This document shows, in pieces, positions 1 through 64,000 of a DNA stretch of 64,000 nt. How positions within the stretch are numbered: the first letter of the stretch is position 1; each line of letters begins with the position of its first letter. Under the pieces are notes generated by a model. It was not told the DNA's origin. It did not search any database and saw only the letters and a list, made by a program, of their open reading frames with translations. Position numbers and translations under genes: made by a program. The DNA is from Mytilus edulis (taxonomy: Eukaryota): assembly GCF_963676685.1 (NCBI RefSeq), contig NC_092346.1:31806001-31870000 (forward strand), written 5' to 3'.

Positions 1-123
1 CCCCCCCTTTTGTGGGAAAAATTTGGTTGATTATATAGGGAATCACTGAAGCATGACTGGAGAGGGCCCCCCTTAGGTCAGTCATCGGGCTCCCCCTTAT
101 GAAAAGTTCTGGATCCGCCACTG
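1..123. mobile_element. Right end of a MITE-like insertion (terminus GGATCCGCCACTG), truncated by the window edge
   Basis: GC-rich segment ending ggatccgccactg. It is absent at the homologous position of duplicate copy 2 (about 37565), where homology begins right after it. Confidence 0.6.
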
Positions 124-1081
124 TCTTGGGTGTGAAAAACTTCAAATCAAGTTGGAAAGTTTCAAAACATTTTGTTAACATGTGAGAAGGGTTTCTCTTC
201 ATAGTTAGACAAGATAGATAAAAATTTGTTCGCGGTTGAAAAAAATGGGGAAGTGTAGGGACAATTTTTTTTTTTTTAACAATTTTATGTTTTTGTTGAA
301 AAAGTTTTGGAATTTTCATGTGTTTGTTGTCTATTTGTATTGAAATTTCAAGAAATTAGCATAAAAGTTTGGTGATTATTGAAAGTAGAACCATATGTGT
401 AAATCAACCTTGCCTTATTACATATTAAAGTTACCAGTAGTGTTTGCTTTTGTATACAACATGTTACTTAGCAGTTTGTTCCCCATGAATTCTATATTTA
501 CATCTGGGAATTGGAATAATTAGCAAAAAAAAAAAATGAGCAGAATAATATCATTAGGGTTGTCTGCAGGGTGATGAGGAATTTAATGGCATAGGAATCC
601 AAAAGGCTCATCAACTTGTAACTTAATCTCATGAAAAACTTTTAATGGCTCTAAAGAAGTAATTTAGGGCAAAAGATGTTTTCACCAGCCTTCTCTTCTG
701 ATCCATTTCATTTCTCAACAAACATTTATCATGAATTAAATGCATTTTTGAATGGTTTAAAGACTTTTGTCAACAATTTGAAGATAAACTGTGAAATTTG
801 GCTAAGTTTCGGTTGTAATTTAGAAGTAAATATCTGAACTGAGGTTGATACGGGAGGTCAGAGGTCACCTTAGTAATGATAATTTGTCTTAATCTTGGCA
901 AATGATGATCTAGACTCTGGTTTTTGTGTGGCGCCTCACTTGTATATCAGTCATTAATCATTCCTTAGTGACAGTTTGTCCACAATTAGGCCAAAGTCAA
1001 ATTATTTTGATGATAATTAGAAAAGGCCAGTGCAAAAATAATATTGGTTAAAAAGTTATTTTTTATTTTTTTTATTTTCAG

Positions 1082-1140
1082 GTTTATTAATGCAAGGCGA
1101 AGAATAGTGCAACCAATGATTGACCAATCAAATAGAGCAG
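1082..1140 (+). CDS. Meis: Meis/homothorax exon (copy 1): end of homeodomain helix 3, (W)FINARRRIVQPMIDQSNRA
   Basis: tttcag acceptor and gtaaga donor. The peptide FINARRRIVQPMIDQSNRA is the Meis/Hth-class TALE homeodomain C-terminus. Confidence 0.97.
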
Positions 1141-1931
1141 GTAAGAATATGAATATTTTTTTAATATTTGCCACTGGACACTTCAGGGGACAGCAATTAG
1201 TATATACAAAAAATTGGTTTGTTTTTGCCAAATTTTATACTAATAACCTAAAAAAAAATCAAATTTGAAAAATTTATTTAAATTAAAACATAAAACTTTC
1301 CATGTATTTTTAACTATGCAAATTTACACTCCTCCCCCTTTCTTGATTCAAAACTTCTGGTATGGAAATACATCAAGCATTTCAATTTCAATCCAAATGG
1401 CCATTTAATTGCCTAAGCTTTAAGGATTAAAAATTATTGTGACTTGCAGAATGCCAACTTGACAAAAGAATATGCAAAAAAAAAATAAACACGAAAATTA
1501 TGATTTCCTTTTCTTAATTAAAATCTAATGTATATTGTTTAGTAGGTATAAAAGTGACGGAAATGAAATGAAGACATTTGTCATTATAACCACATTACCA
1601 TTGGTTTTTCTCTATAAAATTCATGACACGGTCATTTTGGCATGTTGCAAGTGAAACAATAAACCATTGTAGTCTTACATAATATTAAACCCATAAACCC
1701 ATCAACTGTCAAAAATATGCAAATAAGACAAAAGTTCAGAACAATAATATTTATTTTTGTCAAAATTTCTGAAATTATAAATTTCGAAAGAATTACTACG
1801 ATCTGTGAAGTTTCTGACCACAAATATTTTATATAATGAATTTTTAAGTAAATTCTGCATGTAAAACAGCTGTTTTATAAAGATAAATACATGTAGAAAG
1901 AAAATCTTAATCATTGTCTTAATCTTTTCAG

Positions 1932-2006
1932 CACCAGGAGGTCATGGATATAGTCCAGAGAGTATGGGTTGGGATAGCCAGGCCATGGCACATATGAGTC
2001 CTCACA
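1932..2006 (+). CDS. Meis: Meis penultimate coding exon (copy 1): APGGHGYSPESMGWDSQAMAHMSPH
   Basis: cttttcag acceptor and gtaagt donor. The 75-bp phase 1/1 exon joins both neighbours in frame and is identical in copy 2. Confidence 0.92.
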
Positions 2007-2098
2007 GTAAGTAGTTCTAAGATTCCTACACATATTTTGTCCTCCGATAAATCAAAAGATCGGATTAAGATGAATTTGTTAATCCCAGATTAGGCTTA

Positions 2099-3446
2099 TG
2101 GTGACTTGAATAACACCGGTATCACTCAGATTACAATTCTACCTTGACAGGTAAGTTTGTATTTAGCCTATAAAATACTTATTTAGCCTTGAGAATTGAA
2201 AGGTCAGTTTATTCCATTCATACAATAGGAGTTGATGAATTTGGCTTCATGCCATTTACCTTGTCCAAAATTAAGGTCACTTTATTGTTATTGTGATATT
2301 GTTTAAGTACAAAAGAACCCTATATTCTGACCAATACTTAAAACTTTGTGCATCTTGATTTAATTGTTAAAAATCTGTTAATGTTGAATTTTAGGGGTTA
2401 TTTTAGGCCTTTTAATTGCATATTTCTTTACATGGTAGTTTTTTTTTTCAGATATAAAAAAAACTATCTGCTTGACTGTTATAGAAATAGACTATGCTTG
2501 CAGGATCTTGATTTTTGTTTACATCAAATCTGACAGATTATTATTAAGTTGCAAAATATTTTAAATGAGAGCTGAAATTTGTTCTATCTTTAAATGTGCA
2601 TTGAACAATGTTGAAGGTTAAAATAATCATAATGTGAACAAGAATGAAGAAAACATCTTGGTCCCAAAAAAAACATCATCAACCAGGATATAATATTCCA
2701 AATTTTAATTTATTATACTAATATCAGTTGAAATCTCAAGCCACTATTTTGCATGTTTACAATGTAGGTCATGTCCCAACAGAAAATCAATGAATTTGAC
2801 AGTACAATGTACTCTTAGCACAAACACATAAGGTCACTGTGAAATAGACATCTAGGGCAAGAAACAGTCAGTTATACCAAACCAGTTTGACTAGATGTCT
2901 AGTTTAAAACCAGTTTGACTAGATGTGTCCTATATTTTGACAATGTAAATGACATGAGGACCTGCATGGGTTTTTTTAATATCTGTATTCTTTAAATTTT
3001 TAGGGCATTTTTCTTTTAATAGCCTTAAAAATAACTCTCATTCTGTAAAGCAAATTCTCATGAAAATGATTTTACTATATAGTCTTTCTGTTACAAGATT
3101 ATTTATCAATTATGCACATTGATCATTATATTATCGGTATTGCATTACAGTTACCTAAGTTTCCTTTTTATTTTGCACATTTATTCTTTATACTTTTGCA
3201 CTGCATTATTCTCTATTCTTTATTTTGTTGTACATTTTCTCTATTCTCTATTTTTTGTTGCTATTACATTTATTCTCTATTCTGTAAACCCCATTCTGAC
3301 CCTTATAGGTAAACTTCTATTGTATGAATGGGATAAACTGACCTTTCAATTCTCACGGCTAAATAAGTATTTTATAGGCTAAATACAAACTTACCTGTCA
3401 AGGTAGAATTGTAATCTGAGTGATATCGGTGTTATTCAAGTCACCA
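2099..3446. mobile_element. Non-autonomous Tc1/mariner-like DNA transposon, about 130-bp TIRs, TA target duplication
   Basis: 2099-~2233 is the near-perfect reverse complement of ~3313-3446. TA flanks at 2097-2098 and 3447-3448. The empty site ggctTAatggttc is present in copy 2 (about 40321-40333). Confidence 0.9.
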
Positions 3447-3852
3447 TAATGGTTCATCAAAGGTTAAGTGGATTTGTTCACAGCTTAAGTGGATTTGTTC
3501 ACAGCTTAAGTGTAATTTGTTCACAGTTTAAACTTATTGTAAAGCTTTTAATTGGTTCAAAGGATAAGCTCATAGAAAACAAACAATGTTCAAATTGTTA
3601 AAGCACATGAAATCTTTCTGGATTGATAATGATATTGAATTTGAAGGACATGTCAGGTATCAGTGAGACAGCAACCTAAAAATGTGAAGAAAAGAAATAA
3701 TAACATTGTTGAAGTTCTGTTGAATATTTTGCTCAAAATAAGCAAAGCCAAAATATATAGCAATGCAAACATATATAGTTGTAAATTTAGATTTTAAAAA
3801 ATGAATTACATGATTAAAATTATTAATATTATTTTCAATATTTTAATTCCAG

Positions 3853-4193
3853 TGTTCCAAGGAAGACATGGTAGTGAAATGTATGATCAAATGAAGGGAT
3901 ATTCTCATATGGAAGGACAGAGATACGATATGCTTGGAGTTCAGGGTATGCATAGTAGTGACATGTTCGGAAGTACTGCTGTCACTGGCAGTAGTTCATA
4001 CTCTCAGATGTCACAGTTACGACCACCAGTTCATTCGCAAGCAATGCTAATACCAGGGCATCCGCATCATATGATGATGGGACATGGAGCCCACGGCATG
4101 AGTCCCATGTCGATGGGATCTGCTCAAAGTCCTCCATTACATGGCAGCTTGGACAGTATGGGTGCACACATTCAGGATATTCATGCTGGATAA
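3853..4193 (+). CDS. Meis: Meis terminal coding exon (copy 1), M/H/G/S-rich C-terminal domain ending ...IQDIHAG*
   Basis: ttccag acceptor at 3852, in frame with the previous exon. The DIHAG end resembles the DIHAQ end of long vertebrate Meis isoforms. Confidence 0.93.
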
Positions 4194-5890
4194 AAATCAG
4201 GAGTAAAACATTGTGCTTTAAAAAGAACAAGGACATTTGGCTTGGCCTGCGAACATAATTAAGCCAAGGAATAAAGCGTGACTAAAAAGTATTTGTGGGT
4301 ACAGTAGTTTAAAACTACAGCCTATTTTATTACAATCACGGTGATCTCTCAATCATTTAGCAGTCACTCATTGTGTGGAATCTAATTCCTAACGGTTGCA
4401 GGCTAGCCAAGGGAAGTAACTGGTGTGCTAGTCAATCTAACAGAGTAAGGGAGTCGACAACTGACTGCAGTTTTAAAACTAGTCTTCACAACTTGTTATA
4501 ATGGGATATGGGGAAAACTACGCAAAAGTATTATTAAAAAAAAACGCAGTTCATGTTGACAATGAGTTGCCAAGTATTATATATGTATTTTATTGTCTCT
4601 GGACAAGAAACACGTCTTGGTCACATATGTGCCACATACCTCATGATGATCAAAATAAATGTACATTTAAATGGCCATGACTTTGTAAAGCATTCCACGT
4701 CAAAGTATGTTCTGTCAAACATCAACTCTTCAGTTGAAGGAATATGTTTTTGTGCCATGGAATATTTGAATTTTTTGTCACATGACATTGTTAAACCAAT
4801 CAGAAGAGTTGCCCTGTAGTGGGGTGACCAATTAAATTAAAGCTTTAAGATTTACCTCATTATTATTCCTTTGTAATTACAGCCAGTTCCATTGTGTTGG
4901 AAGTGGACATTTTATTTAATGGTGCATGTTAAAAAAAGTATTTGGTGCAAATTATTTGTATAGTAAAGATGTTTGTTGAATGTATGTTTATATATGTTAT
5001 TGTGTATTAAAGTGAAAAATCATTATTTGAAGAGTTTTTTCTTTGTGTGACATTTTTATATTTTCTGGCCAGGTTGTGTAGATCTACTTGCAGTTTAATT
5101 TGTAAATGTTTTGTTGTTTTTGTTGAAGTTTGTTTGAATATTTTTTTTAGATTGAACAAATTTTAAGCTTGATATTTATTCGATTTGCCAGATTTTTTTT
5201 TTTTTGATAATTAACCAATTTGTTTTTGGTTTGTGATTTGTTACAGCATGATTTTTTTTGTTTTTTTCTTTTATCTAAAAACAAGTACTAAGTTATTTCT
5301 AAGTGCTGACCATTTATTTATGATGTTTTTAAAAAAAATGTTAAAGTGCAGATTTTAAACTGGCATGTAATTACTACATGTGTATTTAATTGTAAAGTAA
5401 TATTAATGTCAGAGACTGCTGAAATCTTTCCTTTATCTTTTTGTACTGATTTTAACTAGAGAAAGACATATTTATATGTATATCTGTAGCAATTATTTTA
5501 GATTGTTTCAAGATGTCCAATATTACATTTCTTAACTATACTTCTTTTATGATTCCCCAATAAATATATATTTACATTTTTTATCATTTCAATGCCAGAA
5601 TGAACAAAAAATAACTGAAAAAGATGTATCAAATTTTCAGAAAATCTTAAACAATCATGCACGAGGTTTACCAAAAATACACTGAAATTGATTATTGTCT
5701 GAATGTGTCTGACTATGAGGAAATGAAAGATTGCAATGATGTGTGTGGTGAAGTGTGGAGCTGAGCTTGATGCTTAGGGACTTGTGAAAAGTTTTAGGGA
5801 ATTTTAATACGAGATTGTCAAATATTTTGAGCAAAATTCCAGAGAAATAAAAATTGTTGTAATAAACTAATTGCTTGTGTTTTATTATAT
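4194..5890 (+). other. Meis: Probable Meis 3'UTR (copy 1) with tandem AATAAA at 5846 and 5861 (another at 5559)
   Basis: Follows the stop codon, is repeat-free and near-identical to copy 2. The paired AATAAA is followed by a GT/T-rich tract. Confidence 0.65.
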
Positions 5891-6059
5891 TTGTTTGTCC
5901 AATATGTACCTAATATTAAATGAGGTGGACGATATCAAAGGGCCATTCATTCAAAACTTGTAAGTCAAAGGAAGGATTTGTATCTTACTATCAAATCCTT
6001 GGTAGAAGAAAAGCTGACAACAACATGGCAAAAAAAACCCAACAAGAAACAACTAGCTT

Positions 6060-6650
6060 AAATACAAACATGTCAATAAAAACTGGATAGAAAAAATCAT
6101 TGGCCTTTAGTATCAAAATCATACTTGGTCAAAATACAAAAATGTCAACAACAAAAATCATAGAAATATACATGGGCCTTTAGTATCAAAATCATACGTT
6201 TGTTAAAATACAAAAATGTCAACAAAAAACATCATAGAAATATACATTGGCCTTTAGTATCAAAATCAGACGTTTGTTAAAATACAAAAATGTCAACAAA
6301 AAACTTCATAGAAATATACATTGGCCTTTAGTATCAAAATCATATGTTTGTTAAAATACATAATGTCAACAAAAAACTTCATAGAAATATACATTGGCCT
6401 TTAGTATCAAAATCATATGTTTGTTAAAATACAAAAATGTCAACAAAAAACTTCATAGAAATATACATTGGCCTTTAGTATCAAAATTATACTTGATTGA
6501 AATACAAAAGTGTCAACAAAAAACTTCATAGAAAAATTCATTGGACTTTAGTATCAAAATCATACTTTATTAAAATACAAAAATTCCAACAAAAAAACTT
6601 CATAGAAAAATACATTGCCCTTTAGTATCAAAAACACTTGGTTGAAATGA
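6060..6650. repeat. 74-bp minisatellite, about 8 units
   Basis: The cattggcctttagtatcaaaatcat motif recurs at about 6098, 6170, 6245, 6319, 6392, 6466, 6539 and 6613. Confidence 0.93.
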
Positions 6651-6960
6651 AAAGGAAAAAGAATTCATATCTCACATTTTCCTTCAAAGATAAAATTTCA
6701 AATCATAAAAAAAAAAGAAGATTTGCACTTGTTGAAACTGAAGATTGAAGATTTAAAAGATGATAAAATGATCAGTCAAATATTTGATTTTTCCATGATT
6801 CATATGGTACCAAAACTAGTTCAGTTCAAACCTTCTGATTAGATATAAGAATATGTGTTTTGAGACAAGTCTCCATCCAAGTCAAGGTCTTCAACAAGGA
6901 GCCCTGGCTCACACCATACAGCAAGCTATAAAGAGCCCCCAAAATGACTAGTAAGTTTCC

Positions 6961-7464
6961 TTTTTATGCCCCACCTACGATAGTAGAGGGGCATCATGTT
7001 TTTTGGTCGGTGTGTCTGCCCACCTACAATAGTAGAGGGGCATTATGTTCTGGTCTGTGTGTTTGTTCGATTGTTCGTTTGTCTGTCCTGCTTCAGGTTA
7101 AAGTTTTTGGTCAAGGTAGTTTTGGATTAAGTTGAAGTCTTAATCAACTCGAAACTTCGTATACCCTTTATACGATCTTTCTAATTTTAATGCCAAATTT
7201 GATTTTTTTGACCCAAATTTCACTGTCCATTGAACATAGAAAAAGGATAGTGCAAGTTTCAGGTTAAAGTTTTTGGTCAAGGTAGTTTTTGATTAAGATG
7301 AAGTCCAATCAACTTGAAACTTAGTACACATGTTTCCTATGACTTGATCTTTCTAATTTTAATACCAAATTAGATTTTTCACCCCAATTTCACACTCACT
7401 GTCCACTAAACATAGAAAATGATAATGCAAGTGGGGCATCGGTGTGCTATGGACACATTCTTGT
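6961..7464 (+). mobile_element. Non-autonomous Helentron-like (HINE/DINE-1-like) element
   Basis: Begins tttttatgcccc and ends ggggcatc...cattcttgt (subterminal inverted repeat plus short 3' palindrome), with an internal duplicated core. Relatives at about 13985-14308 and 43524-44017. Confidence 0.7.
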
Positions 7465-7682
7465 TCTTCATGTCTTTTATCATATAGATATATAAAGTAC
7501 AACAATTGAGGAAAAGAAAATATGAAATAAAGTCTCCAAAATTTTTCCCCTACTGATTTTCATAGTTCATTATCAGGAATCTTTTGCCAGAAATGCATGA
7601 CAAATTTATTAAGATCAATTTATATTGTTTATTTCTTTAACAGTCATTCATAAATAAAGTATGTAAATTTATATATTCAATT

Positions 7683-9663
7683 TTTATACGACCACAAAAT
7701 TTGAAAAAAATTTCGTCGTATATTGCTATCACTTTGGCGTCGTCGTCTGCGTCGTCGTCGTCGTCCGAATACTTTTAGTTTTCGCACTCTAACTTTAGTA
7801 AAAGTGAATGGAAATCTATGAAATTTTAACACAAGGTTTATGACCACAAAAGGAAGGTTGGTATTGATTTTGGGAGTTTTGGTCCCAACATTGTAGGAAT
7901 TAGGGGCCAAAAAGGGCCCAAATAAGCATTTTCTTGGTTTTCGCACTATAACTTTAGTTTAAGTTAATAGAAATCTATGAAATTTTGACACAAGGTTTAT
8001 GACCACAAAAGAACGGTTGGTATTGATTTTGGGAGTTTTGGTTTCAACAGTTTAGGAATTAGGGGCCAAAAAAGGGCCCAAATAAGCATTATTCTTGATT
8101 TTCACACAATAACTTTAGTTTTAGTAAATAGAAATCAATGAAATTTAAACACAATGTTAATGACTACAAAAGGAAGGTTGGTATTGATTTTGGGAGTTTA
8201 GGTCCCAACAGTTTAGGAATTAGGGGCCAAAAAGGGACCCAAATAAGCATTTTTCTTGGTTTTCGCACCATAACGTTAGTATAAGTAAATAGAAATCTAT
8301 GAAATTTAAACACAAGGTTTATGACCATAAAAGGAAGGTTAGTTTTGATTTTGGGAGTTTTGGTCCCAACAGAATAAGGGGCCCAAAGGGTCCAAAATTA
8401 AACTTTGTTTGATTTCATCAAAATTGAATAATTGGGGTTCTTTGATATGCCGAATCTAACTGTCATGACTGTGTATGTAGATTCTTAACTTTTGGTCCCG
8501 TTTTCAAATTGGTCTACATTAAGGTCCAAAGGGTCCAAAATTAAACTTAGTTTGATTTTGACAAAAAAATGAATCAGTTAGGTTCTTTGATATGCTGAAT
8601 CTAAAAATGTACTTAGATTCTTGATTATTGGCCCAGTTTTCAAGTTGGTCCAAATCGGGGTCCAAAATTAAACTTTGTTTGATTTCATCAAAAATTGAAT
8701 AAATGGGGTTCTTTGATATACCAAATCTAACTGTGTATGTAGATTCTTCATTTTTGGTCCTGTTTTCAAATTGGTCTACACTAAAGTCCAAAGGGTCCAA
8801 AATTAAACTTAGTCTGATTTTAACAAAAATTGAAATCTTGGGGTTCTTTGATATGCTGAATCCAAAAATGTACTTAGATTTTTTATTATGGGCCCAGTTT
8901 TCAAGTTGGTCCAAATCAGGATCTAAAATTATTATATTAAGTATTGTGCAATAGCAAGTCTTTTCAATTGCACAGTATTGCGCAATGGCAAGAAATATCT
9001 AATTGCACAATATTGTGAAATAGCAAATTTTTTTTTAATTAGAGTTATCTTTCTTTGTCCAGAATAATAAGCAAGAAATATCTAATTGCAAAATATTGTG
9101 CAATAGCAAGATTTTTTTTAATTGGAGTTATCTTTCTTTGTCCAGAATCAACTTAAATCTTTGTTATATACAATATACAATGTATATTCACTTTTTACTA
9201 CCAACTGATAAATTAAAATAATCTTTACCATTCAGTGATAACAAGCAGTTTGTTTACATCTTAATATTTTATGATGTATTTAAATGAGTAGTTATTGTTG
9301 CAAACTCCATTAGAAATTTAATTGAGATTAGTTTTGGAATAAGGGAAAGGGGGATGTGATTAAAAAAATTGGGTTCAATTTTTCTCATTTGAAATTTCAT
9401 AAATAAAAAAGAAAATTTCTTCAAACATTTTTTTGAGAGGATTAATATTCAACAGCATAGTGAATTGCTCTAAGAGAAAACAAAAATTTTAAGTTCATTA
9501 GAACACATTCATTCTGTGTCAGAAACCTATGCTGTGTCAACTATTTAATCACAATCCAAATTTAGAGCTGAATCCAGCTTGAATGTTGTGTCCATACTTG
9601 CCCCAACCGTTCAGGGTTCAACCTCTGCGGTCGTATAAAGCTACGCCATGCGGAGCATCTGGT
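7683..9663 (+). mobile_element. 2-kb non-autonomous Helentron-like element with internal ~160-bp tandem repeats
   Basis: Subterminal IR tttatacgacc/ggtcgtataaa, (CGT)n microsatellite near the 5' end and a 3' hairpin. Inserted in a T-run; empty site in copy 2 (about 44231-44250). An inverted relative lies at 26465-28402. Confidence 0.88.
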
Positions 9664-10207
9664 TTAGAATATGTTGACATGAATTCACCTTCATTTTCAT
9701 TTCAACTAAGTTAGATTTGATTTTTTTATAATGAACAATTATACGTTGAGAAATTAAGATAGAAAACGTACTGTGAAAGTTTTCTAACTTGTTTGGGATC
9801 ATTTTTTGTTGATTTAATTTTCCCTTCAATCAACGAAAATGAAAAACATATTTTTATTTAGTCAAAAAGCGTTCATTTTACATCTACAAATTTAAAACAT
9901 CACAAACCATTATTGATTACACATACCAAAAACATGTTACCAAAGAAGAAAAGCCTCTACCTAGAAAGCTCCCAACAACCATTTTATATAGAAGAATATC
10001 TGAAATACAACAAAATGAAGGAAAATATAATATATAAATAGTAAAATAACAGAAAAACTTGATTAACCATTATAAACCAGGCACTTACTATTTAAGGAGG
10101 AATAACCAAGAACAAGATTGCAAATATCAAATATGAATAGAAGATCAAAAGAGCATTTCCCAAAAACTAACTGACATCAAATGTAAAACAATTAGATAGG
10201 TAATAAC

Positions 10208-13200
10208 CTAGTGTTAGCAGGTTGTCAGTATTAACTATAGTGTTGTCAGTATCCACGATAATAATATCCGAGTTGTCAGTATCCAGTGTAGTGTTATCAG
10301 CGTTATCAGTATCCACTGTAGTGTTATCAGAGTTGTCATTATCCACTGTAATGTAATCAGAGTTGTCGGTATCCACTCTAATGTTATCAGTGTTGTCAGT
10401 ATCCACTCTAATGTTATCAGAGTTGTCAGTATCCATGGTAGTGGTCTCAGAGTTGTCAGTATTCACTGTAGTGTTATCAGAGTTGTCAGTATACACTGTA
10501 ATGTTATCAGAGTTGACAGTATCCATGGTAGTGGTCTCAGAGTTGTCAGTATTCATTGTAGTGTTATCAGAGTTGTCAGTATCCACTCTAATGTTATCAG
10601 AGTTGTCAGTATACACTGTAATGTTATCAGAGTTGTCAGTATACACTGTAATGTTATCAGAGTTGTCAGTATCCATGGTAGTGGTCTCAGAGTTTTGAGT
10701 ATCTTCTTTAGTGTTATCAGGGTTGTCTGTATCCACTATAGAGTTATCAGATTTGTCAGTATCAATTAAAGTGTTATCAGAAATGTTAGTATCAACTGTC
10801 ATGTAATCAAAGTTGTCAGTATCCAGTAATATGCTATCAAAGTTGTCAGAATCCACTGTAGTGTTATCAAAGTTGTCAGAATCCCCTGTAGTGTTATCAA
10901 AGTTGTCAGAATCCCCTGAAGTGTTATCAAAATTGTCAGAATCCACTCTGATGTTATCAGAGTTGTCAGTTTCCACTGTAATGTTATCAGAGTTGTCAGT
11001 ATCCACTCTAATGTTATCAGAGTTGTCAGTATCCACTCTAATGTTATCAGAGTTGTCAGTTTCCACTCTAATGTTATCAGAGTTGTCAGTATCAAATCTA
11101 ATGTTATCAGAGTTGTCAGTATCCATGGTAGTGGTCTCAGAGTTGTCAGTATTCACTGTAGTGTTATCAGAGTTGTCAGTATTCACTGTAATGTTATCAG
11201 AGTTGTCAGTATCCATGGTAGTGGTCTCAGAGTTTTGAGTATCTACTTTAGTGTTATCAGATTTGTCAGTATCAACTAAAGTGTTATCAGAAATGTTAGT
11301 ATCAACTGTCATGTAATCAAAGTTGTCAGTATCCAGTAATATGTTATCAAAGTTGTCAGAATCCACTTTAGTGTTATCAAAGTTGTCAGAATCCCCTGCA
11401 GTGTTATCAAAGTTGTCAGAATCCCCTGCAGTGTTATTAAAGTTGTCAGAATCCACTGTAATGTTATCAAAGTTGTCAGAATTCACTGGTGTTATCATAG
11501 TTGTCAGCATCCACTGTTGTGTTATCAGAGTTATCAGTATTTACTGTAGTATTAACGGAGTTGTCAGTGTCCAGTAATATGTAATCAAAGTTGTCAGAAT
11601 CAACTGTAATGTTATCAAAGTTGTCAGAATCCACTAGTGATATCATAGTTGTTAGCATCCACTGTTGTGTTATAAGAGTTATCAGTATCTACTGTAGTAT
11701 TAACGGAGTTGTCAGTATCCACGATAATGTTATCAAAGTTGTCCGTATCTACTGTAGTGTTATCAGAGTTGTCAATATCTAACGTCAGTTATCAAAGTTT
11801 TCCGTATCTACTGTAGTGTTATGAGAGTTGTCAGTATCTAACGTCTTGATATCAAAGTTGTCCGTATCTACTGTAGTGTTATCAGAGTCGTTACTATCTA
11901 ATGTCATGATATCAAAGTTGTCCGTATCTACTGTTCACAAAGTGTTATCAAAGTTGTTACTATCTACTGTAGTGTTATCAGAGTCGTCAGTATCTACTGT
12001 AGTGTTATCAGAGTTGGGAGTATCTAACGTCATGATATCAAAGTTGTACGTATCTACTGTAGTGTTATCAGAGTCGTTAGTATCTAATGTCATGCCATGA
12101 GAGTTGTCAGTATCTACTGTATTGTTATCAGAGTCGTCAGTATCTACTGTAATGTTATCAGAGTTGTCAGTATCCATTGCAATGTTATCAGAGTTGTCAG
12201 TATCCACTGTAATGTTATCAGAGTTGTCAGTTTCCACTCTAATGTTATCAGAGTTGTCAGTTTCCACTGTATTGTTATCCGAGTTGTTAGTTTCCACTGT
12301 AATGTAATCAGAGTTGTCAGTTTCCACTGTTGTGTTATCAGATTTTTTAGTATCCACTGAAATGTTATCAGAGTTTTCAGTATCCACTCTAATGTTATCA
12401 GAGTTGTCAGTTTCCACTCTAATGTTATCAGAGTTGTTAGTTTTCACTCTAATGTTATCAGAGTTGTCAGTTTCCACTATAATATTATCAGAGTTGTCAG
12501 TATCTTCTGTTAGGTTATCAAAGTTGTCAGTATTTACTGTAGGGTTATGCAAACTGTAGATATCTAGTATAAATATCAGAGTTGTCTGTACCTGTTATAG
12601 TGTTTTAGTGTAGTTAATATCTACTATAGTGTTTCCAGAGCTATCAGTATCCACTTATTGTTTTCAGAATTGTAAGTCTAAACTGCAGTGCAATAGGAGT
12701 TGTCAGAATCTACTGTAGTGAAGTGTTATCAGAGTTGTCAGTATCAACTGTAGTGTTATCAGAGTTGTTAGTATCAACCGTAGTGTTCTCAGAGTTGTCT
12801 GTATCGACTTTAGTGTAATGTCCACTGTAGTGTAATCAGAGTTGTTAGTATCGACTGTAGTGTTATCAGAGTTGTCAGTATCTACTATAGTGGTACATAG
12901 TTGTCAGTATCGACCGTAGTGTTATCAGAGTTGTAAGTATCTACTGTAGTTTTATCATAGTTGTCACTATCTACTTGGTGTTTTCAAAGTTGTCAGTATC
13001 CACTGTAGTGTTTCCAGAGCTGTCAGTATCCACTTAGTGTTTTCAGAGTTGTCAGTCTCAGCTGCAGTGTAATAAGAGTTGTCAAAATCTACTGTAGTGT
13101 AATGTTATCAGAGTTGTCAGTATATACTGTAGTTTTATCAGAGTTGTCAATATCTATTGTAGTAGCACATAGTTATCAGTATTCACAGTAACGCCATAAG

Positions 13201-13476
13201 ACTTGTCAATACCCACTGTAGTGGTGTTACCAGAGTCGTCAGTATCCACTGTAGTGTTATCAGAGCTGTCAGTATCCACTGTAATGCTATCAGAATTGTC
13301 AGTTTCCACTCTAATGTTATCAGAGTTGTCAGTATCCACTGTAATGTTATCAGAGTTGTCAGTATCCACTGTAATGCTATCAGAGTTGTCAGTTTCCACT
13401 CCTAATGTTATCAGAGTTGTCAGTTTCCACTCTTATGTTATCAGAGTTGTCAGTATCCACTGTAATGTTATCAGAG
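10208..13476. repeat. 30-bp satellite array (consensus gtgttatcagagttgtcagtatccactgta), about 105 units
   Basis: Strict 30-bp period over 10210-11490, with occasional indels after that. Confidence 0.97.
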
Positions 13477-13496
13477 TTATTGCTTTTTTACTCCAG

Positions 13497-13607
13497 GTTA
13501 CAAGCATTGAACAAGAAATACACAGCTTGATTCGATTAAGACATAAAAATCTTATTCACTATTTAGCTATAAAATATATACAGGAAGCTGGGAAATGTAC
13601 AGTTTAT
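13497..13607 (+). CDS. EIF2AK4: GCN2 fragment exon 1: VTSIEQEIHSLIRLRHKNLIHYLAIKYIQEAGKCTVY
   Basis: ctccag and gtaagt boundaries, 111 bp, pseudokinase alphaC-beta4 region. Confidence 0.88.
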
Positions 13608-13984
13608 GTAAGTAAATAATTTTATGAAAATGTCTTCATATTATCAAGAGAGGAGAACTAAAGATTTTAGCAATTTCATGAGAAAAAATTATAGATGTCA
13701 GAATTTTGGTTGAAAATAAATTGTAACAGAATAATGTTAGAGATGGGTCTCATTGGGGTCTATGCGTAATGCGGGATTGGCTGATTTGTTTTAAGCATGA
13801 CTCATAAAAGCCGAATGATTAAGCGTGAAAACGGGAAACGCTTTAATCTCAATTATACTGCTGATAAGTATTTACATGTAACTGTTATTAAATTGTGATA
13901 TCAGGTCAGAAGAATATGGAAAATATATGTGGAATGTACATATGATAGAAAGGTACTGTTCCTTTCAAATGCCAAACATAACAC

Positions 13985-14308
13985 TTTTTATGCCCCATTT
14001 ATGGGCATTATGTTTTCTGGTCTGTGTGTCTAATTGTCAGTGTGTTTGTTTGTTCTTTCTTCCGTCCATTCTTTCGTCTGTTCGTCGTCTGTCCCGCTTC
14101 AGGTTAAAGTTTTTGGTGAAGGTAGTTTTTGATGAAGTTGAAGTCCAATCAACTTGAAACTTAGTACACATGTTCCCTATGATATGATTTTCTAATGTTT
14201 ATTCCAAATTAGAGTTTTCATGCCATTTTCACGCCATTTTCACGTTCCACTGAACATAGAAAATGATAGTGCGGATGGGGCATCTATGTACTTGGAACTC
14301 ATTCTTGT
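13985..14308 (+). mobile_element. Short Helentron-like element (same family as 6961-7464)
   Basis: tttttatgcccc...ggggcatc...cattcttgt ends and the shared core caggttaaagtttttggt. Confidence 0.7.
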
Positions 14309-14493
14309 TTCTTAATCTGTGAAAACAGTAGTACCTTTATATGTAAAATGAGTGATTATTGCTTTTTTGGAGCCTGAAGTCTGTGCGTCAGCTCATTTTT
14401 TTGTGGATTTTTTGGTGCCTGGAGTCTGGTCCACTGTTTCTTCATCATGTCTCATATTCATTTTTTGGAGCCTTGAGTCTGGGTGTCTTTTCA

Positions 14494-15199
14494 TTTTTAT
14501 ACGCCCATCAAAATTTTGATGGGACGTATTATGTTATACAAATGTCTGCTATCCGTCCGTCTGTCTGTCGTAAACATGTTGCACCGTAACTTGAGAACGA
14601 CGTATCCAAATTTCATGAAACTTTTCAAAGTTTTTTCTTATGATGGTCAAATGACCTGTATACTTTTTGGTGAAAATAAGATTAAAACTTTTTGAGTTAT
14701 GGCACTTTGTAACTAAAACAGGGGTGTGTTTTTTTCACATGTCGCAACGTATGTCATAAACGATTTTTGATTATTGCTTAAAACTTTACACACTTCTTAG
14801 TTATATTAATCTTAATATCTGTATACTTTTTGGTGATGATTTAAAATTTCATTTTTGAGTTATTGAGTAATTTGTAAAAAAGGGGGAGGGGGTTTTACAT
14901 GTCGCGCCGTATCTCAAAAACGATTTATTATTATTTCTTTTAAACTTTACACTTTTCTTTGTTACATTAATCTAAAGATCTGTATACTTTTTGGTTTTGA
15001 TTCAAAATTTTATTTTAGTGATATTCAGATTTTATGTTATAAAAAAAGATGGGGGGAGGGGGGGGGTCATATGTTCTGCCGTATCTGAAAAACAATATAT
15101 GGTTATTGCTTAAAGCTTTCTCAGAAACTATTTGTGATTGTTGCATTAAACTTTCACGCAAGACGACGGGCATATCATGCACTCATGGCGCAGCTGTTT
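14494..15199 (+). mobile_element. Helentron-like element (family also at 21381-22260)
   Basis: 5' tttatacgccc plus hairpin, (ccgt/ctgt)n microsatellite, and 3' gggcatatcatgc..gcgcagctgttt. Confidence 0.8.
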
Positions 15200-15734
15200 A
15201 TTCATGAATTATATTCAAAGCAAAGATTTTAAATCTCAATCTGATCACTAATGCCTACATTTTACAGTTACCTCACTTGCTCAACATGCCTATTTAAGAA
15301 TACTTGTCACTGTGGTAATGAATGTCATTCTAATCAATTCATGTTTCAATGACACAATTTTTTTGTTGATATTCAATTTTTAGTTATTTGTAAGAAGATA
15401 TCTACTATATGTTGTTTATATATTTATTATTGTGTATCCTGACAACAAAACTGTAGCAACCTATAGAAATAAACTGAAATTTTCTCTTATTCATATTAGT
15501 ATGTTTGTCTGACATCTATCATTTGAATATTATCTGAAGACTTTAAGCATGTTGTGATTTATTATGAAAAGATGATATGTTGGTAAGACACTTTCATGCT
15601 TCCACAGTTGTTGATTTCTCTATTATACAGTAAATATTGAATGTAATGTGTACATTTATGAATGTAAATCTTTGTCCGTTAACGGCCGTTAAGGTTTTTC
15701 TCCATCAATTTTTTTCATAGCTAATTTTCATTCT

Positions 15735-16200
15735 GGAAGGATGAGTGGTCTAAGTAGTTCATCTGCACTAGCCTGTCAACATTAAGGTGGTGAATTTCAA
15801 CTCAAAAAGGCATGGTGCGTTTGACTCTGATTCTAATTAACCAGAATCTGTATGGTGAGTCTATGTTGGTACTCCTAGGCTTGTTAGAAAAGTGGTGTTA
15901 GACACCAACAATCAATCAAATAAACAACCAGTTATTGAGCATTAGGTTGGTGGGTCTCTGTTGGTACTACTGCTTTCTCCACCAATAAAACCCAAATGTG
16001 GAAGTGATGTTAAACATCAACAATCAATCAATCAAACAATCAGTAATTTGACGGATCTTTGATGCCTCTGATGGCACTCCTGCTTCCTCCATTAATAAAA
16101 CTGATCACTATAATATAGCCAAGAGTGAATGTGGTGTTAAATACCAACAATCAATCAATCAAACAACCATTATTTCTGTTGATACTCCTGCTTCCTCAAA
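15735..16200 (+). mobile_element. Degenerate tRNA-derived SINE with a triplicated 3' tail
   Basis: Decayed A/B-box-like head. The tail motifs ggtactcc..cttcctccaccaataaaac and gtggtgttaaacaccaac(aatc)n are repeated three times. Confidence 0.5.
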
Positions 16201-16944
16201 AGATATGAAGATTAATCTATTGATCAATATGAACTTTCATTTCTACCTGTGATAAATGCTCAACAATTAGTCAACTTATCAATCAACAAATCAATAAATC
16301 AATTATTCACACAACATACATATCCACTGTCCAAAACCAACCAACCAATATTTAGAAAATATCCTTAGATCGTGATGGATGATGGAACATCCAACAAAAT
16401 GCAATCACCAACCAATCAACCAACCAAAAGTTTATGTGAGTAAAGACAGAGACGTCCATTGACAAACATTTCGACAATTGATTTTATTTTTTGATAGGGT
16501 TAATAATTAATAATTCTGGTATATTCACTTATCATTGAAGACTGTTTGTTGATGCATATATTTCTCTTGTTTAGATCTCTTTTTTTTTGTTTTTAAGTTG
16601 CTGTCTTATTGTCAATACACTATGTTTCCTTTTATTTATATTTGTAAGATATCAAACTAAAAATAATTTTACTATTAATTAAATTGATTTTTTATTATGA
16701 TCTTTGGCTTTAGTACAGATTCATAGTATGCTTGAAAAATAATATTTTGAATAAAAAGGAAAAGATATAGTGCTATGATGCAAAATACTTTCTTGATTGT
16801 TACAGTTTAACACAATATATTGGTCTAATCAGTTCTTGTAAGTTCATTTGTAAGCTGTTATTCCTGTTGTCAAATGCGTATGACATGAATATTGTTTGCC
16901 TTATACTATGTCACACATTTCTGTTCACTAAAAGTTTGAATGTT

Positions 16945-18633
16945 TTAGAATCCTTCAATGTTTATTTCATATAGTTTTGCTTCTTGAGCTTGACTACCAG
17001 CAGGCCTAGTGCATCCTATATATAGTTGTCCAGTTGTGTTGAAGGCAAGAGAATATGGAAACTTTATTCCTATGTCATTTGTATTGAAATATGAAACTAA
17101 ATAACCATTGTCATTGAGAATGTGTAAGATGTCAGTATCAAAACCCATCACAACAACATTGTCACTTGGTGTTGTCACAATGTCTACTGGTTTGAATGGT
17201 TTACTCTTATTGATGGTTGGATGACCTGTATACTGGTTTAAAATATGTCCTTCTTGTCCTAAGATCAGTACTTTACCTCTAGCATCATCTGAAATCCAAT
17301 CCACTACATGTATATTTCCGTTACATGTAGTGGTTATATACCTTGCGTTATTAAATAAAGGTTGATTATGTTCATCATGTTCATACACAGTTTCCTTGTC
17401 TCCTTTCTTGTTCATAATGATCACAGTATCTCTTTTTAGTTTACCATTATAAGCTCCAACTATAAGTTTATTGTCACTGATAACATGGATAGCAATGGGA
17501 AGTAAAGGTGATACATCATAAACAGAATCAGTCAGTTCACCACTACTGCTGATTTGTTGTAATCTTGTTTTCCCATAAACACACAGAAGGAGTTGATTAG
17601 ATGGAGTAACTGCCATTTCACACACATCAATGTTAAATTCAGACATCACCTTTAGGTTGGTTCCTTCAGGTTTTACTCTCTGTAATACTCCAAAAGAACC
17701 AGAACTTATCCAAAATGACTGGTCAAGGCATAGACTTACAAATGCTATTGACTCAAGTTCAGTCTGGTACTCACTATTGATGACCAGGGAGATGTTTATT
17801 TCTGCTGACAAGTTTCCATCATCTTGTAATGATCCAATGTGAGATTGGTTCAAATTTCCTGGTACAAATTTTGGTGAAGAAGTATAGCTAGGCCTGGTTC
17901 GTGGTTCTTGGGTTTCAGTGAATTTCTCCATCTTCTTGACCACTTTGAAAAATTCAGAGGCATTGGAAAGGTCAATACAGTCTTGGAATTCATTGATTTT
18001 GCCCACCTTCTGTTTTGTGAATAATGATATAGCGTTCAAATCAGATTTGACTGTTGATAAAACAGTTTCATGATTATGTTCCAATTTAATTTTGAGTTCT
18101 TTAAAATATTGTTCTTCTTGCTCTTTTACGGTTTCCTCATGACTTTGAATATTTATTTTTTCCTTGTTATACTTTATATTTTCAGCTGACACTAGTTTAT
18201 TAAGCTGGTCTTTCTTTGCGTTGATTTTATAATTACTCTTCTGCATTTTACTTTGTCCTTTTTTTAATATTTCTACTTTGATGTTGTATGCATCACTAAT
18301 TTCGATTAAATCGTGCTTCTTATGAATTTTAGCAACACAGGTTGGACACACTAGGATTTCACATGTATTACAGTAAAGACATGAAAATTGTCCAGTGTGT
18401 TCATTACACTTAATATTGGTAAAATCCAGTTCTTCCTTATGCAGTTCAATCTCTTCTCTTTTGATGATCTTATGATCAAGTGCATTTTTGAATTGAGAAT
18501 GTACATTTTCCTTGCAATGGGCACACATCATAATACTGCAGTCCATGCATTTCCACTGAATTGGTCTATCTGTTTTACATAATTTACAATTAACAGGAAC
18601 TTGACCTCCTCCAAACGGCTGAGAGGAAGCCAT
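16945..18633 (-). CDS. Intronless RING-less TRIM-like protein: two B-boxes, coiled coil and C-terminal NHL-like beta-propeller (562 aa)
   Basis: Intact ORF. B-box1 CKLC..CMDC..MCAHC..H, B-box2 CNEH..CNTC..VCPTC..H..H, then a helical K/E/Q-rich segment and propeller repeats (PIAIHV, ARYITT, PVDIVT, PYSLAF). Confidence 0.92.
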   Translation of the reverse strand: MASSQPFGGGQVPVNCKLCKTDRPIQWKCMDCSIMMCAHCKENVHSQFKNALDHKIIKREEIELHKEELDFTNIKCNEHTGQFSCLYCNTCEILVCPTCVAKIHKKHDLIEISDAYNIKVEILKKGQSKMQKSNYKINAKKDQLNKLVSAENIKYNKEKINIQSHEETVKEQEEQYFKELKIKLEHNHETVLSTVKSDLNAISLFTKQKVGKINEFQDCIDLSNASEFFKVVKKMEKFTETQEPRTRPSYTSSPKFVPGNLNQSHIGSLQDDGNLSAEINISLVINSEYQTELESIAFVSLCLDQSFWISSGSFGVLQRVKPEGTNLKVMSEFNIDVCEMAVTPSNQLLLCVYGKTRLQQISSSGELTDSVYDVSPLLPIAIHVISDNKLIVGAYNGKLKRDTVIIMNKKGDKETVYEHDEHNQPLFNNARYITTTCNGNIHVVDWISDDARGKVLILGQEGHILNQYTGHPTINKSKPFKPVDIVTTPSDNVVVMGFDTDILHILNDNGYLVSYFNTNDIGIKFPYSLAFNTTGQLYIGCTRPAGSQAQEAKLYEINIEGF

Positions 18634-19673
18634 ATTTGTCAGGTGTGTCCCAGGTATTTCACTTCCTTGTTTGATCTATTTTTAAGTTGTTATGATCAAT
18701 AAGTTAAATACCCTTGTACTTAGTGAATATACTGAAACATGATAACAGTGAACAAATAATTTATCGTTTGTGTAAATATTGAGAAGACCATAAATATTAT
18801 ATTTCACATGCTTACAATAATTTACAACACATTAGGTTACCTTAACTGACTGTCCCTAAGATAATCTACTTATTTTTTAGTCTGTTTGACTGTTAGGCTT
18901 TCTGTTTATCAATGCATCCATCCATTCCAAATCAAGTTCAAAAATGATGTGAACTTTAAAACAAATTATGCTAAATAATGGTTTTCACCCATATATTTCA
19001 GATCACTGATCAGGTTAAAGTTTTGTTTAGGGTAGTTTCCAATAAAGTTGTTGTCCTGTCAACTTGAAACTTAAAAAATCAACACAAAATAAATTAGGGT
19101 TTTGAACCAGATTTCACGGTTTACTGAATATGGAAATGTGATAGTATGAGAAGGGCAATGAGACAGTCTGAACACATATTCTTGTTTAGACTACTTTCTT
19201 TTCTGTCCATTTTGGTTTGATCTGCCCTTCAGTGTTTGAATTAGGTTTTAGACTTTAAAATTGTTTGGCTTACAACAGTACTGAAGAGACTCTTTTACGA
19301 GATGCAGTCAAAATTTGAACCATTAATGCTACTATGGTTGAAGATGCTAACAGAGCATTATAATTTTAGTGATATCAATGTCAAGTCATTATAAAGGACA
19401 TTTACCATTTGCAACAAATATTGATATGACATGAGTCATGTGACTTACAATGGGTCTCAGTCAATATTTTGAATAGAAATATATGTTGTTGTATTTGTAT
19501 CAGTCATTCAGAAAAGTCATATTTACAACTAATTATATTTAAACATTACTGTTATCAATTGTGTTAAACATGAGAAATTCTTTTTTACATTTTCAATTTG
19601 ATTTCTTAGCATGAAATCAGTAGCATATACCGGTATAAGACCATTATATAATTTTGTTCTATATCTTATAATT

Positions 19674-20945
19674 GTTTTTATACGCCCAGGACGGGACGTA
19701 TTATGGTATACCGTTGTCCGTCCGTCTGTCCGTCCGTCCGTCGTCCACACTTTGGACAATAACTCAAAAACACCTTCATCAATTTCCATGAAACTTAAGT
19801 GAATTGTTAATATCTATTGACGTAAGCTCCCTTTCGTTTTTTTTTAATATCAGATTTTAAGTTTTTGATTTATGGGGCTTTATTCATAAAAAAGGGGGAA
19901 TTTTCAACACTTCGGACAATAACTCAAAAAGGCTTTCACCAATGTCCATGAAACTTTGGTGAATTGTTTATATCTATTGACGTAAGCTCCCTTTCGTTTT
20001 TTTTTATTTCCGATTTTAAGTTTTGGATTTATGGGGCTTTATTCATAAAAAAGGGGGGATTTTCAACACTTCGGACAATAACTCAAAAAGGCTTTCACCA
20101 ATGTCCATGAAACTTTGGTGAATTGTTTATATCTATTGATGTAAGCTCCCTTTCGTTTTTTTTTAATTTCAGATTTTAAGTTTTGGATTTATGGGGCTTT
20201 ATACATAAATAAAGGGGGATTTTTAACACTTTGGACAATTACTCAAAAAGGCTTTCACCAATGTCCATGAAACTTTAATGAATTGTTTATATCTATTGAT
20301 GTAAGCTCCCTTTCAATTTTTATAAATTTCAGATTTTAAGTTTTGGATTTATGGGGCTTTATTCATAAAAAAAGGGTGATTTTTAACACTTAGGACAATA
20401 ACCCAAAAAGGCTTTCACCAATGTCCATGAAACTTTTGTGAATTGTTTATATCTATTGATGTAAGCTCCCTTTCAATTTTTATAAATTTCAGATTTAAAG
20501 TTTTGGATTTATGGGGCTTTATTCATAAAAAAAGGGTGATTTTTAACACTTCGGACAATAACTCAAAAAGGCTTTCACCAATGTCCATGAAACTTTAGTG
20601 AATTGTTTATATCTATTAATGTAAGCTCCCTTTCAATTTTTATAAATTTCAGATTTTACATTTCCGTGTTATGAATTTTTATGCTTAAAAAAGGGGGGAT
20701 TTTTCCAATTTTGGGACTATAACTAACACTTTCACAAAATTTTATGTATGGATGAAAAATTAAGAAAACAAACTTAGTTAAATTTGAGGTAGCCTTAATA
20801 GTGCCAATTTTTTTGTGTATTTTTATTTATTATTTGTATTTGACAGGGCTCACACTATTTCTAGTTGATCATATAAATTCATTTAAAGCATAAAAGACAA
20901 GTTAAAAGAGCAACGGGCGTATCATGCGCCTAAGCGCAGCCCTTT
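19674..20945 (+). mobile_element. Helentron-like element carrying about 6 tandem 160-bp units
   Basis: tttatacgccc/gggcgtat subterminal IR and (ccgt)n. Units start at about 19754, 19914, 20073, 20233, 20393 and 20554. 3' hairpin gcgcctaagcgc. Confidence 0.87.
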
Positions 20946-20967
20946 ATTATTTATATTTTCCAAACAG

Positions 20968-21120
20968 ATTTTAATGGACTACTCTGGAGGTGCTAGTCTC
21001 AACATACATATAACAGAATCACGTCCACTATCTTTAGATATCATCAAGGCTTACACAGAGGAAATTTTGTATGGATTAGAATATTTACACAAAAAAGATG
21101 TGGTACATAAGTACCTAAAG
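20968..21120 (+). CDS. EIF2AK4: GCN2 fragment exon 2: ILMDYSGGASLNIHITESRPLSLDIIKAYTEEILYGLEYLHKKDVVHKYLK
   Basis: aacag and gtaggt boundaries. The degenerate catalytic loop (VHKYLK, no HRD) is typical of the GCN2 pseudokinase. Confidence 0.9.
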
Positions 21121-21270
21121 GTAGGTAACTGATGTTCAAATTATATTCAAAGTGTATGCTTGTTCAATTAAATATGTATAATTAGGATGGGGATTAATTA
21201 TTGTCTATGTGACAGCAATCCACCAACACAATAGACAACAAAAGCAACATCTTCAACATTTGACTTGTGA

Positions 21271-24200
21271 TTTTTGTCGAGCCTTCGACTTTAGTCGAAA
21301 AAGCGAGACATAGCAATCCTACATTCTGTCGTTGTTGTCGGCTGTGTCGGCGTCCACAAATATTCACTCTGTGGTTAAAGTTTTTATACGCCCGTCAAAG
21401 TTTTGACGGGACGTATTATGGTATACAAATGTCCAGTGTCCATCCGTCTGTCCGTCCGTCTGTCCGTCTGTCCGGCGTAAACATGTAGCACCGTAACTTG
21501 AGAACGACTTATCCAAATTTCATGAAACTTAATATAGTTGTTTCTTATGATGGTCAAATGATCTGTATACTTTTTGGTGAAAATAAGATTTAAACTTTTT
21601 GAGTTACGGCACTTTATAACTAGAACAGGGGTGTGTTTTTTTGACATGTCGCACTGTATCTCAAAAACGATTCTTGATTATGACTTAAAACTTTAAACAC
21701 TTCTTAGTTATATTAATCTCAATATCTGTATACTTTTTGGAGTTGATTCAAAATTTCATTTTTGAGTTATTGAGTATTTTGTAAAAAAGGGGGAGGTTTT
21801 TTTTACATGTTGTGCCGTATCTCAAAAACGATTTATGATTATTGCTTAAAACTTTACACACTTCTTTGTTCTATTAATCTAAAGATCTGTATACTTTTTG
21901 GTGATTATTCAAAATTTTATTTTTGAGTTATTGAGTATTTTGTAAAACAGGGGAGGTTTTTTTTACATGTCGCGCCGTATCTCAAAAATAAGTTATGATT
22001 ATTGCTTAAAACTTTACACACTTCTTTATTATATTAATCTAAAGATCTGTATACTTTTTGGTTTTGATTCAAAATTTTATTTTGGTAATATTTAGTTTTT
22101 TGTAAAAAAAAAACAGGGTGGGAGGTTTCACATGTCCCGCCGTGTCTCTAAAACAATATATGGTTATTGCTTAAAACTTTCTCAGAAACTATTTATGATT
22201 ATTGCATAAGACTTCCACATAAGACGTCGGGCATATCATGCGCTCATGGCGCAGCTGTTTATTGAAATTTTAATATTTTTCTTAAACTATCCTGGATTTC
22301 TACCAAACTGGGACAGAAGCTTGTTTATGATCATAAGATAGTATCTAGAAGTAAATTTCATAAAAATAAAATTCCTGTTATTCCTTATTTTACTTGTAAA
22401 TGGAGTTAGTTTTTCTGCCGGGAAACATAACATTCACTCTGTGGTTAAAGTTTTTAAAATTTTAATACCTTTCTTAAACTATCCTGGATTTGTACCAAAC
22501 TTGGACAGAAGCTTGTTTATGATCATAAGAAAGTATCCAGAAGTAAATTTTTTAAAATCTGTTTTTGTCAAGCCTGCGACTTTTGTCGCAGAAAGCTCGA
22601 CATAGGGATAGTGATCCGGCGGCAGCAGCGTTAGCTAACTTCTTAAAAGCTTTATATTTTAGAAAGTGGAAGACCTGGATGCTTCATACTTTGTATATAG
22701 ATGCCTCATGTTCCAAAATTTCCGTCAGTCACATGTCAAATGTCCTTGACCTCATTTTCATGGTTCAGTGACTACTTGAAAAAAAAGTTAAGATTTTTTG
22801 TAATGTTAAATTCTCACTTATTATAAGTAATAGGATAACTATATTTGGTATGTGCGTACCTTGCAAGGTCCTCATGCCTGTCATACAGTTTTCACATGAC
22901 CTCGACCTCATTTCATGGATCAGTGAACAAGGTTAAGTTTTGGTGGTCAAGTCCATATCTCAGATACTATAAGCAATAGGTCTAGTATATTTGGTGTATG
23001 GAATGATTGTAAGTTGTATGTGTTCACCTGGCAGGTGTCATCTGACCTTGACCTCATTTTCATGGTTCAGTGGATATAGTTAAGTTTTTGTGTTTTGGTC
23101 TGTTTTTCTTATACTGTATGCATGCAAAAGGTCTACTATATTATCACATTTTTTTGTTTAAATAAGTAGAACAACTCTGCCCCTTTGACCAGAATATAGA
23201 CATCATTAATTTACAGTGTAAATATTTTTCTCCTTATTTAAGTCTTAGTAATAAACAATTAAAACAGAACTATCTTCTTTGCTGTCTTAAATTAATTTAT
23301 TCAGCTTAATTTTCAATTAGCAAATAAAATTAGTTAAAAGACAGGTGTCAGCTAGATTTCCTGTGGCTGGTCTGTTCTCTTTCAATTTTATGTAACTACC
23401 TAATTTTGTATGTATTAAAATAAATATTGCTTTTGTAAATATTCCTTCTCCATCACTGCATCAGTCTTTCTGTCTTTCTTCATGTCATACAATAAAATAT
23501 TGATCCAATTTCAAGATAAATGAGTGAATATTTGAATTTGTGAAGATAAAAATCCTCTGTATTCATATGGTAATGGCACCAATCATTATGCAGTTGTTTT
23601 TGTCGAGCCTGCAATTTTTGTCGCAGATAGCTCGACATAGGGATTGTGATCCGGTGGTGGCGGCTAACTTCTTAAAACCTTTATATTTTAGAAGGTGGAA
23701 GACTTGCATGCCTCATGTTACGAAGTTTTAATCAGTCACATGTCTGATGTCCTTGACCTTATTTCATGGTTCAGTGATTACTTGAAAAAAAGATTTTTTG
23801 TAATGTTAAATTCTTTCTTTTTTTAAGTAAATGGTAAATATATTTGGTATGTACGTACCTTGCAAGGTCCTCATGCCCTTCAGACAGTTTTCACTTGACC
23901 TCCACCTCATTTCATGGATAAGTGAACAAGGTTAAGTTTTGGTGGTCAAGTCCATATCTCAGATACTATAAGCACTGGGTCTAGTATATTTGGTGTATGG
24001 AAGGACTGTAAGGTGTACATGTCCAACTGGCAGGTGTCATCTGACCTTGACCTCATTTTCATGGTTCAGTGGTCAAAGTTAAGTTTTTGAGTTTTGGTCT
24101 TTTTTTCTAATACTTTATATAATAGGTCAAATATATTTGGTGTATGGAAATATTTTATGATCTATATGTCAGTCGTGCAGGTTTTATTTGACCTCATTTT

Positions 24201-24831
24201 CAAGGGTCATTGATCAGTGTTAAGTTTTTATGTTTTGGTCTGTTTTTCTCAAACTATAAGCAATTGGTCAACTATAATTGTTGTATGGAAGAATTGTCTG
24301 CCTGGCATGGTTCATCTGACCTTGACCTTATTTTCATGGTTCATGGGTCAATGTTTTCTTGGTTAATGTTTCGTTTATGTGACAGTTAACAGGCTAATAT
24401 TTGAACTGGAATTATTGTTAATTTTGGAATTTGCATAATTTCTTGTGTTTAATTTTTTTGATAAATTCCATGTTTATTTGGTATTATGATCATGTGAGTG
24501 GTTAATTACACTTTCCATACAATGTATTTTGGTTAGATAGTGTTGTGGGTGGCACAGTACATTCTATTGAAAATATACTATTTTCTTTGTAATAGAAAGT
24601 GTTGTGCACAGCACAGAACATTTCAGTACAGAATAAACATGAAATTATTAAATAAACATGAAATTTATTAAAAATTTCAATAACAAGAAATCAAGCAAAT
24701 TCCATTATTAAAAAAAATTCCAAGTTCAAATAATAGCCTGTTAGTTGTAATATAGCTTTATATTTAGGACTATCAACATAATATAAATGATTAGTAAAAA
24801 AGGCGAGACATTTCAGTGTGTGCACTCTTGT
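21271..24831 (+). mobile_element. Cluster of nested Helentron-like elements (starts at 21271, 21381, 22563 and 23597)
   Basis: Repeated tttttgtcgagcc..cgactt..gtcg 5' ends. 21381-22260 interrupts the 21271 element in a T-run. A 3' end ggcgagacatttcagtgtgtgcactcttgt lies at about 24831. Confidence 0.75.
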
Positions 24832-24866
24832 CTTTTAAAATTATTACGCTCATTTATATATTGCAG

Positions 24867-24931
24867 GCTTCCAGTATAGTTGTTGATAAGAATGGTAGAA
24901 TAAGGATTGGTGATTATAGTATTGATAAGAG
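24867..24931 (+). CDS. EIF2AK4: GCN2 fragment exon 3: ASSIVVDKNGRIRIGDYSIDKR
   Basis: tgcag and gtatgt boundaries. DYS replaces DFG, as in the GCN2 pseudokinase. Confidence 0.9.
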
Positions 24932-26464
24932 GTATGTATTTTATCTGATAGTAGATATACAAAATTCAGATATTGCTGCATGATTAAAGTGAGGTGTGGG
25001 TTATTACATGATATAAATAAGAAGATGTGGTATGAGTTCCAATGAGAGAACTCTCCATCCCAGTCTCAATGTTTAAAAAGTTAACAATTACAGGTAAAAG
25101 TACTGTTTTTATCTGAATAATTACATATGGCATGTTTGTATGCCCTTTTCACTTAACAGCAGGCTCTAAAGAGCCCCAAAATGACTAGTGTTAAACAATT
25201 CAAACAGGAAAAGTAAAGCTGATTTGTTATCAAAAATTACCAGTAGGGCTCGCTCTGCTTATCTGAAACTCCAAAAATGTGTGAAATGTCTCTAGAGCTA
25301 TAATTGTATGATACAAATTCTGATTTGAAAATTTATGAAATAAACCTGAAGAAAAATATGTGTTTTGTACTTGTTTTATCAAGTAGGTCTGTGAAATGTT
25401 CTCAGATATATAGATATTAAACCACCGAGTTGAAGTACAAACAACAAAAGTTGTTACAAATTTAATTTGACATTTTGTTTGATTATACGTAATAAGGAGT
25501 TATTTGAGTTTTGAATGATTTTGAATTTTGGGGAATTGATGAGAAATGTATGATGGAAACTAACCAAACTAAATTTGTCAATTCAGTGACTTTTATAGCT
25601 GACTATGTGGTATAGGCTTAGTTCATTGTTGAAGACTGTATGGAACAGGGGTGGGGTAATTGAAAATGTAATGGTAATTAAGTGTAATGCATTACAATTT
25701 TCCATGTAATTGAATGTAATGTGTAATTGAGCATTTTTTGAATTACATGTAATGGTAATTTAATTAATTACATTGAAAAAGGCATGTAATGCTCAATTAC
25801 TTTAAAATTACATTTCAATTACATGTACTTCTATGGTGTTGTAAAAAGATAAGGATTTGTGTTTTATAATATAAATTGTAAAATTATATTTATTTTTCAA
25901 ATATTGATATCAAATACTTTCTTTTAAGGGCATACGATACAGTTTTGAACCTGTATTTACAAGTTGCTGAAAATTTGCGTATAGGCTATTTTTTACCTGA
26001 TTAAATCAAATATGTAATAAAAAATATACCTTCATGTGCTACTTTTTGAGTAAAATGAGGTCGAAATTTTGTATATTTGCTCAAAATTCAGATTTGTGTC
26101 TGTATTTTCTATTTCGAAAGAAAGACGTAACTTTTTTGTTTTAAAAGATAAACACAAATTGTTTTTTGTTAAATAACCGGTTATTTCTGTATTTTATAAG
26201 TATCATTAAAAATTATGCAATTTTTATTCCGAAATAACTCTATATTGATCAAATGTTCATGAATAGAGGAAAAAACGTCATTTTTTGCTGCATGTTTATC
26301 AAAATTTAAAAAATTGCGCTATTTACAGTTTTATAAAAATTGGGTCACATAATCTCCTTGCAAAATGAAACAAATTGCTGTTTTAGAGGTTGTATAGTTT
26401 TTAAGAAAGAGACCTTTTAAGTAAATAGATTGATAAGTAATTAATCACCTTTAAACACAAACAA

Positions 26465-28402
26465 AACCAGGTGCTCCACAGGGTGCAGCTTTATACGACC
26501 GCAGAGGTCGAACCCTGAACAGTTGGGGCAAGTATGGACAAAACATTCAAGCGTGATACAGCTCTGAATTTGGATTGTGATCAAATTTTTTACATTACAT
26601 GTTTTTTTTTTACACAAAACAAATGTCAAGATTTTACAAATCAATTAAAGATTTCTTCTTCAAACTTTTTAAATCTAAAATTAAATAGTTGACACAGCAT
26701 AGGTTTCTGACACAGAATGAATGTGGTCTAATGAACTTAAAAGTTTTTGTTTGCCTTTGAGCAATTCACTATGCTGTTGAATATTAATCCTCTCAAAAAA
26801 ATGTTTGAAGAATTTTCTTTTTATTTATGAAATCTGAAATGAGAAAAATTCAACCCCCCCTTTTTTTCACATCCCCGTTTCCCTTTTTCCAAAACTGATA
26901 TCAATTCAAATTTCTAATGGAGTTTGCAACAATAACTACTCTTTTAAATACATCATAAAATATTAAAATGTAAAATAAAGTGCTTGTTATCACTGAATGG
27001 TAAAGATTGGTTGGTAGTAAAAGTGAATATACATTGTTTATTGTATAAAACAATAAAAAAAACTTCTTCAGCAACATTTTATATTGTCAAATTTCCAATG
27101 AAGTTATTTACATAAAGTTATTGGCAAATAAAAATAGAAAATGACATCATAGTCATGTCTGGCAAATGTCCAACATACATTATCTAAAAACATTTTAGAT
27201 AAGATAAGGAAAAAAAGCTTCATCAGCAACATTTTATATTGGCAAATTTCCAATGAAGTTATTTACATAAAGTTATTGGCAAAAAAATAGAAAATGACAT
27301 CATAGTCATGTCTGGCAAATTTCCAACATATATTATCAACTACTATTCTATACAAAGAAAGATAACTCCAATTGAAAATTAATTGCTATTGCACAATATT
27401 GTGCAATTAGATATTTCTTGCTATTGTGCAATACTGTGCAATTGAAAATTTCTTGCTATTGCACAATACTTGATATGGAATACTGATTTGGACCAACTTG
27501 AAAACTTGGCCCATAATCAAAAATCAAAGTACATATTTAGATAAAGCATATCAAATTAGCCCAAGAATTTAATTTTTGTTAAAATCAAACTTAGTTTAAT
27601 TTTGGACCCTTTGGACCTTAATGTAGACCAATTTGAAAACTGGACCAAAAATTAAGAATCTACATACACAGTTAGATTTGGCATATCAAAGAACCCATTT
27701 ATTAAATTTTTGATGAAATCAAACAAAGTTTAATTTTGGACCCCCATTTGGACCAACTTGAAAACTAGGCCAATAATTAAAAGTCTAAGTACATTTTTAA
27801 ATTCAGCATATCAAAGAACCCCAAGGATTCAATTTTTGTTAAAATCAAACTAAGCTTAATTTTGGACCCTTTGGACCTTAATGTAGACCAATTTGAAAAC
27901 GGGACCAAAAATTAAGAATCTACATACATAGTTAGATTCGGCATATCAAAGAACCCCAATTATTCAATTTTTGATGAAATCACACAAAGTTCAATTTTGG
28001 ACCCTTTGGGCCCCTTATTCCTAAACTGTTAGGACCAAAACTCCCAAAATCAATCCCAACCTTCCTTTTGTGGTCATAAACCTTGTGTTAAAATTTCATT
28101 GATTTCTATGTACTTATACTAAAGTTATTGTGCGAAAACCGAGAATAATGCTTATTTGGGCCCTTTTTTGGCCCTTAATTCCTAAACTGTTGGAACCAAA
28201 ACTCCCAAAATCAATCCCAACCTTCCTTTTGTGGTCATAAACCTTGTGTTAAAATTTCATTGATTTCTATTCACTTTTACTAAAGTTAGAGTGCGAAAAC
28301 TAAAAGTATTCGGACGACAGCGACGACATCGACGCCGCCGACGACGCCAACGTGAGAGCAATATACAACCAAAAAATTAAAATTTTTGCGGTCGTATAAA
28401 AA
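26465..28402 (-). mobile_element. Inverted copy of the 2-kb Helentron-like element seen at 7683-9663
   Basis: Reverse-complement match along both ends and the internal repeats. Confidence 0.88.
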
Positions 28403-28424
28403 TTTGTCACTGTGAAAAATCTTT

Positions 28425-29463
28425 CTTAGACAGTTCTATTGTTGTTTTATTGATTTTGTCAAAGCTTTCGACAGTGTGTCACATTATGTTTTATGGCAAA
28501 AAATGTTAAAATGCGGTACATTGTATTAGTGGAAATTTACTAAATCTTATTAAATCAATGTATTCTAAGTTAAAAACTTGTGTTAAATTAGATGGTGAAT
28601 TTTCAGATTTCTTTCATTGTAATGTTGGCCTAATGCAAGGCGAATCATTATCACCATTTTTATATTCAATTTATGTAAATGACATAGAAATTGAGTTAAT
28701 TAAACAAGGAATAGAACCATATGAAGTAAAATTGTTAAATCTTTATCTGTTTATGTATGCTGATGATACAGTTCTCTTCAGCGAAAGTATTTCTGAATTA
28801 CAAAAAATGATAGTCACTGTATATGATAGTTCCTACAAGAATGGTCTTGACATTAATTTAAGGAAAACCAAAATAGTTGTTTTTCGTTACAAAGGTGTAC
28901 TGAAAGAGAATGAAAAATGGTATTTGAATGGTAAAATGATAGAAATGTGTGATCAGTTTGTATATTTTGGTTTGTTATTAAACTATAACGGTACTTTTAC
29001 TGTAACACAGAAAGCACTATCTGAACAGGGTAGAAAGGCTACATTTTGTTTATTGAGTAAGATTTATGATGATTGTTATAACACTGAGAGTCTGAGACTT
29101 TGATATCCTTATTTGATACATATGTAACAAGTATTGTGAATTATGGTTGTGATAAATATGTAAATGTCAGAAGTAAATATATTAAGATATATTATTATAG
29201 AAACCCATCTACTTTCAAATTAGTCCAATTACTATCTGTAAGAAATATTAAAGAATTAAATAATCTGGGTAAATACCTGTATGAGGCAGAGAAAATTTGT
29301 AACACTTGATTTTTGTTATGTACCTTTATTTGCAATGTAAATTGTATGCCAAACTCCGCTATATATTAATGCTGTATATGTTTATGTAAACTGTATTAAA
29401 TTTGTGTATGTATTTAATCCTATGAGCTGTATATTTGCTTACGGAATAAAGAATTATTAGAAT
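28425..29463 (+). mobile_element. 5'-truncated non-LTR retrotransposon (CR1/L2-like reverse transcriptase fragment)
   Basis: Motifs FIDFVKAFDSV (about 28446), GLMQGESLSPFLY, YADD and KTK. Frameshifted and internally deleted. 3' AATAAA followed by a short-repeat tail. Confidence 0.88.
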
Positions 29464-30741
29464 TTAAAATCACTGCACACAAAATCATTTTATTAAATTA
29501 GTATACACAAAAGGATTATAGAAATAAAAATTAACAGCTGTAAAAACAAACAGCAATTAATCAGATTAAAATGTCCAGGGGCAATGCCACTATTACATGT
29601 ATTTTATCTAATTAGCAAAATATTGCTAATATTTAGACATAATATACATTGTTTGTACTAAAAATTATTTTCAATATTGTGACAAGCACACTTATTAATG
29701 TTTTTAAAGTAAAAAAAAATATTTTTGATTTATTTATAATTGCTTTCTTTATATTATGTTTACTTTAAATGACTTCATTTCTGGCATGTCAAAATACCCC
29801 TTGATGTATTGACAAGTTAATAGGAACCAATTCCCTCTCCTATCAATATGATGATCTTTTGATCATGGAACTTCTATGTTTTGATCAAGCAACATCTGCC
29901 ACATTTGCTAGAAATACTATTTAGAATTGCTGTCAAAGTGTTCAGACCAGAGAGATTCAGACTAAATGACAAAACATTAAAATAACTAATGATTATCAAA
30001 TGCAACGCTTAAACTATGCTTACATGAATATTTTACACATGTATGATATATATATTGATAAAAAATATCATGATGAAATGTAATGTGTATTTAATTAAAT
30101 TAATTTAATTAATTACATTTCCAAAACTGTGTAATGTGTAATTAGTGTAATTGATCATTTTTGCAATGTAATGTGTAATTTGATTAATTACATTCCAATG
30201 TAATTGACCCCAAGTCTGGTATATGGAAACATATAGTTGTTAATTTCTCTGTCATTTGGTCTCTTGTGGAGAGTTGTCTCAATTGGCAATTATAACACAT
30301 CTTTTTTATATAAAGATGGTTAGTTCTGTTTATTTTCACTGATATTGCAGTATGAACTAACTTACCCCTTAGCCATGCATCCATGCATGGTTAACCCTCC
30401 TAAATTAATTTGCTTCCATCATACATTTCTTATCAATTCTCCAAAATTCAAAATTATTCCGGATTCAAATAATTCCTTGTTTTAACAGTTATTACAATTT
30501 TACAAAATTTTCCTTTGATCTTACTGACTGATAATTTCCTTTCTCAGCGCAGTAAAGTGATATGAAAAATTATCTCTTGAAACTAAGGGTCTACTGCCCA
30601 TTGTCAATAAATTAAACAATGGAGTCATAGGTAAAATAGCAATAAACATGTACAGATTATCGTTGGTCATCTCAACTTGATTGCTTTTCTCACTTTCGTT
30701 GAGATGATCAACGATAATCTATAGTTATAACTGATTTTCAG

Positions 30742-30853
30742 GTTGTCAGATCTATACTATGATGTGGAGTCCTCCCGACCTGGTGTCCACTTTACAGGAG
30801 ATAGAGAACTGATACCAGTTAGGGGAGGAAAGAAAGGAGATGTTTATCAATTG
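30742..30853 (+). CDS. EIF2AK4: GCN2 fragment exon 4: LSDLYYDVESSRPGVHFTGDRELIPVRGGKKGDVYQL
   Basis: ttcag and gtgagg boundaries. GKKGDV motif. Confidence 0.9.
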
Positions 30854-31146
30854 GTGAGGATCTTGATTTATAAAAAAAAACCAACATTACTATGATTATT
30901 GTTTTTGTATTTTGACTTGATTGCCTCTGAATTATCTGATGAAAACATAAAAATAACTTCATATGGTATGCTTGTACTTTGTAACTAAATTACATCTGTA
31001 AAATACCTATTTATGCCAAAGCAGAAGGGGCATTAAGTTTTACCCTTGTCCATCTGTATGTATGTCCTACATACTTCCCAAAGTTGGTTTCCATTCTTTA
31101 ACTTCAGTTTGTTTCAACCAAATGTTATGAAACTTATACAAAATGC

Positions 31147-32155
31147 TTTTTAGCTCACCTCGCCCAAAGGGCCAAGTGACTTGGCGTCCGTCATCGTCGT
31201 CCGTCGGCGTTGTTTGTCGTTAACTTTTACAAAAATCTTCTCCTCTGAAACTACTGGGCCAAATTAAACCAAACTTGGCCACAATCATCATTGGGGTATC
31301 TAGTTTAAAAAATGTGTGGCCTGACCTGGCCAACCAACCAAGATGGCCGCCATGGCTAAAAATAGAACATGGGGGAAAAATGCAGTTTTTGGCTTATAAC
31401 TCAAAAACCAAAGCATTTAGAGCAAATCTGACATGGGGTAAAAGTGTTTATCAGGTCAAGATCTATTTGCCCTGAAATTTTCAGACAAATCGCACAACCT
31501 GTTGTTGAGTAACTGCCCCTGAATTAGTAATTTTAAGGAAATTTTGCAGTTTTTGCTTATCTTGAATATTATTATAGATAGAGATAAACTGTAAACAGCA
31601 ATAATGTTCAGCAAAGTAAGATCTACAAATAAGTCATCATGTCCAAAATTGTCAATTCACCCATTAAGGAGTTATTGCCCTTTATAGTCAATTTTTAACC
31701 ATTTTTCTAAAATTTTAGTATTCTTATAAAAAATCTTCTCCTCTGAAACTACTGGGCCAAATATAACCAAACTTGGCCACATTATATTTATAATAGATAG
31801 AGATAAACTGTAAACAGCAATAATGTTCAGCAAAGTAAGATCTACAAATAAGTCAACATGGCCAATTTTTTAGTTTACCCCTTTAGGAGTTAATGCCCTT
31901 TATAGTCATTATTTATCAATTTTCATAAATTTTTGTAAATTTTTGTAAATTTTTAGAAAATATTTTCCACTGTAATTACTGGGCCAAGTTCATTATAGAT
32001 TGAGATAATTGTAGCAAGAAGAATGTCCAGTAAAGTAAGATCTACAAACACATCATGATCATCAAAACACAATTTTGTCATGAATTTATCCGTGTCCATT
32101 GTTTAATATGCACTTAGACCAAGGTGAGCGACACAGGCTCTTGAGGGCCTCTAGT
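31147..32155 (+). mobile_element. Helentron-like element
   Basis: tttttagctcacct ... aggtgagc subterminal IR, CGT-rich microsatellite and 3' hairpin aggctcttgagggcct. Confidence 0.85.
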
Positions 32156-32389
32156 TTTGTTTACCTCCCTTCCCCTTTAAAGAAACACAAGCCATTAACC
32201 AAACCAAAAAAACGAGAACAGATTTGAGTCCTATACGCATGCTGAGTGTCCTTAAACTTAAGTTAAATAATAAAGATATGAAAATGAAAGAAAAGTCTTC
32301 AAAGTCACTTTTAAGTAGAAACTAAATGGAAGATAAATTGTTAAAGCCTTTTGGTGTTATCTTATCATTCAATGTCTTGTTTTTAACAG

Positions 32390-32490
32390 GGTTTGATACT
32401 GTTATCTGTAGCTATTGGATTAGATGCTGATCCAGGAAAGCCAGAAATACCACAAAATTTCCCTCCTGTGTTTCAAGACTTCTTAACTAA
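32390..32490 (+). CDS. EIF2AK4: GCN2 fragment exon 5: GLILLSVAIGLDADPGKPEIPQNFPPVFQDFLT(K)
   Basis: aacag and gtatga boundaries, in frame with exon 4. Confidence 0.9.
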
Positions 32491-33020
32491 GTATGATTTG
32501 TGTTGTATGACTTATATTCATTAATCTGACTTTGATATGAGATTTAGAAAAGAAAATTATTTCAGTAGGTTATTATGTTTCCCGCTTATTTCAAGATTTC
32601 TTGACTGCAAAATTTGTATGAAAATGAAAGGTGGAAGATACCCTTAAAGGGAAATTTAAACTCATGAGTAGAAAAAAGGACTAAACAATGGCAAAATAAA
32701 ATGGAAAATGAAAATGAGAAATGTGCCTAAGAGAACGACCAATTAAAAAGGAGAAAACAGCCCAAGGCCACCAATGGGTCTTCAACACATTGAGAAAATC
32801 CTGCACCCGGGATTAGGGTTCAGCTGGTCCCTAAACAAAAGTGTGTACTAGTTCAGCGAAAATGTCATACTTAAGTATGACTTATATTTAGTTGTATGAA
32901 TGATTTTACTTTGCCTTTTCACTAATTAAAATTATTAGTTTGAAAAGAATTCAAGTAAGTTTAATATCATTTTCAAAGATAGAAAATTTATTATATTTTA
33001 TTTTTTTTAAATTGTTTTAG

Positions 33021-33149
33021 ATGTTTGATGAAAGATGAGAGACATCGTTGGTCAGTGTATCAATTGTTGGACCATAGTTTTATCAAAGAAGAATTACCAC
33101 ACACAATTCATTATGCTCCTCACTGCTGCTACAGAAGAAAACGAAAAAA
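33021..33149 (+). pseudogene. EIF2AK4: GCN2 fragment exon 6: CLMKDERHRWSVYQLLDHSFIKEE..., frameshifted near its 3' end
   Basis: tttag and gtatgt boundaries. It ends in phase 2, but the next exon needs phase 1. Confidence 0.82.
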
Positions 33150-33171
33150 GTATGTTGTGTATTTGTTATAT

Positions 33172-33320
33172 AAAAAAGAATATGTGGTATGATTGCCAAT
33201 GAGACAACTCTCCACAAGAGACCAAAATGATACAGAAGTTATCAACTATAGGTCACCGTATGGGCTTCAACAATGAGCAAAGCCCAAACCGCATAGTCAA
33301 CTATAAAAGGCCCTGAAATG
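33172..33320 (+). mobile_element. Copy of an abundant dispersed repeat (tgtggtatgattgccaatgagacaactctcca...)
   Basis: Related copies at about 6848, 25015, 43415 and 56680, and inverted at 25590/30221. Confidence 0.65.
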
Positions 33321-33339
33321 AGTATAGTTTAGTTGTACA

Positions 33340-33720
33340 ATGAAGAGATAACTGTATTGTATTTAAAGCTTGGACAGCATCAATTGGTGATTTGATGGTC
33401 ACAAATTAAGTTTATTGGCATCTCTTTTGTTAATGTTGTTTTCTATCAGTCTCATTAGAATGGAGATAACAGTATTGTAGTTTAAGCTCAGACAGCATCA
33501 ATTAGTGATTTGATGGTCACAAATTAAATTTACTGGCTACAAGTTAGTTAACATTGTTTTCTATCAGTCTCATTAGAATGGAGATAACAATACTATATTT
33601 TAAGCTCAGACGGCATCAATTGGTGATTTGATGGTCGCAAATCACCCATTGATGTTGTCTGAGCCTAAAATACATATTGTTATCTCCATTCTAATGAAAC
33701 TTATAGAAAACAACATTAAA
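33340..33720. repeat. 118-bp tandem repeat (x3) ending in a fold-back inverted copy
   Basis: gagataac at 33345, 33463 and 33581. Arms at about 33550-33630 and 33638-33720 are reverse complements around a 7-nt loop. Confidence 0.85.
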
Positions 33721-34517
33721 ACATGCACTTAGTTTAATTTCGTTTTTAAGTGCTTGTGGCCCAAAGGTATGTTTAATTGTTCAAAAACAAAATCAATTAT
33801 ACAGATTAAAACAATATTTTAAATATTTCACTACTGTTTTAACTAATAACCATAAGTGTATTGAAAGGATCAATTAGATGAGTGTATATGGATTATATAT
33901 AATTTTATTGGCTTTATAAACAATATCACCATAAAAGCCAACTATGACAAGCCTTTGAGCCAGAAATGGAATTTACATCAAAAAGAAAAATTAAAACATC
34001 AAATTAGGATTTAACTATGCATTTTTAAAAATCAATTATTCTTCAGACAAACGTCTTTCCAATATATGTACATTTCCCCAATGGCAAGCGAGATTACCCC
34101 AAAGTTTTATTTTTGACAAATTTTATCACATTCTGGAGCGTTCAATAAGATTTTAAATTGTCTGATGAAGAAGTTTGACACTGGAACAGGACATATGATA
34201 TCATACTGGTATGTGCAAAAGACTTGATCAATGAGTCACAAACTTTCTATTCAACATTAATAGAATTTTAACCACTTAAGAGAAATGAATTCAACAACTT
34301 GTGAGAATTGGATATTGCTTGATATCAACTCAAGATTGTCTTTTCATTTGAATAGTAATAATAAACTCACCTAAGATTCTGATTGTTTATAATTATTTTG
34401 AAATTAAATAGTTGTTATCAAGCAGCTTCAAAATCTCAATACTTACGAAACCTAAAAATCATAATTTAAAAAAAAGGAAAAATAACAGGATGAGTAATAG
34501 TATTTTTCTAATTATAG

Positions 34518-34672
34518 AACAAGACGTAAACAAAGACAATGATTCAGAAGATGATGACTTAGCTGATTTACCCTTCATCACGTTTTTAGAGACCAGTGGA
34601 CAGTCCCATCTAACTAATGAATTTGAAGTCCTTAGGTCCCTAGGGAAAGGAGGATTTGGTGATGTCATTGAG
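34518..34672 (+). CDS. EIF2AK4: GCN2 fragment exon 7: acidic linker plus kinase subdomain I (EFEVLRSLGKGGFGDVIE)
   Basis: tatag and gtaatt boundaries. Gly-rich loop. Confidence 0.9.
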
Positions 34673-35638
34673 GTAATTACATCCAGAATAGGCATTGTAA
34701 TGTGTCCTAGACTCCATTTTCTTGCTTAATTGAGCAGGTTTAATTAAACTCATCATAGATACCAGGATTGAAATTTTGTATTTGCACCAGACTCACGTTT
34801 TGTTTTCAATAGACTCATCAGTAATGCTTGATTCAATGAAGTTAAAAAAGCTGAATTAAGGGGAGGCTTATTTGTCAGGTCGGTGTGCCAATCTGGTCTT
34901 TAGTCTGTCTGTCTGTTGTTAGTTGGTCTTTCCTGTTTCAGTCACAATAATATTTGGTTAAAGAAAATTTGCTTTAATTTGTGGTTACAACTACTATAAA
35001 CTTAGCACACATGTTCATTATAATGTGAAATTTGGAAAAGATATGCCAAATAAGGGTGTTGATCCCAATTTTGTGATTTGTTGTTTTTTGGCATGAAGTC
35101 TGAAGTCTAATCATCTGATGGTTCATTATGCATTCAGTACTGAAACTAGTTGTTTTGATTACCAATGAGTTTGCCATTTCAAAATCTAAAGCATTCTGGG
35201 TAAAATTGTCATAGATTTTCATCACATGTTTTGATAGGTTAACAACATCTTAAACAATGAATATTCAACCAATGACATATATTAATATTTTTAATTGCGG
35301 TACAAACATTGAAATTACCCCTTATGTTCTTAGTGGTGAACTAAAAAAAAAGGACTTTTACAGAACAGTTAAATTTCTGAAAATATAACACTGCATAAGC
35401 CAAAAACCTGTCTTAAATGAATTATCAATCAGAACTTTAAGCTGATCACCTGTCTAATCCAAACTAAATCATCAGTTCCTGACAAGTTAGGTTTGACAAA
35501 TTTCACTGCATGTAGATTGCATTGCACAGTTGACAATTCTGTAGTCTAATCAGTCTAAGACATCTTTGTAATGTATGTATATTCAGCCATCATGATTTTA
35601 TTAACACTGTAAACAAACTTTTTTCTTCTTTTTCACAG

Positions 35639-35774
35639 GTTAGAAATAAACTAGATAGAAGAAAATATGCTATTAAAAGAATACCATTGAATCCTAAAAG
35701 TAAATACTTCAACAAGAAAATCACCAGGGAGGTCAAATTACTGTCTCGTCTTAATCATCAAAAAATGTTGTCAG
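35639..35774 (+). pseudogene. EIF2AK4: GCN2 fragment exon 8: VRNKLDRRKYAIKRIPLNPKSKYFNKKITREVKLLSRLNH, +2 frameshift in an A-run
   Basis: cacag and gtaact boundaries. Six A's at 35760-35765 where four would give HQNVVR. Confidence 0.88.
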
Positions 35775-36320
35775 GTAACTATTTATGCCCTTTTTTTAGA
35801 CTTGTGTTACTTATGTGGATTTATTTATTTTCATGTGGAACAACTTTCATGGATTGATATAAACTTGCAGTTTCATGGTTTGCTTGATATTACATACATT
35901 CCTAATAGGAATTTTCTTTACAAAGTTTGCAATTTGTTGAAAATTTTAATTTGTGGTTACCCTGAAATCAAGAATCCAGTAAAATCCATTGTTGAAAAAA
36001 ATAATCATATTTCAAATTGAATTTTTCAATATTTGTATACAGAATAAAGAAAAGTTGATTTAAAATTGTAATGACTTTAAATATATATAGATGTTGTCTG
36101 CAGTATGGCATAGATATCATATGATAAACATTAAACTGAAGACTCATTTAAATTTGCAGTGGGGTGTGATCTTCACTTCATGTAGAAGGTTTCACTGTAA
36201 CTTTGAGAAGGATAACAGCAGTAAAATGACTTTTGTTTTTAATATCAAGTGTGTGTAGGAGTTTTGTTTAATGAATTAATAAAACATTTTAGTTTCAAAC
36301 ACTACCACTTTTTTCGATAG

Positions 36321-36552
36321 GTATTATAATTCCTGGATTGAGACCAGTGAGGATAGAGCGCACAGTGACTCATCAACATCCTGCTCCACGACCACAGGTA
36401 CTGGTACAACAGGTAAAACTCAATCAACCAGCGACAGCAGTTCCTTAATGAAGAACAGTCTAAATTTTGAAATGATTATTGGAATACAAGAAGTTACAAG
36501 TGTCTCAATGGCTAGCTGGTGTCCATTTTCTCCTAGTGAAGCCGTGAAGTAG
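36321..36552 (+). pseudogene. EIF2AK4: GCN2 fragment exon 9: YYNSWIE plus S/T-rich kinase insert, running into a TAG
   Basis: gatag acceptor. YYNSWIE is the eIF2-alpha kinase subdomain IV motif. The 3' limit of true homology is uncertain. Confidence 0.75.
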
Positions 36553-36843
36553 CCCATTTTATCATAACTAACAATGTAAGCTTAAATGTCTAAATCTGAT
36601 TTGAGTTCTGACAGAACACATTAAAAGAAATTGGTATCAAATTGGGGATCCAAGTTTACGCTAAGGATTGCCATTGCTTTTTCATTGTTCTAAGGTGTCG
36701 TGTACCATGAATTAATTACATTATGTGTATGACTCTATATAATTTATATCTAAATTACAGTTTAAAATTTTCTAAAGAAACCGAAGTAGATATTTTATAT
36801 ACGGTATAATTAGTTATCAAAAGTACCAGGATTATAATTTAGT

Positions 36844-36887
36844 ACGCTAGATGCGCGTTTCGTCTACATAAGACTCATCAGTGACGC
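36844..36887 (-). ncRNA. Type I minimal hammerhead ribozyme within a retrozyme fragment (about 36811-36950)
   Basis: Reverse complement reads gcgtca CTGATGA gtct-tatgt-agac GAAAC gcgc ATC tagcgt. Confidence 0.78.
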
Positions 36888-38529
36888 TCAAATCGAAATA
36901 TTGATAAAGCCAAACATGTACAAAGTTGAAGAGCATTGAGGATCCAAAATAAACAAGATATTTAGTAGGAGGGCATTTTTTTTTAATCGGTACTCGGAAA
37001 GCTTTTATTCTTTTCAAATTATATACAGTATAAAATAAACAAGATATTTAGGAGGGCAATTTTTTTTAAGTCAGTACTCAGAAAGCTTTTACTCATCTCA
37101 AATATCAAATAAAGTGGAAATTCATTAAGAAAACAAAGACCTAGAAGATTATATTGGGAGTTTGGACAAGATAATATTTAGATTTAATCAGCTTCCTCAA
37201 ATTCATTAAGGCATTCTCCTACAAGTGTTGACTCTGAATCTGATTGTGTAAACACAAAATATTGACTTTGTTACAACCAGAAAGCAAGCAGTCTGTTTGC
37301 ACATTAAGCAACGTTTAAATTGCCCTCTATGATACAATTAATCTGGAATGCAACATGCATAAGTTCAAAAGGCAAACTTACACTGCTATTTGAGTAATTG
37401 CTTGATTTGTTTGATGTTATATGTATGGGTTATTAAACGAAGAAGATTCAACTTGTATCTGTGTAAAAGTTTTGAAGATTTCAAATGGTTGTAGCTATTT
37501 AAGTAATTGGAGTATCTGTTTGAAGTCTTTGATATCTATCACATACAAATGAGCAGAGAATCAACTTGGGTGTGAAAAACTTCAAATCAACTTGGAAAAT
37601 TTCAAAACATTTTGTAAACATGTGAGAAAGGTTTTTCTTCATAGTTAGACAAGATAGATAAAAATTTGTTAGCGGTTGGAAAAAATGGGGAAGTGTAGGG
37701 ACAATTTTTTTTTTTTAACAATTTTATGTTTTTGTTGAAAAAGTTTTGGAATTTTCATGTGTTTGTTGTCTATTTGTTTTGAAATTTTAAGAATTTAGCA
37801 TAAAAGTTTGGTGATTATTGAAAGTAGAACCATATGTGTAAATCAACCTTGCCTTATTACATATTAAAGTAACTAGTAGTGTTTGCTTTTGTATACAACA
37901 TGTTACTTAGCAGTTTGTTCCCCATGAATTCTATATTTACATCTGGGAATTGGAATAATTAGCAAAAATAAATAAAAATGAGAAGAATAATATCATTAGG
38001 GTTGTCTGCAGGGTGATGAGGAATTCAATGGCATAGGAATCCGAAAGGCTCATCAACTTGTAACTTAATCTCATGAAAAACTTTTAATGGCTCTAAAGAA
38101 GTAATTTAGGGCAAAAGATGTTTTCACCAGCCTTCTCCTCTGATCCATTTTATTTCTCAACAAACATTTATCATGAATTAAATGTTTTTTTTGAATGGTT
38201 TAAAGACTTTTGTCAACAATTTGAAGATAAACTTGAAATTTGGCTAAGTTTCGGTTGTAATTTAGAAGTAAATATCTGTACTGAGGTTGACAGGGGAGGT
38301 CAGAGGTCACCTTAGTAATGAGAATTTGTCCAAATCTTGGCAAATGATGATCTAGACTCTGGTTTTTGTGTGGCGCCTCACTTGTATATCAGTCATTAAT
38401 CATTCCTTAGTGACAGTTTGTCCACAATTAGGCCAAAGTCAAATTATTTTGTTGATAATTAGAAAAGGCCAGTGCAAAAATAATATTGGTTAACTTAAAA
38501 AGTTAATTTTTTATTTTTTTTATTTTCAG

Positions 38530-38588
38530 GTTTATTAATGCAAGGCGAAGAATAGTGCAACCAATGATTGACCAATCAAATAGAGCAG
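38530..38588 (+). CDS. Meis: Meis homeodomain helix-3 exon (copy 2)
   Basis: Identical to 1082-1140, with intact splice sites. Confidence 0.93.
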
Positions 38589-39195
38589 GTAAGAATATGA
38601 ATATTTTTGTAATATTTGCCACTAGACACTTCAGGGGACAGCAATTAGTATATATTAATTCCCTTATACAAAAATTTGTTTGTTTTGCCAAATTTTATAC
38701 TAATAACCTAAAAAAAATCAAATTTGAAAAATTAATTTAAATTAAAACATAAAACTTTCCATGTCTTTTTTTAACTATGCAAATTTACACTCCTCCCCCT
38801 TTCTGATTTTAAACCTTCTGGTATGGAAATACATCAAGCATTTCAATTTCCATCCAAATGGCCATTTAATTGCCTAAGCTTTAAGGATTATAAATTATTG
38901 TGACTTGCAGAATGCCAACCTGACAATAGAATACGAACAAAAAAATAAACACAAAAATTATGATTTCCTTTTCTTAATTAAAATCTAATGTATATTGTTT
39001 AGTAGGTATAAAAATGACGGAAATGAAATGAAGACATTTGTCATTATAACCACATTACGATTGGTTTTTCTCTATAAAATTCATGACACGGTCATTTTGG
39101 CATGTTGCAAGTGAAACAATACACCATTGTAGTCTTACATAATATCAAACCTATAAACCCATCAACTGTCAAAAATATGCAAATAAGAGAAAAGT

Positions 39196-39976
39196 ATTAA
39201 CTAAATTTACTTCCTTCTGCATGTTCCAGTTGTATTTATTTAAAAACCTTAAAGATGTTATACATAATTCATAAAGCATTTAGTGCCTTCTAGTATAGTG
39301 CAAGTTGATGCCTTTTATTGAGGAACGAATTTTTTTATGTCGTAATAAAAATATTAATTTTTGTCGTCTTTGTTTCTGTGGAACTTCAACAATAAATTGC
39401 ATAATAATTAGTAGATGAGTGTTTTTATAAATATATGCAAACTTGCTTTTTATTTTTCTTTCTATCATTTTCTCACTTGTACGCTGATGTATTTTTTATC
39501 TACAAGGCTATTTTCGCCCTCGGTATCCTGATATTTTAAAAAGCTATTTAACACAAAATTGGCATATATCATCAGCAATTTAGTTTTCATCTGCGGGTTG
39601 TTGTTAATTAGCTCTCTGTAAGCAGTCTAAAGGTAAAACTCTGAGATGAAACTTTTATCTTTGGTGGCATGGCTCTTATGCAAATTGCATTTCTTTTAAG
39701 CTTGTTATTCTTGACAGAATCTCACATCTCCTGAGGAGCGAAAATCTTTCCAATTGAAATTCCTCTTCCCTCATAACGAGGGTCTGTAAGTGGGTACTAA
39801 ATGGTTTAAATGTGATCTAGATGTACCTTTAAGTGTTCCCTATCTGTTTTCAGTTTATACAAGGCCGTTCTTTGTTTCACATGCTGTTAGGAGTAAGATA
39901 TTCTCTCAAAAAAAACTATGCATATAAGCACTATTGTTCGGTAATAAAAGTGTTTTTTTTGTTAATAGCACTTTAC
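39196..39976. other. About 0.8-kb segment present only in copy 2 of the Meis intron
   Basis: Flanks align to copy 1 at about 1735. No clear TIR or TSD was recognised. Confidence 0.6.
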
Positions 39977-40158
39977 GTTCAAAACAGTAATATTAATTTT
40001 GTCGAAATTTCAAATGTCGAAAAGTATTAATACAATCGGTGAAGTTTCTAACCACAAATATTTGATCTGAATACAAAATAATTATACTGCATGTAAAAAC
40101 AGATGTTTTATAAAGATGAATACTAAGACAAACATAATCATTGTCTTAATCTTTTCAG

Positions 40159-40233
40159 CACCAGGAGGTCATGGATATAGTCCAGAGAGTATGGGTTGGG
40201 ATAGCCAGGCCATGGCACATATGAGTCCTCACA
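40159..40233 (+). CDS. Meis: Meis penultimate exon (copy 2)
   Basis: Identical to 1932-2006. The donor is gtaaat instead of gtaagt. Confidence 0.88.
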
Positions 40234-40709
40234 GTAAATAGTTTGAACACCCCTGTACATATTTTGTGTTCTGATAAATTGAAAGATCAGATTAAGATGA
40301 ATCTGTTAATCTCAGATTAGGCTTAATGGTTCATCAAAGGTTAAGTCAATTTGTTCACAGCTTAAGTGTAATTTGTTCACAATTTAAAAGTTAATGTGAA
40401 GCTTAATTGGTTCAAAGGATAAGCTCATAGAAAACAAACAATGTAAAAATTGTTAAAGCACATGAAATCTTTCTGAATTAATATTGAGATTGAATGTGAA
40501 GGAGATATTGGGTATATACAAATGAGACAGCTACCTAATAACTTGTAGAAGAAAAAATAAGACATTTTTTGAAGTTCTGTGTCATATTGGGCTTAAATAA
40601 GCAAAGCAAAAGTATATAGCAATGCATACTTATAAAAGTGACAATTTAAGTTTTGAAAGAATTAATTACATGATAAAAAATTTAATATTATTTTTTTTTT
40701 TAATTCCAG

Positions 40710-41050
40710 TGTTCCAAGGAAGACATGGTAGTGAAATGTATGATCAAATGAAGGGATATTCTCATATGGAAGGACAAAGATACGATATGCTTGGAGTTCA
40801 GGGTATGCATAGTAGTGACATGTTCGGAAGTACTGCTGTCAGTGGCAGTAGTTCATACTCTCAGATGTCACAGTTACGACCACCAGTTCATTCGCAAGCA
40901 ATGCTAATACCAGGGCATCCGCATCATATGATGATGGGACACGGAGCCGACGGCATGAGTCCCATGTCAATGGGATCTGCTCAAAGTCCTCCATTACATG
41001 GCAGCTTGGACAGTATGGGTGCACACATTCAGGATATTCATGCTGGATAA
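40710..41050 (+). CDS. Meis: Meis terminal coding exon (copy 2)
   Basis: Intact ORF. Differs from copy 1 by T>S (AVTG/AVSG), H>D (GAHG/GADG) and a few silent changes. Confidence 0.9.
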
Positions 41051-42750
41051 ATATCAGGAGTAAAAACTTTGTGCTTTAAAAAGAACAAGGACATTTGGCT
41101 TGGCCTGCGAACATAATTAAGCCAAGGAATAAAGCGTGACTTACAAGTATTTGTGGGTACGGTAGTTTAAAACTACGGCCTATTTTATTACAATCACGGT
41201 GATCTCTCAATCATTTAGCAGTCACACATTGTGTGGAATCTAATTCCTAACGGTTGCAGGCTAGCCAAGGGAAGTAACTGGTGTGCTAGTCAATCTAACA
41301 GAGTAAGGGAGTCGACAACTGACTGCAGTTTTAAAACTAGTCTTCACAACTTGTTATAATGGGATATGGGGAAAACTACGCAAAAGTATTATTAAAAAAA
41401 AAACTCAGTTCATGTTGACAATGAGTTGCCAAGTATTATATATGTATTTTGTTGTCTCTGGACAAGAAACACGTCTTGGTCACATATGTGCCGCATACCT
41501 CATGATGATCAAAATAAATGTACATTTGAATGGCCATGACTTTGTAAAGCATTCCACGTCAAAGTATGTTCTGTCAAACATCAACTCTTCAGTTGAAGGA
41601 ATATGTTTTTGTGCCATGGAATATTTGAATTTTTTGTCACATGACATTGTTAAACCAATCAGAAGAGTTGCCCTGTAGTGGGGTGACCAATTAAATTAAA
41701 GCTTTAAGATTTACCTCATTATTATTCCTTTGTAATTATAGCCAGTTCCATTGTGTTGGAAGTGGACATTTTATTTAATGGTGCATGTTAAAAAAAGTAT
41801 TTGGTGCAAATTATTTGTATAGTAAAGATGTTTGTTGAATGTATGTTTATATATGTTATTGTGTATGAAAGTGAAAAATCATTATTTGGAGAGTTTTTTC
41901 TTTGTGTGACATTTTTATACTTTCTGGCCAGGCTGTTTAGATCTACTTGCAGTTTAATTTGTAAATGTTTTGTTGTTTTTGTTGAAGTTTGTTTGAATTT
42001 TTTTTTTTAGATTGAACAAATTTTAAGCTTGCTATTTATTCGATCTGCCAGATTTTATTCTTTTGATAATTAACCAATTTGTTTTTGGTTTGTGATTTGT
42101 TACAGAATGATTTTTTTTTGTTTTTTTCTTTTATCTAAAAACAAGTACTAAGTTATTTCTAAGTGCTGACCATTTATTTATGATGTTTTTAAAAAAATGT
42201 TAAAGTGCAGATTTTAAACTGGCATGTAATTACTACATGTGTATTTAATTGTAAAGTAATATTAATGTCAGAGACTGCTGAAATCTTTCCTTTATCTTTT
42301 TGTACTGATTTTAACTAGAGAAAGACATATTTATATGTATATCTGTAGCAATTATTTTAGATTGTTTCAAGATGTCCGATATTACATTTCTTAACTATAC
42401 TTCTTTTATGATTCCCCAATAAATATATATTTACATTTTTTATCATTTCAATGCCAGAATGAACAAAAAATAACTGAAAAAGATGTATCAAATTTTCAGA
42501 AAATCTTAGACAATCATGCACGAGGTTTACCAAAAATACACTGAAATTGATTATTGTCTGAATGTGTCTGACTATGAGGAAATGAAAGATTGCAATGATG
42601 TGTGTGGTGAAGTGTGGAGCTGAGCTTGATGCTTAGGGACTTGTGAAAAATTTTAGGGAATTTTAATACGAGATTGTCAAATATTTTGAGCAAAATTCCA
42701 GAGAAATAAAAATTGTTGTAATAAACTAATTGCTTGTGTTTTATTATATT
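41051..42750 (+). other. Meis: Probable Meis 3'UTR (copy 2), AATAAA at 42705 and 42720
   Basis: Near-identical to 4194-5890. Confidence 0.6.
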
Positions 42751-42919
42751 TGTTTGTCCAATATGTACCTGTTATTAAATGAGGCTGACGATATCAAAGG
42801 GCCATCTATTCAAAACTTGTAAGTCAAAGGAAGGATTTGTATCTTACTATCAAATCGTTGGTGGAAGAAAAGCTGACAACAACATGGCAAAAAAAAAAAA
42901 CAACAAGAAACAACTAGCT

Positions 42920-43215
42920 TAAATACAAACATGTCAATAAAAAACTGGATAGAAAAATTAATTGGCCTTTAGTATCAAAATCATACTTGGTCAAAATACA
43001 AAAATGTCAACAAAAAAAATCATAGAAATATACTTTGGCCTTTAGTATCAAAATCATACTTGATTGAAATACAAAAGTGTCAACAAAAAACTTCATAGAA
43101 AAATTCATTGGACTTTAGTATCAAAATCATACTTTATTAAAATACAAAAATTCCAACAAAAAAACTTCATAGAAAAATACATTGCCCTTTAGTATCAAAA
43201 ACACTTGGTTGAAAT
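42920..43215. repeat. 74-bp minisatellite, about 4 units
   Basis: Same unit as 6060-6650. Confidence 0.9.
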
Positions 43216-44804
43216 GAAAAGGAAAAAGAATTCATATCTCAAATTTTCCTTCAAAGATAAAATTTCAAATCATAAAAAAAAGAAGATTTGCACTTGTTGA
43301 AACTGAAGATTGAAGATTTAAAAGATGATAAAAATGATCAGTCAAATATTTGATTTTTCCATGATTCATATGGTACCAAAACTAGTTCAGATAAAACCTT
43401 CTGATTAGATATAAGAAGATGTGTTATGAGACAAGTCTCCATCCAGGTCAAGGTCTTGAACAAGGAGCCCTGGCTCACACCATACAGCAAGCTATAAAGA
43501 GCCCCCAAAATAAAAAGTTCTATTTGTATGACCCACCTAAGATAGTAGAGGGGCATCATGTTTTTTGATCTGTGTGTCTGCCCACCTACAATAGTAGAGG
43601 GGCATTATGTTCTGGTTTGTGTGTCTGTTCGATTGTTCGTTTGTCTGTCCTGCTTCAGGTTAAAGTTTTTGGTCAAGGTAGTTTTGGATTAAGTTGAAGT
43701 CTAATCAACTTGAAACTTCGTATACCCTATGATACGATCTTTCTAATTTTAATGCCAATTTTGATTTTTTGACCCAAATTTCACTATCCATTGAACATAG
43801 AAAATGATAGTGCAAGTTTCAGGTTAAAGTTTTTGGTCAAGGTAGTTTTTGATTAAATTGAAGTCCAATCAACTTGAAACTTAGTACACATGTTTCCTAT
43901 GACTTGATCTTTCTAATTTTAATGCCAGATTAGATTTTTCACCCAAATTTCACAGTGCACTAAACATAGAAAATGATAATGCAAGTGGGGCATCGGTGTA
44001 CTATGGCCACATTCTTGTTCTTCATGTCTTTTATCATATAGATACATAAAGTACAACAATTGAGGGAAAGAAAATATGAAATAAAGTCTCCAATTTTTTT
44101 TCCCCTACTGATTTTCATAGTCCATTTTCAGGAATCTTTTGCCTGAAATGCATGACAAATTTATTAAGATCAATTTATATTTGTTTATTTCTTTAACAGT
44201 CATTCATAAATAAAGTATGTAAATTTATATATTCAATTTTTTAGAATATGTTGACATGAATTCACCTTCATTTTTATTTTAACTAAGTTAGGTTTGATTT
44301 TTTTATAATGAACAATTATACGTTGAGAAACTAAGATAGAACAAGTATTGTGAAGGTTTTTTTTACTTGTTTGGTATCAGTTTTTGTTGATTTAATTTTC
44401 CCTTCTATTAACGAAAAATGAAATACATATTTTTATTGAGTCAAAAAGTGTTCATTTTACATCTACAACTTTAAAACATCACAAACCAACATTGATTACA
44501 CATACCAAAAAATGTTACCAAAGAAGAAAAGCCTCTACCTAAAAAGCTCCCAACAACCATATGTTAAGTATATAACCTTTTATATAGGAGAATATCTGAA
44601 ATACAACAAGATGAAGGAAAAAATAATATATAAATAGAAAAAGAACAAAACATCTTGATTTACCATTATAAATCAGGCACTTACTATCTAAGGAGGAATA
44701 ATCAAGAACAAGATTGCAAATATCAAATATGAATAGAAGATCAAAAGAGCATTTCCCAAAAACCAACTGACATCAAATGTAAAACTATTAAATAGGTAGT
44801 AACC

Positions 44805-47800
44805 TAGTGTTATCAGGTTGTCAGTATCAACTGTAGTGTTGTCAGTATCCACGATAATAATATTCGAGTTGTCAGTATCCACTGTAGTGTTATCAGAGTT
44901 GTCAGTATCACTGTAGTGTTATCAGAGTTGTCATTATCCACTGTAATGTTATCAGAGTTGTCAGTACTATCCACTGTAATGTTATCAGAGTTGTCAGTAT
45001 CCACTGTAGGGTAACCAGAGTTGTCATTATCCACTGTAATGTTATCAGAGTTGTCAGTTTCCACTCTAATGTTATCAGAGTTGTAAGATTCCACTCTAAT
45101 GTTATCAGAGTTGTCAGTATCCACTCTAATGTTATCAGAGTTGTCAGTATCCACTGTAATGTTATCAGAGTTGTCAGTATCCATGGTAGTGGTCTCAGAG
45201 TTGTCAATATCCACTCTAGTGTTATCCAAGTTGTCATTATCCATTGTAATGTTATCAGAGTTGTCAGTTTCCACTCTAATGTTATCAGAGTTGTAAAATT
45301 CCACTCTAATGTTATCAGAGTTGTCAGTATCCACTGTAATGTTATCAGAGTTGTCAGTATCCATGGTAGTGGTCTCAGAGTTGTCAATATCCACTCTAGT
45401 GTTATCCAAGTTGTCATTATCCATTGTAATGTTATCAGAGTTGTCAGTTTCCACTCTAATGTTATCAGAGTTGTAAAATTCCACTCTAATGTTATCAGAG
45501 TTGTCAGTATCCACTGTAATGTTATCAGAGTTGTCAGTATCCATGGTAGTCGTCTCAGAGTTTTGAATATCTACTGAAGTGTTATCATGGTTGTCAGTAT
45601 CCACTAAAGAGTTATCAGATTTGTCAGTATCAACTATAGTGTTATTAGAAATGTAAGTATCAACTGTCGTGTAATCAAAGTTGTCAGTATCCAGTAATAT
45701 ATGTTATCAAAGTTGTCAGAATCCCCTGTAGAGTTATCAAATTTTTCAGAATCCACTTTAATGTTATCAAAGTTGTCAGAATCCACTGTAGTGTTATCAA
45801 AGTTGTCAGAATCCACTGTAATGTTATCAAAGTTGTCAGAATCCACTGTAGTGTTATCAAAGTTGTCAGAATCCACTTGTGTTATCATAGTTGTCAGCAT
45901 CCACTGTTGTGTTAGGCAGCAACCATTTGATTTTCTGGGGGGGAGGGGGGCTATGGATTTTTTTTGGACAAAACAGTTTGTTTCCAATTTTTGAAGAAAA
46001 AAATAATTTGTTTTTGACCCTGAGAAAAAAAAATGTTTATTTCCCCTCAGCTGCCACTAAATGTAATGCTAAGATTGAGAGAAAAAAATTGTTTCGACTT
46101 GCCAAAAAATTAGACTGTCAAAAATGTTTGTCCAGAAAAAAACATCCATAGCCCCCCCAAAAAAAATCAAATGGTTGCTGCCTTATAAGAGTTATCAGTA
46201 TCTATTGTAGTATTAACAGAGTTGTCAGTATCCACGATAATGTTATCAAAGTTGTCCGTATCTACTGTAGTGTTATCAAAGTTGTCAGTATCTAACGTCA
46301 GTTATCAAAGTTGTCCGTATCTATGTACTGTAGTGTTATCAGAGTTGTCAGTATCTAACGTCATGTGATCAAAGTTGTCCGTATCTACTGTAGTGTTATC
46401 AGAGTCGTTAGTATCTAATGTCATGACATGAGAGTTGTCAGTATCTACTGTATTGTTATCAGAGTTGTCAGTATTTACTGTAGTGTTATCAGAGTTTTCA
46501 GTATCTAATGTCATGATATCAGAGTTGTCAGTATCTACTGCAGTGTTATCCGCATTGTAAGTATCCACTGTAGTATTGTCAGAGTTGTCAGTATCCACTG
46601 TTGTGTTATCAGAGTTGTCAGTATCCACTGTAATGTTATCAGAGTTGTCAGTATCCACTGTAATGTTCTCAGAGTTGTCGGTTACCACTGTAGTGTTATC
46701 AGTGTTGTCAGTATCCACTGTAATGTTATCAGAGATGTCAGTATCCACTGTAATGTTATCAGAGTTGTCAGTATCCACTCTAATGTTATCAGAGTTGTCA
46801 GTATCCACTCTAATGTTATCAGAGTTGTCAGTATCTACTGTAGGGTTATTAAAACTAGATATCTAGTTTAGTTATCAGAGTTGTCGGCACCTGTTATAGT
46901 GTTTTCAGTGTAGTTACTATCTACTATAGTGTTTCCAGAGCTATCAGTATCCACTTATTGTTTTCAGAGTTGTCAGTCTCAACTGCAGTGTTATCAGAGT
47001 TGTTAGTATCAACCGTAGTGTTCTCAGAGTTGTCAGTATCGACTGTAGTGTAATGTCCACTGTAGTGTTATCAGAGTTGTCAGTATCGACTGTAGTGGTA
47101 CATAGTTGTCAGTATCTACTGTAGTGGTAGATAGTGGTCAGTATCTACTGTAGTGGTACATAGTTGTCAGTATCTACTGTAGTGGTACATAGTTGTCAGT
47201 ATATACTGTAGTGGTACATAGTTGTCAGTATCTACTGTAGTGGTACATAGTTGTCAGTATCGACTGTAGTGTTATCAAAGTTGTAAGTATCTACTGTAGT
47301 TTTATTATAGTTGTCACTATCTACTTGGTGTTTTCAAAGTTGTCATTATCCACTGTAATGTTCCCAGAGCTGTCAGTATCCACTTAGTGTTTTCAGAGTT
47401 GTCAGAATCTACTGTAGTGTAATGTTATCAGAGTTGTCAGTATATACTGTAGTGTTATCAGAGATGTAAGTATCCACTGTAGTGTTATCAGAATTGTCAA
47501 TATGCATTGTAGTAGCACATAGTTGTCAGTATCCACAGTAACGCTATAAGAGTTGTCAGTGTCAACTGTAGTTTTCGCATAATTGTTAGTATCCACTGTA
47601 GTGTTCTCAAAGTTGTCAGTATTCTCTGTATTGTAAAAAGAGTTGTCAGTACCCACTGTAGTGTAACCAGAGTTGTCAGTATCCACTGTAGCGTTATTAT
47701 GTTATGACTATATACTTTAGTGTTTTCAAAGATGTCAGTATATATTGAAGTGTTAACAGAGTTGTCAGTATCCACTGTAGTGTTATCAGAGTTGTCAGTA

Positions 47801-48150
47801 TCCACTTTAATGTTATCAGAGTTGTCAGTTTCCACTCTAATGTTATCAGAGTTGACAGTATACACTGTAATGTTATCAGAGTTGTCAGTATCCATGGTAG
47901 TGGTCTCAGAGTTTTGAGTACTATAGATTTATCAGATTTGTCAGTATCAACTATAGTGTTATCAGAAATGTAAGTATCAACTGTCGTGTAATCAAAGTTG
48001 TCAGTATCCAGTAATATATGTTATCAAAGTTGTCAGAATCCACTGTAGTGTTATCAAAGGTGTCAGTATCCACTGTAATATTATCAGACTTGTCAGTTGT
48101 CTCTTAATTGATATCAGAGTTGTGTCCAGTCATATTATCAGATTTGTCTA
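44805..48150. repeat. 30-bp satellite array (copy 2)
   Basis: Same consensus and largely the same order of variant units as 10208-13476. Confidence 0.96.
45915..46182. mobile_element. PIF/Harbinger (Tourist-like) MITE with TTA target duplication
   Basis: TIR ggcagcaaccatttgatttt / aaaatcaaatggttgctgcc with TTA on both sides. The empty site gtgTTAtaagag is in copy 1 (about 11667-11678). Confidence 0.9.
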
Positions 48151-48164
48151 ATCTTTTAATTACC

Positions 48165-49593
48165 AAACGTGACTTATTCCCGATTGTGACTGTTTTGCTG
48201 AGTGTGAATTCGCATTACTATAAGACGTGTTACGGTACTTGTCTATCCCAAATTCATGTATTTAGTTTCAATGTTTAATGTTATATTTGTAATTCTCATC
48301 GGATTTTGTCAAATGTGTTGATGTCTTTTCTATTATATTTATGTGTTATGGTAAATAATATTAATCACTGCATTCATTTATTAGATTTCATTTTGTTCAA
48401 CGTAATCAGTACGATATTTTACGTTTGAAGTCAGATTCAAAACAAACCGGACATAGCTTTATAATATAGTTAATTGCTACCTTAGTTTGCTAATAATAAA
48501 TATTAAAATGTGCATTGTTATTAAATGCAATATCAGTATTTAGTTCAAATATAATCTCAAATCGATCCTAATTCTATCTTATTCATTCAAATGACGTCAT
48601 TTTTCATTTTTTGATGATCTGTTTTACAAATTCAAATGACGTCATCATTTTTTGTCACTTTTTACAATTTCAAATATGACGTCACTTGGCGTTGGGGTTT
48701 GGGCTTGTTCGGATGTGTCTTCATTTTGTGTTGCAAATGTCTGGTTATGTAATGTATTTCAGTTGTTTCCTGTAATTAGTTGATATTTCAGTTCTATCAT
48801 GTACAGCTTCTGTTTAATAATTTTATAAATTTACTGTTTGCAAAAGTATAAATTATTCTAAATAATAAGGATGTTCTGGTAACTAACAGAAAACTCTGGC
48901 CGTTTTTGGCACAACTTTTTTGATCTTTTGGTCCTCGATGCTGTTCGACTTTGTGCTTGTTTCGGCTTTCAAACTTTTGTATCTGGGCGTCACTGGTGGA
49001 TCTTGTGTGGATAAAATGCACTTCTGACGTATTAAAATTTTCAACTTGTTGCCTTTTGTTGGCTGTTGTTCGTGTGTTTTTTTGTCAATTGTATTCTCCA
49101 ATTTATTTATATTGTAGTCCTGTGGTGTTGAGTTGTCATTTTAATGTTATATTTCACATGGCTATGAAAGGGGAGGTTTGGCATGCCATAAAACCAGGTT
49201 CAACCCGCCATTTTTTTCTTTAAAAATGTCCTGTACCAAGTCAGGAACATGGCCATTGTTATATTATAGTTCGTTTCTGTGTGTGTTAAATTTTAACGTT
49301 GCGTCGTATGTTTTCTCTTTATTTTGAGTGCAAATTCACATTGCGATAAGACGTGTCACGGTACTTGTCTATCCCAAATTCATGTATTTGGTTTTGATGT
49401 TATATTTGTTGTTCTCGTAGAATTTTGTCTGATGCTCGGTCCGTTTCTGTGTGTGTTACATTGTAGTGTTGTGTCGTTGTTCTCCTCTTATATTTAATGC
49501 GTTTCCCTCAGTTTTAGTTTGATACCCCGATTTTGTTTTTTTGTCCATGGATTTATGAGTTTGAACAGTGGTATACTACTGTTGCCTTTATTT
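48165..49593 (+). mobile_element. Composite dispersed repeat containing a decayed retrozyme/hammerhead (48987-49030)
   Basis: The motif taagacgtgt.acggtacttgtctatcccaaattcatgtattt is duplicated (about 48221 and 49348). The 3' end gtatactactgttgcctttattt is also seen inverted at about 55012 and 59826. Confidence 0.65.
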
Positions 49594-50229
49594 GTCACAC
49601 GTTTAACCAACATTTAAGTCTGAACGACTTCCTAACATGTATATACTTATAGATCAAATATGAATAGCTACAAATAAAGTCAAAGTGATAACCATAGAAA
49701 ATAATAAATGTATCCACAGATAATATTCGTAGATAATCGTGTTCTTTTCTTTTATATTCAGCATTGTTTATCTTGTTATCACAATGAAATAAATCTTATA
49801 TCTTTAATTATTGTATTGCTGTAATATTACATATTTGTAGGTATTAATTTTTGTCATACTAGTATCTTTATTTCTTCTTTTGTGTTATTTTCAGAAATAA
49901 AGTCGGTTGTATTTACTTTGTTAGCCAGATCTGTAATGAGTCAATCAGTTTTTGGTCAGATGTTTTGTTGTCGTGTTATTGGGTTATTGTTATTACCTTA
50001 ATATTTTGTTGAGTAAATGTTAAATGTTCCAAATCAGTGTTATTGGCATATTCATCGCTTGTCATCATGATTCGTCACTGTGCTATTACAGATATATCAT
50101 TCGTCAAAGCGTTATTGTTAAAATCATGATTAGTCGGTTTATAATTGTTAGAATCAAATTGTAATTGACAAAAGTATGTCTGATTTTAAGTCATTGTTAT
50201 AATCTTAATAACAATAATTTTAATAACAA

Positions 50230-51490
50230 TAATGTGTTAAATATTACTCAATGTGTTATTGTTAGAATCATGAAATTAGTCAATGAGTTATTGTTAGAAT
50301 CATAATATTAGTCAATGTGTTATTGTTAGAATCATAATATTAGTTAATGTGTTATTCTTTTAATCATAATATTAGTCAATGTGTTATTGTTAGAATCATG
50401 ATATTAGTCAATGTGTTATTGTTAGAATCATGATATTAGTCAATGAGTTATTGTTAGAATCATAATATTAGTCAATGTGTTATTGTTTTAATCATGAAAT
50501 TAGTCAATGAGTTATTGTTAGAATCATAATATTATTCAATGAGTTATTGTTAGAATCATAATATTAGTTAATGTGTTATTGTTTTAATCATGAAATTAGT
50601 CAATGAGTTATTGTTAGAATCATAATATTAGTCAATGTATTATTGTTACAATCATGATATTAGTCAATGTGTTATTGTTAGAATCATAATATTAGTTAAT
50701 GTGTTATTGTTAGAATTATAATATTAGTCAATGTGTTATTGTTCTAATCATAATATTAGTCAATGTATTCTTGTTAGAATCATAATATTAGTCAATGTGT
50801 TGTTGTTAGAATCATAATATTAGTCAATGAGTTATTGTTAGAATCATAATATTAGTCAATGTATTCTTGTTAGAATCATAATATTAGTCAATGTGTTATT
50901 GTTAGAATCATAATATTAGTCAATGTGTTATTGTTAGAATCATAATATTAGTTAATGTGTTATTGTTAGAATCATAATATTAGTCAATGTATTCTTGTTA
51001 GAATCATAATATTAGTCAATGTGTTGTTGTTAGAGTCATAATATTAGTCAATGAGTTATTGTTAGAATCATGATATTAGTCAATGAGTTATTGTTAGAAT
51101 CATAATATTAGTTAATGTGTTATTGTTAGAATCATAATATTAGTTAATGTGTTATTGTTTTAATCATAATATTAGTCAATGTGTTATTGTTTTAATCATA
51201 ATATTAGTCAATGTGTTATTGTTTTAATCATGATATTAGTCAATGTGTTATTGTTAGAATCATAATATTAGTCAATGTGTTGTTGTTAGAATCATAATAT
51301 TAGTCAATGTATTATTGTTTTAATCATAATATAAGTCAATGTGTTATTGTTTTAATCATAATATAAGTCAATGTGTTATTGTTTTAATCATAATATTAGT
51401 CAATGTATTATTGTTAGAATCATAATATTAGTTAATGTGTTATTGTTAGAATCATAATATTAGTCAATGTGTTATTGTTTTAATCATGAT
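50230..51490. repeat. 32-bp satellite (aatgtgttattgttagaatcataatattagtc), about 39 units
   Basis: Clear 32-bp period, e.g. atattagtca at 50881 and 50913. Confidence 0.96.
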
Positions 51491-51523
51491 ATCATTGCAG
51501 ATATATTGTCGATTTTGATCTGA

Positions 51524-51567
51524 GCGTCACTGATGAGTCTTATGTAGACGAAACGCGCGTTTGGCGT
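51524..51567 (+). ncRNA. Type I minimal hammerhead ribozyme (GUU cleavage triplet, predicted cut after 51561)
   Basis: gcgtca CTGATGA gtct-tatgt-agac GAAAC gcgc GTT tggcgt. Helix I gcgtca/tggcgt and helix II gtct/agac. Confidence 0.87.
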
Positions 51568-51878
51568 ATAAAATTATAATCCTGGTACTTTTGATAACTA
51601 TTTACACCAGCGGGTCGATGCCACTGCTGGTGGACGTTTCGTCCCCGAGGGTATCACCAGCCCAGTAGTCAGCACTTCGGTGTTGACATGAATATCAATT
51701 ATATGGTCATTTTTATAAATTTTCTGTTTACAAAACTTTGAATTTTTCGAAAAACTAAGGATTTTCTTACCCCAGGAGTAGATTACCTTAGCCATATTTG
51801 GCACAACTTTTAGGAATTTTTGATCCTCAATGCTCTTCAACTTTGTATTTATTTGGCTTTTTAACTATTTTGATCTGA

Positions 51879-51922
51879 GCGTCACTGATGAGTCTTATGT
51901 AGACGAAACGCGCGTCTGGCGT
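51879..51922 (+). ncRNA. Type I minimal hammerhead ribozyme (canonical GUC, predicted cut after 51916)
   Basis: gcgtca CTGATGA gtct-tatgt-agac GAAAC gcgc GTC tggcgt. Confidence 0.92.
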
Positions 51923-51959
51923 ATAAAATTATAATCCTGGTACTTTTGATAACTATCGA

Positions 51960-54900
51960 CATCATATTATTGTTAGACTCGTTATTGATCCACGTGTTAT
52001 TAGTTCATGTATTATGGTTAAAATCATGATTAGTAATAGTTTTATCGTGTTATCGTTAGATGTGTCATTAGTCATTATGTTATTGTTAAAATCGTGATAT
52101 TAGTCGATGTCTTATTGATAGAATGATGATGTTCTTTATAACCTTTTTGTTAAAATCATGATAAGTCAGTATGTTAGTATTTGAATAGTTTTTGTGACTA
52201 TTCTGTTGTTGTTAGTACATCGATTGTCATTACACTTTGTTGTTAGTACATCGATTGTCATTACACTTTGTTGTTAGTACATCGATTGTCATTACACTTT
52301 GTTGTCAAATTGGTCATTTTGTTATTGTCAAATTAGTCGTTTTGTTATTGTCAAATTCGTCGTTTTGTTATTGTCGGATTTGTATCGCGCGGCAAAATGC
52401 AAGATGACTCGTTATTCATGTTCTTATTAACAAATGTATATTGGGTATAACCATGTCATCGACCATTAAGTTGTTGTTAGATTATCGCCAGCCATTTTAT
52501 ATATCTATAAATTATTACACATTCAACACACTGGTCATAGCGTTATTTTTTCAAAAATTAGTTGACCATTATAGACGAGGAAAGATTCATCGGTCATTGT
52601 CAGACTTGCTATTGATACTTATATATCAGATTTAGAATTAACGATGTGTGAACTACGGTAAATACAATGGTATTTTCATATTTTCAAATTTTTTATTGCT
52701 GTGTTTTGTAACGTTATAATCATTATCGGCTAGGTTAAGATGTTACTGTTAGATCTACCGTTGGCCATTCTGTTATTGTCATATTTATAACTGATTATAG
52801 CCCAAATGTCAGATTTGTAACTGATTATCGGCCCTTTTTTCAGATTAATAACTGATTATCGCCATGTTGTCAGATTTGTAACTGATTATCGTCCCTTTTG
52901 TCAGATTTGTAACTGGATATCGTCTTATTGTCAGATTTATAACTTCTTTTTATGTTATTGTTAGATTTATGCTTGAGTATTTTGGTACGTCAAAATTATT
53001 GTTGGTTAGTGTAATACTGTCAGGTATGTCGTTCGTCAATATACTAGTAAAATTGTCAGAATAATAACTGCTCATTGTGCGTTTGTCCAATTTATAATCC
53101 CTCACTTTGTAAAGTTTACTCCGGTATGTCATTCCATATTGGTCATTGTGTTGTTGTCAGATATATCGCTGGCAAATATGTGCTATTGCCACCTTGGTAG
53201 CAGGTTATTATACTTTCATAAGAATTATAACCACTGTTTATGCTAATTGATTACTAGTATATATTCCTTTGTATTTTGGTGCGTCCTTTGTCAGGTGGGT
53301 TCGTACTTTTATTAGATATATCGATCATTGGTTATTTCAAAGTAGATTTAATATCGGTCATTATCGCATTGGCATATTTAAGTTAGTCATTGTGTTAATG
53401 TCAGCTTTACGTTAGTCATTGTGTGAATTCTCTAGGTTTGTCATTGTGTTAATGTCAGAATTAAGTTGGTCATTGTGTTTTAATGTCAGATTTGAAATGA
53501 TAATTGTATTAATGTTTTGAGGTGATCATGGCGGTATGGCAGCTTTAAGTTGTTCATTGTGTTAATGTTTTAAGTTTGTCATTGTGTTAATGATAAACTT
53601 TACTGATTGACATATAGTTGCATTTTGTTTTTGGCTGCTTCCATTTACAACTGCACCATTTTGCTGTTTGCAACTGTTCAATTGCCCGTTGTTTAATAGC
53701 AGCTTTAATGTTGCTCATTGTGTTGTTTGCAGCTGTGTCACTGCCCATTTTTTGTTGGCTGCCTTATCATTGATCTTTGTATTATCTGCAGCTTACTATT
53801 GCCAGTTGTGTAATGGCATCAATTGCTTTCCTCGTTGTGTTGTTTGAAGCTGTGTCAATTGTTCATTTTATGTTTGCCGCATTATCATTGCTTATTGTGT
53901 TGTTTGCAGCTGTACCATTGTTCACTATGTGTCGGCAGATTGAACATTGCTCATGTTTTGTTTGTAGCTGTTCCAGTGTTCATTATAAACATGAAGTTTT
54001 ATCGTTCCTCATTGTGTTATGGACAGATCTGCAATTGCTCATTATGTGTCGGCAGATTAATCATTGCTGAATATGTTGTTTGCAGCAGTTCCATTTCTCA
54101 TTTTGTGTAGGCAACATTTTTGTTGTTCATTGTGTTGTTTGCAGCTGTACTATCGACTGTTGTTTAATGGAAGCTTTTACATTCCTCATTGTTTTTTTGT
54201 AGCTGTACCATTGTTCATGTTACGTTGACAGAATTATCATTGCTTTTTTGTGTTTTGCAGCTGTACCATTGCTCTTTATATGTTGGCAGATTTATTATTG
54301 CTAAAAATGCAGGTTTGCCGTTGTTAATTTTGTGTTCACAGGTTCATCATTATTCTTTGTTTTGTGTGCAGCAGTGTCATTGCTCGTTTTGTATAGGCCG
54401 TTGTTTCATTGTTCGTTTCGTGTTCGCAGATGTATCGTTGCTCTTTATGTAATTGCATCTTTATCATTGCTCATTTTATTGATTGTTGCTATACCATTTT
54501 CTTCTTTGCTGGTGGTCTATATTATTGGTGATCGTTCATTGTGTTGTTTACAGCTGTATCATTGCTCATTTTGAATTGGCAGTTTGTCATAGCTGATTGT
54601 GTTTTTGTGGCTTTAACATTGCTCACTGTGTGTTGGTACTTTTTTATTGTTCGTTTTGTTGTATGCAGTTGTACAATTGCTCATAAAGTAATGACAGATT
54701 AATCATTGCTCGTTGTATTTTGCCAGATCTACCATCGGTCATTTTATGTTGGCAGCCTTATCATTGTGCAATGTGTTGTATGCAGCTATGTCAATTCTGA
54801 TTGTGTAATGGCAGCTTTATCATTGCTCAATGTGTTGTTTGCAATTGTCATTTGTATCAAATCTCATCGTGTTGGAGACATCAATATAATTGATCATTGT

Positions 54901-55005
54901 GATGTTGGTAACTACAACAATGTTAATTGCTTTATAGCTGATTATTGGTTCGTTTATCTGCTATAATATTGTTCGTTGTGCTTTCTTGCAATTTTTCATT
55001 GCAAA
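51960..55005. repeat. Decayed ~30-31-bp tandem repeats of several subtypes
   Basis: 31-bp x3 at 52206-52305; gtcagatttgtaactgattatcg units at 52780-52940; gtcattgtgttaatgtcag units at 53385-53600; cattgctcattgtgttgtttgcagct units at 53600-55000. Confidence 0.75.
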
Positions 55006-55971
55006 TGATAAATAAAGCCAACAGTAGTATACCGCTGTTAAATAGTCATAAATCGATTGAGAGAAAACAAATCCGGGTTACAAACTAAAACAGAGGGAAA
55101 CACATCAACTATAAGAGGCAAACAACGAAACAACAGAAACATTGAAATGCAACAACAAACGAACGACAATGCAAAACACACAGAAACGAACTATAAGATA
55201 ACAAATGTCATTTTCCTGACTTGGTACAGGACATTTTTATAACAAAATGGTGGGTTTAAACCTCGTTTTGTTGCTAGCCCAACCTGCTTTTATGGCAATG
55301 TTAAATATACCACTAAAATGACAGCATTACATGACAGGATTACAGTACAAATAAATGCAAAAACAATCAGGACAGAATAATACACAAATAAACAATATAA
55401 TAGAACATTTCGACATGGTCCACAGAATAATAACGAATACGTAAAACAACCTAGGACAGCACACGAAAAACAGAACCACGAACTGACCGTCACACATCTG
55501 TATCAACACCACACAAGTGACGTTACACGATATTTAAAAAAAAAAAAAGATATAAATCAAGATTAGGTTTGTAATTATGTTATTTGATATATTTTATAAC
55601 AATTGCAATGTACAAGAATATTTAATATAGAATTGTGTTAGTAATAAGTTAATTAACTGTATTAAATAGCTATGTTGGTATTTTTTCTAAATCAAACTGT
55701 AAAACAAACAAAACCTTTATCATATATGCATGGCTCGTTGTTCTTTTTTTATACTTATAGTCGTGCTCATTGAGACGTCATTATGTTTCTAGCAAATATA
55801 CCAAACATATCAAACTAATTTTGCTGGTTTAGTGTACCATTATCTACCTTAGGAAATGTCTGTATCAAGCCAGAACTATGACAGTTATTTTACATTAGTT
55901 TGATGAGTTTGAAAATTTGATTTTGCAATTTGATGAGGATCTTTCATTTTTGAATTTTCCTTAGAGTTTGG

Positions 55972-56180
55972 TATTTTTGTTATTTACTTTTGTTAGTAGT
56001 TCTATGATTGGTCGTTGTGTTATTTTTGTTATTTACTCTTGTTAGTAGTTCTATGATTGGTCGTTGTGTTATTTTTGTTATTTACTCTTGTTAGTAGTTC
56101 TATGATTGGTCGGTGTGTTATTTTTGTTATTTACTCTTGTTAGTAGTTCTATGATTGGTCGTTGTGTTATTTTTGTTATT
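55972..56180. repeat. 49-bp tandem repeat x4
   Basis: tatttact at 55981, 56030, 56079 and 56128. Confidence 0.93.
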
Positions 56181-59100
56181 GTTTTGTGTTGAGTTTGCTG
56201 CATCATTGAAGTGTTATTACTGCTTGCAATTTCTTTTGCGTGTTGTTCTATCCTTTTTGGTCGTTGAGTGTTGTAGGTGCAACATTTCGTAATAAAGTGT
56301 TGTCAGTTTTTTTATTCACTGAAATCCTGCATTGTATATTCGGTTTTAATGGTACGGTGCATCTTTGAACGTTACTCGTCTGATATACAGATCTACTCCT
56401 TCTGTTTAAGAAGGTTAGTTATCATTCATCTTTATTTTTCGACGTATCTTTGCTTATTGTATTGTTAACAAATTTTGTCTTTGTTCGTTTAATATTTTGG
56501 CAGATTCTGTTTTGTTCGCTGAGTAATTAGCAGATTTATCTTTCTTCAGTAAGTTGTTAGCAGATTAATCACTGCTTCAATGATATTGGCAGAACCATGT
56601 GAGTTCATTGTTCATTGTGTTGCTTGTATGTTCACACATTAACCGTTGTTTTAAGGAGTTATCCATATAAAGATAGGATGATGTGGTATGATAGTCCATA
56701 TGACAACTACCCACTTGGGTTATACAGTGCACTCTAAAAGATAACAACACCACGCACTAACAGGCATTTTGACACAACTATCCATCATATTGTTCCTTTC
56801 TTGCCGATTTCTTTTTAACGAAATAATGATATGAATAAAAGGAAAGTGTGTTTGTTAAGGGCCAGTTGAAGGCGCGGCATTTTCTCATTGGTGTCCTTCT
56901 GTCCTTGTGTTCTGTTCTTTGGTCGGGTTGTTGTCTCTTTTATACATTCCCTGTTTCCGTTCTCGTTTTTATTGGACTGCAAATAGAATCGTATATTATA
57001 TTAGAAGATTCGATAACTGTTTTGCTTTTGTTTTTGTAGAACCATTGTTTTCACGTTGCCATTAAAACATAATCTAAGCTTACGGATCCCGAGCAAATTT
57101 GCCATTTCTTGTGTTGCTATGCATATAGATCCGTTTTCTTTACAGTTTTCCTCTTGTCATAGGCGGAGTGTATTTTATTGCTTTCAAATAGTTGAAATGA
57201 TTTTAGTTTGATTAAGTTATTTATACAATCATAAAAATTACTTTTATTTGAGGGATGGACGTAACTTAAAGCAAAACCTCTGTTATCCAGGGTTTTTTGA
57301 CAGCGTGCTGATCGTCATTGAATATTTTTGTAGACTTCAATCATTCATATATTTATCAACCAAAGTATACGACATTGGAAGACTAGAATTCCTCAAACTT
57401 AATCAACAAATAAGACAAGAAATGCAAAAGCAAAATAATAAATAATGAACAGAAAGATTTCGAAATAAAAACCTCAAGCTCTTGTGAGACAGACTTCGCT
57501 TACTGAGACCAATGCGTCCACTTTATTAAAACTTCCCTATCAAACTAAGAACTTTGTCATGGCAATTAATTGGAATTTATTATTGGTTATTTTGATTTTT
57601 CTATATTATTTAAGCGGCTTTGACTTGTTCTTTCGCACTTGCTGTTGTCCGCAGCTTTTCTGTAGCACTATATGTTGCTAGGTAGAGCTAATATGTATAC
57701 TCAAAGTTTGTTTTTAACGGGCCAATTGTCCAACTGGGAGCTCTATATCTTGCTATCGGATTAAATCTTTAGATACGCGCTTTCTTTGTTCGTTTTTACC
57801 TAAGCTTTGGTTGATATGAGGTCAGACTTGTGCCTCGATCTAAAATGAGGTCGTCTACTAGAATTGGTTTAGTTTTTTATGGACCAACGTTTTCAGCTAT
57901 AGTCAGTGATGCCAGTGATGTTGCTTCACATCACACACAAGTTAGCTCCTTCTGTTCTGAAATTCAAGTTTTTAGCATAAGAAATAGATACATTTTGTGA
58001 CCTGTTTTATTTATCTATTTAAGAAAATATTTATCTAATAAATTATTTATTTATTTATTGTCTTTTTTTTCATTTTTTTTTTCTTCTACTTTTTTTTCAA
58101 TTTTCTTGCTTTTAAACTAATTGTTCATATAATTATTCATTTAGTTATTTTTATTCATTTATTTCACTTTCTTTAACTAATTCTTTATATATCTATTTAG
58201 AAATTTATATATTTATTTATTTATTTTCATTTTGATGTTCAGTGGTTTGGTCCTAGACATTCTTGTATCATAAATTTTTGGACGTTAGCGTTAAACAATA
58301 AATTATCTTTGTTCAATATGTTGTAACCTCCGTTTAATTTACACATCAAAGTGTCGTCTGTTCAATGGTGTTCAATTCTTAAACGTCAACAAATCTTTTT
58401 TTCAAATCTAAACCTTTTTTAATTTGATGACGTGTATCATAAGTATTTAATTTAATCAGATAACTTGGAGTGATAAAAGAAACAAGAAAAGGACCGATTC
58501 AAATCGGAAGTTTATAAATACTACTTTGAATTTTGATATTTGGTCGGTTATAGTGTACAGTGGGTGCAGACGGGCTATAAAAATACCTAGGCGTTTATAA
58601 TTAGTTATGCTGCATGGCGATGACTGAATGTGCTTAGCACCATTTTTAATTTTCAATGCAAATGACAACTTTCATAAAGAGATGTTTATCATGTAACGAT
58701 ATGCGATAAGGTGTATCATTTTCAAAGCTTCGATTTAAAAACGTTATTAACGAAAGGTTTTAATTTTCCCTGCTTCGGGTCTTTTTTTTTTTAATTATTT
58801 GATCAAATCTATAATGAGTTTTTGGGAAATAAAGTTTGTATATGATTTTGATAAGGGAGATCAATCATCGACGCTTGTTTTGGTTCTTTGAGATGGGTAC
58901 CGAAAGTAAAGTAAATAAACATTCGGGACTGATCTACTCAGTAATCTAAGGCCAAACGTGTGGTTTTCTTGGTTTTGCATCAGGTTTTTAATGATCTCCA
59001 AAAAGGAAAAAAAGGAAATTGAGTAAAAGTAAAATGCGGGGTTTTTTAAGAACATATTTGAAATTTAGTGATATGTTTATGTCCTGGACTGATTTTAAAG

Positions 59101-62100
59101 TGCACGAAAAAGGAAAAATAACAAAAATACCGAACCTCAAGGAAATCCAAATCGGAAAGTCCCTTATCAAATGGTAAAATCCATAGCTCAAACAGTCAAA
59201 CGAAATATGGAAAAAAACCTCATATTCCTGACTTGATATGTAGAAACTTTTAGATTAAAACTGGTTTTATAGCTAGCTAAACCTCTCACTTCTATGACAT
59301 TCGCTTAAGGTAGATCATAAGTATATACTTTTGGAGACCGATTTTTCTTATAATTATCAAAAATGAAGATTTTAATAAAGGCTTTTTTTTCTCAAAAATA
59401 TGATAAAAAAGAATGAGTCGCCGCGCTATTTTTCAAGCTTATGAGTCGTTGAAAATTGCCTAAATTTGGTTAGATTGTTCATGTAAAAACCCATTTATGT
59501 GCATGAAAAATTGAATGATGTCGTCAGAACTGTTCGCTATTGACGACAAAATATTACGGAATCGTCTGCAAAGTCCAGCAATGTCGGACATATATAAATA
59601 AGTTCTGTAAAACCCGTTTCTCGATCACGTCCAATTTTATTCAAATTGATTTAACATAACTCGTAAACAAAACTAAACAAAAAACTGAAGTATTTCATAT
59701 AGGTAAACACGTAGACCTGGTGTCTATATCACTTTCATCCGTTTTAGTAAAGTTACTTACTAAAGAGTATATAATTTACTTATGTTAATACTCGCTGATC
59801 ATTTATAGGGCTGGAAATGTACTATTAATAAAAGCAACAGTAGTATACCGCGGTTCGAAAGTCATAAATCGATTGAAAGAAAAAACAAATCCGGGTTACA
59901 AACGGCTTAAACCGAGAGAAACACATCAAATATAAGATGAAAATAACGAAACAACAGAAACACTGAAGTGTACAAAAAACAAACGACAATGCAACATACA
60001 CAGAAACGAACTATAAGATAACAACTGCTCTTTTCCTTGATATAGGACATTTTAAGAAAAAAATGTTGGGTTGAACCTAGTTTTGTGGCTAGCTCGAACT
60101 TTTATGAAAACTGGTCAATTTATTTAATGTTATTGATAGACATCATCAGTATAGGTCCATAGAAACAGAACAATATAGAAACAATTTCCAGTTTAACACA
60201 GATAGTTCACTGATAGAGCTGCGATGAGGTGGAAGATATACATCATGTTTTTCTTCATTGTCATTTCAATGAACAATCAGCAGAACGAAAAGATATTTTT
60301 AGAGAACTTATAAATAGAATGATAATAATAAATAATTTTGACGCAAGTTGTCCCGATACACAAAATCTAAAACTCTTAACCCGAAATAAAACCCTTCTTA
60401 TAGGCTAGCTGTCTCTGATTTTATAAATCAATTATTCACGTCATTCGGACTTTGGTAGATATTTGTGTCATTGCAATTACTGTAAAATCAACCTTTTTTC
60501 GCGATTAGAAATATAACGCGCATATAAATCGTAGCGAAAATGTCAAATTGCTGCTGTAGAAAGGTCTTAACGCAAAATAAAATAAACGCGAAAATAAGTT
60601 GGTTTACATGTATACCACATCTCCTTATTTTTATTTATGTTCACATCTGTGTACCAAAAGTTTATTTTTTCTCATATTTATCTTATAGTTTTGTTTGTTT
60701 TTTGTTTGTTTGTGTGTTTTCTTGTTTATGTTTCTATTTCGTTGTCTTCGTGTCTTTTTAGCCTTGGCCAATGTAGGGGTGAATGTAGGAGAATAAATAA
60801 ATAGAATTATTTTTCTTTTTTCTATATGTGTACATAATTATGAAGTGTAATGTATTGAATAAATAAAGAAATCTTATGTTTTAATACACAAAAAAATAGT
60901 TCTACACAATGTTGAACGGTTTGCTCTACTGTCAGTAAGTTGGGCTTAGACTATACATAGAAAAATATGAAAAAAACACTTTATAAATTTCATGCGTCCG
61001 AAGTGCCTTTTTTACATTTACCTTCAAAGCTGAATAGTTGAAAGCTCAGCTAAATAAATAAACATATATATACATGTAATAGAAAAATATTATATGTATT
61101 TAGAATGAATTTTAGGTTTATATTGATAATAAAAAAAAAATACAATTAAATACATAATATATTTTTCATCGCGTATGTTTCATAAAAATGTTATATTTTA
61201 TAATAAAAATTGTAAGCACGTTTCTGTCATGAACTGTAAATATATTAAATGATGTTAATTCAATAGAAGACAAAGTTACCTCAGGAACAAAGGAAAGAAT
61301 TTACAATTTACATTTTTGATATTTTATATTAAAATAAATATTTTATTGGGAACATTTGTATGCTTTAATCCTCCCAACAATATCCTGTTTGTTCGGTATT
61401 ATTCTGTTACAAGAAAATTTACTTTGCGAATTGTCACTCATAATTATCTTCTAACCCTTCTCTTATTTTCATTCCTATGTCCGTGTGTGTTGCATCCTAT
61501 TAGATTTTTTCCTTCAGAAATTCACTTTGTATTTTGTTTCCGATCTTGTTTCAATTTTAAGGAACAAAAGTGATTACAGGTCCGTGGTTGGTGTTTAAAG
61601 TAATAAGAATACATTTGTCATGGAAAAAATATGTTGACCCGGCAAAAACGGATCATCGCTATATTGATTCTTTCGAATTTTTAAGAAACGAATTTCTGAG
61701 ATACTTCTGAATATTGTATTTTCTTGCCTTTTTCTTTTTAGCAACAACAAAAAGTAACATATGCCATGAATTTTATTCCCCCAATTTGCTAATTAATTCT
61801 TCTAGGCTATATTTATTTTCAGTAATCTGTCAAATAGGCTCAAATCACTTAGAACAATTCGCAGACGCCTTTTTGCAGTTGGATTTGAAGGAACCAAATT
61901 TTTCGGTTTGATGAAGTTTAATTATCTCTCTATATTAGAAGCTATAATTTCCCAGCTTCAGCTTGTTACCGATACAATTAAATTATATCTTTGAATGTAA
62001 AACACATCAAAACTTGACAACATACATGTGAACATTTTTACAGTCGAGTGAGCTCACTCGGAGATGGAATATTAACTTGACATGTCCTTGTCCAAGAGAA

Positions 62101-63165
62101 CAAGACATACTTCTGCAAAATACTAGGTCCATTTTCTTCGTCTTAATTTGCAATTTTACAAATTGCTACGAAGAATAGATAAAAAATTAGCGCCCACGGT
62201 CAATATGTTAATTTTAAGCAAAAATTATAAGACTTGTCTGATGAAATTAACGACATTTTGAGGTACATGACAGCTGTATCGTCTTCAAATTTTCAATGCA
62301 TTAAAATGTTGCGCTTTTTTTTGTATTTTACAGATTTTTATTTATTTTTGAACATTTATAAATTATTACTCCCTTATCGAAAATTAAATTAAAATTTTTT
62401 AAGTGTTGTCATTACCATCCCATTAAATAATTTAACTTATTGCAAACCTGTTACCAAAGTTCAAATCTGAGAATTAAAAAATGCCTGATATTCAACATAA
62501 AAGATAATTTAATTATAAAATGAGATAAAATATTTGGTCGCGGTCGCTTTTGAGTCACCGATAATGTCCTCGTAAGAGGGATCTTTGCAGGAAATTACAG
62601 ATATATCTCTGATAAGAACACGACAAAGTGTTGATAAGAATTTGAAGCAAGAAATTAAAGGGTCACAAAATGTCACCCTGCCTCAGAAAATTGCCTCCGT
62701 GTAATTTTTATGTTGCACTGGCTGATAGCCATGGACATTATTTCTGTTGCATTACATATTGATCATGGACAATATACAAAGGGAGATAACACACTTGTAA
62801 TATCGTGGACGTTACTGTTGATAGATACGCTGGAGTTGTCGTTGATAGGCTTTAAAAATATCATTTCTTCTATTAAAATGATAAAAGATACTATAGCTGA
62901 AGTAGTAAGTACTTCGGCACTGACATGATTTTAACAAACCTTTCTAAAATTGTCCATTAATGCAAAATTTTGAATTTATAAGAAACTAAGGTAGATAAGT
63001 TTTGATATATTTTCTAGGTCCCTCTTTGGTCATATAGCTCTTCAAATGTTTATGTCTTTATATATTCATGACTTTCAAATATTCGGCTTTCAGCATTCCC
63101 GATGAAAGTAAATCAACAAAAGCGCATGGATGTTTGAGAAGCTGATATCTGAATATACCATTATA

Positions 63166-63618
63166 TCGTCGCTGGGCTTCTAAAATGTTGTAAATTACAA
63201 ATTTTTCAATAAAAAAATATCTCACAAACAGGCTTTGAAAATTTTGGTAAAATGCATGCTTCCAAAATGTCGTATGTGAACTTGAACATTTTTGTAAATA
63301 GCAGTGAAATAAAAACTTTGACATTTCTGGATTATCCAAGAACTTAAACTATTTTTACAGAAATAAAGAAATGTACAATTATTTTTTCCCAAAGCCATTC
63401 TACAACGATTTTCAAGTTTTCATACAACATTATGGAAGCAAACTTTACAAACAAATGACATTGGCAATTTTGTAATATGTCTTATTTCACACATTTTGAT
63501 TGGTCTAACTGTATGCTATTTTGGTATACCAAAGATTTCCTCCCGCCGAGACCATTGATGTCAAGAAGTATTTTTAGCCAAAAAAGTCATATACGACATT
63601 TTAGAAGCCCAGCGACGA
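63166..63618. mobile_element. MITE with TIRs and TA flanks
   Basis: tcgtcgctgggcttctaaaatgt / acattttagaagcccagcgacga. Confidence 0.8.
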
Positions 63619-64000
63619 TATGGAACATTTCAGTTTGATATTAGACAAGGGATGGTTTCCTTTAAAATAGTGTAAGATAATCTAAGGAAATAGAAGTTTC
63701 TCAGATACGGGGCTCAGATACTTCACAAAAATGAATTTAATGTAGTTAGGTCCTATTTGCTTATATAGCTTCAACTGTTTAAGCTTTATACATTCATAGC
63801 TTTCAAGTATTCGATTTTGAGCGTTCCTTGATGAAGGTAAATTAAGAAAAGCACTTTGGACGCATGCACTGTCTAACGTATTATTTAAAAAAAAGAAAAA
63901 GAAAAAAATGTTTATAAGATCTGAGAAAACTTGCAGTAACTAAGCATGTTTTATATTTGTACGTTCTATATGTGTAGTTCCAAAGTTACCCTTTAATTCA

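What the first reader, a model, noticed from the sequence alone, without database searches (positions are those of the whole stretch)
51512..51955. Complete retrozyme: paired hammerheads predict a 355-nt self-excised, circularisable RNA
Seen: two type I hammerheads lie in direct repeats with predicted cuts after 51561 and 51916. Helix III is minimal with a self-complementary CGCGCG, suited to dimeric cleavage. Known: non-LTR retrozymes of this design are non-coding retroelements that yield small circular RNAs in metazoans including mussels, and are thought to be mobilised by Penelope-like elements. The upstream ribozyme has GUU rather than GUC, so it may cut more slowly. The class is described; activity of this locus is untested.
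Basis: partly seen in the sequence, partly recalled or inferred. Interest (0 to 1): 0.7.

Follow-up and report, generated by a model that had tools for sequence, protein, structure and literature searches.

The report
Mussel retrozyme carrying a Naiad signal
This is one slightly damaged copy of an already described repeat whose RNA is predicted to cut itself into 355-base circles, and it carries a folded RNA signal shared with Naiad jumping genes, right where new copies stop, which likely names the enzyme that spreads the family.

Summary
Observation confirmed. There are two type I hammerheads (cuts after 51561, GUU, and 51916, GUC), 355 nt apart. It is one of thousands of copies (8,424 exact cores) of a family that fits the published mussel non-LTR retrozyme; identity to the published clones was not tested. 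This copy inserted once and was then duplicated with a chromosome segment (7 filled, 8 empty paralogs). The GUU and two changes that break an internal stem arose after insertion. Family RNA is abundant and head-to-tail, but this locus's alleles are essentially absent from the reads (a low-power test).

Three Naiad (Penelope-like) families in the genome carry the same stem-loop, with compensatory changes, and their copies end at the same offset (14 of 14 ends seen). Naiad reverse transcriptase therefore likely copies the circles from an internal start. Earlier reports of this scan found that link on other DNA; I took the lead from them and re-tested it. My paper searches did not find it in print. 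No bench test exists for the link or for this locus.

The parts
51512..51955 (+). Retrozyme insertion, 1.25 units, 5'-truncated, 3' end 39-40 nt past the second cut site
   Evidence: Filled versus empty paralogs; 99% matches genome-wide
51509..51512 (.). Left copy of a 2-4-bp target duplication (TCGA; last base also templated by the element; one T of the empty site missing)
51956..51959 (.). Right copy of the target duplication (first base also templated by the element)
51524..51567 (+). Hammerhead 1, type I, GUU at the cut (after 51561); GUU acquired after insertion
   Evidence: GTT in 4 of 7 filled paralogs, GTC in 3 and in young arrays
51879..51922 (+). Hammerhead 2, type I, GUC at the cut (after 51916), intact core
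   Evidence: 3 of the 6 other filled paralogs carry a core A>C at 51891
51562..51916 (+). Predicted 355-nt self-excised monomer or circle
   Evidence: family RNA with 355-nt go-back joints
51609..51666 (+). Branched stem-loop shared with Naiad elements, the inferred reverse-transcriptase binding signal; two basal pairs broken here by G51610 and C51611
   Evidence: 51600-51690 folds at z -3.56; alignment and covariation
51917..51955 (+). Fixed 3' tail between the cut site and the inferred start of reverse transcription
   Evidence: 46 of 58 loci end at +38 to +45 (one row corrected)
51633..51660 (-). Hammerhead look-alike on the minus strand, part of the stem-loop; rejected as a ribozyme
   Evidence: 119 intact-core versus 5,693 broken-core copies; loop differs in sister subfamilies
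50240..51490 (.). 32-bp tandem array flanking the insertion; context, part of the duplicated segment

Best explanation
This is one genomic copy of a high-copy hammerhead repeat that fits the published mussel non-LTR retrozyme, whose RNA is predicted to cut itself into 355-nt circles that Naiad reverse transcriptase likely copies back into the genome, and this particular copy is likely a dead end. Steps: (1) Family RNA is transcribed from the + strand as head-to-tail units (shown, reads). (2) Hammerheads cut every 355 nt and a host RtcB-type ligase closes the circle (shown by others for the mussel family; inferred for this copy). (3) A Naiad protein binds the stem-loop at +48 to +105 and nicks A/T-rich DNA. 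It then starts cDNA a few bases 5' of the stem (+38 to +45), runs back across the ligated cut site and round the circle, and stops at random (inferred from end positions and the shared structure). (4) One such 1.25-turn product landed here, was duplicated with its chromosome segment, and picked up GUU and two stem-breaking changes (shown).
For: Hammerheads and spacing. Copy number. Published family properties. RNA: 5,124, 5,825, 9,176 and 2,586 reads laid in 4 of 4 RNA runs, + strand in the three stranded ones, with 575, 652, 1,291 and 104 joints going back 355 nt. Ends: 46 of 58 independent loci stop at +38 to +45 and none at the cut. 5' ends spread over positions 1-321, and 12 of 47 span two or more cut sites. 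Units within an array are closer to each other than to other arrays. Naiad link: of 50 GIY-YIG loci only the N-terminal-endonuclease element matched the stem-loop (E 0.006; next best 16). The stem-loop lies just before the ORF start in 19 of 21 long Naiad loci from three families. Identity is 55 of 63 to family C and 45 of 63 to family B. 7 of 23 pairs change on both sides and 97.5% of cells pair, reached by 0 of 500 shuffles. Naiad copies end 3-8 nt before the stem (family C 9 of 9, family A 5 of 5); the retrozyme ends 2-9 nt before it. Internal initiation is shown in vitro for another Penelope-like protein (PMC11167929). Dead end: the G-C haplotype occurs at only 3 places in the genome; at 51611 the family letter is read in 417 of 417 and 1,390 of 1,394 reads; depth is 0 at the 5' junction.
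Against: No biochemical test of Naiad binding or priming. The covariation set has only 7 rows, and the structure was taken from folds of these same sequences, which favours it over the slid controls. Short reads cannot tell circles from linear multimers, and no read pile-up marks the cut. In vitro, the Anolis element uses uncleaved RNA and does not need its ribozyme, so an uncleaved multimer may be the template. The hairpin motif was missing in 8 of 30 family-A loci and 2 of 21 long loci, and family B 3' ends were not covered. No general target-site duplication: 4 of 47 loci have 7 nt or more versus 1.6% in the null. ViennaRNA puts the active hammerhead 5-11 kcal/mol above the ensemble in every context at 37 C. 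The read test of this locus is weak: one copy among thousands, 6-18% of each run read, and runs possibly of another species. Sequence identity to the published clones was not tested (supplement unreadable).
Confidence: 0.75

Rival explanations
1. Same family and same Naiad signal, but the template is the uncleaved multimeric transcript; circles are a stable by-product.
For: Ribozyme-dead RNA works as template in vitro for the Anolis element. Reads run through the cut site with no pile-up. Naiads lack hammerheads yet form tandems with the same ends.
Against: Units within arrays are near-identical while differing from other arrays (L110: 0 within versus 25 to the nearest; C4 units all identical), as expected from repeated copying of one circle. 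Published northerns show mostly circles in mussel.
Confidence: 0.2
2. The stem-loop is a relic of descent from, or recombination with, a Naiad, and another Penelope-like or LINE enzyme does the copying now.
For: The Naiad family B 3' region holds a decayed 71-72% match to about 270 nt of the retrozyme body in 6 of 6 copies, so sequence has been exchanged. Canonical Penelope-like ORFs are also present in the genome.
Against: The structure is kept with compensatory changes in three retrozyme subfamilies. Young copies end at the same offset from it as Naiads. No canonical element among 50 GIY-YIG loci carries the stem-loop.
Confidence: 0.12
3. This locus is itself an active source of circles, transcribed by read-through in one or more of the duplicated segments.
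For: Both cores are intact here and GUU is cleavable. It differs from a young 18-unit array at only 3 of 444 positions.
Against: Its alleles and both junctions are essentially absent from reads. I located no host exon around it. Three paralogs have a mutated second core.
Confidence: 0.2
4. The unit is an ambisense, viroid-like RNA with a second ribozyme, or a built-in blocker, on the opposite strand at 51633-51660.
For: Same 13-nt spacing and a 9-nt match to the element's own core; pairing with the core in this copy's circle fold; duplex energy reached by 23 of 2,000 shuffles.
Against: Intact core in only 119 versus 5,693 copies. Pairing probability 0.0 in the source-type circle. Sister subfamilies and Naiads keep the local hairpin but change these letters. 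No minus-strand Rfam hit.
Confidence: 0.03

Closest known systems
Mytilus galloprovincialis non-LTR retrozyme (Cervera and de la Pena 2020, PMC7229834; parts 1-4 of 6 read, supplement not readable)
   Same: Type I hammerheads in about 350-bp low-GC tandem units, thousands of copies, no LTR, abundant RNA. The paper's construct name gives 353; the unit here is 355 nt.
   Different: The paper names Penelope-like elements only as candidates. Its companion review says the repeats show no conserved motif pointing to the helper (PMC7761336, passages); here such a motif and a fixed 3' end are found. Sequence identity with the deposited clones was not tested.
Naiad clade of Penelope-like elements (Craig et al. 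2021, PMC8557442; passages and section 6 read)
   Same: 5' truncation, partial tandems, fixed 3' end; the same stem-loop and end offset.
   Different: Naiads encode endonuclease plus reverse transcriptase and lack hammerheads; this element is non-coding with hammerheads. The words hairpin and stem-loop do not occur in that paper's main text.
Poseidon element of Anolis (Frangieh et al. 2024, PMC11167929; parts 1-2 of 4 read)
   Same: Reverse transcription starts inside the RNA, downstream of a hammerhead, at a structured site that matches genomic ends; no reads end at the ribozyme cut.
   Different: Autonomous, with a C-terminal endonuclease; its start site lies within the ORF; there it is shown in vitro, here it is inferred.
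Amphibian satellite-2 / axolotl retrozymes (as described in PMC7229834)
   Same: Tandem 330-350-bp units with a palindromic helix III loop; circular RNAs.
   Different: Those need dimers for efficient cleavage; the mussel monomer cleaves alone at about 0.1 per min.

Membership tests
Type I hammerhead (Rfam RF00163) | Conserved core with helices I, II, III and an NUH cut site | tested here: met
   GUC and GUU
Type I hammerhead (Rfam RF00163) | Score at or above the gathering threshold of 34 bits | tested here: not met
   33.0 and 29.1 bits; 0 hits; near misses with significant E-values
Type I hammerhead (Rfam RF00163) | Self-cleavage | not testable with these tools
   Published for a mussel clone; not for this copy
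Metazoan non-LTR retrozyme | Type I hammerheads in 150-450-bp tandem units, GC under 45%, many copies | tested here: met
   355 nt, 38% GC; arrays up to about 18 units; 8,424 cores
Metazoan non-LTR retrozyme | Non-coding | tested here: met
   No frame of 100 aa or more overlaps it; LTR, primer site and polypurine tract were not scanned for separately
Metazoan non-LTR retrozyme | Family expressed as unit-length head-to-tail RNA | tested here: met
   (family level)
Metazoan non-LTR retrozyme | RNA is circular | tested here: inconclusive
   Go-back joints fit circles or multimers alike
Metazoan non-LTR retrozyme | Mobile by insertion; target duplication longer than 4 bp when present | tested here: inconclusive
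   Insertion shown by empty paralogs, but the duplication is only 2-4 bp; no general duplication in 47 loci
Published M. galloprovincialis retrozyme (Mg353) | Sequence identity to the deposited clones | not testable with these tools
   Supplement unreadable; GenBank clones not held. Host inferred from 14 large contigs, 1.37 Gb (chromosome number recalled)
Naiad-dependent non-autonomous element | Shared cis structure with Naiads at the same offset from the 3' end | tested here: met
Naiad-dependent non-autonomous element | Helper ORFs are Naiads (N-terminal GIY-YIG, DKA motif, C-terminal RT, no hammerhead) | tested here: met
   against the criteria; several Pfam scores are below cut-off; no tree built
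Naiad-dependent non-autonomous element | Mobilisation by Naiad protein | not testable with these tools
   Needs an in vitro or cell assay
Ambisense viroid-like RNA | Intact ribozyme on both strands | tested here: not met

The most novel reading that the evidence does not exclude
Mussel retrozyme circles are parasites of the hammerhead-less Naiad clade. A 58-nt branched stem-loop, conserved by compensatory change across three retrozyme subfamilies and three Naiad families, is the landing pad that sets an internal start for target-primed, rolling-circle reverse transcription. This would name the missing helper and cis signal for animal retrozymes and define a portable signal that makes a small circular RNA insertable into DNA.
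Probability: 0.68. Interest if true: 0.68.

Novelty: already known. Interest (0 to 1): 0.52.

Why it matters
The locus itself is an ordinary, probably spent copy of a described family. The family-level result matters because the enzyme and priming mode for animal retrozymes are open questions; the 2020 review states that no conserved motif points to the helper. A shared, covarying stem-loop with a matching end offset gives a specific protein (intact Naiad ORFs of 1,000-1,053 aa in this genome), a specific RNA site and a specific start position. All can be tested in an existing in vitro assay. It would also tell how a Naiad recognises its own RNA.

Tried and rejected
Rfam at gathering score: 0 hits.

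Minus-strand second ribozyme or blocker: rejected. Searches used a pattern with the wrong spacing and are discarded.

Helper among canonical C-terminal-endonuclease elements: no shared sequence in 50 GIY-YIG loci apart from stray retrozyme copies in flanks. My first scan used the whole unit, listed only the top 30 rows, and missed the Naiad hit, which I found only after the lead.

Target-site duplication scan: no general signal.

Host gene: I located no exon around the insertion.

Run search: no RNA holder listed; RNA evidence comes from four raw-read runs added by species label.

Cut-site pile-up in reads: none; uninformative for fragmented libraries.

Whole-circle folding: z -1.1 and -1.4, not exceptional.

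Earlier findings by sequence: none.

Rows dropped before counting: L071 and L092 (duplicated flanks) from 60 loci; L061 moved from 'ends' to 'continues' (1-nt insertion), giving 46 ends, 7 continuing and 5 without anchor of 58. L061 is still among the 47 rows.

Literature searches that found no report of the fixed end or the Naiad link: listings and abstracts; passages. The library lacks most subscription papers and Repbase, and the unread supplements of PMC7229834 and PMC8557442 may bear on this.

Full report
1. Observation. The sequence holds two type I hammerheads, with cores at 51530 and 51885 and predicted cuts after 51561 (GTT) and 51916 (GTC). They bound a 355-nt, 38% GC unit. The 90-nt terminal repeats differ at one base, the cut-site base. 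Rfam finds nothing at gathering score, but RF00163 matches both at 33.0 and 29.1 bits, E 2.6e-6 and 5.1e-5. Helix III is 2 bp with a GCGC loop inside an 8-nt palindrome.

2. Family. The genome is 1.37 Gb with 14 large contigs and holds 99% matches on many of them, some in arrays of about 18 units. It has 8,424 exact 31-nt cores. PMC7229834 (parts 1-4 of 6 read) describes the mussel family: about 5,000 hammerheads in 350-390-bp repeats, monomer cleavage about 0.1 per min, mostly circular RNA, and about 30% circularisation by RtcB versus 1% self-ligation. I could not compare sequences, so identity with that family is inferred from architecture.

3. History of this copy. The 3' flank recurs along 31.7-33.0 Mb of the same contig. 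Of 20 flank loci, 8 (7 places) are filled with identical borders, 8 are empty and 4 gave no anchor. The empty site shows a 2-4-bp duplication with one base lost. So there was one insertion, later multiplied with its segment. Against a young 18-unit array this copy differs at 3 of 444 bases: T51561, G51610 and C51611. GTT is in 4 of 7 filled paralogs, and 3 paralogs carry a core mutation in hammerhead 2. GTT occurs 407 times genome-wide. The G-C haplotype occurs at 3 places: two in this segment array and one on a small contig.

4. RNA. No indexed RNA holder was listed; four raw RNA runs added by species label were laid. Reads laid: 5,124 of 8.7 million, 5,825 of 8.3 million, 9,176 of 7.3 million and 2,586 of 12.7 million. 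In three runs the bias indicates + strand RNA; 104-1,291 reads per run join the unit end to its start; depth falls to about 0 in the 3' flank. In two runs laid on the 5' half, depth at the upstream junction is 0, and 51611 reads as the family letter in 417 of 417 and 1,390 of 1,394 reads. The family is therefore abundantly expressed, and this locus is not a major source. Low-level expression is not excluded, and circles cannot be told from multimers.

5. Ends. I took the first 60 loci on contig 1 that contain an exact core and dropped 2 duplicates. 46 of 58 end 38-45 nt past the last cut, 7 run into a further unit and 5 lacked the anchor. None ends at the cut, although the selecting pattern would have caught such copies. 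5' ends are scattered and 12 of 47 insertions span two or more cut sites. The template is thus continuous across the cut site and is primed at a fixed internal point. Units within arrays are closer to each other than to other arrays, which fits repeated copying of one circle but also local homogenisation.

6. Helper. My first scan of GIY-YIG loci found no partner. Earlier notes of this scan on other loci proposed Naiad, and I tested that. The segment 51600-51690 folds well (z -3.56). Among 50 GIY-YIG loci it matches only an element with an N-terminal GIY-YIG, CxC and DKA motifs, the Naiad criteria in PMC8557442 section 6. That protein retrieved three families. The stem-loop sits just before the ORF start in 22 of 30 family-A loci and 19 of 21 long loci. 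It is 55 of 63 identical to family C and 45 of 63 to family B and folds the same way. Over 7 sequences, 7 of 23 pairs change on both sides; the set is small and the structure is self-derived. Naiad copies end 3-6 nt (family C, 9 of 9) and 5-8 nt (family A, 5 of 5) before the stem; family B ends were outside the fetched DNA. Retrozyme ends lie 2-9 nt before it. Internal initiation next to a structured RNA site is shown in vitro for an Anolis Penelope-like protein (PMC11167929). This copy's two private changes break two basal pairs of the stem (-25.4 versus -29.3 kcal/mol).

7. Against. There is no biochemistry. The Anolis protein uses uncleaved RNA, so circles may not be the template. Naiad family B carries a decayed retrozyme-like stretch in its 3' region (6 of 6 copies), so shared ancestry could explain shared sequence; it explains the matching end offsets less well. 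Folding programs do not favour the active hammerhead in any context. A minus-strand hammerhead look-alike inside the stem-loop was tested and rejected.

8. Verdict. The element is of an already known kind and this copy is probably spent. Confidence: family 0.95, Naiad as helper about 0.7, circle as template about 0.7, this locus a dead end about 0.7. The Naiad link was not found in print, but this scan reported it earlier on other DNA. Recalled, from no call: that GUU cuts more slowly than GUC, that these mussels have 14 chromosomes, the first-mate strand convention beyond what the tool states, and the gene names under Noticed in passing.

Noticed in passing
window 48146-49598 (+): 5'-truncated 3' end of a Naiad family B element (about 88% identical), 1.9 kb upstream of the finding. 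The weak retrozyme match at 48821-49039 lies inside it.
   Followed up: partly
L234:4652-4916 and 97-361; also L235-L239: The Naiad family B 3' region holds a decayed 71-72% match to about 270 nt of the retrozyme body, with a dead hammerhead core, in 6 of 6 copies; three copies hold two partial units. Either an old retrozyme rode into this Naiad or the retrozyme body derives from it; direction untested.
   Followed up: partly
window 36811-36950 (-) and 34752-34848 (-): Two more family copies: a 140-nt 5'-truncated solo copy with the same fixed 3' end and a helix III mismatch, and an older degenerate one.
   Followed up: partly
G000:C3:31.7-33.0 Mb: Segmental array of roughly 70-kb period, about 18 members. 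In the window a 37-kb duplication repeats an exon resembling the Meis/homothorax C-terminus (3798-4193, 40601-41050; name recalled) and long DNSDN-repeat frames. Kinase exons resembling GCN2 (13500-13619, 34412-35857; name recalled, weak Pkinase hit) and a 576-aa B-box ORF (16945-18675, minus strand) are also present.
   Followed up: no
L168-L197: A sister retrozyme subfamily with a 350-bp period, a different hammerhead helix III and tail, but the same stem-loop; 1,713 pattern matches.
   Followed up: partly
L146:605 (+), L150:6807 (-): Another type I hammerhead sequence (CUGAAGA core, different helices) seen twice in unrelated flanks; possibly a further repeat family.
   Followed up: no
window 51610-51611: The two private changes perfect a small local inverted repeat (51605-51633), as template-switch mutations would, while breaking the family stem.
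   Followed up: partly
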